Assembly: GCA_036867785.1 (NCBI GenBank)
Contig: CP145415.1
Coordinates: 930,001 to 994,000, forward strand
Direction of reading: 5' to 3'
DNA: 64,000 nt
Source of the DNA: Plasmodiophora brassicae
Taxonomy: Eukaryota
Below are positions 1 through 64,000 of the stretch, one piece after another. Below the pieces are notes generated by a model. It made no database searches. It was not told the origin of the DNA and was given only the letters and a program-made list of their open reading frames with translations. A program made the position numbers and the translations under genes. How positions within the stretch are numbered: the first letter of the stretch is position 1; every line of letters begins with the position of its first letter.

Positions 1-3000
1 GTCAGCTGGTGCACCGTGATCTGGCGGATGGCGGCGGCCGGGTCCTCGTGTTTGCCATGGCCGCCGGCCTGAAGCTTGACCTTGGCGGCCAGGTCCAGGG
101 CGTGCGTCGTCGACATGGTGCGGAACACGACGATCGACTCCATGTTCTCGACCGTGTTCCGCTCCGACGGCGACGTCGGCGCCCTCAGCACCCTGCTGGA
201 CGCGTCGAACCGCATCGAGGCCTGCCGCCTGCTGTCATGGCCGAACGGGATCGACACGTGCTGCTCCGGCTGACGCTGGGCCTCGTGCGCGCTCGCCTCG
301 TCGTCCCGCATCGGGGGCTGCGTTCCAGAACGATTCGTAAATGACCAGACGGTCAGTTGCTCTGGCACGCGACACTCCCGCCAGGGCATGCTCCACTGGC
401 GAAAATATCGCCAGTCTCGTGACGTTATTAGCAGGGCGCCCTCCGGGTCCCGCGTTCCAAGTCAGGTCGTCAACGGTGCCCGAATCTATTCGTATTTCTT
501 GCTGCCGATCCTCTGCGTCGTCCCAGCATCGTCGCTGTCGTCGTCGTCGTCGTCGTCGTTGTCCCTGTCCTGCCGCTGCCATTTGCGAGCCGCGCCTCTA
601 GCCGCGACCGCCTTCATCAGGTTCGAATGCAGGCGGTCCGCCAGGCTGCTGGACTCGATGCTCTGCTCCGAGCGGGACGCCTATCCAGTACAGATCAGAT
701 GCGCGCGTTTGCCGATCGCCCGCCGCCGTTGACCTCGTTGCTGCCTGGGTAATGCTGTATGGAGGACAGCACGCGATCCATGGGTACGTATTCGCGCACG
801 GATCCGTCGTCACTGCTGGACGACGACGAATCCACCAGCGACGGGACCCGCTCGGTTCGTCGTCGAGTCTCGTACAGCGCGCGGATCTTCTTCAGGCCCG
901 CTTTGCGAACCTTGGCCAGCGCAATCGCGAAGACCTCCTCCGAGCTGCGACGACGACGACGTCAGGGACGTTCTCGTGTCGGCCGGACAGTACCAGACCA
1001 GCCTTACAAGGAGTGATGCCGGCTCAGGATGTACAACTGTCCCGAGTGGCTGTGGACGACCTGCTGCGGGGACGGCCCACCATTGCTGCTGCGGTAGACG
1101 AGGTACAGGTCCAGGAGAACGGCCAGTAGCAGCTCCCAGACGCCGTTGATGACGACAATGACGAACCCGATCAAGTACACGCTGACCCACATGGCGCCGT
1201 CGCCCATGGAATCGGTCGCCGCGGACAGCACGTCGTGCCAGTCGTCGCCGGCGACGATGCCGAACAGGACCAGTAGGGCGTTCGGGAACGTCGAGAAGTT
1301 CGCGAAGGGCACCTCCTGGTTGGCGTATCGCCCTCGCATGAGTTCGAGGCCGATAATGGCCCAGGCGTACATGAAGATCAGCATGAGGACCGACAGGCGG
1401 ATCAGCAGGCCGACCACCTTCCCGTAGACGGTCAGGATCGTGCGCAGGCGGCTCGATCGGAAGATGACGAGCAATGGGCGCAGGGCGCGTGTCAAGCGCA
1501 ACACCTCCACTATGACCCCCGACGTTAACGTGATCGTCTCGGCGGACGCATTTGACGGCACTCACCGAGGCTGAGCGCGCTCAGCCAACGGGACCGACTG
1601 ATCGTCAATCCGATGACCTCGACGACGACACTGACGACGACGACGACACTGTCGAAGCGGTTGAACGGGGCCGACCAGAACGGCAGGAACCCGGCGGCAA
1701 CGATTCGCATGGCGAGCTCTATGCGCAACGCCTTCATATCTTCGAAACCCCTAAGCCACCTGCACTGCTTCATCGTACCAAGGGCGAACAGGCTCAGGCA
1801 GGTCAGGTCGAGGGCGATGAGCAGGACGGAGTGCTCGTACCCAGTCGCCTGCATGACGACCACCTGTGTGTGATTCTCAGCCGCCCGGTTCCAGGCAGGT
1901 CTCCGGCCCGAACGCGTCTCACGCATGTGTTCACGACGATGTTGACGGCGGTGCCGACCTGGAAGACGGGGCTGGAGACCACCGTCTGCAACCTGGCCCG
2001 AGTCCTCATGGACACTGCATACGACGAACGGATGAGATCATCTGGAAGGACGGGCCGTGCGGTAGGTACGCCACCCTCCTACCGCAGGTCGTGCAGGAGA
2101 GCGCATTGTCGACGACCTGGAGCACCATGGATGGATCAGGGCGCCTGGGCAGCACGTTGCCGGTTGCCGGGTCGCGGTACGCCTCGGCGACGTCGTGTCG
2201 CAGCAACTCGGCCGTGCTCAGGAAACCGGCCAGGTCGATGCCGTCCCGCTCTGAAACAGCAGGCCACCCGGTTCAGAGGGATGCGGCGCGGCGCCCATCG
2301 GCCAGCGCACCTGGGTCAATGGCGGCGACCAGGCCCTGCCGATGCGATTCGGGCAGGCCCGGGCGCAGGTGGTCGACAATGTCGAGCCAGCGGGCGCTGG
2401 AGATGACGCCGACGTCCTCAACGTCAGCGTACTCGAAGGCGACGTTCAGCGCGTCCCATTCGTTGCGGATGGTGTTCGCGATGCGCGCCTTCGTCGCCGA
2501 CGTGTACGACTCGTAGATGACGGGCGCCAGCGACGACATGATCGCGAACGTGGCCGTCAGGAACCACATGATGAAGAACACGACGACGACCGGCCCGAAG
2601 CGGTCCAGCGGGTCCGTCATGGCATCGGGGAAGAATTCCTCAGTGGCCAGCGCCGTCAAGGTCACCATCGAATCGGCCAGCGTGGCGAACGGCCGCCCTG
2701 GGCTCCCGGGCGTCCCAGGACCGAACAACCTCAGCGCCAGCAACGCGAAGAACAGCATGACGAGGACGAGGATGACGAGGATGTCTAACGTCGCACGTAC
2801 CGCCTCCACCAGCGACTGTGCGATGCGCCTGACCGCCCTGCACCCGCCAATGTCAGTCACATCGACCTGGACGCGCCGGTCGGTGGGTCCGCTCGTACCC
2901 GTTATGGACGAGCAGCAATGCCGGACGAAGGCACCGAGCGAACAGGAACGGGCGGGTCGGCATCGTGCAGAGCGCGACGGCGTCGATGGAGATGACCGCA

Positions 3001-3451
3001 ACGAGGCCGACGTTTGCCAGGGTTCGCGGCGACCGGCGCCATGGCATGCACGCGGTGATGCCGAGGTCGACGACGTAGACGGTGATGCTGACCAGGTGGA
3101 TGGCGATGGGGAACACGCGCGACACCGGGAATGGCCTGCCGAGGTACGGCGGCTCCAGCAGGATGCAGAGAGAATGCACGATGACGACAGCGTGAATCTG
3201 TTCGCCGGGGGGATGTCAGCCCTCGATGGGCGCGCTGGCGACGTTCGCGCGCATACCATGACGCGGTACAGGTGGTGACGCTGGATGTCGTACAGGTCGA
3301 GCAGGAACGGCGATAGGCGGTGTAGCTGAGGGCGCTTGTAGTCCAGGGCGTCGCGAACGCAGAGCGCCGCCTTGTGCAGGCGGGACGGCGTCGGCAGGTC
3401 CATCATGGACCGGACACGAACCCGTCGCGAGGCGCTGCCTCGCCGTTCCAT
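1..3451 (-). CDS. Two-pore cation channel (TPC-like; two 6-TM repeats with an EF-hand-like linker), multi-exon, 3' end runs off the window
   Basis: Spliced minus-strand pieces: probable start MERRGSASRR at 3451; pore I MVTLTALATEEFFPDAM; EF-hand-like VAFEYADVEDVGVISSARW; Arg-rich S4 VLRLTRALRPLLVIFRSSRLR; pore II NALLVLFGIVAGDDWHDVL; long acidic/Ser-rich C-tail continuing to position 1. Confidence 0.8.
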
Positions 3452-3723
3452 ACTGGGCGACCCCCCAATCGTGTACGTACGTACGCACGTACTCCTCAAC
3501 GATCGCCGGTCCTGTCCGCTTTGGGAGGGCGGGTGGTGACACGATTCGCGCGCTGGGACAGTACTCGTTATATATTCTGAATGTATGGTGAAGGTGCGCG
3601 CTTCCCCAGGTACTGATAGGATATGTGGGAGGCGCCGGTCAGGTGGTCTGCTGGTGGAGCGGTGTTCGCGTCGTGTCCTTCTTCGGCTTCTAGTGGTGGG
3701 TCGGACGAGACACACCGCATTCG

Positions 3724-4218
3724 CTACCTGGACGTCGACTTCGCCTTGGACGGTTTCACCCTCCGGCGCTGGAGGTCGAACTCGCGATGCGCCCGGAATC
3801 GTTTGGGTCGCGGGGCGACCGCTGTCGCCTCCGGGCTACAACTCCTGCGTTTCTTGCTGGCCGTCGTGTCCTCGCTGACATCGCCCTGCTTCTTCCTCGA
3901 TCGCAGCCTTGCCGTTAGGGCGGCGACGGAATCGGCGGGCGTCGAGCACGACAACGCGCGAAGTTCACGATCGAGGAGCAGGGCGCGGATGGCCTCGTGA
4001 CGGTGCAGGTGGCCACGAACCATCAGGGAACGCAGGGCGTCTTCGGTGACGTTGATGGGCGACGATGTCCGATGGTGGAGAAGGGCGTGAACGATCTGGT
4101 CGCGTGCGACCTCGGCGCTGCCGGCCGTCCCGCATCGCACCTGTCCCTCGATCTGCGCCGACGCTTCCGCCTGGAAGTCGTCGAGCGCGCGACGCATGAC
4201 GGCATCGTCGGGCTCCAT
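3724..4218 (-). CDS. Hypothetical protein with basic C-terminus (possible NLS)
   Basis: Start MEPDDAVMRRALDDF at 4218 inside ORF 3724..4449; probable short intron; KKRR and PRPKRFR basic clusters. Confidence 0.45.
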   Translation of the reverse strand: MEPDDAVMRRALDDFQAEASAQIEGQVRCGTAGSAEVARDQIVHALLHHRTSSPINVTEDALRSLMVRGHLHRHEAIRALLLDRELRALSCSTPADSVAALTARLRSRKKQGDVSEDTTASKKRRSCSPEATAVAPRPKRFRAHREFDLQRRRVKPSKAKSTSR

Positions 4219-5421
4219 GTGGGCGATCGGCTGATGTGGGTGCGCGCGCGCGCCCCCCGTCGCTCGCTGATGGATAGGGCGCGCGCCACTGATACAGTAC
4301 GCAGGCGATCGACTAGGATCGGGGCCGCCGGGGGCAATGCAGGTGGTACCCGACGGGGAAACGATAGGACGGGCGCGGGCGTCGACGACGGCACAGGCTG
4401 GATGGGTGTCACAGACTGTTGTGCACTGCGTGTTGTTCTCGAACAACAACGCTGACGAACCGGTGGCGGGCTGCCAAATAACGCCAATTTAGTCCGCACT
4501 GTGCGCGCGACCCGATCCACCACCAGTGCCCGAGGCCCGAGTTTCCATGTGGCCCTGTCCAACCAACGGTCCCGGGGCCCGCGCTTGTACATTATCCCGT
4601 ACAGCAACCCCCCGATCGTCCAACAACGCAGAGCCCCCACCCTCCGTCACCGGATCGGGCTTCCGATGGTTTTTGGACCGGCGCGCCCTGCAGAAGGGGC
4701 CCGCAACGCGGCACCAGCCTCGCGCCTAGGTAGCTAGGTGGTCAGCGGGTGCCATCTATGTGATACGGGGTACTACTTTTATAAACGTGATAATAGTGTA
4801 GCTGAAGGTTCAGTCCACCGCTCATCGGACAATGCAAGCGTGCCTCAATAGCGCTTGACCAGCCGGACACGGCGAGTGCTGAGCATCATGGGTCCCTTCA
4901 ATGGGTCCCTGCGTTTCAGCATGCAGAGACCCGCGGTCGCACCAAGCGGCGCTCCAGCTGTACGCTGCCGCCTAAAACCGTGGAGCCAGGCGATCGTGGT
5001 CTTCCGTTGGTACTCGTACGGCTTCCTTGAAGCGCATGACAACAGATGGCCTTCGGTGAAACATTAATGCAGGAACGTCGTGGTGATTCCGAGATGCGTA
5101 TTGCTGTCGAGGCTAGCCATGCACACACGGGTGGTAGTAGTTACCCTGAGGCAATGCCTGGAGGCACGCGCTCTGGCTGCATGATTGCATTCGCAGCGGA
5201 TACATGTGCATACGCCGTCCCGATCAAGGCAATCGAACCCCACCCGTAGGGACCCTGAACCAGACGCAACGGGGCGCGAGTCGCGAGTGATCTCCGCAAA
5301 GCAAAACAACGTTTGGGGGAGTGCTTACCGCCCACCGGTTGACGGACAACAACAAGTCTCGTCCCGTTGAAAATCGCGATCTCGCATCGCAGACATTTTG
5401 CCATTCGACAATCGCCTACCG

Positions 5422-7327
5422 ATGTCTGCCGATTGCATCGTCTACCGCAGCCGACGGATGGTGTTCTCATCGGACGATTCCGACCTGTCGCCCGGTGAGA
5501 TCGTCGTGGACAAGGGCACCGGGAAAGTCGTGGCCGCCCGGCGGGAGCTGTGCGATGCCGCGTCCTCGGGTATCGACATTGTCGACTTTGGCGATCTGGT
5601 CGTTATGCCCGGCCTTGTTGATAGGTACCAGGCAACGGCGATATCGTGATGGGGAATTGCTGCGCACTGAGCACAGTCTTGTGTTAACAGTCACGTTCAC
5701 GTCAACGACCCGGGAAGAGGTCCACCCCCCGCCCCATTGTTGCGAAACGTTATCGTACATTCTGACCATGTCGCAGACCACTGGGAGCGCTTTGACTGTG
5801 CAACGAAGGTATTTCGTTTCGGAACGACCATTGGGCACACTCTGCCTCACACAGCGTAGGCAGCGGTTGCTGGCGGGACGTGCACAATCGCCGATATGCC
5901 TCTCAACTGTATTCCTGTTCGTCCTTGTTAGATCTGTATCGAAAATCATCACGTTTACTGCCCATCATTCATAGGTCACTACGACAGCGGATGCCGTCAA
6001 CGTCAAGATCAAGGCAGCCAACGGCCGACTGTGGGCAGATGTCGTCCTGTTAGGAGGCCTTGTTCCTGAGAACGCCTCCGCATATGCACTGAACAGCCTG
6101 CTTGACGCTGGCGTCGTTTCCGTGAAGGCGTTTATGTGCCATTCTGGAATCGACGACTACAAAGCGGCCGACCTGCATGATCTAGAGGCAGCCATGCCCA
6201 TCCTGGCTGCTCGCTCCGTTCCTTTGATGGTTCACGCCGGTCAGTAGCACGAGAGGTCTATATGAGAACTTCAGTAACTGAGGTCTCAGAGATGACGTGC
6301 CTGGATTCAAGCGATTCAAACGGTGACGGTGATACGGGAGACAGAACGCTGTACTCCACCTTCTTGCGTTCTCGTCCGGACCAAATGGAACTGAAGGCTA
6401 TTACCGAGGTGCTACGTAAAGCGGAACAGTAAGCTGGAGAGAACCTGATGTCTGCGATGCTCATTCGCGCATAGGCATTCCTGTCCTGTACACATTGTCC
6501 ATCTCAGTTCAGCTGTTCCGCTTCCGACAATTGTTGAAGCCAAGGCACGACACGTTCCTGTCACTGTCGAAACGTGTCCCCATTACCTATGCTTCAGCTC
6601 GGAGGACATTCCATCTGGAGCGACGTGGTTCAAAGTCGTTGGTGTCCTGGCTGCGTCTTGACCGTTGGACCTGAATGCCCTTGGTTTGTCGCAGTGTTGC
6701 CCTCCGATCCGCGACGATGCCAACCGAGACGCTCTCTGGAAGGCGCTGTTAGACGGGCACGTCGACATGATTGTGTCGGATCACTCGCCATCGTCTCCCG
6801 ACCAGAAATGCATCGACTCTGGCGATTTCATGTCCGCATGGGGCGGGATCTCTGGAGTACAGTTCAGACTACTGTGAGTTCGTTCATGACTGTCACCGAT
6901 GCGTTCCTTATGGCAACGTATTCACCAGAGCTGTCTGGACCGAAGGGCGTCGCCGAGGCGTGGACTTTTCCCATCTCTGTCGATGGCTGTGTGAAGCTCC
7001 TGCCAGACTGGTCGTGCACACGCCAAATCGGATGTCATGTGGCTCAACTCTTGTGTCCAGGTCGGTCTGCAAGACAGGAAGGGGAAGCTGGATCCGGGAT
7101 ATGACGCCGACTTCGTCGTCTGGGACCCGGAGGAACGTTCGCAGGTCCATGAAGTCCATCACCTGCACAAACTCACTCCGTACAAGGGGATGGAGTTCGC
7201 CGGTGCCATTCATGCTACGTACCGGCACGGCGTCAAAGTATACAGCCTGAACGCCGACCGTTCCGGCATGTTCTCACCACCGACTGGCAACATCCTGTTC
7301 CCGCTGTGCGTCCCTATCAAGCAGTGA
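5422..7327 (+). CDS. Allantoinase (amidohydrolase superfamily), multi-exon
   Basis: Spliced motifs VMPGLVD/SHVHVNDPGR, AAVAGGTCTIADMPLNCIP, ETCPHYL, CCPPIRD, IVSDHSP, AWGGISGVQ, KGKLDPGYDADFVVWDP, HKLTPYKG; GT-AG introns restore the frame. Confidence 0.92.
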
Positions 7328-7453
7328 ATGCGGATCTCTCCTGCTTCGCCGGGTCTGCTGCAGGCATCTCCTACAATACGGTGGCATGCTATATATATTT
7401 CACTAGAGTACATAGAATATAGGACGTATGCATCCATCCACCAGGTGACCGTG

Positions 7454-8135
7454 TCACTTGGGTTGACGGCCAAGGTCGTTCTGCACGTTGATCTTCCGAA
7501 GCCAGGCGATTTCTTCTTTCAGGCGGCGATTTTCATCGACCAGCGTTTGCACACTGTACTGCAGTGCCGACTGCGTATGCAGACAACGACTTAGCAACGC
7601 GCACTTCAGACAGGCCAGGTAGCCGTTACCAGCAGTCGCATGGGATCGCTGCCAGTCATCGTGCGACCCTCGAGGGACACTGACGACGACGTGGTGACGC
7701 CTTCCGGTGCGACCGTGGACGAGACGCCGATGTCTGATATTGTGAATCGTCCGGCGACGGCAGTATCACTGGATCCAATCGACGACAGCTTTGACCCACT
7801 CCCTGCCAACCATGTCTGCTCAACGGCATGGCAATGCCAGCTGTCCCCTGGGCAGCACGACCTTTGCGCGTACGTGGCGTCGTCGGTCGACCCGTACTGG
7901 CACTGTCGTTATACGACGTCGCATCCGATGCTGCTGATGACGTTTGCGACCCGCGCGCATCCATGCGCCGGCAGCAGCAGCGCTGTCTGTGCACCGGCGG
8001 CTCGGATCGCGATCCGGATCGAGGCCGCGCCGCTGGTCCATGCGGCGCTTCGCACCCTGCCACCGGTCACGTTCGACATGGACTGGCAAGCGGACCTGCC
8101 GAAACGTGCACCGTTACTCCCGACACATTCGCCAT
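7454..8135 (-). CDS. Hypothetical protein with C-terminal coiled coil, multi-exon
   Basis: ATG at 8135 (MANVSGVTVHVSA); Ser-rich middle; last exon SALQYSVQTLVDENRRLKEEIAWLRKINVQNDLGRQPK*; internal exon structure uncertain. Confidence 0.45.
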
Positions 8136-8329
8136 GAGGACTGCCAGTAACGCGTCCGAGATATTTGGTGGCGCCGACTGGGCTGTCACGCCGTCTCAGG
8201 GTGCCACACGACTGACAAGCACACCTCTCCTGATTCTCGACTACCTACAGTAGGTACTCGTCGGTCGCGGCTCGTGGCATCACTTGCAAATTGTGTTGTC
8301 TCTCGACCAACGCCGTTGCGTCTGCCGTG

Positions 8330-8863
8330 ATGTTGCAGATCATCCTGGCCCTGTCGGCGTTGGCCGTCGCCAATGCTGCCAACCCGTGCGAGGACACGTT
8401 CTGCCCGGAAATCTTCATGCCCATCTGCGGCACGGACGGCACGACGTACGCCAACGAGTGCTTCCTGAACATCGCCAAATGCAAGTCGCCGAGTCTGGCT
8501 ATTGCCCACCAGGGAGCGTGCTGCTCGCTCAAGTGCCAGTCGTTCCAGTCGTGCGAAGTCACCGCTGACGGCGAGCAGTACTGCGCTGACCAATGCATCA
8601 ACGGCGTCTGCGAGCAGGACGGGAAATGTGGGGCGGCTGTTTGCGCGCCCGGGGAGGTCTGCCGCCTCGTCCAAGGCGAATGCCTGCGCGCGCCCTGCCC
8701 ACCGCGCCTGACCTGCGTCAAGGATTGCGATCGGCTCTGCACGCGCGACTGGAACCCAGTCTGCGGAACGAACGGCATCACGTACAGCAACGCTTGCTCG
8801 CTGGATATCGCCCACTGCAAGGACCCTCGCATCTCGCTGGCCTACAGCGGAGAATGTTACTGA
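8330..8863 (+). CDS. Secreted Kazal-type serine protease inhibitor (two Kazal domains flanking a Cys-rich linker)
   Basis: Signal peptide MLQIILALSALAVANA; Kazal motifs CPEIFMPICGTDGTTYANECFL...C...HQGAC and CTRDWNPVCGTNGITYSNACSL...C...YSGEC; intronless. Confidence 0.93.
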   Translation: MLQIILALSALAVANAANPCEDTFCPEIFMPICGTDGTTYANECFLNIAKCKSPSLAIAHQGACCSLKCQSFQSCEVTADGEQYCADQCINGVCEQDGKCGAAVCAPGEVCRLVQGECLRAPCPPRLTCVKDCDRLCTRDWNPVCGTNGITYSNACSLDIAHCKDPRISLAYSGECY

Positions 8864-8933
8864 AGACGCAAGTCTGAATGAAAGAGTTCAGATTACGCAT
8901 AATAGTACAGGACAGACGATAGCGTTGTTAGTG

Positions 8934-9257
8934 TCACGTCGTCATTGGCTCGTCTTCATCTAGTCGTCCAGCCTCCGACAACTGTTTCGCCTTCTTGTAC
9001 TCGGCGCGAAGGCGAACAATCTCATCTTCATCGAGAATCGTGGACTCGATCCAGCTTCGCGGTATCGACGGCTTTCTTTCGATGTATTCCTAGCGGTATT
9101 CCGATCGGTACACGGTTCACCCGCCGCGATTCGCAATGTGGCTCACCTTCGACGTCCACCACTTCTTGTGACCCTCCTGGTTAAACATCCAGACGCACCC
9201 GGCCGGCACCGTCAGGTACAGGCCGACCTTGAACAGCTCAAACGACGTTGACCCCAT
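8934..9257 (-). CDS. PET100-like cytochrome c oxidase assembly factor (2 exons)
   Basis: Exon 1 MGSTSFELFKVGLYLTVPAGCVWMFNQEGHKKWWTSK fits the Pet100 N-terminal pattern (E-x-F-K/R-x-x-x-Y-x-x-x-P...F-N); GTGAG donor, then exon 2 EYIERKPSIP...EDEPMTT*. Confidence 0.7.
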
Positions 9258-9476
9258 CCGCATTGAATCGCAATCGACCCCCCCTTTTTTGGGGAGACAA
9301 TCGACATCCACTGGTGGCTTCCACATACGCGGAATGCCCGGATTGTTCTCCGATGGGAAGCGCTGGTCTGATCGGCTGGAGTGGAATCTGGAAAATTAAA
9401 ACTTATCCGTTATAAGCACTCATAACGCCCAACCAGTGTACTTACGGTACATATAAGTCGAAGACGCGCCCTCGCT

Positions 9477-9833
9477 CTACATCTTGACGTCTACGGCGTG
9501 ACGAGGCGCGCTACGCGGTCTGGTAGTGACCGCAGGTGGGGGCTCCCCCTTCTTTGGAACGGGGACGTCGTCTTCCGACTTTTCAGCGCCAACTTCTGAG
9601 CCGGACGTGTCGCCGGAATCGTACCGGTTGTCGGTATCGACGTCTTCGAGCGTGCGGGTGTTCTGCAAAGTGCCGCATTCACAGCAATAAACTTTGGCGT
9701 CGAACCGAGCGACGAGTTCGCGAGCTTCCTGCATGCGGCGGCTCGTCAGGGTACGCACGCCATTCATCAATCGGAGTTGCCGTAGTGTCGAGAGCCGTAG
9801 GCGGGACGGCCAGAGCTTGGGGTAAGCGTGCAT
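9477..9833 (-). CDS. Possible hypothetical protein (terminal exon with CxxC and acidic stretch)
   Basis: ORF containing YCCECG and an acidic region after a CAG acceptor-like site; 5' structure not resolved. Confidence 0.25.
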   Translation of the reverse strand: MHAYPKLWPSRLRLSTLRQLRLMNGVRTLTSRRMQEARELVARFDAKVYCCECGTLQNTRTLEDVDTDNRYDSGDTSGSEVGAEKSEDDVPVPKKGEPPPAVTTRPRSAPRHAVDVKM

Positions 9834-10221
9834 TCGGCCGCGTTCCAGAAAAATGGTGTTTCGCCTAGTGCAGGGTCGGATGCAGGAGCGCCAGCGAAAG
9901 AATGCTGAGCATATCGTTCCAAAGGGTGAGTCCCTCGCGACGACGTCTCCCGCCCCTGGCGGAAACCTTCTCGCCTACTGGACGTCCAGAAGGCGTTCGT
10001 TACGACCGAGCGCGTCCCGGACTACGCGAGGTGTTCGCGTCCACGCCATCTTTGTCGCCCTGTTCGACGGCTGCACCTCCCCGGTCATCCAAGTAGTAAT
10101 CGACCCCCTGCCGTAAACGGACGATATGATGTGGCTGGAGAGCACCTTTTCTCCAGCTAAGTGGGGCACGGCCGGCTGACCACTCGATCAACAGAGTCTT
10201 TATTGTAAAACGCATGAGTGA

Positions 10222-12258
10222 TCACCAAAAGCGAAGCAACTTGCGAATCGCTTGGATTGCGGAGCCGAGACGGCCCTGCTCAACGTCGGCGTCGGACGCG
10301 GGTTCCGGATCGCTGATAGGTACCAGGTGGTCCGCGGCATCCATCTGTTCCGCTTGTGCATGAGTCTCCCGACGAAAGGTTGCCTTCATGGACACCGGCG
10401 AACTGAAACGACGGATGGTGTCAGCGATTGCAGGACGTCCAAACCAGAAGCGTTCCGCCTGGGACAGAGCGGCCTTCTCGTCTTCGATGATGCGACCTTG
10501 GAGCAGAATCCGCATCGTGTCGGTGTCAGCGTAACGAACGGCCACCTGCCAGACAGGGCCGCTCGCCTCATCAGCCGTGCATTCACGTCCCGCGCTGGCG
10601 CACATCAACAGCTTGATCACATGGGCGCATCCGCCTTCCACAGCGTATGGCAGCGCAGACTTGATCCCGCTTACGCTGTGGGACAGGGTCTCCCGAATCA
10701 GGGCACGAACAGTGTCGATCCCGACGGACACCCGACGACACGCGTTGAGCGCGATCAGGTGCAGCGGCGTTCGACCATAGGCATCAGTAGCATCGACGTT
10801 GGCCCCCATGTCGATCAGGGCACGAACGATATTACCGAAGAGGTCCGCCTGGTCAGATGCACCCATGGTCGAGCAGACGATGGCCGATATACCCGCGGCT
10901 ACCTTCGCTCGCACTGATCCAGTGAACGCGATTTGATGAAGAGGTGATTCACCGATGGCGTCCAGCAGGTTGGGATCGGCCCCATGCTTGAGCAGCAGCA
11001 TAACAATGTCAGCGTGTCCGAGACGAACGGCGACGTGCAGCGGTGGATGCTCGCTGTCTGTCGGGTTGACGTCCGCGTCCGCATCCAGCAGTAACTGGAC
11101 CATATCGGTGTGCCCGTTAGCGACGGCAGTCGACAACGCTGAAAGCTCCAGGCCTGGATGAAAATCGCTCGTTGGTCCTCGTGTCGAGTCGAAATCCCTC
11201 GTGGACAGCGTGTCGGGATCGGCACCTGCTGCCAGGAGGCGACTCGCGATACCGACATGACGTTCGTCGACCGCCATACGCAACGGTGGAACCCGCCCAG
11301 CAGTGTTCAGGTCGGTCACCGACGCGAGGTATTCGACGGCTGCTTCGTCGTGGTACTTGATGGCCATGTGCAATGCGGTCATTCCACCAATGGAAGCGTT
11401 CGCGTTGGCGCCGCACGTGACCGCTGCCTTCATGGAAGACAGCGAGCCATGGGTCTTGGTCAAATGATGCAGGGCCGTCTGCTGTGGAGGGTTGGACGTG
11501 TGATAACCATGAAGCGCCTGCGCCCTGCACAGGTCCATGACGCCTTCCATGGTGTTCTCGTATTGCTTGCGCTCGCCCGCCAGCTCATCTCGCACCAGCA
11601 TCCCGTCGGCATTTTGTCGTCCCCACAGCGGCGGCATAAGGGTCTTCCTGATCGGCCTATGCAGAAATAACGTGTTCGTCAGACCACGGGCGGATGGAGA
11701 GGCGACACAGTGTCAAATCAGTACCCGGCGACGATGTTCTGCTTGTCCCAGCAGCGCAGGACGTCGTCGTACCGGACACGAGATGTCTGGGCGATGGTCT
11801 GCGCGACGACAATGTCCTGCATGTCGGGCATGTCCAACTCGCGAGCGACGTGTGCCATGCAGCGTAACGTGACGCGGTACTCGTGCAAGGAATCCAGCCA
11901 CGATGCAACGGCCCGCGGGTCAGCTTTGTCTGCCTCCAGGTACTTCGCGATCTGCGACGGGCGTAAGCGCCGTCCGGGGACAGCAATTACATGGTTCACG
12001 TACCGCATGAACAACGTTATTGTCCACAGGGACCTTGTACTCGTACACGTCATCGCCATAAGACGAGAAGGTGCTCGGGATCTTGGTCGCGGGTTGCACT
12101 TGTGCCAAGGCCGTATTCAACGTCCAGTAGTCGACGTCTTTGTAGCATGTCGTCGACTTGAGGAGCAGCACCCGCTTCCCCGTCGAAGTAGGGCCCGCAG
12201 CCAACGCCACCGTAGCCAGGGCGGTAACCATGCCGATCATCGTCAACGTAGACGTCAT
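10222..12258 (-). CDS. Secreted ankyrin-repeat protein with an N-terminal SKP1/BTB-like segment (3 exons)
   Basis: Signal peptide MIGMVTALATVALAAG; introns 11952-12003 and 11657-11724 join in frame to ORF 10222..11637; many ankyrin repeats (GMTALHMAI, PPLHVAVRLGHADIVMLLLKHGADPN, GRTPLHLIA). Confidence 0.88.
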
Positions 12259-13634
12259 AACCAGTTAGCTTGCAGGCAAATACACAGATCGTGGTCGATC
12301 ACCCAGGCGGACTTGACAGCGGATCGAATTATGAAATTGTGACAGGACCTCCGCCCCACTGGCCTGGAACGATCCGGTCAGCTTTGGCAGCGCCTACTTC
12401 CGAAATCTGGTCACGAATCACGACGAAATCGTTTGGCGTCGAAACTCTGCGCGATCACCAAGCGCCCCATGCACAAGGACGGACTTCGCAGCGGATCAAT
12501 GCCCGGATTAAGTCCGGCCTGCTGCGGGTGCTGCCACAACCGGGTGTCGCCATATGTATCGCGGCCAAGGAGTTGGCGTTCGAACGGACCTGCTATACGC
12601 ACGGCCGGCCATTGTAAACGCTGAAGCGTAGGGTCCCGACGTCTGCGATAAGGCAACCTCGCAAGGTGGATGCTCTCGTGAGCGGCAGGAATCCCCGATC
12701 CCGTAGCCGAGCCGGTGCCGTGCGGAAGTTGTTGACCCGTGTCGCCCACCAGGCTACAGACCGCGGTCTGACCAGGTTCGAGATAGATCGAGGTCGCCGC
12801 GCCCTCGAGGGCGATGAGATATCGACTGTAGCCCAGTGGGCGACACTACCTAGTCTACTGCAACATCGCATCCAACTAATTAACGTCCACGAGCAGCAGT
12901 ACTATATGTATATACTATGGCCAATACATGCATTGGATTCGCGCCTCCCGCACGAAGCTGACATTTTGGCACTGGTGTCCCCGGCATCCTGCCTGAACGG
13001 TCGCCTTCCGCTTCTGTACAGGACTTGTCTGACCAGGACCTGTATTAGGCCTCCAGCTATAACGATGACAACGCCCGGACATGCTACATAGGTAGGTAGG
13101 CCGGTTGGAATACGAGCGCTCTGACCAATGCATTTGCAGTTAGGCCGGTGGGAAAACGTCGGGCTTTTTGACGTCCAGATCTCTTCATAGCTTTGTCGGG
13201 CCCGACAATCGGATCACAACGAGCCATGGCACAGCGTCGCAGCCAGCGTCGTTCGTGGAGAATAGCACGTCAAAGTTCGGGCGCAGGCGACCACCATGGG
13301 ACGCCAGTGCAAGCGTCGCCGTCAGCTGGCGCCTGGCTAGTGGCTACGAGCAAAGCGGGCATTATGACAACTACAAGGATGTCAGGCTGCAAGCGGACTG
13401 GGAAACGGCGGATCGGCCGGATGCCGACCCCCGACCAAATGCAAGTACGACTCGCATCAGTGCGTGTATCTGACGAAACCGCCGCTTGGGGTAACAGCCG
13501 AGGTAGACGGTTATATATATATCGCAGTCCTGCGCGAAGCAAAGCTAGCCCGAAACTCTAGTATGTGACTATCCATACAACGAAGAGCATAGGCGTTCGA
13601 AATTCATTATTCCGTGTTCAGCGTAATGCCACGG

Positions 13635-13997
13635 TCAAAACCATGGAAATGGGAGAATGATAGCAAGCGTTTCGTCATACATGGTTGTTCGCGGATACGG
13701 AGTGCCTGGCTGAGGTTGCTCGTCTATGTGTCCAAGCAGAGTGGGATTGGAGTTGCCTGGAAGGTCGACGATCTGGCGAGCGCGGGCAGGTTGAACATCT
13801 CTCGTTGTGGGACCGGAATAGAGGCGGCATGGAAGGCCATCGACGCGATGATGTTCTTGTCCTACAGGGTGTTTGCACAGATGACGTGCCGCTTGCAGCA
13901 GCGTGATTGCCACCAACGGATGAACAGGTGGAGGCCCTACTGCACTGACCTCTCGAATAACGGCCAAGAAGAGCAACACCGTCAGCCAAGCCGCCAT
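13635..13997 (-). CDS. Small secreted orphan protein (120 aa)
   Basis: ATG at 13997, signal-peptide-like MAAWLTVLLFLAVIREVSA; no recognisable domain. Confidence 0.5.
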   Translation of the reverse strand: MAAWLTVLLFLAVIREVSAVGPPPVHPLVAITLLQAARHLCKHPVGQEHHRVDGLPCRLYSGPTTRDVQPARARQIVDLPGNSNPTLLGHIDEQPQPGTPYPRTTMYDETLAIILPFPWF

Positions 13998-14257
13998 GGT
14001 CGAAGAACTGGTTCCGCACGCCGCGGAGGAGGAGATCCGCGTTCGCAACACAGGTCACGGGCTCGCGGCACGTTGCCGTCCAAGTCACGTGTCAATATCG
14101 CGGCAGCAGCATTCATCTCATGCTCTTTTTATCGGGGAGTGTATTTTCGACCGCGCTCTTGCGCGTCTCGCTTACGAGCTGTGTTCGTAGTGGGCAGTTC
14201 GCTAGCGCAAACCCAGTTGACAGTTGGGGCAACGCGAGCTCCGTTAGGGCGCGTGCC

Positions 14258-14270
14258 ATATAATATAAAA
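14258..14270 (+). promoter_or_regulatory. TATA-like element upstream of eIF5A
   Basis: ATATAATATAAAA in GC-rich context, about 125 nt upstream of the eIF5A ATG. Confidence 0.4.
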
Positions 14271-14391
14271 GACGCCACAGTCCGGCGGCGGACGTCTTTA
14301 GGTCCGTACGGACTTGGCTACTGCGCCTGCTCACCCGTTGATCGCCGCATACGCCAGGTTTGTCGCGGGGGGTCCACCACACACCGGCACA

Positions 14392-14988
14392 ATGGCGGAT
14401 GAATCGAGCGAGAATGCGTCCAAGATGACGCCCATCAAAGCTGGGTCGTTGAAGAAGGGCGGATACCTCCAGATCAAGGGGCACCCTTGCAAGGTATTAA
14501 GCATGTTGGTTCCGAAGTCGTCGATGCCGCTGATGACCGTGACGGCGACCAGATCATGTCGATGTCGACGTCGAAGACCGGCAAGCACGGGCATGCTAAG
14601 ATGAACATTGTCGGCGTTGACGTCTTGACTTCGAAGAAGTACGAAGACATGACGCCGACTTCGCACACCGTCATGGTTCCAATCGTCACCAAGACCGAAT
14701 TCCAGGTCATCGACATCGCCGATGGATACGTCCACGTAAAGCTTGATATGAATGAGGGGTATGCCAGCATGGATTAATCGTCGACTCTGCTAGATCATGG
14801 ACGAGGATGGTACTCCGATCGAGGACGTGAAGCTGCCTGAAGACGAGCTGGGCACGCAGATCCAGGAAGCCTTCGAGGCTGGCGACAAGGACGTCCTTGT
14901 TACTGTCCTGCAGGCGCCGGAGGGCGAAGACGCGAACCAGGCCAACTGGGTCCGCATGATTGTTTCATTCAAGACGGTTGGCCAGTAA
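14392..14988 (+). CDS. eIF5A: Translation factor eIF5A (3 exons)
   Basis: AGSLKKGGYLQIKGHPCK; hypusine motif STSKTGKHGHAK; OB-domain C-terminus; two GT-AG introns. Confidence 0.96.
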
Positions 14989-15861
14989 ATCGTCGTTCGA
15001 TGATCCGCATATCGACCGAATCCGGACCCCGTTCCCCCCTTTATACTCTCTTCTGAAAACCGCTTCCCTGTCCTCAATTTGATCATTGATCGAAATACGC
15101 ACCGACCGAGATAGTAAACTGCCCAACACGTCATTTATCAAGCGAATTATGTCACATGTGCGACTCAGGCCGCGGCCGCTGGTGTCTGCGATATGGCTCT
15201 CCCGAAGGCTCTACAGTGCCGTCCGAGGCAGAGCATCTCGCTGCGGATGGCAATCGATCTAGCTTCGGTCGTCCCGTCGAAGCATTTCCAGGTTTTGCTG
15301 CTGCTCGCACGTTGGTTAAGAACGGTACCAGCAAACGCGTTCCTCGATCAGGACGGTCAAGGCGAACTTGTTCCGCGAACAGCTGCCTCAACTCTGCAAG
15401 TGTTTCAGGCGGGGAAAGGCCATAGCCTCCGACATCGTGGGCGGCCTGTTCGCTGGCAGAAGCCAGCCGCCGAACCATGATTGCCTTGCAGGGCAAGAGA
15501 TAAATTGTGCCCGCTGTGATGGGACTGCCAGAAGCGGTTGGCGTTACCCTGCCCCATTTCACTTCATCGATCGCGTCTAGATGTGTACGTTTTTCAGGGC
15601 CAGTCTAAGTAGATGACCGCCTGTGGGCCCCTGGGGGTCCCGCCCTGCGCGTGACGTGTAGGCCGTCGTCACTCTTGGTCGGAAGCGGCCGCTCTGGGCC
15701 AACAACCCCCTGTCACAGGCTGCGCGAATCGAGACGACGAGCCGCTCCGTCGCTTGCCTTCCAGACGGCCAACGCAGCCCCGTTCACGTTGTTCCTGGTT
15801 GCCCGTCGTCGGAAGACCGTCTAGAACAGGGCGTTCGCGGGCCAGTCTTCAAACGGCGACG

Positions 15862-18800
15862 ATGTCGTTGCTGCGACACGTTCGATTCGCAGGCAGGGCG
15901 TCAACTGCCGTCGTGAGGCGCCGCCTGCCGCCGGTATTGTCCTCGCGTGCCTTTCACGTACGTCCCCATTCGGCAGGTTGTTCAGTCTATTCAGTTCAGA
16001 CGTGGTAACAGGCCAGCACCCCGCTCTTCCTTTCGAAATCGTCTGGGGGTGAAGATGACGGCATCCACGTGGAGCATATCGATTCAGGAGCAGGTAATAG
16101 TATCGCAACGTTCCTATGCCATGCTGGTGCTAATCGGGTACGGCGCTAGACGCCCTGTCAAAAGCGATGCTGACAACGCCGAAGGATGTGCTTGTCCTGC
16201 CATTGCTTAAGCGGCCGGTGTTCCCTGGGATTGTCGCACCGGTTGTTGTCCCCAACGACTCGTTCGCGCCAACGCTGCAGATCATCCGAGACAACCTGCC
16301 AATGCATGTCGGCCTGTTCTTAACCAAGGACTACAACGCGGCTGGCTCCATCAACCGCATCGACCAGATCCAGAAGACGGGATTGCTGGCCCAGGTCTGG
16401 ACTGAGTAATAATTCAAGTCGTATGTTAACCTTGACATCGGCGGGACAGGTTCTCCGCGTGTTCCCTCACAAGCAGGGCATGTCTCAGGTGGTCCTGATC
16501 GGACTGCATCGCGTGAACGCCATGGCTCCGAAACAAGGCGTCTCGCCGTTCCACGTCGAAATCGAAGCCCTGAAAGACGAAACCTATCAGGCAGAACACG
16601 ACACGACTGTCAAGGTTGATGCTCCGTTCGGCTAGTGTGAAGTGGCCTTCCACTGACGCGGGGCCATACAGGCCCTGACAAACGAGATCGTCCTCGCAGT
16701 TAAAGAGCTACTCAAACTCAGGCCAATGTTCAAAGAACAGTTCACGACGATTATCGAGCAAAGCGATCTGAGCCTGCCGGGCGACCTGGCTGACTGCGTT
16801 GCCGGACTAACGAGCTCTGATGCGAAATCGGCCCAGGCCGTTCTGGAGGCGGTCTCCATTCCCGAACGTCTCAAGCTCGCTCTGGCCATGGTTCGTAAAG
16901 AGATCGAGTACAGCGAGATGCAGGTCAAGTTCAACGTTCAGGTCGATGGTGCCGTCAACAAGACGCACAGGCGTAAAGCGAATCGGCGTTTCCAGCATTG
17001 CCGGAATTGTAACGCTGTTGGCAGGAGTTGTGCTGATGGATCAGCTCAAGCAAATCAAGAAGGAGCTTGGGATGGAGAACGACGAGAAGGATGCGCTGAT
17101 TACCAAGTTCCAGAACCGATTAGCTGAGAAGGACGTCCCCGAGAATGTCCTCGCGACGGCAACTGAGGAAATGAACAAGCTGGCGAGCTTGGAGCCGTCG
17201 TCGTCGGAATTCGGGGTGACCCGCAATTACTTGGACTGGATCTCGATCTTGCCATGGGGTGTGGCATCAGAGGAGAACTTCAACTTGGACAAAGCCAAGC
17301 AAGTGCTCAACGACGACCACTTCGGCCTGGACGACGTCAAGGAGCGTATCCTGGAACTGATTGCAGTGGGCGCGCTCAAGGGCTCTGTCAACGGAAAGAT
17401 CCTGTGCCTCGTTGGCCCGCCCGGTGTTGGCAAGACGAGCATCGGCAAGTCCATCGCCCGAGCACTGGACAGGAAATTCTACAGGTTCTCCGTCGGTGGC
17501 ATGACTGACGTCGCTGAGATCAAAGGCCACCGGTATGTCGTGATTCGGCGGCATCCAGGCACAAATTGCTGATGGGCATTCGTAGTCGAACTTACGTTGG
17601 CGCAATGCCTGGTAAAGTGCTGCAGGCGCTGAAGGTCACCCAAACCTGCAATCCGGTCCTGCTGATTGACGAGATCGACAAGATGGGCCGGGGAACCAAT
17701 GGGGACCCTGGGTCTGCTCTGCTGGAGGTGCTGGACCCGGAGCAGAACAAGGTACTGCCCAATGGGTGTACGTTGCGGTATCAGTGGGTGACTGCTCTCC
17801 AGGCCTTCCTGGACCATTACCTGGATCTCCCGTTCGATGTTTCTTCTGTGCTTTTCCTGGTGACAGCCAACTCGTTGTCCACGATACCCGGCCCGTTGCT
17901 GGACCGCATGGAGGTCATCGAGCTCACCGGGTACGTCACCCAGGAGAAGATTGCCATCGCCGAGAAATACCTGGTCCCGAGAGCCATGGCCGACTGTGGA
18001 TTGACCGCTGATGAAGTCAAGCTAGAGTCCAGCGCTCTAGCCGGCCTGGTGACAAACTACTGCCGAGAGGTGCACCTGACGTGCGAATCTATTGACATGG
18101 GATTCTCATGTATCGTGTCAATAGGCTGGAGTGCGTCACCTGCAGCAGCAGATCGAAAAGATCCTCAGGAAAGTGACGCTCCAGGTCGCGAGTGGGCTCT
18201 CCAAATCAATGACCGTCACTGGCGACAACCTGGTCGATTTCGTCGGCCACCCGCTGTACACGACCGATCGTTACCATGAGCGCACGCCGCCCGGTGTGGT
18301 CATGGCCCTGGCCTGGAACAGCAACGGCGGTTCGACAATGTACATCGAGAGTATTGCTGGCCGCCAGATCCCATCGGGTGGCCAGCCAGGCGCGTTGCAG
18401 ACCACCGGCCACCTCGGAGAGGTCATGACAGAGAGCACAAACATTGCCATGTCGTTCGCGAGGTCATTCCTGACCAAGGTGGCCCCCGGCAACGATTTCT
18501 TCGACACGAGCAACGTCCACATGCATGTCCCGCACGGGGGAACACCCAAAGAGGGCCCTAGCGCGGGCTGTGCCATGGTGACCTCGTTGATCTCCTTGGC
18601 GTTGAACCAGCCGGTCCAGCACGACCTGGCGATGACAGGCGAGGTGACCCTGACGGGAAAGGTGCTGAGGATCGGCGGCGTCCGGGAAAAGACGATGGCG
18701 GCGCGACGATCCGGTGCCACACACATCGTCTTCCCAGCGGAAAACTTTGCCGACTTCCAGGACCTGCCCGAGTACATTCGCGAGGGCGTGACCGCCCACT

Positions 18801-18889
18801 TCGTGTCGGACTATAGCGAGATCTTTGCTATTGCGTTCCCGGACCTCCAGGACAAGGAGCACGTCTCCGACGTCGTCGCCGCCGTCTGA
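15862..18889 (+). CDS. LONP1: Mitochondrial Lon protease, multi-exon
   Basis: Arg-rich presequence [14 protein letters not shown]; Lon-[12 protein letters not shown]; Walker [27 protein letters not shown]; catalytic Ser in PKEGPSAG and Lys in IGGVREK. Confidence 0.96.
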
Positions 18890-19064
18890 AACGGTACGAC
18901 CTGAACATAACCCGACACTACTGATACAGTATTATTGCTGTGTTCTTCGTGCAACCGGACGGCCAGTGGGTAGACGGCGGCTGCCCATCGTACAGCTGCA
19001 TGGAACGGACGTGGTCGGGGTGTAGGTACTCGCGTCACAGACCCGTGCCGCGAACTGTGGTGAA

Positions 19065-21567
19065 ATGCGGGTGTCGACGCTGACGCGGCTGCCCGGTCAC
19101 CTGCTTGCAATCAGGGTGATCGCGGCGATGCCGGTAACGTCGCCCCACGTGGATCCCACATACGCTGAGCGCCTCATGGCGCTCGTCGACCCAACCGTGC
19201 CCTTCGATCCGACCTCGGATGCGTACTGGGAGGTAACCCGCGATCACGAAACGCACCGCCCCGTATAGTGGACAAGCTCACGTTGCCGTTCTGGCAGCGC
19301 ATCGCGTTTCTAGCGATACCAGGGGCGGCTCTCCTGGCCGGGTTCCTGTTATCGGGTGCGATTTTCATCATCGCCCGTTGCTGTTGCAATTCCGTACGAA
19401 CACACATGTGCCATGACGTCTGCTATTATGTACCTAACTGCATGAGCAAGTGTGGCGGCAGGTCACCGTCTATCGAGGGGTATACAAGAAAGGCACGCGC
19501 GGCTCCGTTCCTGACCTTGCTGGCGTTCACGGCCATCGCCGTCTTCGCCTGCGTGATCGCACTCGACTCCAATCACAGGTGCGTCTATCTGCCATTCGCC
19601 CAGACGCCACCAACCCATGGTGCGCTCCTGCAGGGTTTCGACAGCGGTGGGCCGTACCGTGCAAGGAACAACGACAGCACTGGCCGACGCCCAGGACACG
19701 CTAGGCACGATTACCAACAGGCTCGATGCACTGTCAGCCGACGTGCCAGTTCGGACAGGAAACGTCCAGTCCATCCTGGCGGTCGCCTCCGTCTTACGCA
19801 CCGACCTGGCGGGGATGCTTGGTACCTATAGCAGGCTTGTGTTTGGTGTACAAGCGGCCCGTAATCGGTACTGGTGCACAAAAGGATCTCTGGATGACCT
19901 CGCGAAGACCATGCCTGAGGCCAAGGCTCAAGTTCCCAGTGGCAAGACATATTCATGCTCTTATTGCAAATCAGCCGGCCCAATCATCGCGATGGCCAGC
20001 ACAGACGTCCATCATTACGTCTCAATGACGTTCGACAGCGTCTTTGCTGGAATCGCTGCAGCCAACTCCACAGGTACGACAAAGACTCGTTGCTGCGTAT
20101 GCACACTGATCGTATCGGTAGTTGTTGCCACGAGGTCTGCAGCACTAGCTCAACTGGGCAGCGCCAGAGCACAACTCGGCAACGGAAGTAGTCGATTATC
20201 AGCAGCCAGGGATATCATCGTCCCAGTAGCGCCTCGCGTGGCAACTGGGGAGAACTGGCGGTACTTGGCTGTGAGTGCCGTTTGATCAGCATGCGCAGGT
20301 CATGGTTGGATGACGACTAGCAACAGTTCCAGGTGCTGTTCTGGGTTCCGGTTGCATCGCTGGCCGTAATTCTGGCTGGGGCATTGACCTGTAGCGCGAG
20401 CGCGTTCCGAGTCAACTGCTGTGCCTCTACGGTGGTTGTTATCGGAGCTCTCGTGGTATCAACTGTTTCCATCCCGGCAGCATTCTTCCTACAGGACGCC
20501 TGCCGCTCAGTGAATTCCCGAGAGCATTCCCTGCTGTCCCAGGGCAACACTAGCAACTCGAGTGCAGGTGCGTATATGGCTCCGACATCAATTGGTGCAC
20601 CTGATGCATGCTCTGCAGTCGAGGAGCTAGCGAGCGCCTGTTTTCATAACGCGTCACTGGTGGACATGTTCAACGTCACGGGTATGATGGACCTTGCGAA
20701 TGCGTCGCTGGCCGCCTTGAAGCCAATCCCTGCGACCCGTACCGAGTTGTTGCAGCTGGAGATGCTCACCAATGGTACAAGCAAACTGACCATTGCCACG
20801 TTCGGGTTCAACTCGTCGAACATTGACCAGCGCCTCGTAAGACCGTTCAGCGCGTGCCCCAGGAACGACGCGCTGATGTAGCGGCATAGTTTGCATTCAG
20901 CACGGATCCCACGCTGACGTCGAGGCCGGGAGCGGTGATGTACAACCGATCCACACTAGCCAGTGCACCTGTCGATGCAGCATCGGCTGGGGCAGCCGGT
21001 CTCCCGGCACGTATCGCGGCAAAGGCGAACCTCATGAGTCAAATCGACGATGAGCACCTGGTCACCTTGGCTCTGTCAGCAGTCAAGGTCTGCAATGTGC
21101 ATGCGAGGAGGGAGCGGAATCAGATGATACGCTCTACTTAGGCGAACGTGTCTCGTGTCGCGTTGGAGGTCAGACGCTTTCGGTCCAACATTACCGCGAT
21201 TCAGCAGTTGCTCAAGACAATTCCCCATGAGATCGCCCTGCTGTTCGACAGTGTCAACGCGTTGCGCGATGTGGCGTTCTGTGGATCACTGCCCAGCCAG
21301 TACCTGGACGTGAAATCCTCGGTCTGCACTATCATCATGCCCAACACTGCCCTGTTAAGGTACGAAACGTCGGTCGTCGCCTTGTCCAGCACCCTGATTC
21401 GACGCCGTACATGCAGCCTATGTGCAATCACCGTCGCCCTCGCCGCAATCGCCACCACGGTAACATCCGCAATCCTGTCGAAACGCTGGGGCCGACCGAA
21501 ACGAATTCTGTTCGACTTCAAGAGCGACGCGCGGATGCGATCGTGGCATCCGCCGGCGTCAGCCTGA
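19065..21567 (+). CDS. Tweety/prominin-like multi-pass membrane protein, multi-exon
   Basis: Spliced N-terminus FDPTSDAYWE/RIAFLAIPGAALLAGFLLSGAIFIIARCCC resembles Tweety TM1; about five TM segments with two long helical loops; FLQDAC and FCGSL...VCT cysteine motifs; true start may be 19128. Confidence 0.65.
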
Positions 21568-21850
21568 CGTGTTAAAACGGCGCGCCTCCGCCCAACCCAA
21601 ACTGGCCAGAGGAACCATCAGCGCAGGTTTTTGGTCGAAACGGCGCGGAACCGGCCGGGGGCGGGCGGCTGCGAGGTTCGTCGTCGTCCGCGGGCCGCGG
21701 CACGCCAGCCACGGACTGGGCCGGCGTTTACGGTTGCACAACGCCCAAAAGTGGGGGGTGTTGTGCGATCCGTTGGACCTTATACGGCGCCGCCGTCAGC
21801 GACAGCATCGTCGACGGGTCGCGGGCCGCAGCGTGACGGCCGACACCGGC

Positions 21851-22194
21851 ATGGGCCAGGACAGTTCCGCCGTTGGGTTCGTGGCGGCGTCGGGTGGCGC
21901 GCCCGTCTCGCTCCGCGATGCCGTGTCGGCGTCGCTTCAGCAGCAGATAGAGGGCGACCCGAGCGTCAAATCAGAACTGCCGTCGTCCGAGCAGTCGAGC
22001 GAGTACGTACTTTCGCGTGGCGGAACCGGACAACCCTGTGTCCTAACCGGGGCGGTAGGCAGGCGAAACGGCCCAGGTCGCATTTCGCGACGGTGATCGT
22101 GTCAGGCGCGACGATGGTCCTGTTCACAGGGGCGGCCACTGCTGCTGGCGTATACTCCTTCTTCAAATGGGCCGTGTCCCGCCGCCGACACTGA
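21851..22194 (+). CDS. Small tail-anchored membrane protein (2 exons)
   Basis: MGQDSSAVGF... spliced in frame to QAKRPRSHFATVIVSGATMVLFTGAATAAGVYSFFKWAVSRRRH*; C-terminal TM followed by a basic tail. Confidence 0.6.
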
Positions 22195-22399
22195 CCGTCC
22201 CCCCACCGGTTCCATAAATTCGACAATGATGGCCTGCTGGCCGTACACGCCAGAATGTTTCCCAAACGTGTCCCTCGGGGCCAGCGCGAACTGGTAAACC
22301 CTGGATAGGCCTGACACTGTGCGCACCCGAAACGGAAGAACGTATTTTCGACAAGTCGCTGTGGATCCTGCTCAGTCGGGATTGCGTTGGCCGCTGGGG

Positions 22400-23944
22400 A
22401 TGGTCGCCGAGGTCAGTGTCGGCTGGGCGGCGAGCGACGACGCGGTGATCGACGCTTGCACTGCGGGCGCAGACGGGCTTGTGATGCGCGTTCCAGTGCC
22501 TGATGGGGACGATCCCGTGCCGGCACTGGCCCGGGTGTACCGCGTTGTCCTGGACCGCATCGGGCCCGATTTCGACATCACGGTTGTGCCGACGACGGAA
22601 ACGATCGGAGACCACGGCGTTGCCGTTCTCGGTGGCACGTTCGACCATCTTCACGCCGGGCACAAGCTGCTGCTAGGTGCGGCCATGTGGGCCATCCGGG
22701 GCTCTGAATCACCTCGTCTGTTCGTCGGGTTGACGACCGACGCGATGCTGAAGAACAAGGCGTTTGCGGATGCGCTAGAACCGTACGACGCCCGCGTGTC
22801 GAACGTGATCACATTCTGCAAGACAGTCGACCCGCGCGTTCTGGTAACCGTCGTCCCCCTAAACGACATGTTCGGCCCGTCACTTCGCAGCGACGTCGAC
22901 GTGCTTATTGTATCAAGGGAAACGGAAAGCGGGGCAGCCGTCGTCAACGAAAAGCGTGTGCAGCTAGGTAGGTTGACGACTGCCCTTCAACACACCTATT
23001 GCTAACACGTACTGGCAATGCCGTCGCACGTGCAGGTGAGCGCTCGATCCCGGTCGTTGTCGTTGACACCATTGGGTACGTCAACGTCGAGTGGATTGGA
23101 AGTGGCCGCGACGTTCATTTCCGGATCGGGCAGAGTACATGGCTCTATGGAGAAGCTCAGCTCGACCGCGATTCGTCGCAAGATTGTTCGAAATCGCCAT
23201 TTGCAGACTCGGTGGTCGGCGCTGATGACGGTACGGTGCGACCTGCAAGAGGCGCGTACCAACCCCCCTGACATCTATTGCACAGCGACTGGGAGTATCT
23301 GAAACCATGGCGAAACCCTGGTTCGAGCGCGTATGTACTCTCTACGAGTCTGCCGGGCGGCACTACCACACGCTCGAACATATTGACGCGATGTTGCGTT
23401 CATTGGACGAGTACGCAGCGCCTGAGGAACCCAGGGTTGTTGAACTCGCCGTCTGGTTCCACGACTGCATCTACGACGTCTTTCGGTCGGACAACGAGGA
23501 ACGCAGTGCCGACCTTGCCGATCAGTTCGCGGCCGAAACCGGCATCGACCCCGGGATCGCGCAAGCTGTTCGACAGTTCATCGTGGCGACAAAGTCGCAC
23601 GACCTCCCGGGAAACGCCTCGCACGACATGAAACTGTTCCTCGACCTGGACATGGCCATCCTGGGCTCCCCGCCTGATCTCTACGTCCGATACGCCAACG
23701 CAATCTGGCTCGAATACCAACCTGCCTACTCGTAAGTCCCGACGCTGTCCCGTCTGGGTCCGGTCTGACCAGCACCCACCTGAGTCGCGAAGCCTTTATC
23801 GCTGGCCGCACCCGCCTTCTTCGCAACTGGTTAGCCAAACCGGCCCTGTACCACTCTACCGTGGTCCACGACCGTCTCGACGCCGCCGCACGAAAGAACA
23901 TCGAAAACGAGCTGGTGTCATTAAACCTGCCTCACCCATTGTGA
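22400..23944 (+). CDS. Phosphopantetheine adenylyltransferase (eukaryote/archaeal type) fused to an HD-superfamily phosphohydrolase (5 exons)
   Basis: GGTFDHLHAGHKLLL, LNDMFGPS, LIVSRET, EKLSSTAIRR, then RHYHTLEH, AVWFHDCIYD, DNEERSA, FLDLDMAILG; introns 22968-23035, 23076-23133, 23231-23285 and 23732-23772 keep a single frame; start codon tentative. Confidence 0.85.
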
Positions 23945-24048
23945 CAGGCTTGGAGAGATGAAACCGAAATCGGTCCACCTGACGTCGTCATCAGCCTGGG
24001 CCGCGTTGCGACGGGGTCCATTTCCGATTGCGAACGGCGGTGCTCCGC

Positions 24049-25440
24049 ATGGTCAGGATCGGGAACGCGGTCCGATCGGCGGCCGCGTGGCGGGGACCCG
24101 TTCGTCATCGACCATCGTCGTCGCTGATGTACGACGAGTTTGTTCGTCGCCCGTCCGTCCCGTTGGCCGTTCGTATCCTGACGCGGGACAACGACCCCGA
24201 TCGGGCGTGGGCGGTGTTCGAGCAGATTGTCGCGTCCGAGGCGGACGTGGGCGTCCCGTTCTACCAGGCCATGATGACGTTCTGTCGTCGACGGATGCCG
24301 TCCAAGGCGCCCGATGTCATGTACACGGTCGTGGAGCGGGATGTGCCGACCTGTGATGGTCTGTTCTGCATGTTTCTCGCCGCTTGCCAGTGCATGAGGC
24401 CGATCCCGGTCGACGCCGTCCTCGACGTGTACAGCAGGAGCGGGCTTCGTTCGCACAATGCCTTGTTCGGCGTGGCCCATATCTGCCGGCTGGCGTTGCG
24501 CCCAGCATCGGCCCTATTCCTCATCTTCGACGCGATCGAATACGAAGTGGTATTCTCCGACCGGTTGCTGTCGGTTCTTGCTGCCTGCTGCGCTGAATCC
24601 ACCTGTCCAGAAGGGGCGAACGCCGCCGAAGTCATCATGGACATGCTTCGAGCGAGGCAAATCGCGCCTTACTCGAACCATCCTGCCTTTGGCAACCTTG
24701 TAAAAGCCTTGCTGGCCCAAAACCGTCTTGATTCTGCTCTTGGAATCCTTTCTCTGATGGATTCCATTGGCGTCCCGCCGTCTGCTCGAACCTTCACCCA
24801 CGTCCTGCTGGCACTCGCCAAAGGTGATCGCGTCTCGGAGGCGATCAGTGTCTTCCGAACGATGCTCGATAGAAACGTCGATGTTGCTGTACCGGCGTTT
24901 GCCTCTCTTGTCGCCGCTTGTGGACGATGCTCGAAATTGTCAGATCTTCGCGTCCTGCATCAGCATTCAGAGAACAGAGCGCTCCTGCAGAATGAAATGG
25001 TAGCGAACGCGTTTGCGTCAACGTTTGCCAAAGCAGGTCTCGTCTACGAGGCGCTGGATGTATTCCAGGACATGGTTGACGATGGCCTGGAGGTGGATGC
25101 TGTTTCGATGGTCTCGCTTATTGCTGCGTGCGCTGAACGCTTCTACATGTCGAACTTGCAGACGCTGCATCAGTATGCGCGAAACAGGCGACTGATGAAG
25201 AGGAATCGAGTTGCAAGCGCCTTTGTGTCTGCATATATGCTATGTGGGGACCTCGAGGCGTCGGAGCGGGTGTTCCGAACCAAGCACAGCTGGTGTACGA
25301 AACGACATCGTACTGCTGCACAAGAACCTGCCCAGCCTGAGATCACATCGGCACGCAAGACGACTGTGGAACGCGAGAACGAATATCGACAACTCCGATC
25401 AGTTTTCGTCTGGAATGCCATCAGACGATGGACCTGGTGA
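24049..25440 (+). CDS. Pentatricopeptide-repeat (PPR) protein, probably mitochondrial
   Basis: Intronless ORF with ~35-aa helical repeats (e.g. [51 protein letters not shown]); Arg-rich N-terminus. Confidence 0.85.
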
Positions 25441-25639
25441 TAGAGGTACGTTTCGCTTAATCACTCTGGCAATCTCGCTCGAACCTGTCACAGGTCATCC
25501 TAGCATACACGCGCGCTTACTTCAAAGTGCCAAAGTACCCCAGCTTAGAGGTCGAAAGGCGCAGTTGACAGGCACGTGGGCGCACACACAGCGCAGCCAC
25601 TGTGATGGGAACATCCTGGACGTGATTGCAGTCGCCACG

Positions 25640-26293
25640 ATGGACGGCCAGGGCACGTCGGCAGTGGGGTTTGTGGTCATTGTCGTCATCCAGGTCACTC
25701 TGGGGCAGGTCATCGACACAAACAGGAACTCGCAAGTCTGGGCGCAGGTCAAAGTACCCTCCGGGAACGTCGTCTGGCAGGAAGTAGACTCGTGCCCCTT
25801 GCAAGGAGGTACGCGGAATCGTTTGTGTTTCTGATACTATAGTGATTTTATTGCAGAGGTGGGCCCATCCATCCTGGTCACTACCCCATCGTACAATCAG
25901 GTCTGGAACGCGGGACAAACCGTCAGGCTTCAGTGGACATCGTGCGGGCTGATTCCATACGTCCGCATCGATCTGTATGATGCACTCAACCTGGCCTATG
26001 TCATCGACATGGTAACCGCCAACACGGGGAATTACACCTGGAAGGTGACGCTGCGTGCTAAGCCGCTGCGTCCTTACCCGCTAATTGCGGTACAGGTGTA
26101 CGTTCCTGATCATCACCCGATCCAGACATTCTTCACGGTCAGGATCACGTCACTGTACAACTCCAATGTGGTCGGCGAGTCGTCCGGCTTCCGTATCGCG
26201 CACGAGTTTCCTGCCGAGAACACAAAGATCCCCGCCTATTTGCACGATTACTTTGGTCAGCCTATTGTTGACACGTTCACAGACTTTCCCTAA
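25640..26293 (+). CDS. Secreted protein with a Kre9/KNH-N-terminal-like Ig-fold domain (3 exons)
   Basis: Hydrophobic N-terminus [22 protein letters not shown]...[11 protein letters not shown]...VRIDLY...NTGNYTW...VRITS...GESSGFRI pattern. Confidence 0.65.
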
Positions 26294-26402
26294 CAACGTC
26301 GCCGACTCTCGGCTTAATCCTGTAATTGAGAACCAGTTTATTTTCTTCGACGTGTGCTCTTCATTAGTGTGTCATCGTTGTATTCCTCCCACCAGTCGTC
26401 AG

Positions 26403-27064
26403 ATGGCACAACGGGCCGGGCATCACGATTTGGAGCAAACTATTTATAGATATGCTTCGCAAAACTTCAACGACGCGCGCCTTGTTGAACGGTCGGAAGC
26501 ATCGTTTGCTGGCGCGTGAGGCCACAAAGATGTCGGCACATCTGTTCTACACGCATGATTTCCTCCAACGTAGCTTCTGGATCTGATATATATGCCTTCT
26601 TTTGACTGAATCAGACGATGGAACCTACACAGACGAGTGGCTTGACGTTCGCTGTGATTGTAGTAAATGCCACACCTCCGAGAACGGGTATGGCTAGCGA
26701 AAGTCACCAAATGACTATTTTAAATTTTCTAAATATAGTCATTTCTAAATCTGGATTTGGTTCTGCAGGTGGGCGGAACTCGAGTTGGAAAGCGTCGACG
26801 GTCGTCGAGTAGATGGTGGGCCACATCCATATTCTCCAACGCTAACTAAGCATGAGCAGCAATGTTGTAACCCTGGTAGGCAGGGCCCAGGCTGGAAGCT
26901 GCGGAAAGATCGAACGCGTACTTGGCATCATTATCGCCGACTGCAATCGTGCCTGCGCCTTTCACAGCGAACGGCGCTTACGAAGCCAATTTGTCGCAAA
27001 GGGGTCCTGGACATCCTGCTCCGAGCATACGGATCCTTCTGGTCGCTCAATATATAAAATTTAA
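26403..27064 (+). CDS. Possible multi-exon hypothetical gene
   Basis: ATG at 26403 and regularly spaced donor/acceptor-like sites, but no fully consistent spliced frame could be established. Confidence 0.2.
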
Positions 27065-27306
27065 CCAATCACGTTAATCATTCCTTGAACGTAGAGAAAG
27101 GGGCTCGAGGTATTGGAGGCAGTGAATAGTGATTACCATACGGAATACTGGTTCACATTTCAAACATCGGCATCACCGCGCGAGCGTTTTTTTCTCATGT
27201 AGGGCCGAGGGACTGGACGATTTTTGTTTTGGCCGAGAACACCAGTCATGATTGCAATGCTTCCGTCGTGAAGGGTGACGTCTGAGGCAGTCGGCGCAAT
27301 CTCGCG

Positions 27307-30300
27307 ATGCTGGGCGGTCTCCAGCGTACGATATCTCAGGTTATCCTGCGGTACGCCCAGAACTATCTCGTCAACATCGATACGGACCTGAATCTCTCGC
27401 TGTGGAGTACGTATCTGCCAGTCCGTACTCGTTTGAATCATGACTCCCTCTCTTCCCAGGCGGTGATGTCGTTCTCAAAGCCGTTGAACTGCGACTGGAC
27501 GTTCTGCAATCTCTTGTTGGTTATCGTGGTTATCGAATCGATAAAGCGGTGGTTGCTGAGTAGGTTCTTCTGTACTCGAGTAAGATCGTTGAGCGCTTAT
27601 GGTTCTTCTGCAGACTGAGAATCCACGTCCCTTGGATATCGTTAACGACCTCGAGTGTCCGCATTACTCTCAAAGGAGTTGAGTGTGCAGCAACGCTTGA
27701 TGATTCGCTCACCAGGCCGCCTGAGGGCAACGGTCACAATGCGCCATCGTCACCACCTGAATCAAAACCTCAAATCGACATTGAGGATACGACCTCAAAC
27801 GAAGCAGAACAGGAAGACGGATGGACCAAAGCATTGATTGGTTTGAACGAATGACCTGTGTGCATCAGCAGGTGCTTATTGGCTTGTGAACTTGGTAGGA
27901 AAAATCATTGCAAATGCTCGGGTTGAGATTAGCGACATTTCGTTGCGGTTGACTGGTGCCAGCTGCCAAGGTTTCGTAATCTTGGAAGCGGTTACCCTTA
28001 AACCTGCTGATGAGAATTGGGTTCCGTCTTATATCGAGCCGAGCGGGCCATGGCGAATGATTCATGCCCTGCTCGAAGTTGAGCATTTGTCCATTGGCAT
28101 CGTCGAAGGGAAGAGCGAAATCGTCGAAGGGAAGAGCGAAATTGCCGAACATCTTCTCGACGACTACGTGATCAGAGACTTCGGTTCGTTCTTCCATATG
28201 TCTATCCTGAGTGGTACTTACTCAACGGATAGATGCGGTTCTCCGTATCCGTACGTATCAGTCTCCCGGCGTTCGATGGATTAAATCCAATTCACTGGCA
28301 ATACCAAGCGAACCGTGTGGGCCGCGTTTGCTGGTATCGTTCTTGGTTGATTCAGCTGTCGAGATTTGCCTAAGCCCGGATAAGTTGCGCATGCTAATCT
28401 CGTTGGCACCGTTGGCTTCCTCTGGCGCTGCCCACGAGACCGTCACTCCACTTGACACTCTCATGTTGCCCTCCGACATAGGTTCATCTGCGGAAGTTGT
28501 GCACATCAACTTCGATGCCAAGCCGGCGGAGGCCATGAAACAGCGTAAAGTGAGCTGGGGGAACTGGGCATGGGACCTCCTGGCAGTGCCTCCTTCGGAC
28601 CTTGAATCAGCAATCGACATTGGTCTGTATTGATTTCATTTGAATTCGGCGTGCACTCAGTGTTAGAATCAGGTCATTTAGCTCCGACCAAAGGCGCCGT
28701 TGCCTCATGTGATATCCGTTCGCTCACGATCACCCTCTCGAAGACGCATCGTCCTCCGCTGAACGTGTCGCCATCAAAACCCCGATCTTCTTTTCTGTCT
28801 TCGCCCGTTTCGAACGCAGCATTCGCATCCGTAACAGGCAGGAGCATCTCAGTCCACGTCAGCATAGGCGAAAACAACGATGTGCGGAACGTATCCTCTT
28901 TCTTGACATTCTCCTCGTTTGCAGTCATCAACCAAATGACGGCGCTGCCTCTTTTTCTTATCGCTGAAGAAGTCGATGTTTGCGAAGTTATGCCGTTTAT
29001 CGGCACATCAGATGAACAGGATGTTGGCATCGACGCCGGTGTTCCGTTTCGCACGCTTGCCCAGATGCATCCAAACCAGGAAACGCCTCGTCCAACATTT
29101 TCGCTCCTGTTTCAGAGAAGGCCGCATAAGCCTGACACTGTCGCATTACGATGCTCCTCCATTGGTGCAATGGTGCCTTTGAAGAGCAACGCAGACACAG
29201 ACTTTATCCAGAACTTGGTGCCATTCGTCACTCTACAAAAGTCACGTCGTCTTGACAGCGATACTGACCACCTTCTCGAGGAAAATCAGGCAACCTCTGC
29301 TCATGTTAACGTCAGTGTCGACATAAGACGCCTTTCTCTTTCCCTACACGTCGATGACGTGGGCGACTGGAAACACGAGGAACTGTTCTTACCTGCTGCA
29401 AATACTTTATCGTTTCAGGTTGTACAAATATCAACGTCTGTAAGCATCGTCTGACTCTGTTTCAGATGTTCAGCGTGCTGTTTACTAACGACCCTACGTC
29501 GGGCAAAAGGGTATCGTTCAGGAAATGCTACACTCAGGCTCACGACGTCTCGCTGGAGTACAGACGGTGGCGCGGATCACGCTCCATAGACGGCTTGCTC
29601 TTTTCTATGACTGATGCCAGTTTCCAGAATGCTGGATTTACTGTGGAATCGGCCGAGATGTCCGTCTCATTTCGGCACTTTCATTTCATAGTGCTTCTGT
29701 CAATGGCAGTTTGCTGTAAGAAGTGACAATTTCATTGATTTGGGCTCAATGTTGATATTGCTGTGTAGGTGCTTGGGATTCACTGTCTCTGTCGTCGAAC
29801 ATACGACTGCAGGTCGCCGCTCTTAGACCTCGTCGCTCTTTACTCCCGCAATCGGTTCTACTCTCTCATGCTGTTCTTCATTTCCACCTTGGTGGACTTG
29901 TCGTGCACGCGTCGAAATCCTGTACGCTAAGGACTCTTTCCGCAAGCGTAAATCGAAGGAATCAGACGAGATTGGTGGTATTCCCGCATCCAGCAGCCAG
30001 TGACGCTGCGCCGGCTGTCGATCTACGGTTTAGCGGTCGAAACGCAACGAGCGTGAAGAGTATCCCAATGTCAGTCGTTATTGACTCCTTTTTCTTGGAC
30101 GTGTTGGCTTTCGCAACGGTGTATCGGCAAGTCATCCCAGGCTCGACTGGTGACGCTACTGGCTCTTCGCCGACTTCCCCTTCATTCGTAACTGAAGTCA
30201 TGTCAGCAATTCATCATCTAGACGTTGATATTGCCCCTGTGACTTTTATCATTCCTCTAAGCGATGCCTACCACATTTCTCGTCGAGCGTCGCTGTTTGG

Positions 30301-33300
30301 GTACCGAAACTGCTCAACGCTTTGTATTCAGCTTCCTTCAGTACGCATAACTAAGTCAGATGTCTCGTCCATCATGTTAGACGATATATCTGTTTTTACG
30401 ATCCCGAATACGGTTGGCCCTGCTCTTTGGAGGACTATTGCAAACTCTCGTTCATTTATTCTCGAACCCGTTGGAATTCGGTGTTCTGTTATTGGTCTGT
30501 CCCAAATCAATGTTGCGATTGATACGCCCGTCAAAGTCAGCCTTGATGAGAAACAGGCTAGTGCGATTAAGCTTGCTACTGCGGCGATACTGCCCAGTGC
30601 ACGTTCTGGTGATCACAAGCACCTTCCGCGCAAATGTGATGCAGTTGTGCATCCTGCACACATTTCTGACGTTCGTTCCATCGTTTCTGTCGCGTTAACA
30701 TTGCAGACGATCGAACTACATACGCATGAGACGTCTTCCTTCTCTGCATCTCGAATGGGACGGACGCCAATTGATTCTGTTCGTTTTGATGTACATGGTT
30801 TGAAGGTCAGTGGGTCTGTCCATTGCGGGCCAGGGGCTCCTGTCTGCACTAGACTTGAAGCTGACGTTGACGATGTCTTAATTGCGTACTGGTGCGCTCA
30901 TCGACACCACCAAATGATGACCTCCGATGGAGGATCTTTGACAATGGAACGTTGTGACGGTGGCGATGCCTTGTGCAGTGTTTCCATCCGGCCAATCAGT
31001 GCCCTGATTAACATTGATGCACTTTTGTCGGCTTTCGCTGTCCTCGAGCTAGCGACTGTCAAGAATGGCGATCTCCTGTCAAACGCAAACGGTTCGGCTG
31101 GAAGGCATTCGTCCGCTCAAGCACCCTCTAGTATCTGTATCAACTGTCAAATTGGAACCGTGCAAGCAGGGGTGATTGCTGGACCCTCTGCATCTATATG
31201 CGTCATGTTCGATGATATTGATTTCACCCGAAGCGTTGGCGCGTCTTTCAAGATCAGGGAGAATGTTTCTATTCGTCGACTACATTGTTTTGTCTCCGAG
31301 ATGACGACACTTCCAGCGTCGTGTAGCGAGGCAATTTCATCCGCTGTTGATTTGCAAGTGGAGCGAACCGGCATGCGGATCAAATGTCAAGTGCCGCCTC
31401 TTTCGTCAGTGAATGGGATTCATGGTTTGTTATTGGGCTGACGTTAGATTGCACTAGTTTACGAGTAACAGAAAATCTGCTGTCACTGGTCAGCCAAGTT
31501 AGCTCGAAGATGCCGTCAACACCATCATCGTCGCCATCGTCATCGGAGCCAAATCAGCCACATTCTACGTCGTCAAGTTGGAACTTCGACCTAGAACTGC
31601 CAGCGATCGTTGCCAATATCGAAGACGCACTGAGTGTATCGATATCCAATACCGTCATCAAGGACCAAACCGCAACCGTCGGTAACATCGAGGCCTGCTT
31701 CCGAAACGTACAATTAATGCGTTGGAGTCCATCTGATTCGGAATCTGCCGTCTTGTCCTGTTCCCGAAACTGGTCGTACATCGAGGTTGCCCCTCTGCAT
31801 GTAATGATTCCTATCGATGCAGTTGTGTTTGCTATGAAACTCTTGAGTCCCAAGTCCACCTTGTCCGCTCGTCAACGTCCACAAGGAAAGTCAAGGGCCC
31901 ATATCAGTCTGTCTAGATCGACGTCTCAGCGCGTTCTTGTACCCGACATTGAGTTCCATCTCATCAATGGTGATTCCCGTATTTCTCTGATGGTAAAGGA
32001 TTTCTTTGCCTTCAGAGCACCCACGTCATCTGAGTCATTTCGAAGTTTCGCGTTACACACGTCAACGTTGACAGCCACTGCGAAAGTCGAAGTTTTATTC
32101 GGCAGCGGAGAATCACTGCTTGAAAGCATCGTCTTTCGTGCCGATTTCCGGAACACCGTCTTTGAGCCTTTGGAGTGTTCAGATGTATATCATTTCCATC
32201 AGCGTTCACATGTCGCGCTTGATCTGGGCGCTCTTCTTACGCGATTCTACCCGCATCAGCTTCAGACAGTTCTCCGTGATTTCGTGCACTGCATTGCCAA
32301 CAAGCCTTCGACATCTACTCCGGCACCGAGGGCCCCACCTCGTGTACGTCGAAACTCATCAGTAACTGCAATAACTCCACGTACCCGCAGCGACACTGCA
32401 GCGACTGGACTGTTCTCTCAAGACGACCTGCGTTCACTGCAGGTAGTCGTGCTGACGGCGTATGGAATGGTCCGTTTTCCAATCTTTATGATGCTGTCGT
32501 TAAGCTACCGCACAGGACCGATAACTGCCGGCGTCCACGTCCTGGTGAGGTTATACTGTCACCGCTGAGCATCGCATGGCGGTACGTCGCGCCTCGAGCT
32601 GTGACGACCATATCTGTCCACGCTGGGAATATCATCGCAGCAGGTGGCCAGTTGACTCTGTCTGTATCTGCGTTTGATGATACAGGGCGTGTCTTTCGTT
32701 CGGTGGATGAATTCGTCGCCGATTTTGGTCGTTCTTTGTGCCATAACATGCCGGAGACGGTAGCTGGAGCTGATGAGTGGCGAATCACTTTCGCCGATCC
32801 CAACTACGATGCAGAAGAAGTTGCTCATCTACTTAGGATCGATTCACGCAGCGATCTTTTCATTCAAAGTAGGCACCTTCATATAAAGTGTCACACTGTA
32901 CTAACGGACTGGTTAGCGACTTTATCTTGTACAATCGCCGGTGTAAATGTCGCGCTAGCGTCTGTCAACGAGTCAAGTGTCGATACCGATCTGGCTCTTG
33001 TTCAAGTGGGGCACACGGGTTTACATTACCGCGCTGCGAATATGTTTGGTCCTGAATTCTCCATCACGAGCCGCGACGTAAGTATTTGCGTGTGCGATTA
33101 CAGCGACCTGCGCTTGGTGCGCCTAGTGGGCCCATTTGGAATGACCTCAGTTGGCTGCACCGTGCAATCTCATTGTGCTGACAGAAAATCGCCGCTGTCA
33201 GCAATGATGTACGAGTTCCGCCATGCGGATCGTGCAGTCTCGCTACGGTTTGATACGCCGTTGGTGGTCAACATCGACAGTCTAATCGTGGACACGTTGT

Positions 33301-36300
33301 CCCACATTGCGGAGCAGTTCTCACTGGTTAATGCTACCGCCTCGATACCGGTACGGGAACCTGCGAACACTGAACTGGCCGGCGAGACTAGTCGGCCGCA
33401 CCAGTGCAACCGGATTCTGATTCGGAACGAATCTGGCACCGATCTCCAGTATCGTCAGGAAGGTTCGCTGCTGGTATTTCCTTTGCCATTTGATGGCATT
33501 GACCGTTCCTTCTCTTGGCCTTCTCTGTTCCATCAGCAGCTTCGCATCTCTTTCCTGGAGTCATCGTTCTGGTCGACGCCCTTCACAGTTGTACCCAGCC
33601 CGGACCCACTTCTGATATCGCTTCGCAATGGCCCAGAAACTGTTGAACTTCTGCTTTGCGTCAGCGAGTCGTGTCGTGTCACATCCATACGTATAATGTC
33701 TCCTGTACGAGTCAGAAATCATTTGCCTTTTAGCCTCCGGTTACGGATTGGAAACGCAGAAACACTTGCTGCTCCTGCTGTGCAGTGCCCCGTACCTCGT
33801 CGCACTAAGGTGGGCGCCGGTGTTTCGTGTTGCTTGGAGATCCAACCTGATGTTGCTTCGTGCTCTTGGTCATGGGCATCCGTCGACATTTCGCCCGATC
33901 ATGATGTTGACGACGACCGCGTCTACAGTCTGTGTTCAGTCTGCGTTATCGAATCGCTTGATTCGAAGTCGAAAATGTTCGTGTGGGTCTGTTCGAATGA
34001 CTACAGCAGCATCGATATTCACCCAGCGTACACTCTAACAAACCTCGCATTATGTGAGATATCAGTTGCGTTTTCAACCGAAGACCACTGGCGAACCATA
34101 CAACCTGGAGATTCGGTGGCGGCATTCCACTTCGACCCCCAACATGATTCAGGTCTTCGTATTATGATAGGGAAACACATTGCCTCGACTGTGCTGTCTT
34201 ATCAGCGCATTCCGTATTCTGAATGCGTCCGCTCTCAGGCAGACACGGGTGAAGGATCGGTCATTGTGGAACTCCAGCGTCAATCGACTGGATCCGTTGT
34301 CGTGTCCGTTAGCCCCCCTGCCTCCATTCTTAACACAACATTGTCGCCGCTTGTTATGCTCACAGGCGGCGACCGGGACCGTCATCAACGAAGTCTTGCC
34401 GTTAAGCCTCTCGAATCAGATTCCCTTGAGCTTCCACACGATTCCTGTGTTCCACTGTTTTGGTCGGACGCTTCGACTCGTCGCTTTTCACTTGCAGATT
34501 TGTCTGCCTTTGTTGTTTCGCCGTCGCTTCACTGTCGAAGGTCAGTTCTAAGAAACAATATGTTCGGGGTGTTGTTTTAATTCATCCCGTCAGATCTGGA
34601 GAATTTCCTATTGACCTGTGCAGTGCTGTTGCTCTTTCGGTAACGCGACTATCGTTAACTGTCGTCTGGGAAACTTCCAGAACACGTGGCGATACATTCG
34701 ATGAGTGCTCCCATTGTCGCATTACCATTCAGCCTCGGTACGTTGTCCATAACCGGTGCCCATTTCCCATTCGCTTTCAACAGGGAGAGCAAATGCCGGT
34801 AAAGCAACTTGGTATGTTCCACACGCATTCCAGTTCGGGTAACGGTTCACACTATTGTTATTGCTGTAGAGAATGAAGACCATCGCCCGCTCTCTTCTTG
34901 GCCTCTTTCATCTCCCCCGATTGACGTGATCCGCCGTGGGGTTGACTTCGAGAAGGGTCTTGGAGTTGAAGATCTGTCGAAACTGCGAATATCCTTACCG
35001 ACATATCGAGTTGCTGAAGACACTGGTGACGAATGGGGATGGTCGCAAGAAATTCTTCTCAGCCAAGGTTGCCCACAAGACATGCCCGTCTGCGATGTAC
35101 TCACTGTGTTGCCCTAGGCGGTGGACGGCGTCATCATTTGCGCGTCCGCAATCGAGTCTTTGGTTACGATCAACTGCTGTCGTACTTTATCATTGCTCAT
35201 GATTCAGTTTCCCACCTCATCATTTTCCGGTACGTAGAACTACTCCCATACTATCTGAAATGACATAAGCGTGCAGAGACGAGCAAGTACCTTACACAAT
35301 CGTGAATGCGACGTCTAGTCGCATAACTTATCGTGCCTTGCCTGATGCATGCCGGGACGACCCTCTTTCGCCTCAGAGTCCCACGGTAATGCCTCTGGAA
35401 GTGGCACCTGGATTGTCTTCACAGTTCTGCGGCCCTCGCGATCGAAGCAACCTAAGCACCGATCCTGAGGAACGCATCTTCAACAGTGGAGAATGGAACG
35501 GCATGTATCCTTGTTACCTACATCTTCGTACGCCAGGCAGCCAGTGGGTATCTGCAGAAAATGCCGTTCCCCTTCTTCCTGGAACGACTCGTCTTGTTCA
35601 CCTGGTATCGAATCTTCATGATCCTGAGCCACACATGATCGACTCCTTTGATCACAAGCGAAGGGTTAGCAGCGATGAGGAACGCACACTGCAGGTAACT
35701 TCCTATGTGCTGCAGGTTGTGCTATCGAGACACCTAACATGATACAGGTCGATGTGTTTGAACGGTTCGGGACTACGATTGCTGTCGTGGCCCCACCTGG
35801 TCAACTTGAGCGCGTTGCGTTCGGACGGAAGATCCCTTGCGATTTCCTTTCAGTTTCAATTCCAACTATTCAGTTCAACTTTCGCGATTGGAACGATACG
35901 GTCTTTCGCGTATCAATAGACGGCCTTGGCGTAGACGTGGCACACGACACGCCGCAGGTGGGTTCAACTTGGGCTTGTAAGTGACGCGCCGAGATCCTAA
36001 CATGCTATCGTAGTCGAGCCTGCTCTTATTCCGGTCAATGTCCTACTTGGAGGAAGGTGCAATCTCGCCTTGCAGGAACTTGCGACTACGAGCCGAGTCT
36101 TTCCAGGTCGACCACCTGCGATCCCATGAGTACCCCGTCATCGCCCATAGCGTCAAGGGCGATGCCAGATGTGCTCTATCTGTTGTCTGCAGCTGGTCAC
36201 CTTTCATCCGTTTCGACGGGTCTGATCTGTCGCTGCTGGCGTCTCCTCTTCACATGGTGCTTTCCAAACCGGACCTACGAGTAACGTCTCGGTTTACTCA

Positions 36301-37982
36301 ACGTCATATGATGATTCTGACTCTGTTTGAAGAGCCTGTCGTTATCGCTTTCGAGCATGCACTTGAACCTCGAAGACGCGTTTGTGGCATCCGCAATGGC
36401 GTACGGGACACGATTTATCGAGGACGTTTTCCGAAAAGGCGCCGACTCTACCACGGTTGGAGAGCGCGTTTCATGTACGCTTGTTGCCGTAACGCGCTTC
36501 ATGTAGGCATCACTTGATTCGCCTGACTGGCGTGGCAATCCTGAGTTTCTTGCGCTTCTGAGCAAGATCACTTCGGTAGGCAGCCCGTTACCTCTGTGCG
36601 TTTAGTCTGTACACTAATGCTTGTCGCCAGCCTCGATTCTTTGCCCACATTCTCGATATATCGCCGGTCCACATCAGTCTCTCGTTTTCTAGTTCGCGTA
36701 CGTATTTGGACACGAACCAAACCCCTCTGCACTTTGCGCCCATAGTTCTTCGATCTGTGCTAAGTTCACAGGAAAGGCTAATCAAGGAGCTATCGGCATG
36801 CTATCTCGCGGTACGGTATCTCACCTTGGCATGCCTCAGTTTCCTTGATTGGTCATATTCCTAGGACACAATTATTCGATCGCCAATGCTGCTGGGCTCT
36901 TTGGATCTTATTGGAAATCCGACGCAAGTGGTCTCCAGCATTAGCAAAGGCATTCACGACCTCGTGACGTTGCCCACAAGGGCACTTACTCAAGGTTGGT
37001 AGTCACGAGCATGCATGTTCAACGTGGTGCTCACCATGCCTTGAAGGACCGCGGGCGTTCGCTTGGGCCGCCATGCAGGGCGTCGGTTCGCTGATCCAAC
37101 ACATCAGCGAAGGAACGCTCATGTCTGTTTCTGGATTCACACACAGTCTGGCCGGCAACATGGATCGTTTGAGTCAGGATCAGTACCAATTGAATTCGAC
37201 GCCAAGGAGGTTTGGCGGGCGTTCATTTGCGACCGGTGTGACTCAGTTGGTCAATGGTGTTTTCCTGGGCGTTACGGGCGTTGTTACCGCGCCGATTCGC
37301 GGAGCGGCTCAGCAGGGATCCTGGGGGTTTGTTAAAGGTTGCGGCATCGGGATGGCGGGTGTCGTCACAAAGGTTCACAGTTCATCGTTTGAAACACAGC
37401 GTATCTACCTGACTCAGCCTGCTGACTGCGACTTAGCCTATGTCCGGTGCCCTGCAGCTGGTGTCTCACACAAGTAGAGGCTTGGCCAGCTCTGCTGGCC
37501 TTTCATACGTCATGCCTGACGTCCGTCCTCCGCTGAACGACGATTCATCTGGGGTAAGCGCGAGATAACGTTTGGATTCTTTCTGCCCATTCACTGTCTA
37601 CTCCCAGTCGACTTTAGACTGCATATCGTACATTCGGCTTCGTATCATGTGCAATAGGGTTGGCGAGAAATACTGTGAGCATTTCCTGTGTGGTCCAGTT
37701 GTGCAAGGTACGTTGTACGGGTAATGTCACTCCGCTTTGCGACCCTGAACCTCTGCAGGCTCCTCCCAGCTCTCAAATCGTGCTCTCATCGTTTGCACCA
37801 GTGTCGGTGTCCATGTAATCGTCAACGACGGCACTGATAAGCCGTTCATGTCCTTCGACCACCCATCGGTCGACATTATAGGGCAGAGTGTTCGAATCAG
37901 CGACGCTGACAACACAATCGATGTCGAAATCAGCGGGTTGCATCGAACCCGACTTATCAACCGAATACAATGTTTCCGATAG
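27307..37982 (+). CDS. VPS13B: VPS13-family bridge-like lipid transfer protein (VPS13B-like), multi-exon
   Basis: Chorein-N LRYAQNYLVNIDTDLNLSLW/GDVVLKAVELRLDVL...LRIHVPW; VAB-like repeats (VRVRNHLPFSL, PRYVVHNRCPFPI); C-terminal LLGSLDLIGNPT and GVGSLIQHISEGTLMSVSGFTHSLAGNMDRLS; terminal PH-like exon ending at TAG 37980-37982. Confidence 0.88.
28099..28142 (+). repeat. Perfect 21-nt tandem duplication in a VPS13B exon
   Basis: ATCGTCGAAGGGAAGAGCGAA x2, encoding IVEGKSE-IVEGKSE. Confidence 0.9.
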
Positions 37983-38067
37983 GATCCGCGTCATCGTTGC
38001 GCACGCGTTGGCATCCCAGAACACGGCTGTTTATTAACTTACTGCCAACTGACATATATTTGTACAA

Positions 38068-39038
38068 TTACGGGCGCCACTTGATGTTGCCCGGTGATAA
38101 TCCTTGGAAGTGCTGCTTATACTGCTTCGGATTCGCCCAGTCCGAGTTCAGATAGGAGTCCTGGTTATCTTCTTCCAAGCGCTGCAGAAGTCATGCAATT
38201 ACGGAACGGAGCAGAATCCGGACGACGGCCTTACTTTCTGCTCCTCCTGTTTCTTGTGGTAGTACGCCATCATTGCCTTCTGGGTCTCCTTATCCACAGC
38301 AGGTTCGCGGACAGGCGCCCTGTAAGCCCAGATGTTCGTAAACCGCTGACGCTACAGCGCAATCGTGCCAACATACCCAGACGATAGCCGCTGGAGGCGG
38401 ACGACAACCTTTGTTTTCTCGTTCGATCCTATCGCTTTGCCGAGAGGATCACCCGTCGATATACGTTTTCCAGCGAACCACAACGCGGATTCGTCCAGTT
38501 CCATGATGTTCTTGGACACTAGGGTTCCTGAACGCCGCCATCAGTTCAGACCTGGCGTACAGCAACGTCCTTGCAGCCACAGACCTGACAAATCCAATCG
38601 GTCGTCGACCCACTGACGGAGGACATCGCACTCAGGGAGACCCATCGGGTACGCGATTGCAACCGCCCCTCGGATATTCATTTCGCATTCTTCGAGGTGT
38701 TCAGGTTTCAAAACGACACGCTTCTCCGCCTGCTTCTTATCAACAAGGGCGTGCGCATCCTTGGCAACGCGTTGCAGAGTCTGCACGTAACCAGGTTGTG
38801 GAGGGACACCACACCGGACGCCTGTAGGGTCAGCCGTCCCCTCGAGCCCTCGCTCCTCCTCGGGACGCATCGGCCCATACTCGGCCAGCGCATCAACGTT
38901 GTCCGCCAGGAACGCCAGCACCCGCCTCCGATTATGCAACGATACAATCATCGCCAGGACGTCCTGCCCAGGGTCGCCGCAGCTGCACTCGACGAGGAAT
39001 TCGTCATCGTCGCCGCGCTTCACGTGCAGGAGAACCAT
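38068..39038 (-). CDS. CFAP298: Cilia- and flagella-associated protein 298 (C21orf59 family), multi-exon
   Basis: MVLLHVKRGDDDEFL, LAEYGPMRP, DPTGVRCG, NIRGAVAIAYPMGLP, ALWFAGK, GSNEKTKVVVRL, GAPVREP, MMAYYHKKQEEQK, YLNSDWANPK, IKWRP*. Confidence 0.93.
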
Positions 39039-39210
39039 CGTCCGCCACCTATCGCGCAAGACCGTCTCTGCCTGGCAACTCCGTGACGCTCGACGCCGCA
39101 ACACGTTTTGGCCGACTTTGAACGTTCGCTGTCTGCTTTTTTTTCGTGTTTGCTCTGCGGACGCCCAGTCGCCCCACGTGACGCGTGACGTCGCTTTCGA
39201 CACGTCGTTC

Positions 39211-39774
39211 CTACTGTTCATCCAGATGCAGATGGCGGCAGCGCAGGCGGAACTGCATGGCCATGATCTGTCGTCGGACCTCTTTGTACGGCGTCGCCTC
39301 GCGTATGCGCTCGAGGTGCGCCTCCAGCCGTCTGCGCACATCGCCGTCGAGCGTCTCGAACAGGGCGATTAGCAGGTCGACATGGTGCTGTCAGGTGCGC
39401 ACGCGGCGTAAGCGTTAGTGGCAACTAACCAGCAGTCGGCAAATGGGGGATCCCACCTGTAAGCAGACAGTCGTGTTGGCCTCCTGGAGATCCCGAACAA
39501 CCAGCGATATGATAAGCGCGCGACGATCCGGCGAGATCGTGCTCCAGTGACGAAGCATCGCACGCTGGTCGGGCAGGGTCCGGATCAGTCCTTCCTGGGG
39601 AATCCCTAATTACACGTGCGACAACGGCGGTGGAGGAACGGCGCGGTGGCCTACCAGGTCGCGTCGCACCTCACTGGCGGGCGCCAGGCTATCATCGGGG
39701 AGCTCGCGGCGCTTCCACGACGATGCCGCCTGCGATTCCGCTACGTCATCTCTCCATACGAGGCCGGCCGGCAT
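39211..39774 (-). CDS. Hypothetical protein (3 exons)
   Basis: MPAGLVWRDD..., DQRAMLRHWSTISPDRRALIISLVVRDL..., HVDLLIALFETLDGDVRRRLEAHL...DEQ*, separated by intron-like GT-AG segments. Confidence 0.5.
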
Positions 39775-39880
39775 GGCGCTAGTAGTACAGTCCTATAAAG
39801 ATCGCACAACGGGACGACGGTTACAGTGTCGTCCGAGCACAGCATTGTGAATCGATCGGGATTTATTCGTGGGGGCCCAC

Positions 39881-40190
39881 CTAGTTTGAAGACGACGAAC
39901 CGGTGGAGGAACGCCCGGAAGAAGATCGTCCTGACGAAGAACGCCCGGACGACGAGTGTCCAGATGACGAGTGCCCACGGTTCTTCTTCTTCCTCTTGTC
40001 GCCCATCCGTAGCGCGGCCGCCGTCCTGTTGCTGCCCTGGGCCGCCGACGTCCTGTTCGCCGGCAAGGCCGATCCCGACATGTTCCCGTTAGGCATCGAC
40101 GTTGGCACTGCGGTCGGCATCATCAGCTTCCGCAGCGGGCGCTTTGTCTCCTGGCTGTCGTCGTCGTCGTCGTCGTCGCTATCGTCGTCA

Positions 40191-40223
<33 letters not shown>

Positions 40224-40786
40224 TCGTCGCTGTCGCATTCCTCCGGAGCGGGCGTGCACTCTGGATCCCTCTGGATGATGATCGGCTGTGGTCGCGGCGG
40301 TAACGTCGGCGCTGGCGTCGGCGCTGGCGTCGGCTGCGGTGTCGGTTGCGGTGTCGGCTGGGGCGTCGGCGCTGGGGTCGGCGCTGGCGTCGGCTGAGGC
40401 GTCGGCGCGACCGTCGCCTGGCACTTCCCGGGCGTGGCACCGTTCTGCAGCATCGTCACCGCGTCCGCCACCGGCACCCGCACCGTCATCCTGACACCGG
40501 GCAGGCAGAGCTCCATCGTGGGGGCTTCCGGTGTCGTGGGCGCCGGCGTCGCCTTCGTGGTCGGATCTGGCGTCTCCTTCGTGGTCGGATCTGGCGTTGC
40601 CTTCACCTTGGGCGCCTTCGACGGTTTCGGAGCAGGCGCTTTGGATGGTTTCGACGCGGACTCCTTCGTGGGCGTATCCTTCGCGTACCCAGTGTCGATG
40701 TTGGCGCCTTTGTTGCCGTACGTCTGCCCGGCCACTAGAGCGACGGCGAGGATGGCCAGTAGGGCGACGAGTGCGTTGGAGGGCAT
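39881..40786 (-). CDS. Secreted Pro/Thr-rich (mucin-like) protein with one Cys-bracketed module and a poly-Asp tract
   Basis: Signal peptide MPSNALVALLAILAVALVAG; PTPQ/PTPA repeats; D-rich tract; terminal (G-H/R-SSS)n repeats; intronless. Confidence 0.85.
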
Positions 40787-40908
40787 CGTATGGAAGGATG
40801 TCGTGCGTTCGGTGTGCCGTTCCCGGTGTCACAGTTCCTGTCCGATATATACTATGGGATTCAGGGTCAGGGGGATCCCACGACTTGTCGGGAATCTCTC
40901 TGGGCATG

Positions 40909-41015
40909 TGAGTCAACGCAGCCGTGCGTCATGACCACTGACCGCGTCCTTGGGGAGTCAACGCGGGGGGCAGGAATCGCACATCATCGGTCTCCAGGAT
41001 TCCCCACATGACTCA
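40909..41015. promoter_or_regulatory. Clustered TGA(G/C)TCA (AP-1/GCN4-type bZIP-like) sites
   Basis: TGAGTCA 40909-40915, TGACTCA 41009-41015, plus one-mismatch TGCGTCA 40925 and GGAGTCA 40954, upstream of the 40786 start. Confidence 0.45.
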
Positions 41016-41149
41016 CCCTGGCCAAGTTGTCTGTCCGGCAGGTGGCCCCAATCGGAAGGGCCATGCGGCTACCTATGAGTAACCTCTCTAGGCGATTGCG
41101 CGTTCACAGGGGTAAGTTAACACCAGCGTGTTTAAGAATGGACACGTGG

Positions 41150-42325
41150 TCATGGGGCGACGATCGGCCGCAACGACGGCTTGGCATCCGTTGGAGCGGC
41201 CTGCGTCTGGTACCCGTGCACGTCCACGTAGCCATGCAGGGAAGGCATCGGGTACTTGTCATCGTTGTATCGACCCGCGCTCGCAGGGTACCTCGTCGGC
41301 GGCATCGGGTAGGCGTCGCGAGGTGCCACGTGCGGATCCAACACTGTCGAGCTCGACGGATCGGGGTCAACAACTGGCGCCACAGTAACCATTGGCGTTG
41401 GCGCTGGTGTCGCAGGTGCCACCGACGGTGCCGTTGTTGGCGCTGGCGTCGCAGGTGCCACCGACGATGCCGTTGCTGGGGCTGGTGACGCAGGTGCCAC
41501 CGACGATGCCGTTGCTGGCGCTGGTGCAACAGGTGCCACCGGCGGCGCCATTGCTGGCGCCGATGTCGCCGGGGCCGCTGTCGACGACGAAGGTGCCGGC
41601 GTAACCGGAGCCATCGTTGCAGCTGGGGCTGTGGTCGCTGGACTAGCTGTCGACGACGAATTCGTGGGCCCCGGGATGTTGGGGTCCATGTACCCGCCGC
41701 GTTCGTTCGTGTACCTCGGTGGTCTCTGCGTGTACCTCGAATCGTATTGATGGGATACGGAAGGTGCTGGAGGGCAATCGCCAATAACGGCACCTTTGCC
41801 GAGGAACGACGTGACCTCGTCCAGTGGGACCTTCAGCGGCATCGATGACTCTCGAAAGCACATTGGTACGACGGCGCCTGAGGCCTGGCTGGTAGATCCA
41901 GAGCACTGGCCGGCGCTTCCGAGAGGCAGCAGCTTGTTCAGTTCGCTCGGGTCGACCTCTATCGTTGCGTTGTGTGACGCCAGGCAGAATTGGACCTTGG
42001 ACGGTGCTGAAGCCGTTGTAGGCGCTGGAGCAGTCGTAGGGGGTTCGGTCTGGCAGGCGCCGAGCTTGCCGCCATGCTGAAGGTAGATCGGCAGCAGGTC
42101 GTTGCTGACCTCCATGGTGCGTTTGGCCCCATTGTCGTCCTGGTGGCATATGCGAACCTGTGCCGGTTTAGACGGGGGGTACCCCGAGCTCGACGACGAA
42201 TGTTTGCTGTGCTTGGAACCGTGCGCACCGCTGTCACTATCCCTCTCATTGATCGCAATGTTAATGGCGGCCTGCGCGCCCACAGCCATGCACACCATCA
42301 GGACATGGAGCGCCCCCGTCCGCAT
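41150..42325 (-). CDS. Secreted protein with three Cys-bracketed modules and an Ala/Pro/Thr-rich stalk
   Basis: Signal peptide MRTGALHVLMVCMAVGAQA; three C...L-x-x-G...G-x-C units; APATASSVAPA repeats; intronless. Confidence 0.85.
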   Translation of the reverse strand: MRTGALHVLMVCMAVGAQAAINIAINERDSDSGAHGSKHSKHSSSSSGYPPSKPAQVRICHQDDNGAKRTMEVSNDLLPIYLQHGGKLGACQTEPPTTAPAPTTASAPSKVQFCLASHNATIEVDPSELNKLLPLGSAGQCSGSTSQASGAVVPMCFRESSMPLKVPLDEVTSFLGKGAVIGDCPPAPSVSHQYDSRYTQRPPRYTNERGGYMDPNIPGPTNSSSTASPATTAPAATMAPVTPAPSSSTAAPATSAPAMAPPVAPVAPAPATASSVAPASPAPATASSVAPATPAPTTAPSVAPATPAPTPMVTVAPVVDPDPSSSTVLDPHVAPRDAYPMPPTRYPASAGRYNDDKYPMPSLHGYVDVHGYQTQAAPTDAKPSLRPIVAP

Positions 42326-42731
42326 CCGTCGCCGTCGCCGCTACAGAGCGATTATCAAATTGGTCGCCCGCCCCGTTCGCACTGCCAACCGACCCCAGTT
42401 GACTCCCTCCGCTCGTGACCCCGTCACTTGTCATGACTCGGGTCAGGCACCCCTGCCGTCCCACCGTATCTGCGCCTCCGTCGGTGTGCGACAACGGGCA
42501 GCCATCACAAGTTCGTGACTGTGCTGCAATGTCGGGCGTGGCAGCAGAGCAGTGATATCAGTGATCAGTGGTCAGTACTGATGACAAGGGCCGCGTAAAA
42601 ATAGACGTGCGCCAGTGTGCGCCTGTGGGAGAGCGCAGACAACAGACAGACCCGGACTGGGCCGACGGACGACCCCGTGGGTGGGAGCGGCGCGTCTGCC
42701 GGTCATTTGGGAATCGGTCGGGGCGGCGGTG

Positions 42732-44677
42732 ATGCTGGCCGCCCGTCACCACCCGGCCGTGTCCCGGCCGGTCCGCCAGGCGCAGAAGTGGCTGGCCAGG
42801 TACGACGTCAGGCTGCTGGTCGGGACCGTCGCCGTTGTCCTGTTCTTCCTCGTCAGCGCCTACGCCGTCGTCGCGTTGTCCAACGCCGGACAGCGACCGA
42901 CTGCCGTCGGGCAAATCGTACGTCGTCGTGGTGGTGTGTGACTTGGTTTGTACCGATGGGTTGCCATCGCAGGATGTTGCTGAACCCGCCCCGGATCCTG
43001 TCGAGGGATCCGTTGGTGAGGAGCCGGTCATCCCGAAACCAAAGGTTGTAGAAAAGGCGATACCGGTGGTCCGACAGCCGGACCCGGTCGTACCGGACGC
43101 TCGTCCCGCTGCACGTCGAGGCGACAAAGGTGCAGCGCCTGCCGAAGACAAGAAGGCCGACCTATCGAAAGTGACAGACCCGGTGCAGAGGCGCGCCGCT
43201 GTGCGAGATGCAATTGCCCACGCTTGGAATGGGTATAAGACGATCGCGTTCGGCCATGATGAGATTCTCCCGCTATCGCGCTCGTATTCGGACAACTGGG
43301 GCGGCCTGGCCTGGTCGATTGTCGACTCTCTCGGGACGCTGCACCTGGCAGGCCTGATGGACCAGTTCAATGAGGCGCGCGACTATGTGTCGACGTTCGA
43401 ATTCCGGAAGGCAGTCCCAGTTTCGGTATTTGAAACCGGCATCCGAATCCTCGGCGGCCTGCTGTCCGCCTATGAGCTCTCTGGGGATTACATGTACCCT
43501 GCGATATTGATACGCTTTGCGCTACCAGTCGCGCTGACGTTGCACTCAGGTTTGTTGAGAAGGCGCGTCAAGTAGGAGACGGGCTACTGCCTGCGTTCAA
43601 GACCGTGTCTGGGCTACCGGCCACGAAGGTGGATCTGGTGTCTGGCTCGCATATGACCGGATGGTCGGGGTCATCCGTGGTCCTCAGCGAGTTCGGCACC
43701 CTGCAGTTGGAGTTCAGTCATCTGTCGCATGTCACGGGGGATTCTCGGTACATGAGCGCTGCGATCAATGTGTACAATGTCATCAACTCCAGGACGGATG
43801 GCGGTCTCCTTCCGACGCTCTTTGACGTTCATTCCGGTGACGTGTCCCCGTCAAAACGCCTGTACTGTGTCCCTGACGGCGATTTGTAGGACGACCGGCA
43901 AACGACCAGCTGACAATGGGTGCGATGGCAGATTCGTATTACGAGTACCTCCTGAAACTGTACATCATGAGCGAGCGGTCGTTCGCCACGGTGCTGCCCA
44001 TGTACATCGAGGCCATTGATGGCATGGTTGATCGGCTTGTCATCGAGTGGGTTGACCCGGTCACGAACACTGAACGTGCTCGACTCGTACAGAGGGACAA
44101 CGGCATGGTCAGTGACCGGATGGAGCATCTGGCGTGTTTCGTCCCCGGGATGCTTGTTCTTGGAGCAAAGTACGGCGAAGACAACCGGGTCCCGGAGCTT
44201 CTGTCGCGAAAGAAACGACACATGGATCTTGCAGCAAAGCTGACAGCGACTTGCGTCTCCATGTACACGATGAACCCGTCAGGGCTTCCCGCAGAGTACA
44301 TCGAGTTTGACCGCAGCAACAACGCTCGCGTCTCCCAGGACAGGCGCTACCTGCTTCGACCTGAGACCGTCGAGTCGCTCTTCATTATGTGGCGCGTCAC
44401 GAAGGACCCACAGTACCGTGAACAGGGTTGGAAGATCTTCCAGGCCATCGAGCAGCACTGCAGAACTGATGTAGCGTACGCCGCCATCCAAGACGTCACC
44501 GTCCCCAGCGCCCCTCAGATGGACAACATGGAGAGTTTCCTGATCGCCGAGACATTCAAGTACCTACTGCTGCTGTTCTCCCCGCCGACCCTGATCCCCC
44601 TGGACCAGTTCGTGTTCACAACCGAGGCGCACCCACTGCGAATCATGAAGCGCAGCCGCATCGCATTGCCGGCATGA
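42732..44677 (+). CDS. Class I alpha-1,2-mannosidase (glycoside hydrolase family 47), type II membrane protein, multi-exon
   Basis: N-terminal TM anchor; HAWNGYK...AFGHDEILP; IVDSLGTL; VFETGIRILGGLLSAY; EFGTLQLEF; ADSYYEYLLK; YLLRPETVESLF; MESFLIAETFKY; FTTEAHP. Confidence 0.96.
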
Positions 44678-44844
44678 GAAGCGTCGCCCTGGATCCCTAC
44701 CCTATATTAACCACTACATTTGCTGGCTTCCTGCTGACCGTCCGAATGACGTGCACCGGCTGCGCTGCGGTCCCAGGGTCGTCGTTGCACTTGCCCAGGG
44801 ACTCCAGGGCGCGGGCCCCATCCGGCGGCCTTAATGTGACCCAG

Positions 44845-44877
44845 TGAGTCAGCGTCCTGTTTCACCCGTTTGACTCA
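44845..44877. promoter_or_regulatory. Paired TGA(G/C)TCA sites upstream of the secreted DPBB protein
   Basis: TGAGTCA 44845-44851 and TGACTCA 44871-44877, followed by TATAAG near 44925 and ATG at 44959. Confidence 0.45.
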
Positions 44878-44958
44878 TGCGCCCCTGTGGGGGAAACGGT
44901 CACGCGACATCGTCGCTCGGGTCATATAAGTTAACATTCAAACCGGCCCAACGTCGCT

Positions 44959-46047
44959 ATGATGATGATGATGGTGGTGCGCGGGCTAGGCGCGCTTCTC
45001 GTGGTATTGCTAGCGATTCGCGTCCAAGGCACGCCGGAGATATGCCGAGACGCGGCCGGAGGCAGGCACGGCCACGGGCATCACCAGTACCCGCCGATGC
45101 CAATCATGCCTCGCACGCGACCCGTCCAGCATGCGCCATACTATGTTCCTGGCGCCGACCCGAACGCGTCACCATCGGGGGGATCTGCCCCTGGCAGTGG
45201 CGATCGACACGCTGCAGGTGCGTCTAACGGTGGCGGCGCGGAACCCGACAATTGCTGCAACGATGGCCCATCGCATGGAGGCAACGCCGCACCTTCCACC
45301 GCTGGTGCGCCTGCACCACCGCATGATGGAGCACCAACACCAGCCAGTGGTGGAACACCAGCGCCAGGCAATGCGGGAGCGCCAGCTCCAGGTAACGGTG
45401 GAGCGCCAACACCTGGTAATTCTGGAGGAGCGCCAGCATCCGCCGCCAATGGTGCAACACCTGCACCAGCCAATGGTGGAACGCCCGCACCAGCCAATGG
45501 TGGAACGCCCGCACCAGCCAATGGTGGAACGCCAGCGCCAGCGCCGGGTGTTGTGACGCCGTTGCCGACCAATGGGAACACGCCGGCGCCAAACAATGGC
45601 CCTGCGCCGACACCAGGGACGGGTGGGCAAGACACGCCCGGCAGTATCCCGCTGTCGTTGCCGGCGGGGCAAACCCTATCGCCGCTGAACAGCGGCCAGT
45701 CGCAATGCGACCCGAACTCCTCCAACTGCATCGCCTGCGACACCCATTACTCGCTGGCGTCGTTCGCCCAGAACGGGCTGGGATGCGCCGGGAACGACCT
45801 GGGCCGTCTGTCGCGGGCGCAGCAGGCGTTCAACTACATGGTCGTCAGCACGGGCAGCGCCGACAACTGCTACAAGGTCGCAACGGTGGCGGGGCCGACC
45901 GGCGCCGCTGTCCAGGCCGTCGTCCTCGACATCAACGGGGGCAGCGCCGATGTGTCCTGGCCCCTGTTTCAGGCCATGGGCGGGCAGTTCTGTGGCGGCA
46001 ACCGCATCCCCGTCACCATTACGTTCACGGGACAGGTCTTCCAGTAA
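44959..46047 (+). CDS. Secreted protein with Gly/Pro/Ala-rich repeats and a C-terminal double-psi beta-barrel (expansin-D1/RlpA/cerato-platanin-like) domain
   Basis: Signal peptide LGALLVVLLAIRVQG; TPAPANGG repeats; C-terminal NCYKVATV...VQAVVLD...ADVSWPLFQAM...RIPVTITF pattern. Confidence 0.75.
   Translation: MMMMMVVRGLGALLVVLLAIRVQGTPEICRDAAGGRHGHGHHQYPPMPIMPRTRPVQHAPYYVPGADPNASPSGGSAPGSGDRHAAGASNGGGAEPDNCCNDGPSHGGNAAPSTAGAPAPPHDGAPTPASGGTPAPGNAGAPAPGNGGAPTPGNSGGAPASAANGATPAPANGGTPAPANGGTPAPANGGTPAPAPGVVTPLPTNGNTPAPNNGPAPTPGTGGQDTPGSIPLSLPAGQTLSPLNSGQSQCDPNSSNCIACDTHYSLASFAQNGLGCAGNDLGRLSRAQQAFNYMVVSTGSADNCYKVATVAGPTGAAVQAVVLDINGGSADVSWPLFQAMGGQFCGGNRIPVTITFTGQVFQ
45457..45545 (+). repeat. 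24-nt tandem coding repeat (TPAPANGG)
   Basis: ACGCCCGCACCAGCCAATGGTGGA-type unit repeated about 3.5 times. Confidence 0.85.
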
Positions 46048-46195
46048 CTTCTCCCCGGCGAGCGCCTACCCATGTATCTTAACCGCGTCCTAATACACAA
46101 CGTCATACGGGCCACTCCTCGGGTAGCCATGAGTCAACGAACGCCCCGTCATGAATCATCGACCGACTGGCCACATTGCACAAATCTAACTGGTG

Positions 46196-46474
46196 ATGCG
46201 AGTCGTCGTACTTCTGGGCATCGTCATGGCGATTGCGATGGCGCAAGTGATTGATCGGGAGGACGACGCGTGGTCGCCTACCGGGCACGCTCACTGCGTC
46301 CAGGACGGCGACGACAGCGATCCGATCTGCAGAACACATGCCGGCAACGTCGACGTGGTCGACGATCCATTCCGACGTCACCGTCGGGCCGTCGACCAAC
46401 TTCGCGAGAACCTCGCTCTGAACGAAGCCATCCGGGATCATGTCGACCATGGGGACGACAGGTACGACTGGTGA
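46196..46474 (+). CDS. Small secreted acidic/His-rich orphan protein (92 aa, two Cys)
   Basis: Signal peptide MRVVVLLGIVMAIAMA; intronless; TGAGTCA at 46130 upstream. Confidence 0.7.
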   Translation: MRVVVLLGIVMAIAMAQVIDREDDAWSPTGHAHCVQDGDDSDPICRTHAGNVDVVDDPFRRHRRAVDQLRENLALNEAIRDHVDHGDDRYDW

Positions 46475-46526
46475 CACCGAACAACATAAACACGTATAGG
46501 CAGGTAGGCCGCCGCTCTCTCTCTGT

Positions 46527-48053
46527 TCATTTAGAACGCGCCGGAGTCGCGTTCGGGGCCGCCGAGTTGGAACTGACGACGCGTCGTGCCGATCGTGGCC
46601 TGAACATGGCGACCCGGAAGGCGGTGTCCAGCGCTCGGCCAGCGTACGAGAGCGAGAACGATAACGTCCAGCCCGACGGGCTGAACAGGAACTTGTGGGA
46701 GGCCCCCATGAGAAGCGTGCCGCAGCATACGAGGACCATGGACAGTGACATGCCCAGGGCACAGCGGCCCAAACGCGCCAGAACCGTCTTGAACGCGGTT
46801 TGCGGATTCCCTATCGCCACCGCCGTCTGGCGCTGGACGTCGTTGGCCAATAGGTAGTACCGCAGGACGCTTGTGAGAACGTTCAGCCCGACGGCCAGCT
46901 GGAGGATGAACAGCATCAGCGACACGCCCGCCTCGACCAACGGCGATAGGACGTACATCGAGTACGCCGTGCTCGACGCCGTTTCGCACAGGATCGGCAG
47001 GACGACCAGCAGGATCGACGCCAGGCGGTAATCGCCACGAACGACGCGCGTCAACCACGATACGTCCTGGAACGGCATAACGTCGGTCACGCTGGCCGTC
47101 CAGCGATGCGCCGCCAGCACCGAGGAGGCGAAACTCCAGCCGGTCATCAGGGCACCAAAGTACAGCACCACAGGCTGCTGGAGGTTCGCTGTGCTACAGA
47201 ACCCGCCGATCGCCAGGACGACCCCACACAGCGTCGACGTCGTCGCCTCGATGGTCAGGACGACGTGTGGCACCCCGACCGATTGCCGGACGAACGTCGC
47301 GTACCGTCCCGAGGACCGGCAATTGCTCGGGACCGACCCCTCGTACGCCTGAGCGAGGATCCGCATGTGCCCGACGAGGTAGATCGCGGCGGCCACGCCG
47401 GAACCGATCAGGACGGCGCTGGGCAGGATGCGGACGAACAGCTGGTAGTACCAGGAGGACAGCGTGTCCTGCCAGGCGTTGACGTCGGGTGCCACGGTGG
47501 CGTTCTGGCCGATCGCGAACCGGGTCAACGCGTCGTACTGGTCGGCGTCGACCCCGATGTTCACGAAGAGCATGGGCTGGTGTCGTGTGCGGGCGCCATG
47601 CGTGCCGTCCTGGGCGTACATCCACACGTTCGGCACTGTGTCCAGGCTGGGTGCTATACGCGATCGACTCCGTCAGCGTCTCCCAAGATGGCTCGCGGGA
47701 GGGCGCCCCGACGTACCGATGACGGCGGCAGCGCCCGATGGAAGCAACGCAAGGTACTGTACCTCAAGCGAGCAGGCGGCATTGGCGACTGCGGCGGCGG
47801 TCGTCAGAATGATGGCACCCGGTGCTGATACGCCTGTAGGGTTGCACATGTCGCCGTCCAACAGGACGACGGGGCCGGATCGGGAGATGGACGCGTCGCC
47901 GAGTTGCGGGCCGATGAACGTCGACATTGTCGGCGCTTGGAACGTCAACGCCTTCAACGGGTGCCCAGCGGAAGGAAATACGAGCAGCGCGTCGGCACCC
48001 AGACGCGCGATGGATGCGAACCAGACCGACGTCACGATCGCGCTGGCGACCAT
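46527..48053 (-). CDS. PA-domain-like ectodomain + 7TM (GPCR-like) membrane protein (2 exons)
   Basis: N-terminal hydrophobic leader; GDMCNP...GAIIL...CSLEVQY...GAAAVI PA-like pattern; about seven hydrophobic helices in ORF 46527..47636. Confidence 0.7.
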
Positions 48054-48324
48054 GGCCTCCCTAATCAGTGAGCGCCCGGAGCCCGACCCCATTGCTCTGT
48101 TCTGTTGAGGCGAACCGAACGATCGGGAACCGATCCAAACGTTTAGTACGGCCAGCGGGTCGTGTACTAGACTGCGAACCGCCTGTGAGTACTAGGGACA
48201 GCAGACACCACCCACTGCCGTTAAACAAGACGACCCTCCCTGCTTTCGTCGAAGCGTTGGCGCTGCGTGCAATGCCGTTGGCGAGTACACACAGAACATG
48301 CAGGCGTAGATATGTAAGCAATGC

Positions 48325-49753
48325 TCAATAAGGGTTGAGTGTATGTCGGACTCGTGTGTCGAAGTAGGTTGGCGGAAGGCCAAGGAATTCAAGGGCGTTC
48401 TGGTATAGCAGGCGGGCCTTCCTCTCGGACGTCCAGTGCTGCTGCGATTCAATGAGATGACCGGGTCGCGCTTCACCTAAAGGGAACGGGTAATCCGTCC
48501 CTAGGGCGACCTGGGAATAGACTCGGTCAGGACGTGTCCCTTCGACCAGTGACGCCCGGTTACCTTGTCCTCGCCAAACAGGTCGACAACTGCTTGGAGC
48601 TGCGACGGGTCGTGGACCAGGGAGTCGACCCAGAACCGCCCCAGCTGAGATCTCGGGCTCACGTGGGTGTCCACCGCGCACAGATCAGGACGAACATGAA
48701 ACGCATGCTCGATCCTCCCAATGGTGCCACTGGCGGAACCATAAATCGGCACGTCACAAGGCAGACTGCTGAGCCTTACGGGAACGATCCGCCACCATGT
48801 GCAAATGCCACGCGCAGGCCCGGGATTCGTTCGAACACACCGCCGAATACCATCGAGCAGATGGCACGACTGGATTCGGCAGGCATCCCAACCAGCCACG
48901 GCAGCCAGTACTTTTGCATGGACGATTCGCCGGCCATGTCCCATGGATGCACAAACACGCACGCCGACAGGTTGGCAACTGTGCTTATTAACGTCAGCCC
49001 CGAGGCACTTGTCAAATCAGCGCCGACAACAACCTTCCTGGAAGAACGGGAACAACGACGGGTCGCCGAGGTTCAGACCATTGACGTTCGTCCCGATCTG
49101 GACGCCGGCGAATCCCAGTTCTTTCACACAGCGTCGTAACTCGGCGATTGCCAAGTCGGGGGCCTGCAGCGGGACCGTCCCGAGGCCGACATACCGATCC
49201 GGTCGAGCCTTGACCGTCTGGTGCAGGTCATTGTTGAGAAGTTGGCACAGGTCGAGAGCGTCATCCGGTTTCGCCCAATACGAAAACATAACGGGAACCT
49301 GTCAAACCGGGATTATAATGCATTTGCAGCAGAGACGCCACGTTGAGCAAACCGTCGACAGAACCTGGAGGTCCACTCCAGCGTCCATGCAATCGCGAAG
49401 CCTGGCGTCAGAGTCGAAGCAGGTATCCTCCACCTGATCAGATCGATCGGTCAGGAACGGACACACGAACCAGTGGGCGTCAAATCCATCCAACGCGTCG
49501 AAAGAAGTGCTGGCCTTTGTACATGTCCGTCTTGCAGCAGGTTGAATCGTACTGCATGTGGATGAAATCGCCATACCCGTACCGCTCATCTGCGAACCGA
49601 CCGCAATTCAGGCCCGCGCGACAAGGCCCGACCGAGAGCCGCACACCGACTGAGATTCGGCAGGTGCCTTGGCAGGATATGCGTGTGCAGATCCACCTTG
49701 AAGCAGCGCCGCCGCGCCTGCCCCGACGGCGACGCCGGTGCCGACCCCGTCAT
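48325..49753 (-). CDS. ACMSD: 2-amino-3-carboxymuconate-6-semialdehyde decarboxylase, multi-exon
   Basis: KVDLHTHILP, VLSTVPVMFSYWAKP, GLGTVPLQAP, GVQIGT, FVHPWDM, KYWLPWLVGMPAE, FAHGGGSFP, DSLVHD, LGTDYPFPLGE. Confidence 0.95.
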
Positions 49754-49989
49754 CGGGACCCCCTCTCGTGATATGTACGACCAGGAGGCAACGCCTCCAG
49801 TTCAATACAAAAGGGTTCATAAAAATAGCCTGCTGCGGGTCAGCTGCCACTGCAACACTCGAACCTACGGGGGGCACCGCCACCTTCGCCATTTACCGCT
49901 CATCTTCGTCGAATAATAACGAACCGACAAAAAGGGGGGGCGGACCTGCAGCAGTGCAGAGAGCGCAAAGGGGAGGGGGCAGCCAGACG

Positions 49990-50821
49990 ATGGGGGTCGT
50001 GGCAATGGTTGACGCGCTGTCCAAGGCGCTACAGGACGGGGAAGCGGAAACGCGACGTCTAGAGTGCCGGGTGCGTCTTGCCGAGGCGCGTCATGCGGTC
50101 GGGCAACGCCGGACGCGTCGCTCGTGACGGTCGCCAACGGTGCAATGTGACCCAGGTGGCCACTGCGGAAAACGATTCGGCACGGGCGACGGGGCAACGG
50201 CTTGGCCGGCTAGTCCAAGAAATGGCACCAGTCGTCGCCATTATCGATGATATGCGATGCAGGAGGGCTGACAAGGAGCGCGCCGCTGCTCTCGTTTCTG
50301 GACGTCTGAAGACGAGGCGCCATCGAATCGTTGCTGTTGAATCTGAAACGGTCAGTGGAGATCCCTTCCATGGTGGTTAGTTTAATAAGTACCCCATCTC
50401 AGTCATCTATTCGAGTCAGACGGGATCTGCTGCACGAGAAACACGCTGCGACAATGAACGTCCTGGTTCAAGAGCGCGGTGCTAGGGAGAGGGAGATATC
50501 GTATCTCAAGCAGCAATGTCGGCATGGAAACCTGAAGATTGTCCACACTTTGACTTTCGTGCCGAGTAGATGAGAACATGACGCGCAAGGTGGAAGTTGT
50601 CCGCGTCAGTGGCATTCGCGAGGTCGAGATCGCAAAGCAGAAGGTCAGGCGTGACAACTGGTACGCTTTCAGTCTAAAACCTGACATATACGGCACAGAA
50701 CGCAGAGGCGTTGGAACAGCTCATGCTCAAGAAGCAGTTGTCTGACCGGGACGAGGCAATCGCACTGCAGAAGATTGACAATCTAGCTGTCGGTCGCTCC
50801 CAACGTATCGATGATGCCTAG
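49990..50821 (+). CDS. Hypothetical coiled-coil protein, multi-exon
   Basis: Helical charged exons (MGVVAMVDALSKALQDGEAETRRLE..., REREISYLKQQ, LKKQLSDRDEAIALQK) separated by short GT-AG introns. Confidence 0.6.
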
Positions 50822-51016
50822 TCCTTACCTGTTGGGGTCGCAGAAAGAAAACGCTCGTCTTCGACAGGAGCACGCTCTTCTACGTACCAAGTTCGCAAAG
50901 ATGTCGCAGCCAGCTGCTGACACTCACTAAACCGCAACACGGTAGTCTCGAAACAAATCTGGTACCCCGCTCTCCAGTGTATCAGAACAGGAGGACCCGT
51001 TGCCAATCGATCATCT

Positions 51017-51429
51017 TCACGAGTGCTGGTGAATGTCCTTAAAGACGCCCATGCGCCAGAGCACCAGCAACACAAAGCCCAGCACAAGTAGGGTCAGCAT
51101 CGCCGTGTAACGATACGATTGCCAGCCTGCGCCCCAGCAATCTCATTCCGCAGTCCAAATGACAACGACGGGACGTACAGAAATTTCGCCTGGCCTGCCC
51201 GGCCTTCTTATTGAACGCGCTGGCGTGCGACTCCAACCTATCAGCCTTCATGTCCAGTTCGTCTAGCTTGTCGCCACGATCCAGCGTTGTCTCGATGTTC
51301 TTCTTCATAACGTCCTACACGACAACGCAGCTGTTATACCTGGACGGACACGATACGCCTGAGGCCTACCTTGGTACGCTCGATCTCGACCTGGACGTCC
51401 TTCATCTTGACGTCGCGTTCGGCCGCCAT
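51017..51429 (-). CDS. Synaptobrevin/VAMP-type R-SNARE, short form (3 exons)
   Basis: DVQVEIERTK/DVMKKNIETTLDRGDKLDELDMKADRLESHASAF with zero-layer Arg; C-terminal TM. Confidence 0.92.
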
Positions 51430-51636
51430 AGCTGGCGTATCGTCAACTTGACAATGGGGTACGCGCGCGCACGGATGACTCAAACCAGCGAATATCTCGC
51501 TGGGTGAAGATAACAACAAAACCTCCAGGCAACACTCAGCCACGCCCGTGCATGCGCGCTTCTCGTTACCCAACGAAAGAGTGGGACCTCAAACCCGTGT
51601 CAGGCATTTATTTCACAGTAGTCGGGGTACCATCAT

Positions 51637-52051
51637 TTAGTGCTTGCTGAACGCACCGGCAATCCAGAGCACAATAACGAGGATCAGCACGACAATGAGG
51701 AACAGTGCAATAGAGTTACGCCATGATTGCCAGCCTATTTGCCATAACGCACAACATCAGAGAACTCATCGGCGGCGTACGTGGAGACACGAACTGACAG
51801 TAAGCTCTTTTGGCCTGGCCAGTTTTCTTCTTGAACGTTTGCGCCTGGGAGTTAAGTCTGTCCGCCTTCGCCTCCATCTCATCAAGCTGGTCGCCGCGAT
51901 CTAGCGTCGCCTCAATGTTCTTCTTCATGACACCCTATCGACGTCGTCAATCGGATGGACAAAACAGGACGACAGCCAACGTGGCGACCTTGGTCCGATC
52001 TATCTCGATCTGGATCTCCTCCATCTTTGCGCGCTGCGCCGACGACGCCAT
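51637..52051 (-). CDS. Synaptobrevin/VAMP-type R-SNARE, short form (3 exons)
   Basis: EEIQIEIDRTK/GVMKKNIEATLDRGDQLDEMEAKADRL; C-terminal TM IALFLIVVLILVIVLWIAG. Confidence 0.92.
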
Positions 52052-52886
52052 GGGTGCGACTCAACCAGGACGTCACGTCACGCTCACCCGACACGGTCGA
52101 CGGACGGAAGTGATCTGTGGCACCTCCGACGGACGGGCACGGCAAAATCTAAATCCGTCGCGCGCAGCCCTGTCCTCCCAGTCGACCACTTATGCCACCT
52201 GATCCGTGGCCCACTGCCAAACGGCACGACACCCCGCGCCGCTGTCCAGATCAGTGTTCTCGAACACGGCGACCCTAGGCAACGTACGTGGTTGGTACAC
52301 GTTTGATCTTCGAGTATCACCCGTCTAGGCAGTCGCGTCTGGGGCATCATGATAATACCTGACCCGAAGCGTGAATCTACGGGCGGATGCATGGAGCCCA
52401 AATGCTATGCGAATCCATCACAACAGGCAGCCGCCGCGAACTCTGCTGACCAATGTCACATTTACGTTTTCATTCTGCGGTGTCGGGTTCCTTAGGGCTA
52501 ACGAACGTGCATCTGGAAGTGATGCATCCAGTTTGTGGTGCTCGACGATGGGTAGAACAGTTGAGTTCCGGGCGATCGTCGCACGCGCCCGATGCCAAGG
52601 TCAGGGCACAGTTCGTCGTCGTCAAAGACGTTACATCCGTCGCTGCTGGATTACATAGGACCCACGATGGCACTGTGCCTAGGTGCAGGGACAGGAGTCA
52701 GGGGCCACGGTAGCTAATCCCATTCGTTCCGTCACATAAACCTGCAGACAAGGCCTTCCTACAACGAACCCATGGGACCCACTCTTCCTGAAATATACAG
52801 AATAGAAACGACGCCGAAGACACTGCAATTATGACCAGGAAAGGGCGTAGTAGGTATAGTGGCAGACTTCAACGGAATTGTTGCAT

Positions 52887-53964
52887 TCACTTTGTTATAT
52901 GATCGGCCGTGCCATCGGCAGATGCGCGATGAGCGGGTTTGACGAGGATTTTATCGCTAGCCGTCCCCTTGTCGGCGAACGGGTCCTTTGTCTTCCACGC
53001 CGCGTACGAGTCCCGAGGGGCAATGCACCTCTGAATCGTCAGCAGCTCGCCGATCTCCCAGATACGCCATACAAACATCGGGAACATGACCAAATGGAAG
53101 GTGTTCTGGACGATGTTGAACACGGTATGCAGGATCAGTACGGCGGTCATGACACGAACGCGGTTCAACGCCTGCGCGAACAGTGTGTTCCTTGACAGGT
53201 CGTGTGCCCTGACAGCGTATTCCGCTACTACGATTAACAAGATAGAGATCCCAGTCTGCGCCTCCAGCTGGTACGTGTACGCCGCCCAGATGCCATAGTT
53301 CGTGCCCATGTTGGCCAGGCAGGAGATCCTGGTATGCAGTCAGATCGCAAACCGTAGTCAGCGACCCAGATCAGCATACGTACGTGGCAATGACCGGGCT
53401 CCAGATCGAGATGAAGATTAAGAATTTCTCGATACCGGAGATGGAATTGCGGTTGGAGAGTTCAGCAAGGGTCGACCGAGCGATCTCGCCGAGGCGAGCA
53501 GTCAGCAGCCAGATCGTCGAGACGAAACACGACAATGCGACGAGGTTGGGGATGACCCAATTGCTGAAGTAGCCCGACGCTTCGACCACGCCGATACTGT
53601 TCAGGTAGTTCCCCAGCGTCCAATGGACGCTATACCCGACAACGAACAGGCTGTACACTGAGGATGGCAGGCATAGGTTAAACGTGACGTTGCCATTACG
53701 ACGACAATAGAGGTTGCTCTTACGAATGAAAATGCCGCTCTTGAGCTGCCATGGATGTTTGATGGCGTCGATGGCCCTATCCTTATGCTCCTGCCAGTAA
53801 TGTGCAATGAAAGTGAAGACGAGGGCGATGGCAATGCCGGTGGCAAGCACGAACAGGAACATGTATTCGGGCGGGTCGGCGCATGCTTCGGGTGACAGCG
53901 TCTGGACGCAGTTGGTCATGGCCAGGGCGGTCACTTCCTCTGGCGTCAGACAGGTAGTCGCCAT
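52887..53964 (-). CDS. Orphan multi-pass (about 7 TM) membrane protein, paralog A (3 exons)
   Basis: Hydrophobic helices across ORFs 53371..53964 and 52887..53309; highly similar to the gene at 56316-57378. Confidence 0.8.
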
Positions 53965-54959
53965 CCTAGCCGTCGGACGCTGCCGCTGTCAGCCTCTATA
54001 GTGCTCTGTACCCGAGGGATCGCAGGGACGCCGGCTCAGAGATAGATAGGGCCTGATATGAACTCAACCAGTCACATGCAGACCCAGCTGAAACGTTCCG
54101 ACCCGAACATGCGGGTCCTGTACATACAGAACGTGAGACGCCCTGGCCCTTTGCATTCGACGATAATCCGTACCGGTGCATGGCGTTCGCCCAAAAGTGT
54201 GGGCCGCGTTAGCAGACGTCCTGCGGTATGCATCGCTGATGGCGCAGTAGTCGCAGGTACGCGAGCAGGCGCCTCGAAACGTCGGGGACCTGCGACATGC
54301 GGTTCCGAACACAACGCAGGCAGGCAGGCAGGCGTTGCCCGGCACGCAGTTGACAAGGAGGTCGGCGACGAGCTTGGCTGGTCACCCCTCCATCGATGGC
54401 ATGGTGCAGGGCCGGGGGGCGGCATGTCAAGTCGTAGCAATCGTCGGACAGCCAGGGCGCCGCCGGGCCTGCGCCACGTTGTACCCGCCCCGCTTCGACG
54501 GCAGACCTGTGATGCCAGCGTGTCAGCGGGCCTGGATGACTGTGCAGCAGGCGATGATTCGTACCCGTCCCCAAGGTGCAGTGCTATCTCGTAGACGCGT
54601 CGGAGGCGTCCAACAGGCCGTATTGAGGTCGTAGTGGCGGCGTAGACACGGGCCGCAGTTCGGCGCCGCCGTTGTCGCTCGCGCAGGCAGGGCAGGCAGG
54701 CGCGTCTGCCGGGACGACCCTGCGCCGTACGGTGCCGAAGTCGACTGGATATCGGGCGGCAATGTACGACATCGCAGTGCATGGGCGGCATTGGCGGCAG
54801 CGTTGTCGGGTCGTCAGTCGCGCCGACGACGCCCGCCACTGAGTCGGCACCTGCTCGGGCAGCGATGACGACTTTGGAAAACAAGCCGCCGCATTCCGCA
54901 GACACGCCATGCGCCTCGATTTTCAAACAGGTTCCTCTGCGCGGGTGGAACAATGGCAC

Positions 54960-55240
54960 ACCAACGACGGCGACGTGATCGCCGAGAGGCCATGCCGTGA
55001 CGTTCGCGACACACTCGACAGCATGCTGGGCCTCGGTGCACCCGCGCAGAGGCGCCTGTTTGAAAATCGGCCCGATTCTACAAGGTTGAACGGGCCACGT
55101 CAGCCGCATCAATCTGACGAACCACGATCAACTCGACCTGCTGCACTGCAGGCCAAAGAGGTCGGCCGAGCTGATCAACTTCTGGCTCAGGACCTTCGTC
55201 CTGCCGAGCGGTACGGCGTCAATATATCACTTCCATGCCA
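54960..55240 (+). pseudogene. Probable frameshifted fragment of a DUF3638/DUF3645-type large protein
   Basis: VRDTLDSMLGLGAPAQRRLFE followed, after a frame change near 55093, by VSRINLTNHDQLDLLH...LINFWLRTFVLP; resemblance recalled from family motifs, not searched. Confidence 0.4.
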
Positions 55241-56315
55241 GCGTCGGCCATCCCTGGGCCGCGGTGGAAGCGAGTGTGGCGCGGGTACGAAGCGGCGACG
55301 GTTGGATCGCGATCAGCAGCGAGACCGGCGACTGCACCGGCAGAGACGGACGAAAGGGGGCCAAGCGGGATTGGGAACCCACAACGTTTTTCGAATCGGG
55401 GGCGACGTGAATATCCGGCACTGTGGACTGTCATTTGCTATTCGTCGGCTTCGGGTCATGGATCAGTCGTCCGGGGTGCGGGCCATCGTGACGTCTCTGC
55501 CGACTTCGCGAATGAACTGTCCTGGTCGCCGCGAGGCCGGGATATAGTGGCGATCGTCATCAGAGAGCAGGCGTTCGCGTGGCGGCCGGTTGAAATGGAA
55601 GCTGGTCATCGCTGCTCCTGCTGGGCAACCAGCAACGTAGGCAAGCGCAGCCGGGCATGCAGACGGTGGCGCTGGCGGCGCCCTTGTTCGCTGTGCCCGA
55701 CATCGGATGATGGGTTTTGGGCAGGGACTCGAACGAACAACCGCAGCGATCAACAGGGGGTAGGCGTCGCCTCAGACGTGGGGCTGGGTTCCCTCAACCC
55801 TGGCAATGCGCCATAGCGACGGCAGCCGCCTCCTGCCCATCACATGTCAGAGGCCATGGTCGTTGGTTTTCCGCGTGGTCAGCAACTCGACGATCTCCCA
55901 GATACGCGAGATGTGTGATCTAGTGGACTTTCTGGCTTGTTGTTGGTAATGACCGTGAATGGTGCGTTACCGGCGCTCAAGGTGTTTGCTGGGAGCAGGA
56001 TTGATAGCATGCTGTACGACTGAGCACAGGTATGGCCAATTATGTGTACTGATCTGTGCCTCGCTCGTCATGTATGGGAATGCCCTATAGTGACCTTGTC
56101 AGGTTTACCCGACGTGGCCTTTGTGACGTACGTCCGAATTGTCGAGACGCAAGCGTAGTCTTTATTGAATACAGAAACAGGCAAGAGACCCGCTTGTGGA
56201 TATCGGCTTGATCTGCGGGCGCGGCGTGGTAAAGCATGACGAAATGGTGAGACATGTGTGGAATAGATACGCGGTTGTCAAATATGGCATTTCAGAGATG
56301 GGGGAGGTGCAGCAT

Positions 56316-57378
56316 TCAGCTTCGGGCGACGATGGGGTCCCCGGACGTATGTCGATTCTTGCTGGTGACTATATCGCCGGCCACGGTGCCTTGCTTGGTG
56401 AGACCGCCTTTGGTCGCCGTCGAATGCGACTTCGCGTCGCTGCCAATGTTCAGGCACTTCTGGATGGTCAACAGCTCGCTGATCTCCCAGATACGCCAGA
56501 CGAACATGGGGAACATGACCACATGCAACGTATTCTGGAGGATGTTGAACAGAGTGTGCAGAACAAGCACGGCGGTCATAGCGCGAACACGGGCCAGAGC
56601 GCTCGTGAAGAGGGCGTTGCTCGACAAGTCATTCGTCCTCACCGCGTATTCTGCGCCGATGATCAATATGATCGAGACGGCGACCTGCACTTCCAGCTGG
56701 TACGTGTACGCCGCCCAGATGCCATAGTTCGTCCCCATGTTGGCCAGGCAAAGGATCCTGGAACGCCATCAGATAATTGTTAGCGGGGACGGATTCACCC
56801 CTACGTGGCAATGATTGGGCTCGCAACCGAGATCACGATCAGGACCTTCTCGATGTGGGAGACCGAGTTGCGGGTGGACAGTTCAGCGAGAGACGAACGG
56901 GCGATTTCACCAAGGCGAGCGGTCAGCAGCCAGATCGTCGACACGAAACACGACAACGCAATGAGGTTCGGAATGACCCAATCGCTGAAGTAGGCGGACA
57001 CGGCCGCCACGCCGACACTGTTCAGGTAGTTGCCCAGCGTCCAGTGGATGCTGTACCCAAACGTAAACAGGCAGTACACTGAGGGCAGCAGGGTCGATCA
57101 GTGCACAACATGACGACTGGAAGAGCAGATCACTGACGAATGAAGATGCCGCTCTTGAGCTGCCATGGGCGCTTGATAGCGTCGACGGCGCGGTCCATGT
57201 GCTCATGCCAGTAGCGCATGACGAACGTGAAGACGAGCGTAATGCCGATGCCGGTGGCGAACACGAACAGGAACATGTTGCCGGGTGGATCCCCGCATAT
57301 GCCGGGCGCCAGCGACAGGACACAGTTGGTCATGGTCAAGTCGGACGCGCTCGGCAATGCCGGGCACGGGGTCGTCAT
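56316..57378 (-). CDS. Orphan multi-pass (about 7 TM) membrane protein, paralog B (3 exons)
   Basis: Shares blocks with paralog A (PWQLKSGIFIR, HWTLGNYLNS, ALSCFVSTIWLLTARLGEIARS, MGTNYGIWAAYTYQLE, MFPMFVWRIWEI) and the same intron positions. Confidence 0.8.
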
Positions 57379-58152
57379 CTGGACGGGCCGAACTCAATGC
57401 CACCCAGAAGGCGCACCCTCGAGATAGTCCACACGAAGGGCACAGTAGGCTTCCCTTAATGGTGGAGGTGGTACCCTGCTCCATTACCCGCTCCTAAAGT
57501 AGGGACGACCTTGCAGAGTGTGCTCATCCCATCACAGGACCTTGCTGGTTTGCGATCCGTCCACCAGGCGCTCGAAGAGTACCCTGCTGTACGATGGTGA
57601 ATACGCTTGGGAGTGCTCTGACCAAGGGGGATGACCGATGTCTTTCGGCGTCGTGACGACACGATTCTGACACCGATGACGGCGATAGTCCGTCTTCATC
57701 TCTTCATACAGCAATTGCAGGCTGATGTGAACCATACGATTCACAGGCGGTGGGCACATCCTGTAGCGATAGGCTCTCAGGAGGTCTAGTGCGGTCCGTT
57801 TGCACATGATGACGAACGATACTGATTGTCACCTTCTCGATGACCCATACGAAAGACAATGCCTGAAAGAGAGATGTGCAGACGCTGCTGTCGTCGCTGA
57901 GGCAGGCAACTCGCCACCTGCAATGCGGCCCTGCGCTGATGGGGCGGACACTCGATGGCATGGAGTGGAGACGGGCGCGACCGGTCGGAACGCGGACAGC
58001 ATTGATCTGGTGATCAGTCGGCGTGACTCCCACTGTGCCTGTGCGGCTGGCTGGGCGTGGCCATCCATTCTGGTATACCGACGATCGCAGACGACGGCCT
58101 AGGCATTCGCACGTCGCCGCATTAGGGACAGGGAGACACGTAATCTGTTGGC

Positions 58153-58483
58153 ATGTCGAACCCGAGCAAGGAAGACGAGATCCGCCTCGAGATCGAGCGG
58201 ACAAAGGTTGGTGGCGCGCGTCGCGTTCCACGCGCGCGGGTCTGACTGTGTGCGACAGGGCGTCATGAAGAACAACATCGAGAAGACGCTGCAGCGTGGC
58301 GACAAGCTGAACGAGCTCGACAGCAAGGCCGAGAAGCTGAACGCGCACGCGAGCACCTTCCAGAAGTCGTCCAAGAAGGTCAACCGCAAGTTCTGCCTGC
58401 AGAACGCCAAATGGACCATCCTGCTCGTCCTCATCATCCTGATCATTCTCGCCCTCCTGATCTGGTACTTTGTCAAGGACTGA
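58153..58483 (+). CDS. Synaptobrevin/VAMP-type R-SNARE, short form (2 exons)
   Basis: MSNPSKEDEIRLEIERTK/GVMKNNIEKTLQRGDKLNELDSKAEKL; C-terminal TM. Confidence 0.93.
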
Positions 58484-58576
58484 ACCACTGATACAACTAC
58501 GTTTGTGTCCAGTCTGGCATTCAACGACTCCACGTTGTCGCTTTCAGACAGTCTTCGTAGGACGATGAGGTCAATG

Positions 58577-61500
58577 TTATTTCCTGTCAAGGCTTCGTAG
58601 TTCGACCTGCAGGCGCTGGATTCGTTGCCGAGACTCTTGTAGGCCCATCGCAGCCCTGGACTCGATCGACGCCAGATTCGTCCGTGACGAGGTCATGCGC
58701 CCCTCGACACGTTGCTTGATGATTTCGAGCCTCTGGCCCAAGGCCACCAGGGTTAGGACCCAGGACTCAGCCATCGGACGCGCGTTATCCCACCTGCTGC
58801 AGGAGTGTTTGCATTTGATCATCTTCCGTTAGCAGCTGCGTGCCATCTACCACAACGACGACTTGGCGTGGCTATGGAATGGTTCAACGTGAACAGTACC
58901 TTGCACAGATTGCCGGTTGCGTTGGTAGACGTCATAGGCGCGCTGCTGTGCGGCCAGCTTGGGGACACCGGTTAGTATGTAGCAATATACTATTGGGAAG
59001 ACGGTATTGGAGCACCTGTTGTTCCAGTGATGCAATGACGGCCGCCTGTTGCATCTGCTGGTTGTCCATCGTTGTCGTCAGCGTTGCAATCTTCAACGAC
59101 ATGTCCTGCATCTGTTGCCGCTGCTGTGCGACCTTGTTCAGGGCGACCTCCAGGTCCTGGCGAGAGCACGTCAGCTGACGATTGACGGCAGTCGGAGGCG
59201 ACGCTGACCATACCGCTGCCGTTGCCTTTCGTTCCCGAGCCAGTGCGGCTTCTCGTTTACGGGACGCGTTCAGTGCCTCAGTCAGCGAGGAGATTTCCGC
59301 GTCCTGTTTCGCGATCGTGTCCTCCATCGTCGCCATCTTCGACTGATTGTGTGCGAACCGGACCATCCAGTCTTGCACCTGAGCTAGGGCGGCATCAAGT
59401 TGAGGGTTGCCCTGTACCACTGGGCCTCAGATTGCTAAGCCCAAACGTTGGTGACAGTACGACCTGGGTGCTGTGCTCGCTGCCATCGTCATGAGTCTGG
59501 ACGGCTTGGGTCACCCTCGGCTGTTCTTGGACAGTCTTTGTCAGCGAGAGACAGTCCTGCTCCAGCGACTGAATCTGCATCGCCAGGGTCAGGCAGGCAG
59601 TATCCCCCCAGAGCGACATGAATACCCTTTTCTGGAGGAGGTCGATCTGCTCTTGGTAATGCAGATGAATTTCCACGTACGACGCCGCGGGCCCTGCTTC
59701 CGTACGATCTTCCCTGTCTGTCATCTCTCTGGTTTCCATGGCCTGGGTCGTTCCAGGGCCATCGACCACAGTAGCAGTTGGAGGCGATGAAGACGGTTTC
59801 TCAGTTGCTGTCAACATTGGTGCTTTGACAGATGGAGCGGACGATGAAAATTCCAACGATGATCCAAAACTGCTCGAAGCCTGTTTGAGTCGAGCACTCG
59901 CCGGCGAATGGGTCGCCGGTTTCGGTTTCGGTTCGCTATCTCCAGGATCGTCGGCTTTAGCCTGAGGCGAAGGCACTGGTGACATGGGGATCTCTTCAAA
60001 TGCTGCATTCCTGGGAGATGAGCATTCCATCGACGCTTGGTTGAATCGGATCGGGACTGGAATATGACTAGTCGATGGCCCTTCTCCCAGCGGGTGTTCG
60101 CGCTCGCCAAGCGGCTCCGCTAGCGATACGTCGTTCGAACTGAACAAGACCATCTCTGACGGCGCTGGGGATGGTTGTTCAGGGGATGCAGGCCGCTCGA
60201 AAACGCTGACAGCAGTCGGCATAGACGTGGTTGGCACAGACGCCGGTGGAGGTGGTGGTGGTGGTGACGGTGACCTACTGCTGTCGTTGCTGCGGCTTGC
60301 CTGGCTAGGCGTACCGTCCGAGAACCCGAAGTCAAGATGGTCCTGGTCACGTGCAGGAGATGCGGCCAAGACTGGAGAAGCGCTCGATACCTGTGGAGGC
60401 AGGTCCGTTCGAATCTGGAACGCTGGTGGCACGGCGTCTTCCCTGGTGTGATCGTCGTCACTGAACGCCGACGATGGTTCGTCGGTCGGTCCCGGGTCGA
60501 GAGCGGAACGGTGCGATTCGACTTCGATATCGTCAATGGGTTCGATGGCGGTAATAGCGACGGGTGCCGGTGGTGGATCCGCCGGCTGCATCTTATCAAT
60601 CGTCCATTCCTTCTGTTTAGCGGCGGCGGTGACCCGCGCCCGGAACGACGGCCCGAACAAGACGCTGCCCGTGTCAGCAATAGCGCTGAATAGGTTGAGG
60701 AAGTTCCCTATCTGTAGCGTGTTTCGAGAGCTGAACGCCGGACTCATGCAGATGCTTAACGATTTCGCTGTCGACTTTGTCACGTTCGCGTTTTCGATCT
60801 AACCGCAAGGTCATTACACGAACGACGGGCCAGCACGATCTCGGCTACCTGATGAACAGCCAAGATGGAGAGGGCCATCAAGATGTCCCTGTTGACCGGT
60901 GGCAGTAGGGCAATCAGGTCCCGAAACGCTTCCGGAGCTACGACCGACGCTGGTCACGGGAACGACGACGTGACCGAACTGTCATGACCATACCAGTGGC
61001 GCTCTCGAACTGTTTCACCAGCTTCTCCGACAGGATTGTCTCCTGCCGCAGGACCAGTCAGCGGCGATTATTATGCTCGGCGCTGGTCCCAACCGGAAGC
61101 TTCCGCAGAAGGTGCTTGATGACGCAGGCGACGTCGAAGACTGTGGCGTCCGGGGCGTCTAAAGAGGAAACGCCGTCCAGCATGTAGATCTGCTCGCAGA
61201 TGCGATCGATCGCAGACTTCGTACCCGGCACGCGGAACAGGCCCTCGACATCGTTCCCTGCGGGCGAGCAACTCACGACGGCGCCATGTGATGAGTGTTG
61301 GTCAGCGCAGACCATGGGCGTCGCAGTACTGGATGGCGTGGAGCAATGCTGCACTGATGTGGCGGGGGATCCCGATGGAGTCGCTGGAGATTGCTGCGTC
61401 TGCCGACACCAGAGGCCATACCTAGCCAGTAGTCGAACGCGTTGTCAGTCGAAGGTCGTGACATTGTACGAAAGGAGCGCGTTGACCTGCAGGTTCGCAA

Positions 61501-61771
61501 TCCAAGCGTTGCGTTCGCGCTGAGAGGGCGCACGAAACCAGTACAGTCGCTCGGGCGATTCGAGCCAGAACTCGCGTTCGCTTGCGTCGCCATCGGTTGG
61601 ACCGACCGCTGTGCATGACGTCAGGTCGATGCGGCCTTTGGAGTCGCCCGTGCAGTCGTAGTCGTCCCGCTTCGCGTAGTACACTAGCGCGAGCCCTTCT
61701 ATCGCGAAGTACCGTTGCTGGAACTTGCGAAAGATCGCCCCGGATGTCTGCTTCTCCAAGTAGCCCTGCAT
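58577..61771 (-). CDS. PH domain + RhoGAP domain + Ser/Pro-rich linker + coiled-coil protein, multi-exon
   Basis: PH domain MQGYLEKQ...FQQRYFAI...KGRIDL...ERNAWIANL; RhoGAP EGLFRVPG (Arg finger), DVACVIKHLLRKLP, LPPVNRDIL, SLSICMSP; coiled-coil terminal exons. Confidence 0.88.
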
Positions 61772-61931
61772 CGGCTACACTGGTGGTTCGACGTCCCTAT
61801 CGGCACGTCATCGCCAACGTGAAGAAATGCATTTCGGCATGGACTCGGGACGTGTTCCCGTCACAGCAGGGGTGCGACTGAGAAGAACACAGCGGAATGC
61901 GGAGGGCGCAAAAATATAAAAATAGTCGAGA

Positions 61932-62004
61932 AGCCCCTGCCGAGATTCGAACTCGGAATCTCGTGCTCCGTAGGCACGCGCCTTGACCATTGGGCCACAG
62001 GAGC
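61932..62004 (-). tRNA. tRNA-Arg (anticodon ACG)
   Basis: Acceptor stem GCTCCTG/CAGGGGC; D-loop TGG; anticodon stem CGTGC/GCACG with loop CT-ACG-GA; T-arm CCGAG-TTCGAAT-CTCGG; downstream T-run Pol III terminator. Confidence 0.96.
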
Positions 62005-62025
62005 TAACTGCTGACAGTGCAGTTC

Positions 62026-62864
62026 ATGGAGACAGACATGAGCCATTATTGCAGCACGTTCGGGCCCAGTTCCCGCGGCCAGACTGACACAATACAACAA
62101 TCTGTACGTCCCATAACGGTACGCCCGGCATTTATGATGATGCCCAGCTGTCATCGCGTCTCATTATTTCCCGCACTGCGCCTTACGTTACCCCAACGGT
62201 TGTCGTGTTCCACGGCAACGGCTGCACGTTGCAGGATGACTACACGCTTAAGGATTGGTACGCCACACGTAGCTTCAACGTCAAACGTACCGCGGGTACC
62301 CGGGCAGCACAGGCGGCATTGTTAAATCCGGCGAGCTTGGCATCTTCTACGACGTCCAAGCTGTTATCAGCGAGCGCGTCCTCCGGCGTGGCGTCCCCCG
62401 GGACACGATCCTGGTCGATGGCGTGTCAATGGGCGGCGCATACGCCGCCATGCCCGCCAAGCACTACAACCTGCCATGCACGCTGGGCCATACGTTCACG
62501 ACCGCCGACGCCATGATCGCTAAAGTCCCCGCCTCAGTGGTACCGTCGAACCCGGAAGGCCCGACGCTGAGAGGGTTCGCGTCGGGAGTGTCGAGCAGCG
62601 CCTTCCGAGTCGGCTTGTATGATCGTCTCCCTGCCGAAGCCGGGTTTCTCGAACCCAACACCCCGTTTCTTTCCGACGGCATGCGAACCATCGACAAGAC
62701 TGGAGCGTCCCGGGTCAGCGTGTTCGTCCTGTTCGGCGCCGAGGTACGGCCCCGATGATGTCGGAGAGCGGATGCCGACGCTCACGATGGCCGTCCCTGG
62801 GGGTCACCAGGAATTCTTCACCGTCCACCGCCGTGTGTCCGACGCCTACGACGTGTACATGTAG
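62026..62864 (+). CDS. Hypothetical protein, multi-exon
   Basis: Consecutive coding-like segments (DDYTLKDWYATRSF, KHYNLPCTLGHTF, FLEPNTPFLSDGMRTID, GHQEFFTVHRR...DVYM*) with intron-like gaps; start uncertain. Confidence 0.5.
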
Positions 62865-62976
62865 GGGCCTGTTCCCGCTCCAACACTGACCCTGTATGTT
62901 CCATGTCCCACAACGGTACGCCCGTGCGATCGCGTCTAGGTCGTTGTCATGGTGGACCTGTGGTGAACGACGCGCT

Positions 62977-64000
62977 ATGAATGCAGGCGCGGGTGCGAAG
63001 GCGCGCCCACGTGGCGTCCCGATCCAGGTGGTCGCCCGCCTGGCGTCTGGCAGCGGCGGCGCCAGCGTCCAGGCGACCGACCGGCGCCTGGTCACATCGG
63101 CCGGCGACGCGTTCGAGTTCGGGTCAGTGCACGACAACGCCTCGGTCCAGGTCGTCTACAACCGGGACCTGGCCCTGGTCGTCGGCACCGTTCCCGATGG
63201 GCAGAACTGTACGATCCTGTCGCTGGGCGCCACCGGCTCGGGCAAACGCCAGTTCCTGTTCGACGCCGACGCGCCCTGCGTCGCCGCGCTGGCCGTCTCC
63301 CAGCTGCTGGCGGCGACCCGCTCCCGACCCGACACCGACCTCGCCGTCCAGTTCATCGAGATCTTCAACGACACCGTTCACGACCTGCTGGCGTCCGCGC
63401 CGTCGCCCACCCCGCTGACGGTCGACGATAGCGAGTTCGGGCCGGTGGTCCCTCGCGCCCGATCCATCACCTGCGCGGACGACCACGACTTCGCCATCGT
63501 CCTGTCCGATGGCGTCGCCCGTCGAACCAGGGCCATGTCCGAGCACGGGCCGTTCGCCGATCGTGCATCGTGCGTCATGCTCGTGACGGTGACAACGCGC
63601 GCCGGGCCCTGCCCGCGACGGACGCGCCTGATGCTGGCCGAGGTGCCCGGCGCCGAGAAGCTGGCCGTCGACGTCGGCACGTTGCGCGCCACCGAAGGCC
63701 TGCAGATCAACCGGGAGCTGATCGCCCTCGACAACGTCGTCCGGGCGCTGAGCGACGGCGACGACCAGGCCGACTTTGCGAATTACGCCGAGTCCAGGAC
63801 GACCGAGGTGCTCGGCGACGCGCTGGGTGGCAACGCGAACGCGGTCGCCGTCGTCCACGTGGTCGCCAGCGACCCGCTCCCGGCAACGCTGGCCGCGTGC
63901 CGATTGGCGCGCGCGATGAAGAGCGTCGTCAACTACCCGATCGTGAACGACGAGCGCGCCCAGGGCCTGATCCGAGTCCTGCGCCTGCGGTACATGGCGC
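62977..64000 (+). CDS. Divergent kinesin-like motor-domain protein, 3' end runs off the window
   Basis: Open frame from ATG 62977 to the window end (absent from the ORF track): IQVVARL, FEFGSV, GQNCTILSLGATGSGKR, QFIEIFNDTVHDLL, EGLQINRELIALDNVVRAL, SRTTEVLGDALGGN. Confidence 0.85.
   Translation, partial: MNAGAGAKARPRGVPIQVVARLASGSGGASVQATDRRLVTSAGDAFEFGSVHDNASVQVVYNRDLALVVGTVPDGQNCTILSLGATGSGKRQFLFDADAPCVAALAVSQLLAATRSRPDTDLAVQFIEIFNDTVHDLLASAPSPTPLTVDDSEFGPVVPRARSITCADDHDFAIVLSDGVARRTRAMSEHGPFADRASCVMLVTVTTRAGPCPRRTRLMLAEVPGAEKLAVDVGTLRATEGLQINRELIALDNVVRALSDGDDQADFANYAESRTTEVLGDALGGNANAVAVVHVVASDPLPATLAACRLARAMKSVVNYPIVNDERAQGLIRVLRLRYMA

Follow-up and report, generated by a model that had tools for sequence, protein, structure and literature searches.

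On the forward strand of contig CP145415.1 of Plasmodiophora brassicae, coding sequence for PPAT, an adenylyltransferase of the coenzyme A (CoA) pathway, is followed closely by coding sequence for an HD-superfamily hydrolase, which raises the questions of whether the two belong to one spliced gene and of what an HD hydrolase would do beside a PPAT. The locus lies at 22400-23944 (+) of the window, by which we mean the whole stretch of 64,000 nucleotides analyzed, with positions counted from its first letter. A first-pass annotation had joined the two open reading frames through four introns and had taken the fusion as a link between this HD family and CoA metabolism.

To follow splicing, we considered contigs of 4 of 24 sequencing runs, which were compared with window positions 21500-25500; three of these runs, from three studies, were RNA-like and one (X15) was DNA-like. 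It should be noted that the runs were classed as RNA-like by guess, and that the evidence for splicing is the joints in the assembled contigs themselves. Exon 1 (22400-22967) holds the start codon, an N-terminal region of about 70 residues and the PPAT core GGTFDHLHAGH (H85 at 22652, H88 at 22661); its Met aligns with Met7 of the relative P0046, and the exon is covered by RNA-like contigs. Intron 1 (22968-23035; 68 nt, GT-AG, phase 1) separates it from the 40 nt of exon 2 (23036-23075), which encode the last PPAT strand, and intron 2 (23076-23133; 58 nt, GT-AG, phase 2) is followed by exon 3 (23134-23230), whose 97 nt encode the PPAT KLSS motif (K210 at 23153), a short linker and the first HD helix. 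Intron 3 (23231-23285; 55 nt, GT-AG) stands at the PPAT/HD junction and, given exon lengths of 568, 40 and 97 nt, is in phase 0. Exon 4 (23286-23731) then encodes the HD catalytic core, with H263 (23367), H267 (23379), H294-D295 (23460-23465), N305-E306, T337, H340, D355 (23643) and D357 (23649).

The joints of introns 1-3 all stood within a single contig in each of the three RNA-like runs, while the one DNA-like run had none of them; no base differences were listed. The shorter side of the intron-3 joint still spans 97 letters, so that the joint connects the exon carrying the PPAT end motif directly with the HD exon. The PPAT-HD fusion at 22400-23944 is real and spliced. HD begins about 6 residues past the end of PPAT, and P0046, itself a fusion, can be aligned to 431 of the 436 residues with 38% identity. 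The first-pass annotation was thus right that EKLSSTAIRR and LQTRWSALMT share one exon (23134-23230) with no stop, that the 55-nt phase 0 intron leads into RLGVSETMAKPW, that one spliced transcript crosses the junction and that the HD metal ligands (H263, H267, H294-D295, D355 and D357) are intact. Two separate genes, with HD starting from the ATG at 23307, are highly improbable: the contigs also span neighbouring genes and hence do not alone delimit a transcript, but the 23231-23285 joint connects exon 3 to exon 4 in frame, the first HD helix sits in exon 3 and the closest relative, P0046, is also fused, so this reading is refuted, barring parallel use of the second start.

The surroundings of the gene, all on the same strand, hold several further genes. 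A small separate spliced gene lies upstream (21850-22194), its intron at 22003-22058 being joined in all three RNA-like runs and its product having at its end a hydrophobic segment and then basic residues. Directly downstream is a PPR-repeat gene (24130-25440; PF13041, E 3e-15); at 25447 the RNA contigs of all three runs diverge from the window, each with the same loose end, which probably reflects a longer intron. Farther upstream, 17500-18890 holds what we take, from its translation, to be an intron-split gene for a Lon-type protease.

The fourth intron should be considered separately. It is predicted at 23732-23784 (53 nt), between a perfect GTAAGT donor at 23732 and a weak GAG acceptor at 23784, with an alternative in-frame CAG acceptor at 23772 (41 nt). 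Its joint was absent from the three RNA-like runs, all three contigs reading through it unspliced; of the four introns that had been proposed to join the reading frames, the first three are thus borne out by joints and the fourth is not. If intron 4 is retained, the TAA at 23733-23735 is in frame and the protein stops at 384 aa, before residues that are invariant in relatives. As judged from conservation, exon 5 (23785-23944), which encodes the C-terminal HD helices and ends in TGA at 23942-23944, is real coding sequence: it scored 27.8-31.8 bits against HD profiles, where the best of 500 shuffles reached 4.4, it also matched positions 155-202 of the HD-family profile phrog_19425, and it carries R392 (23807), N422 (23897) and E426, which are kept in 74/74, 74/74 and 67/74 full-length fusions, respectively. 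The 53-nt model gives the EY-8aa-F spacing found in P0046 (the family mode is 7) and the best score against P0046 (274 vs. 271 bits). The 436-aa full form needs this weak fourth splice, while the 384-aa form, the one present in the contigs, would keep PPAT and probably lose the hydrolase. As contigs drop rare variants, a minor form with intron 4 spliced may exist. A further GT-AG intron (23941-23994, 54 nt), joined in one of the three RNA-like runs, would either remove the full-length stop and add about 45 residues, or belong to the 5' leader of the PPR gene. A metagenome search found no contig from P. brassicae or a close relative.

It may be, although we consider it rather unlikely, that in P. 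brassicae the hydrolase is mostly off or decaying, with intron 4 usually kept and the product being a PPAT with a truncated HD tail. This would agree with the retention of intron 4 in RNA-like contigs from three studies and with its GAG acceptor, where the five spliced introns have CAG or TAG. Exon 5, however, retains R392, N422 and E426 in an open frame, and the contigs keep a single path and overlap neighbouring transcripts. Such a switch-off is compatible with the functional readings given below and does not exclude any of them.

In the PPAT half, exon 1 matches the archaeal/eukaryote-type family (NF001985, E 9e-27; PF01467 was also matched). Exon 1 alone reached 94 of 104 bits against NF001985, and 97.2 when reading through intron 1; the fused relatives P0046 (115) and P0009 (106) exceed the cut-off of this family. 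The PPAT motifs (GxFD-x-x-HxGH, K, R, ET and KxSS-T) are in place, with all 25 columns that are conserved in at least 70% of the 74 full-length fusions matched; K210, S213 and R217 are found in 72, 73 and 73 of the 74. In the genome assembly (25.3 Mb in 20 contigs; introns at our locus are 54-68 nt), we found at least one strong PPAT locus, the fusion, which was the sole strong candidate found, and at least one HD of the phrog_19425 family, again the sole copy found. PanK, a DFP domain, a PPCDC-type flavoprotein domain and CoaE are encoded elsewhere (counts being lower bounds), DPCK (CoaE) as a separate gene on contig C1. As genes for PanK, PPCS, a PPCDC-type enzyme and DPCK are present, the parasite does not depend on host phosphopantetheine, and the salvage of host CoA precursors, suggested earlier as a role for the fusion, is not needed. 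Membership in COASY (PPAT-DPCK) was considered and rejected, DPCK not being in the chain; a search with the COASY-type N-terminal domain gave 2.0 bits, a score reached by 14 of 300 shuffles.

For the HD half, 74 fusions and 33 stand-alone HDs were aligned, and the core motifs RxYHxxxH, HD, NExxS, TxxH and DxD are all matched. The His preceding the first metal His, which in PDEs is the general acid, is kept in 73 of the 74 fusions. The phrog_19425 family, which we take to be COG4339, a 'predicted metal-dependent HD superfamily phosphohydrolase', matches exon 4 at E 1e-20; the window HD differs from it in being fused and in having its C-terminal exon behind a weak splice site. JGI automatic names give a COG4339-type title to relatives, sometimes as a double name with PPAT, and the annotated protein of the window gene was absent from the relatives returned by our searches. 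Known families hardly reach this domain: the Pfam match to HD was very weak (E 0.099), a PDB sequence search returned no solved relative below E 0.001, the protein P0002 had no PF00233 match at E<=1, and PF00233 was not among the best 25 of 31 families matched by 103 HD members, 0 of the 103 standing among the PF00233 matches listed. Homology to AcpH (PF04336) was also rejected, with a profile similarity of 0.1% probability against E. coli AcpH alone; AcpH is also present in 2 of 5 HD-bearing genomes. In HD trees (FastTree, 263 rows, leaving out rows with fewer than 165 aligned residues; IQ-TREE in quick mode, 59 rows), the window protein pairs with P0046 with a support of 90-91, while the backbones are poorly resolved and neither support nor contradict a single eukaryotic origin.

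How far the fusion extends beyond this organism was considered with a fusion profile, searched against 1.84 billion representatives. Both domains were present in 106 of the 150 matches listed, 74 of them full-length. A long insert was seen in 21 relatives and in 20 of these it is DPCK, giving PPAT-DPCK-HD. Although names were available for few relatives, the fusion could be placed in ciliates, Vitrella, a foraminifer, zygnematophytes and diplonemids: PPAT-HD in Vitrella, Blepharisma and Nonionella, and PPAT-DPCK-HD in Mesotaenium, Spirogloea, Rhynchopus and Diplonema. An Atlas cluster with 232 eukaryotic members matches at 0.97. Judged by these sequence matches, the window gene belongs to an architecture that is broadly distributed among eukaryotes. 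Being shared with Rhizaria and alveolates and, with the kinase between, with algae and diplonemids, the fusion is not peculiar to P. brassicae. The earlier suggestion of an independent eukaryote-type fusion thus stands in that the PPAT class is separate from the bacterial one (NF001985 vs. TIGR01510), but not as an event specific to P. brassicae; likewise, of the possibility that the architecture is both widespread and already characterised, the first part is correct, whereas no characterisation was found.

Bacterial CoaD-HD fusions, which the first-pass annotation had mentioned, do exist (L121, L123 and L185), and HD stands before or after CoaD in L121, L156, L123 and L185. HD is also fused to bacterial-type CoaD-CoaE (P0279, P0283, P0288) and to CoaE with no PPAT in the chain (P0013, P0014, P0246, P0260), and precedes an archaeal-type PPAT in P0161. 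The 291 proteins collected comprise PPAT-HD (90), PPAT-DPCK-HD (24), CoaE-HD (6), CoaD-CoaE-HD (3), HD-PPAT (1), HD without PPAT or DPCK partners (157) and PPAT alone (10); this should be considered when referring to these numbers, as the set is biased, one query being the fusion profile. Queries with HD alone avoid this bias, and their neighbourhoods were read by six-frame scan. With these, 6 of 29 viral loci, or 4 of 26 clusters formed at 60% identity, had coaD or coaD-coaE adjoining HD, as did 3 of 26 metagenome loci; among genome loci the count was 0 of 80, many of these being near-repeats from Mesorhizobium and Flavobacteriaceae. Among the Pseudomonadota, HD was found in 29 of 301 sampled, with a CoaD-HD fusion as a second coaD copy in 1 of the 29, proximity to coaE in 0 of 29 and no CoA link in 28 of 29.

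In the opposite direction, CoaD was the query: of 45 viral loci, 11 had HD no more than 4 kb away, or 4 of 28 when counted as clusters with seed rows left out. HD was not found near coaD in the other 34 or in 3 of 3 cultured-phage flanks, nor was coaD or coaE found near HD in any of the 7 HD loci of cultured phages. Direct adjacency of HD and CoaD was seen in phage contigs 50-170 kb in length. Ten viral records with CoaD had a type III PanK in 0 of 10 and a DFP domain in 1 of 10, that one without HD, although the missing PanK is weak evidence, as viral records are mostly 15-51% complete. HD has other fusion partners too. From gene arrangements, the link of HD to the last two CoA steps is therefore recurrent and not obligatory. 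The repeated fusion or adjacency of HD, in either order, to DPCK and to two classes of PPAT supports the earlier claim that the fusion ties this HD family to CoA metabolism, and does so much more strongly than the first-pass annotation could.

Several loci were recorded in their own right. In viral contigs, modules of HD with CoaD(-CoaE) occur in five arrangements (L138-L143, L156, L157, L173, L185, L186), and the neighbourhoods in L139 and L140 also encode a CCA-adding-type enzyme and a PRTase. L110:2872-4020, immediately downstream of coaD, encodes HD fused to a YjgF/RidA-like domain, which belongs to a metabolite-damage family. In Caulobacter phage BL47 (L209), coaD lies about 4 kb from a nicotinamide phosphoribosyltransferase gene and HD is not present.

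The fold of HD was considered on models of two relatives, the stand-alone P0182 and the fusion P0009, and not of the window protein itself. The P0182 model (pLDDT 96.8, from 103 sequences) was compared with 48,161 chains, and ranks 1-16 were all class I cyclic-nucleotide PDEs, the best with Z 16.5 and an rmsd of 3.7 over 217 of 221 residues. The unassigned HD protein 2pq7 followed with Z 14.2 over 168 residues, and YpgQ and YedJ with Z 10-11; YqeK (COG1713; 8wmy), tried as the nearest structure, was rejected at rank 49, with Z 6.5 over 140 aligned residues vs. 16.5 for the PDEs. The P0009 model gave the same result (Z 14.7), Foldseek agrees weakly (E 2e-3), and profile-profile comparison with three PDEs of this genome put YH-xxx-H and HD in register, at probabilities of 4% and 22%. 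The packing of the two domains could not be settled with a model from 4 sequences (pTM 0.46). According to these models, HD resembles a class I PDE in fold, yet is outside PF00233, and the shared fold alone does not fix its substrate. Compared with the class I PDEs (PF00233; PDE9A, PDE5, PDE4), whose modelled likeness lies in the fold and the aligned YH-xxx-H and HD motifs, HD has about 210 residues instead of 300-330, shares 13-16% identity and shows no GAF or other regulatory domains. The P. brassicae genome itself holds at least 8-9 loci for class I PDEs, on C5, C14, C12, C20, C6, C7, C8 and C1, with 22 matches at the level of exons.

Taking partners and predicted fold together, we tentatively propose, at somewhat less than an even chance, that HD frees 4'-phosphopantetheine from a diester-blocked form for use by PPAT. 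The fused gene would then encode one bifunctional enzyme. Its N-terminal half, according to its family and intact motifs, would convert ATP and 4'-phosphopantetheine to dephospho-CoA and PPi, and its C-terminal half would be a two-metal phosphodiesterase of reduced class I PDE fold. This half would regenerate 4'-phosphopantetheine and might hand it to the PPAT site by channelling. HD, PPAT and DPCK, in this order, would form a repair loop that is independent of PanK and CoaBC. As the partners are always the two enzymes acting after 4'-phosphopantetheine, a hydrolase yielding this compound would explain the pairing, and the class I PDE-like fold favours a diester-opening route over a YqeK-type route. 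Against the proposal stand the lack of a CoA link in most cellular HD copies, the viral and phage coaD loci without HD, the other fusion partners, the high Z of 2pq7, the weak Foldseek and profile-profile values and the retention of intron 4 in the three contigs. The same modelled fold is a poor fit to the removal of PPi by HD, another of the earlier suggestions. Pantetheine 2',4'-cyclic phosphate, which arises when CoA or dephospho-CoA breaks down, is a six-membered cyclic diester like cAMP, and may be the substrate, with the chances clearly against it but not small. The phosphopantetheinyl-serine of carrier proteins, or of their peptides, is an improbable candidate. The product of the acyl-carrier-protein phosphodiesterase AcpH is 4'-phosphopantetheine as well, but AcpH differs in that no profile similarity to HD was found. 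Our literature search found no paper on pantetheine 2',4'-cyclic phosphate forming from CoA, and the accessible part of PMC9405834 has no cyclic species.

Among the other functions considered, proofreading survives best, although it is still unlikely. Here, PPAT would occasionally take CTP, UTP, GTP or dATP, or cap RNA, and HD, as a YqeK-like diphosphatase, would cut the wrong-nucleotide dephospho-CoA analogues to 4'-phosphopantetheine and NMP. The gene logic has an exact precedent in the NadD-YqeK fusion, where YqeK hydrolyses NaCD and NaUD, according to the accessible part of PMC9426524, and a promiscuity of PPAT toward pppA-RNA is reported in the part of PMC10761072 available. The idea suits every PPAT-linked arrangement, but not the CoaE-HD chains that have no PPAT (P0013, P0014, P0246, P0260), and the modelled HD fold is not YqeK-like, as the Z values above indicate. 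Both systems place an HxGH adenylyltransferase of a cofactor pathway with an HD hydrolase, fused or clustered, under a logic of repair; NadD-YqeK belongs to the NAD pathway and another HD family, whereas PPAT-HD belongs to CoA, has a predicted PDE-like fold and is widespread in eukaryotes and phages.

A general nucleotide phosphodiesterase, acting on 3',5'- or 2',3'-cNMP or on ApnA, with the CoA fusions reflecting co-regulation or drift, seems quite unlikely. Its closest modelled folds are indeed cAMP/cGMP PDEs, most bacterial copies are stand-alone in unrelated neighbourhoods and in phages HD is found close to genes for RNR, dCMP deaminase or tRNAs. Nonetheless, drift would hardly yield at least five arrangements, in either order, with DPCK and two classes of PPAT, nor the direct adjacency to coaD in phage contigs, and several true class I PDEs are already in the genome. 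Slightly less probable again is an action at the adenosine end, where damage to CoA would give 2',3'-cyclic CoA and iso-CoA, and where HD would open the former, correct the latter or remove 3',5'-ADP. This would suit the predicted phosphodiesterase fold and the HD domains fused to DPCK alone or placed after it; PPAT, however, is the commoner partner, and DPCK is outside the chain in P. brassicae, ciliates and Vitrella.

Returning to the release of 4'-phosphopantetheine, a wider version of this proposal can be drawn, which should be regarded as speculative and unlikely as a whole. HD would be a minimal class I PDE relative, extending from prokaryotes to eukaryotes, that opens cyclic phosphopantetheine for rebuilding by PPAT and DPCK; an HD-bearing CoA synthase would be ancestral in eukaryotes and trimmed in animals, plants and fungi; HD, CoaD and CoaE of large phages would form a CoA-reconstitution module like the phage NAD-rebuilding pathways, hinting at CoA-cleaving host defences; and the weak splice site may toggle the repair domain in P. 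brassicae.

With respect to published work, a search of the main texts of mainly open-access papers gave no description of PPAT-HD, of CoaD-HD, or of COG4339 and its function. The accessible parts of PMC13700151 and PMC7824862 do not treat the COG4339-like HD family, and that of PMC8721197 describes a different fusion, HAD-DPCK. What is new here is the RNA-level splicing of a eukaryotic fusion with its retained last intron, the three-domain CoA synthases, the unbiased counts in viral contigs, the match of the predicted fold to class I PDEs and a named candidate substrate. COASY is similar in having the eukaryote/archaea-type PPAT, and 20 of the 21 long relatives are PPAT-DPCK with HD added; the window protein differs in having HD and no DPCK, and to our knowledge animal COASY has no HD.

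For a large enzyme family that is uncharacterised so far, the finding provides a short, testable list of substrates, and it suggests a missing repair step in a universal cofactor pathway. With three-domain forms in two distant supergroups, it alters the picture of eukaryotic CoA synthases, and, if the models are correct, HD would offer a compact relative of the class I PDEs. HD is also a domain found in protist PPATs that, as far as we know, is absent from the human and plant enzymes.
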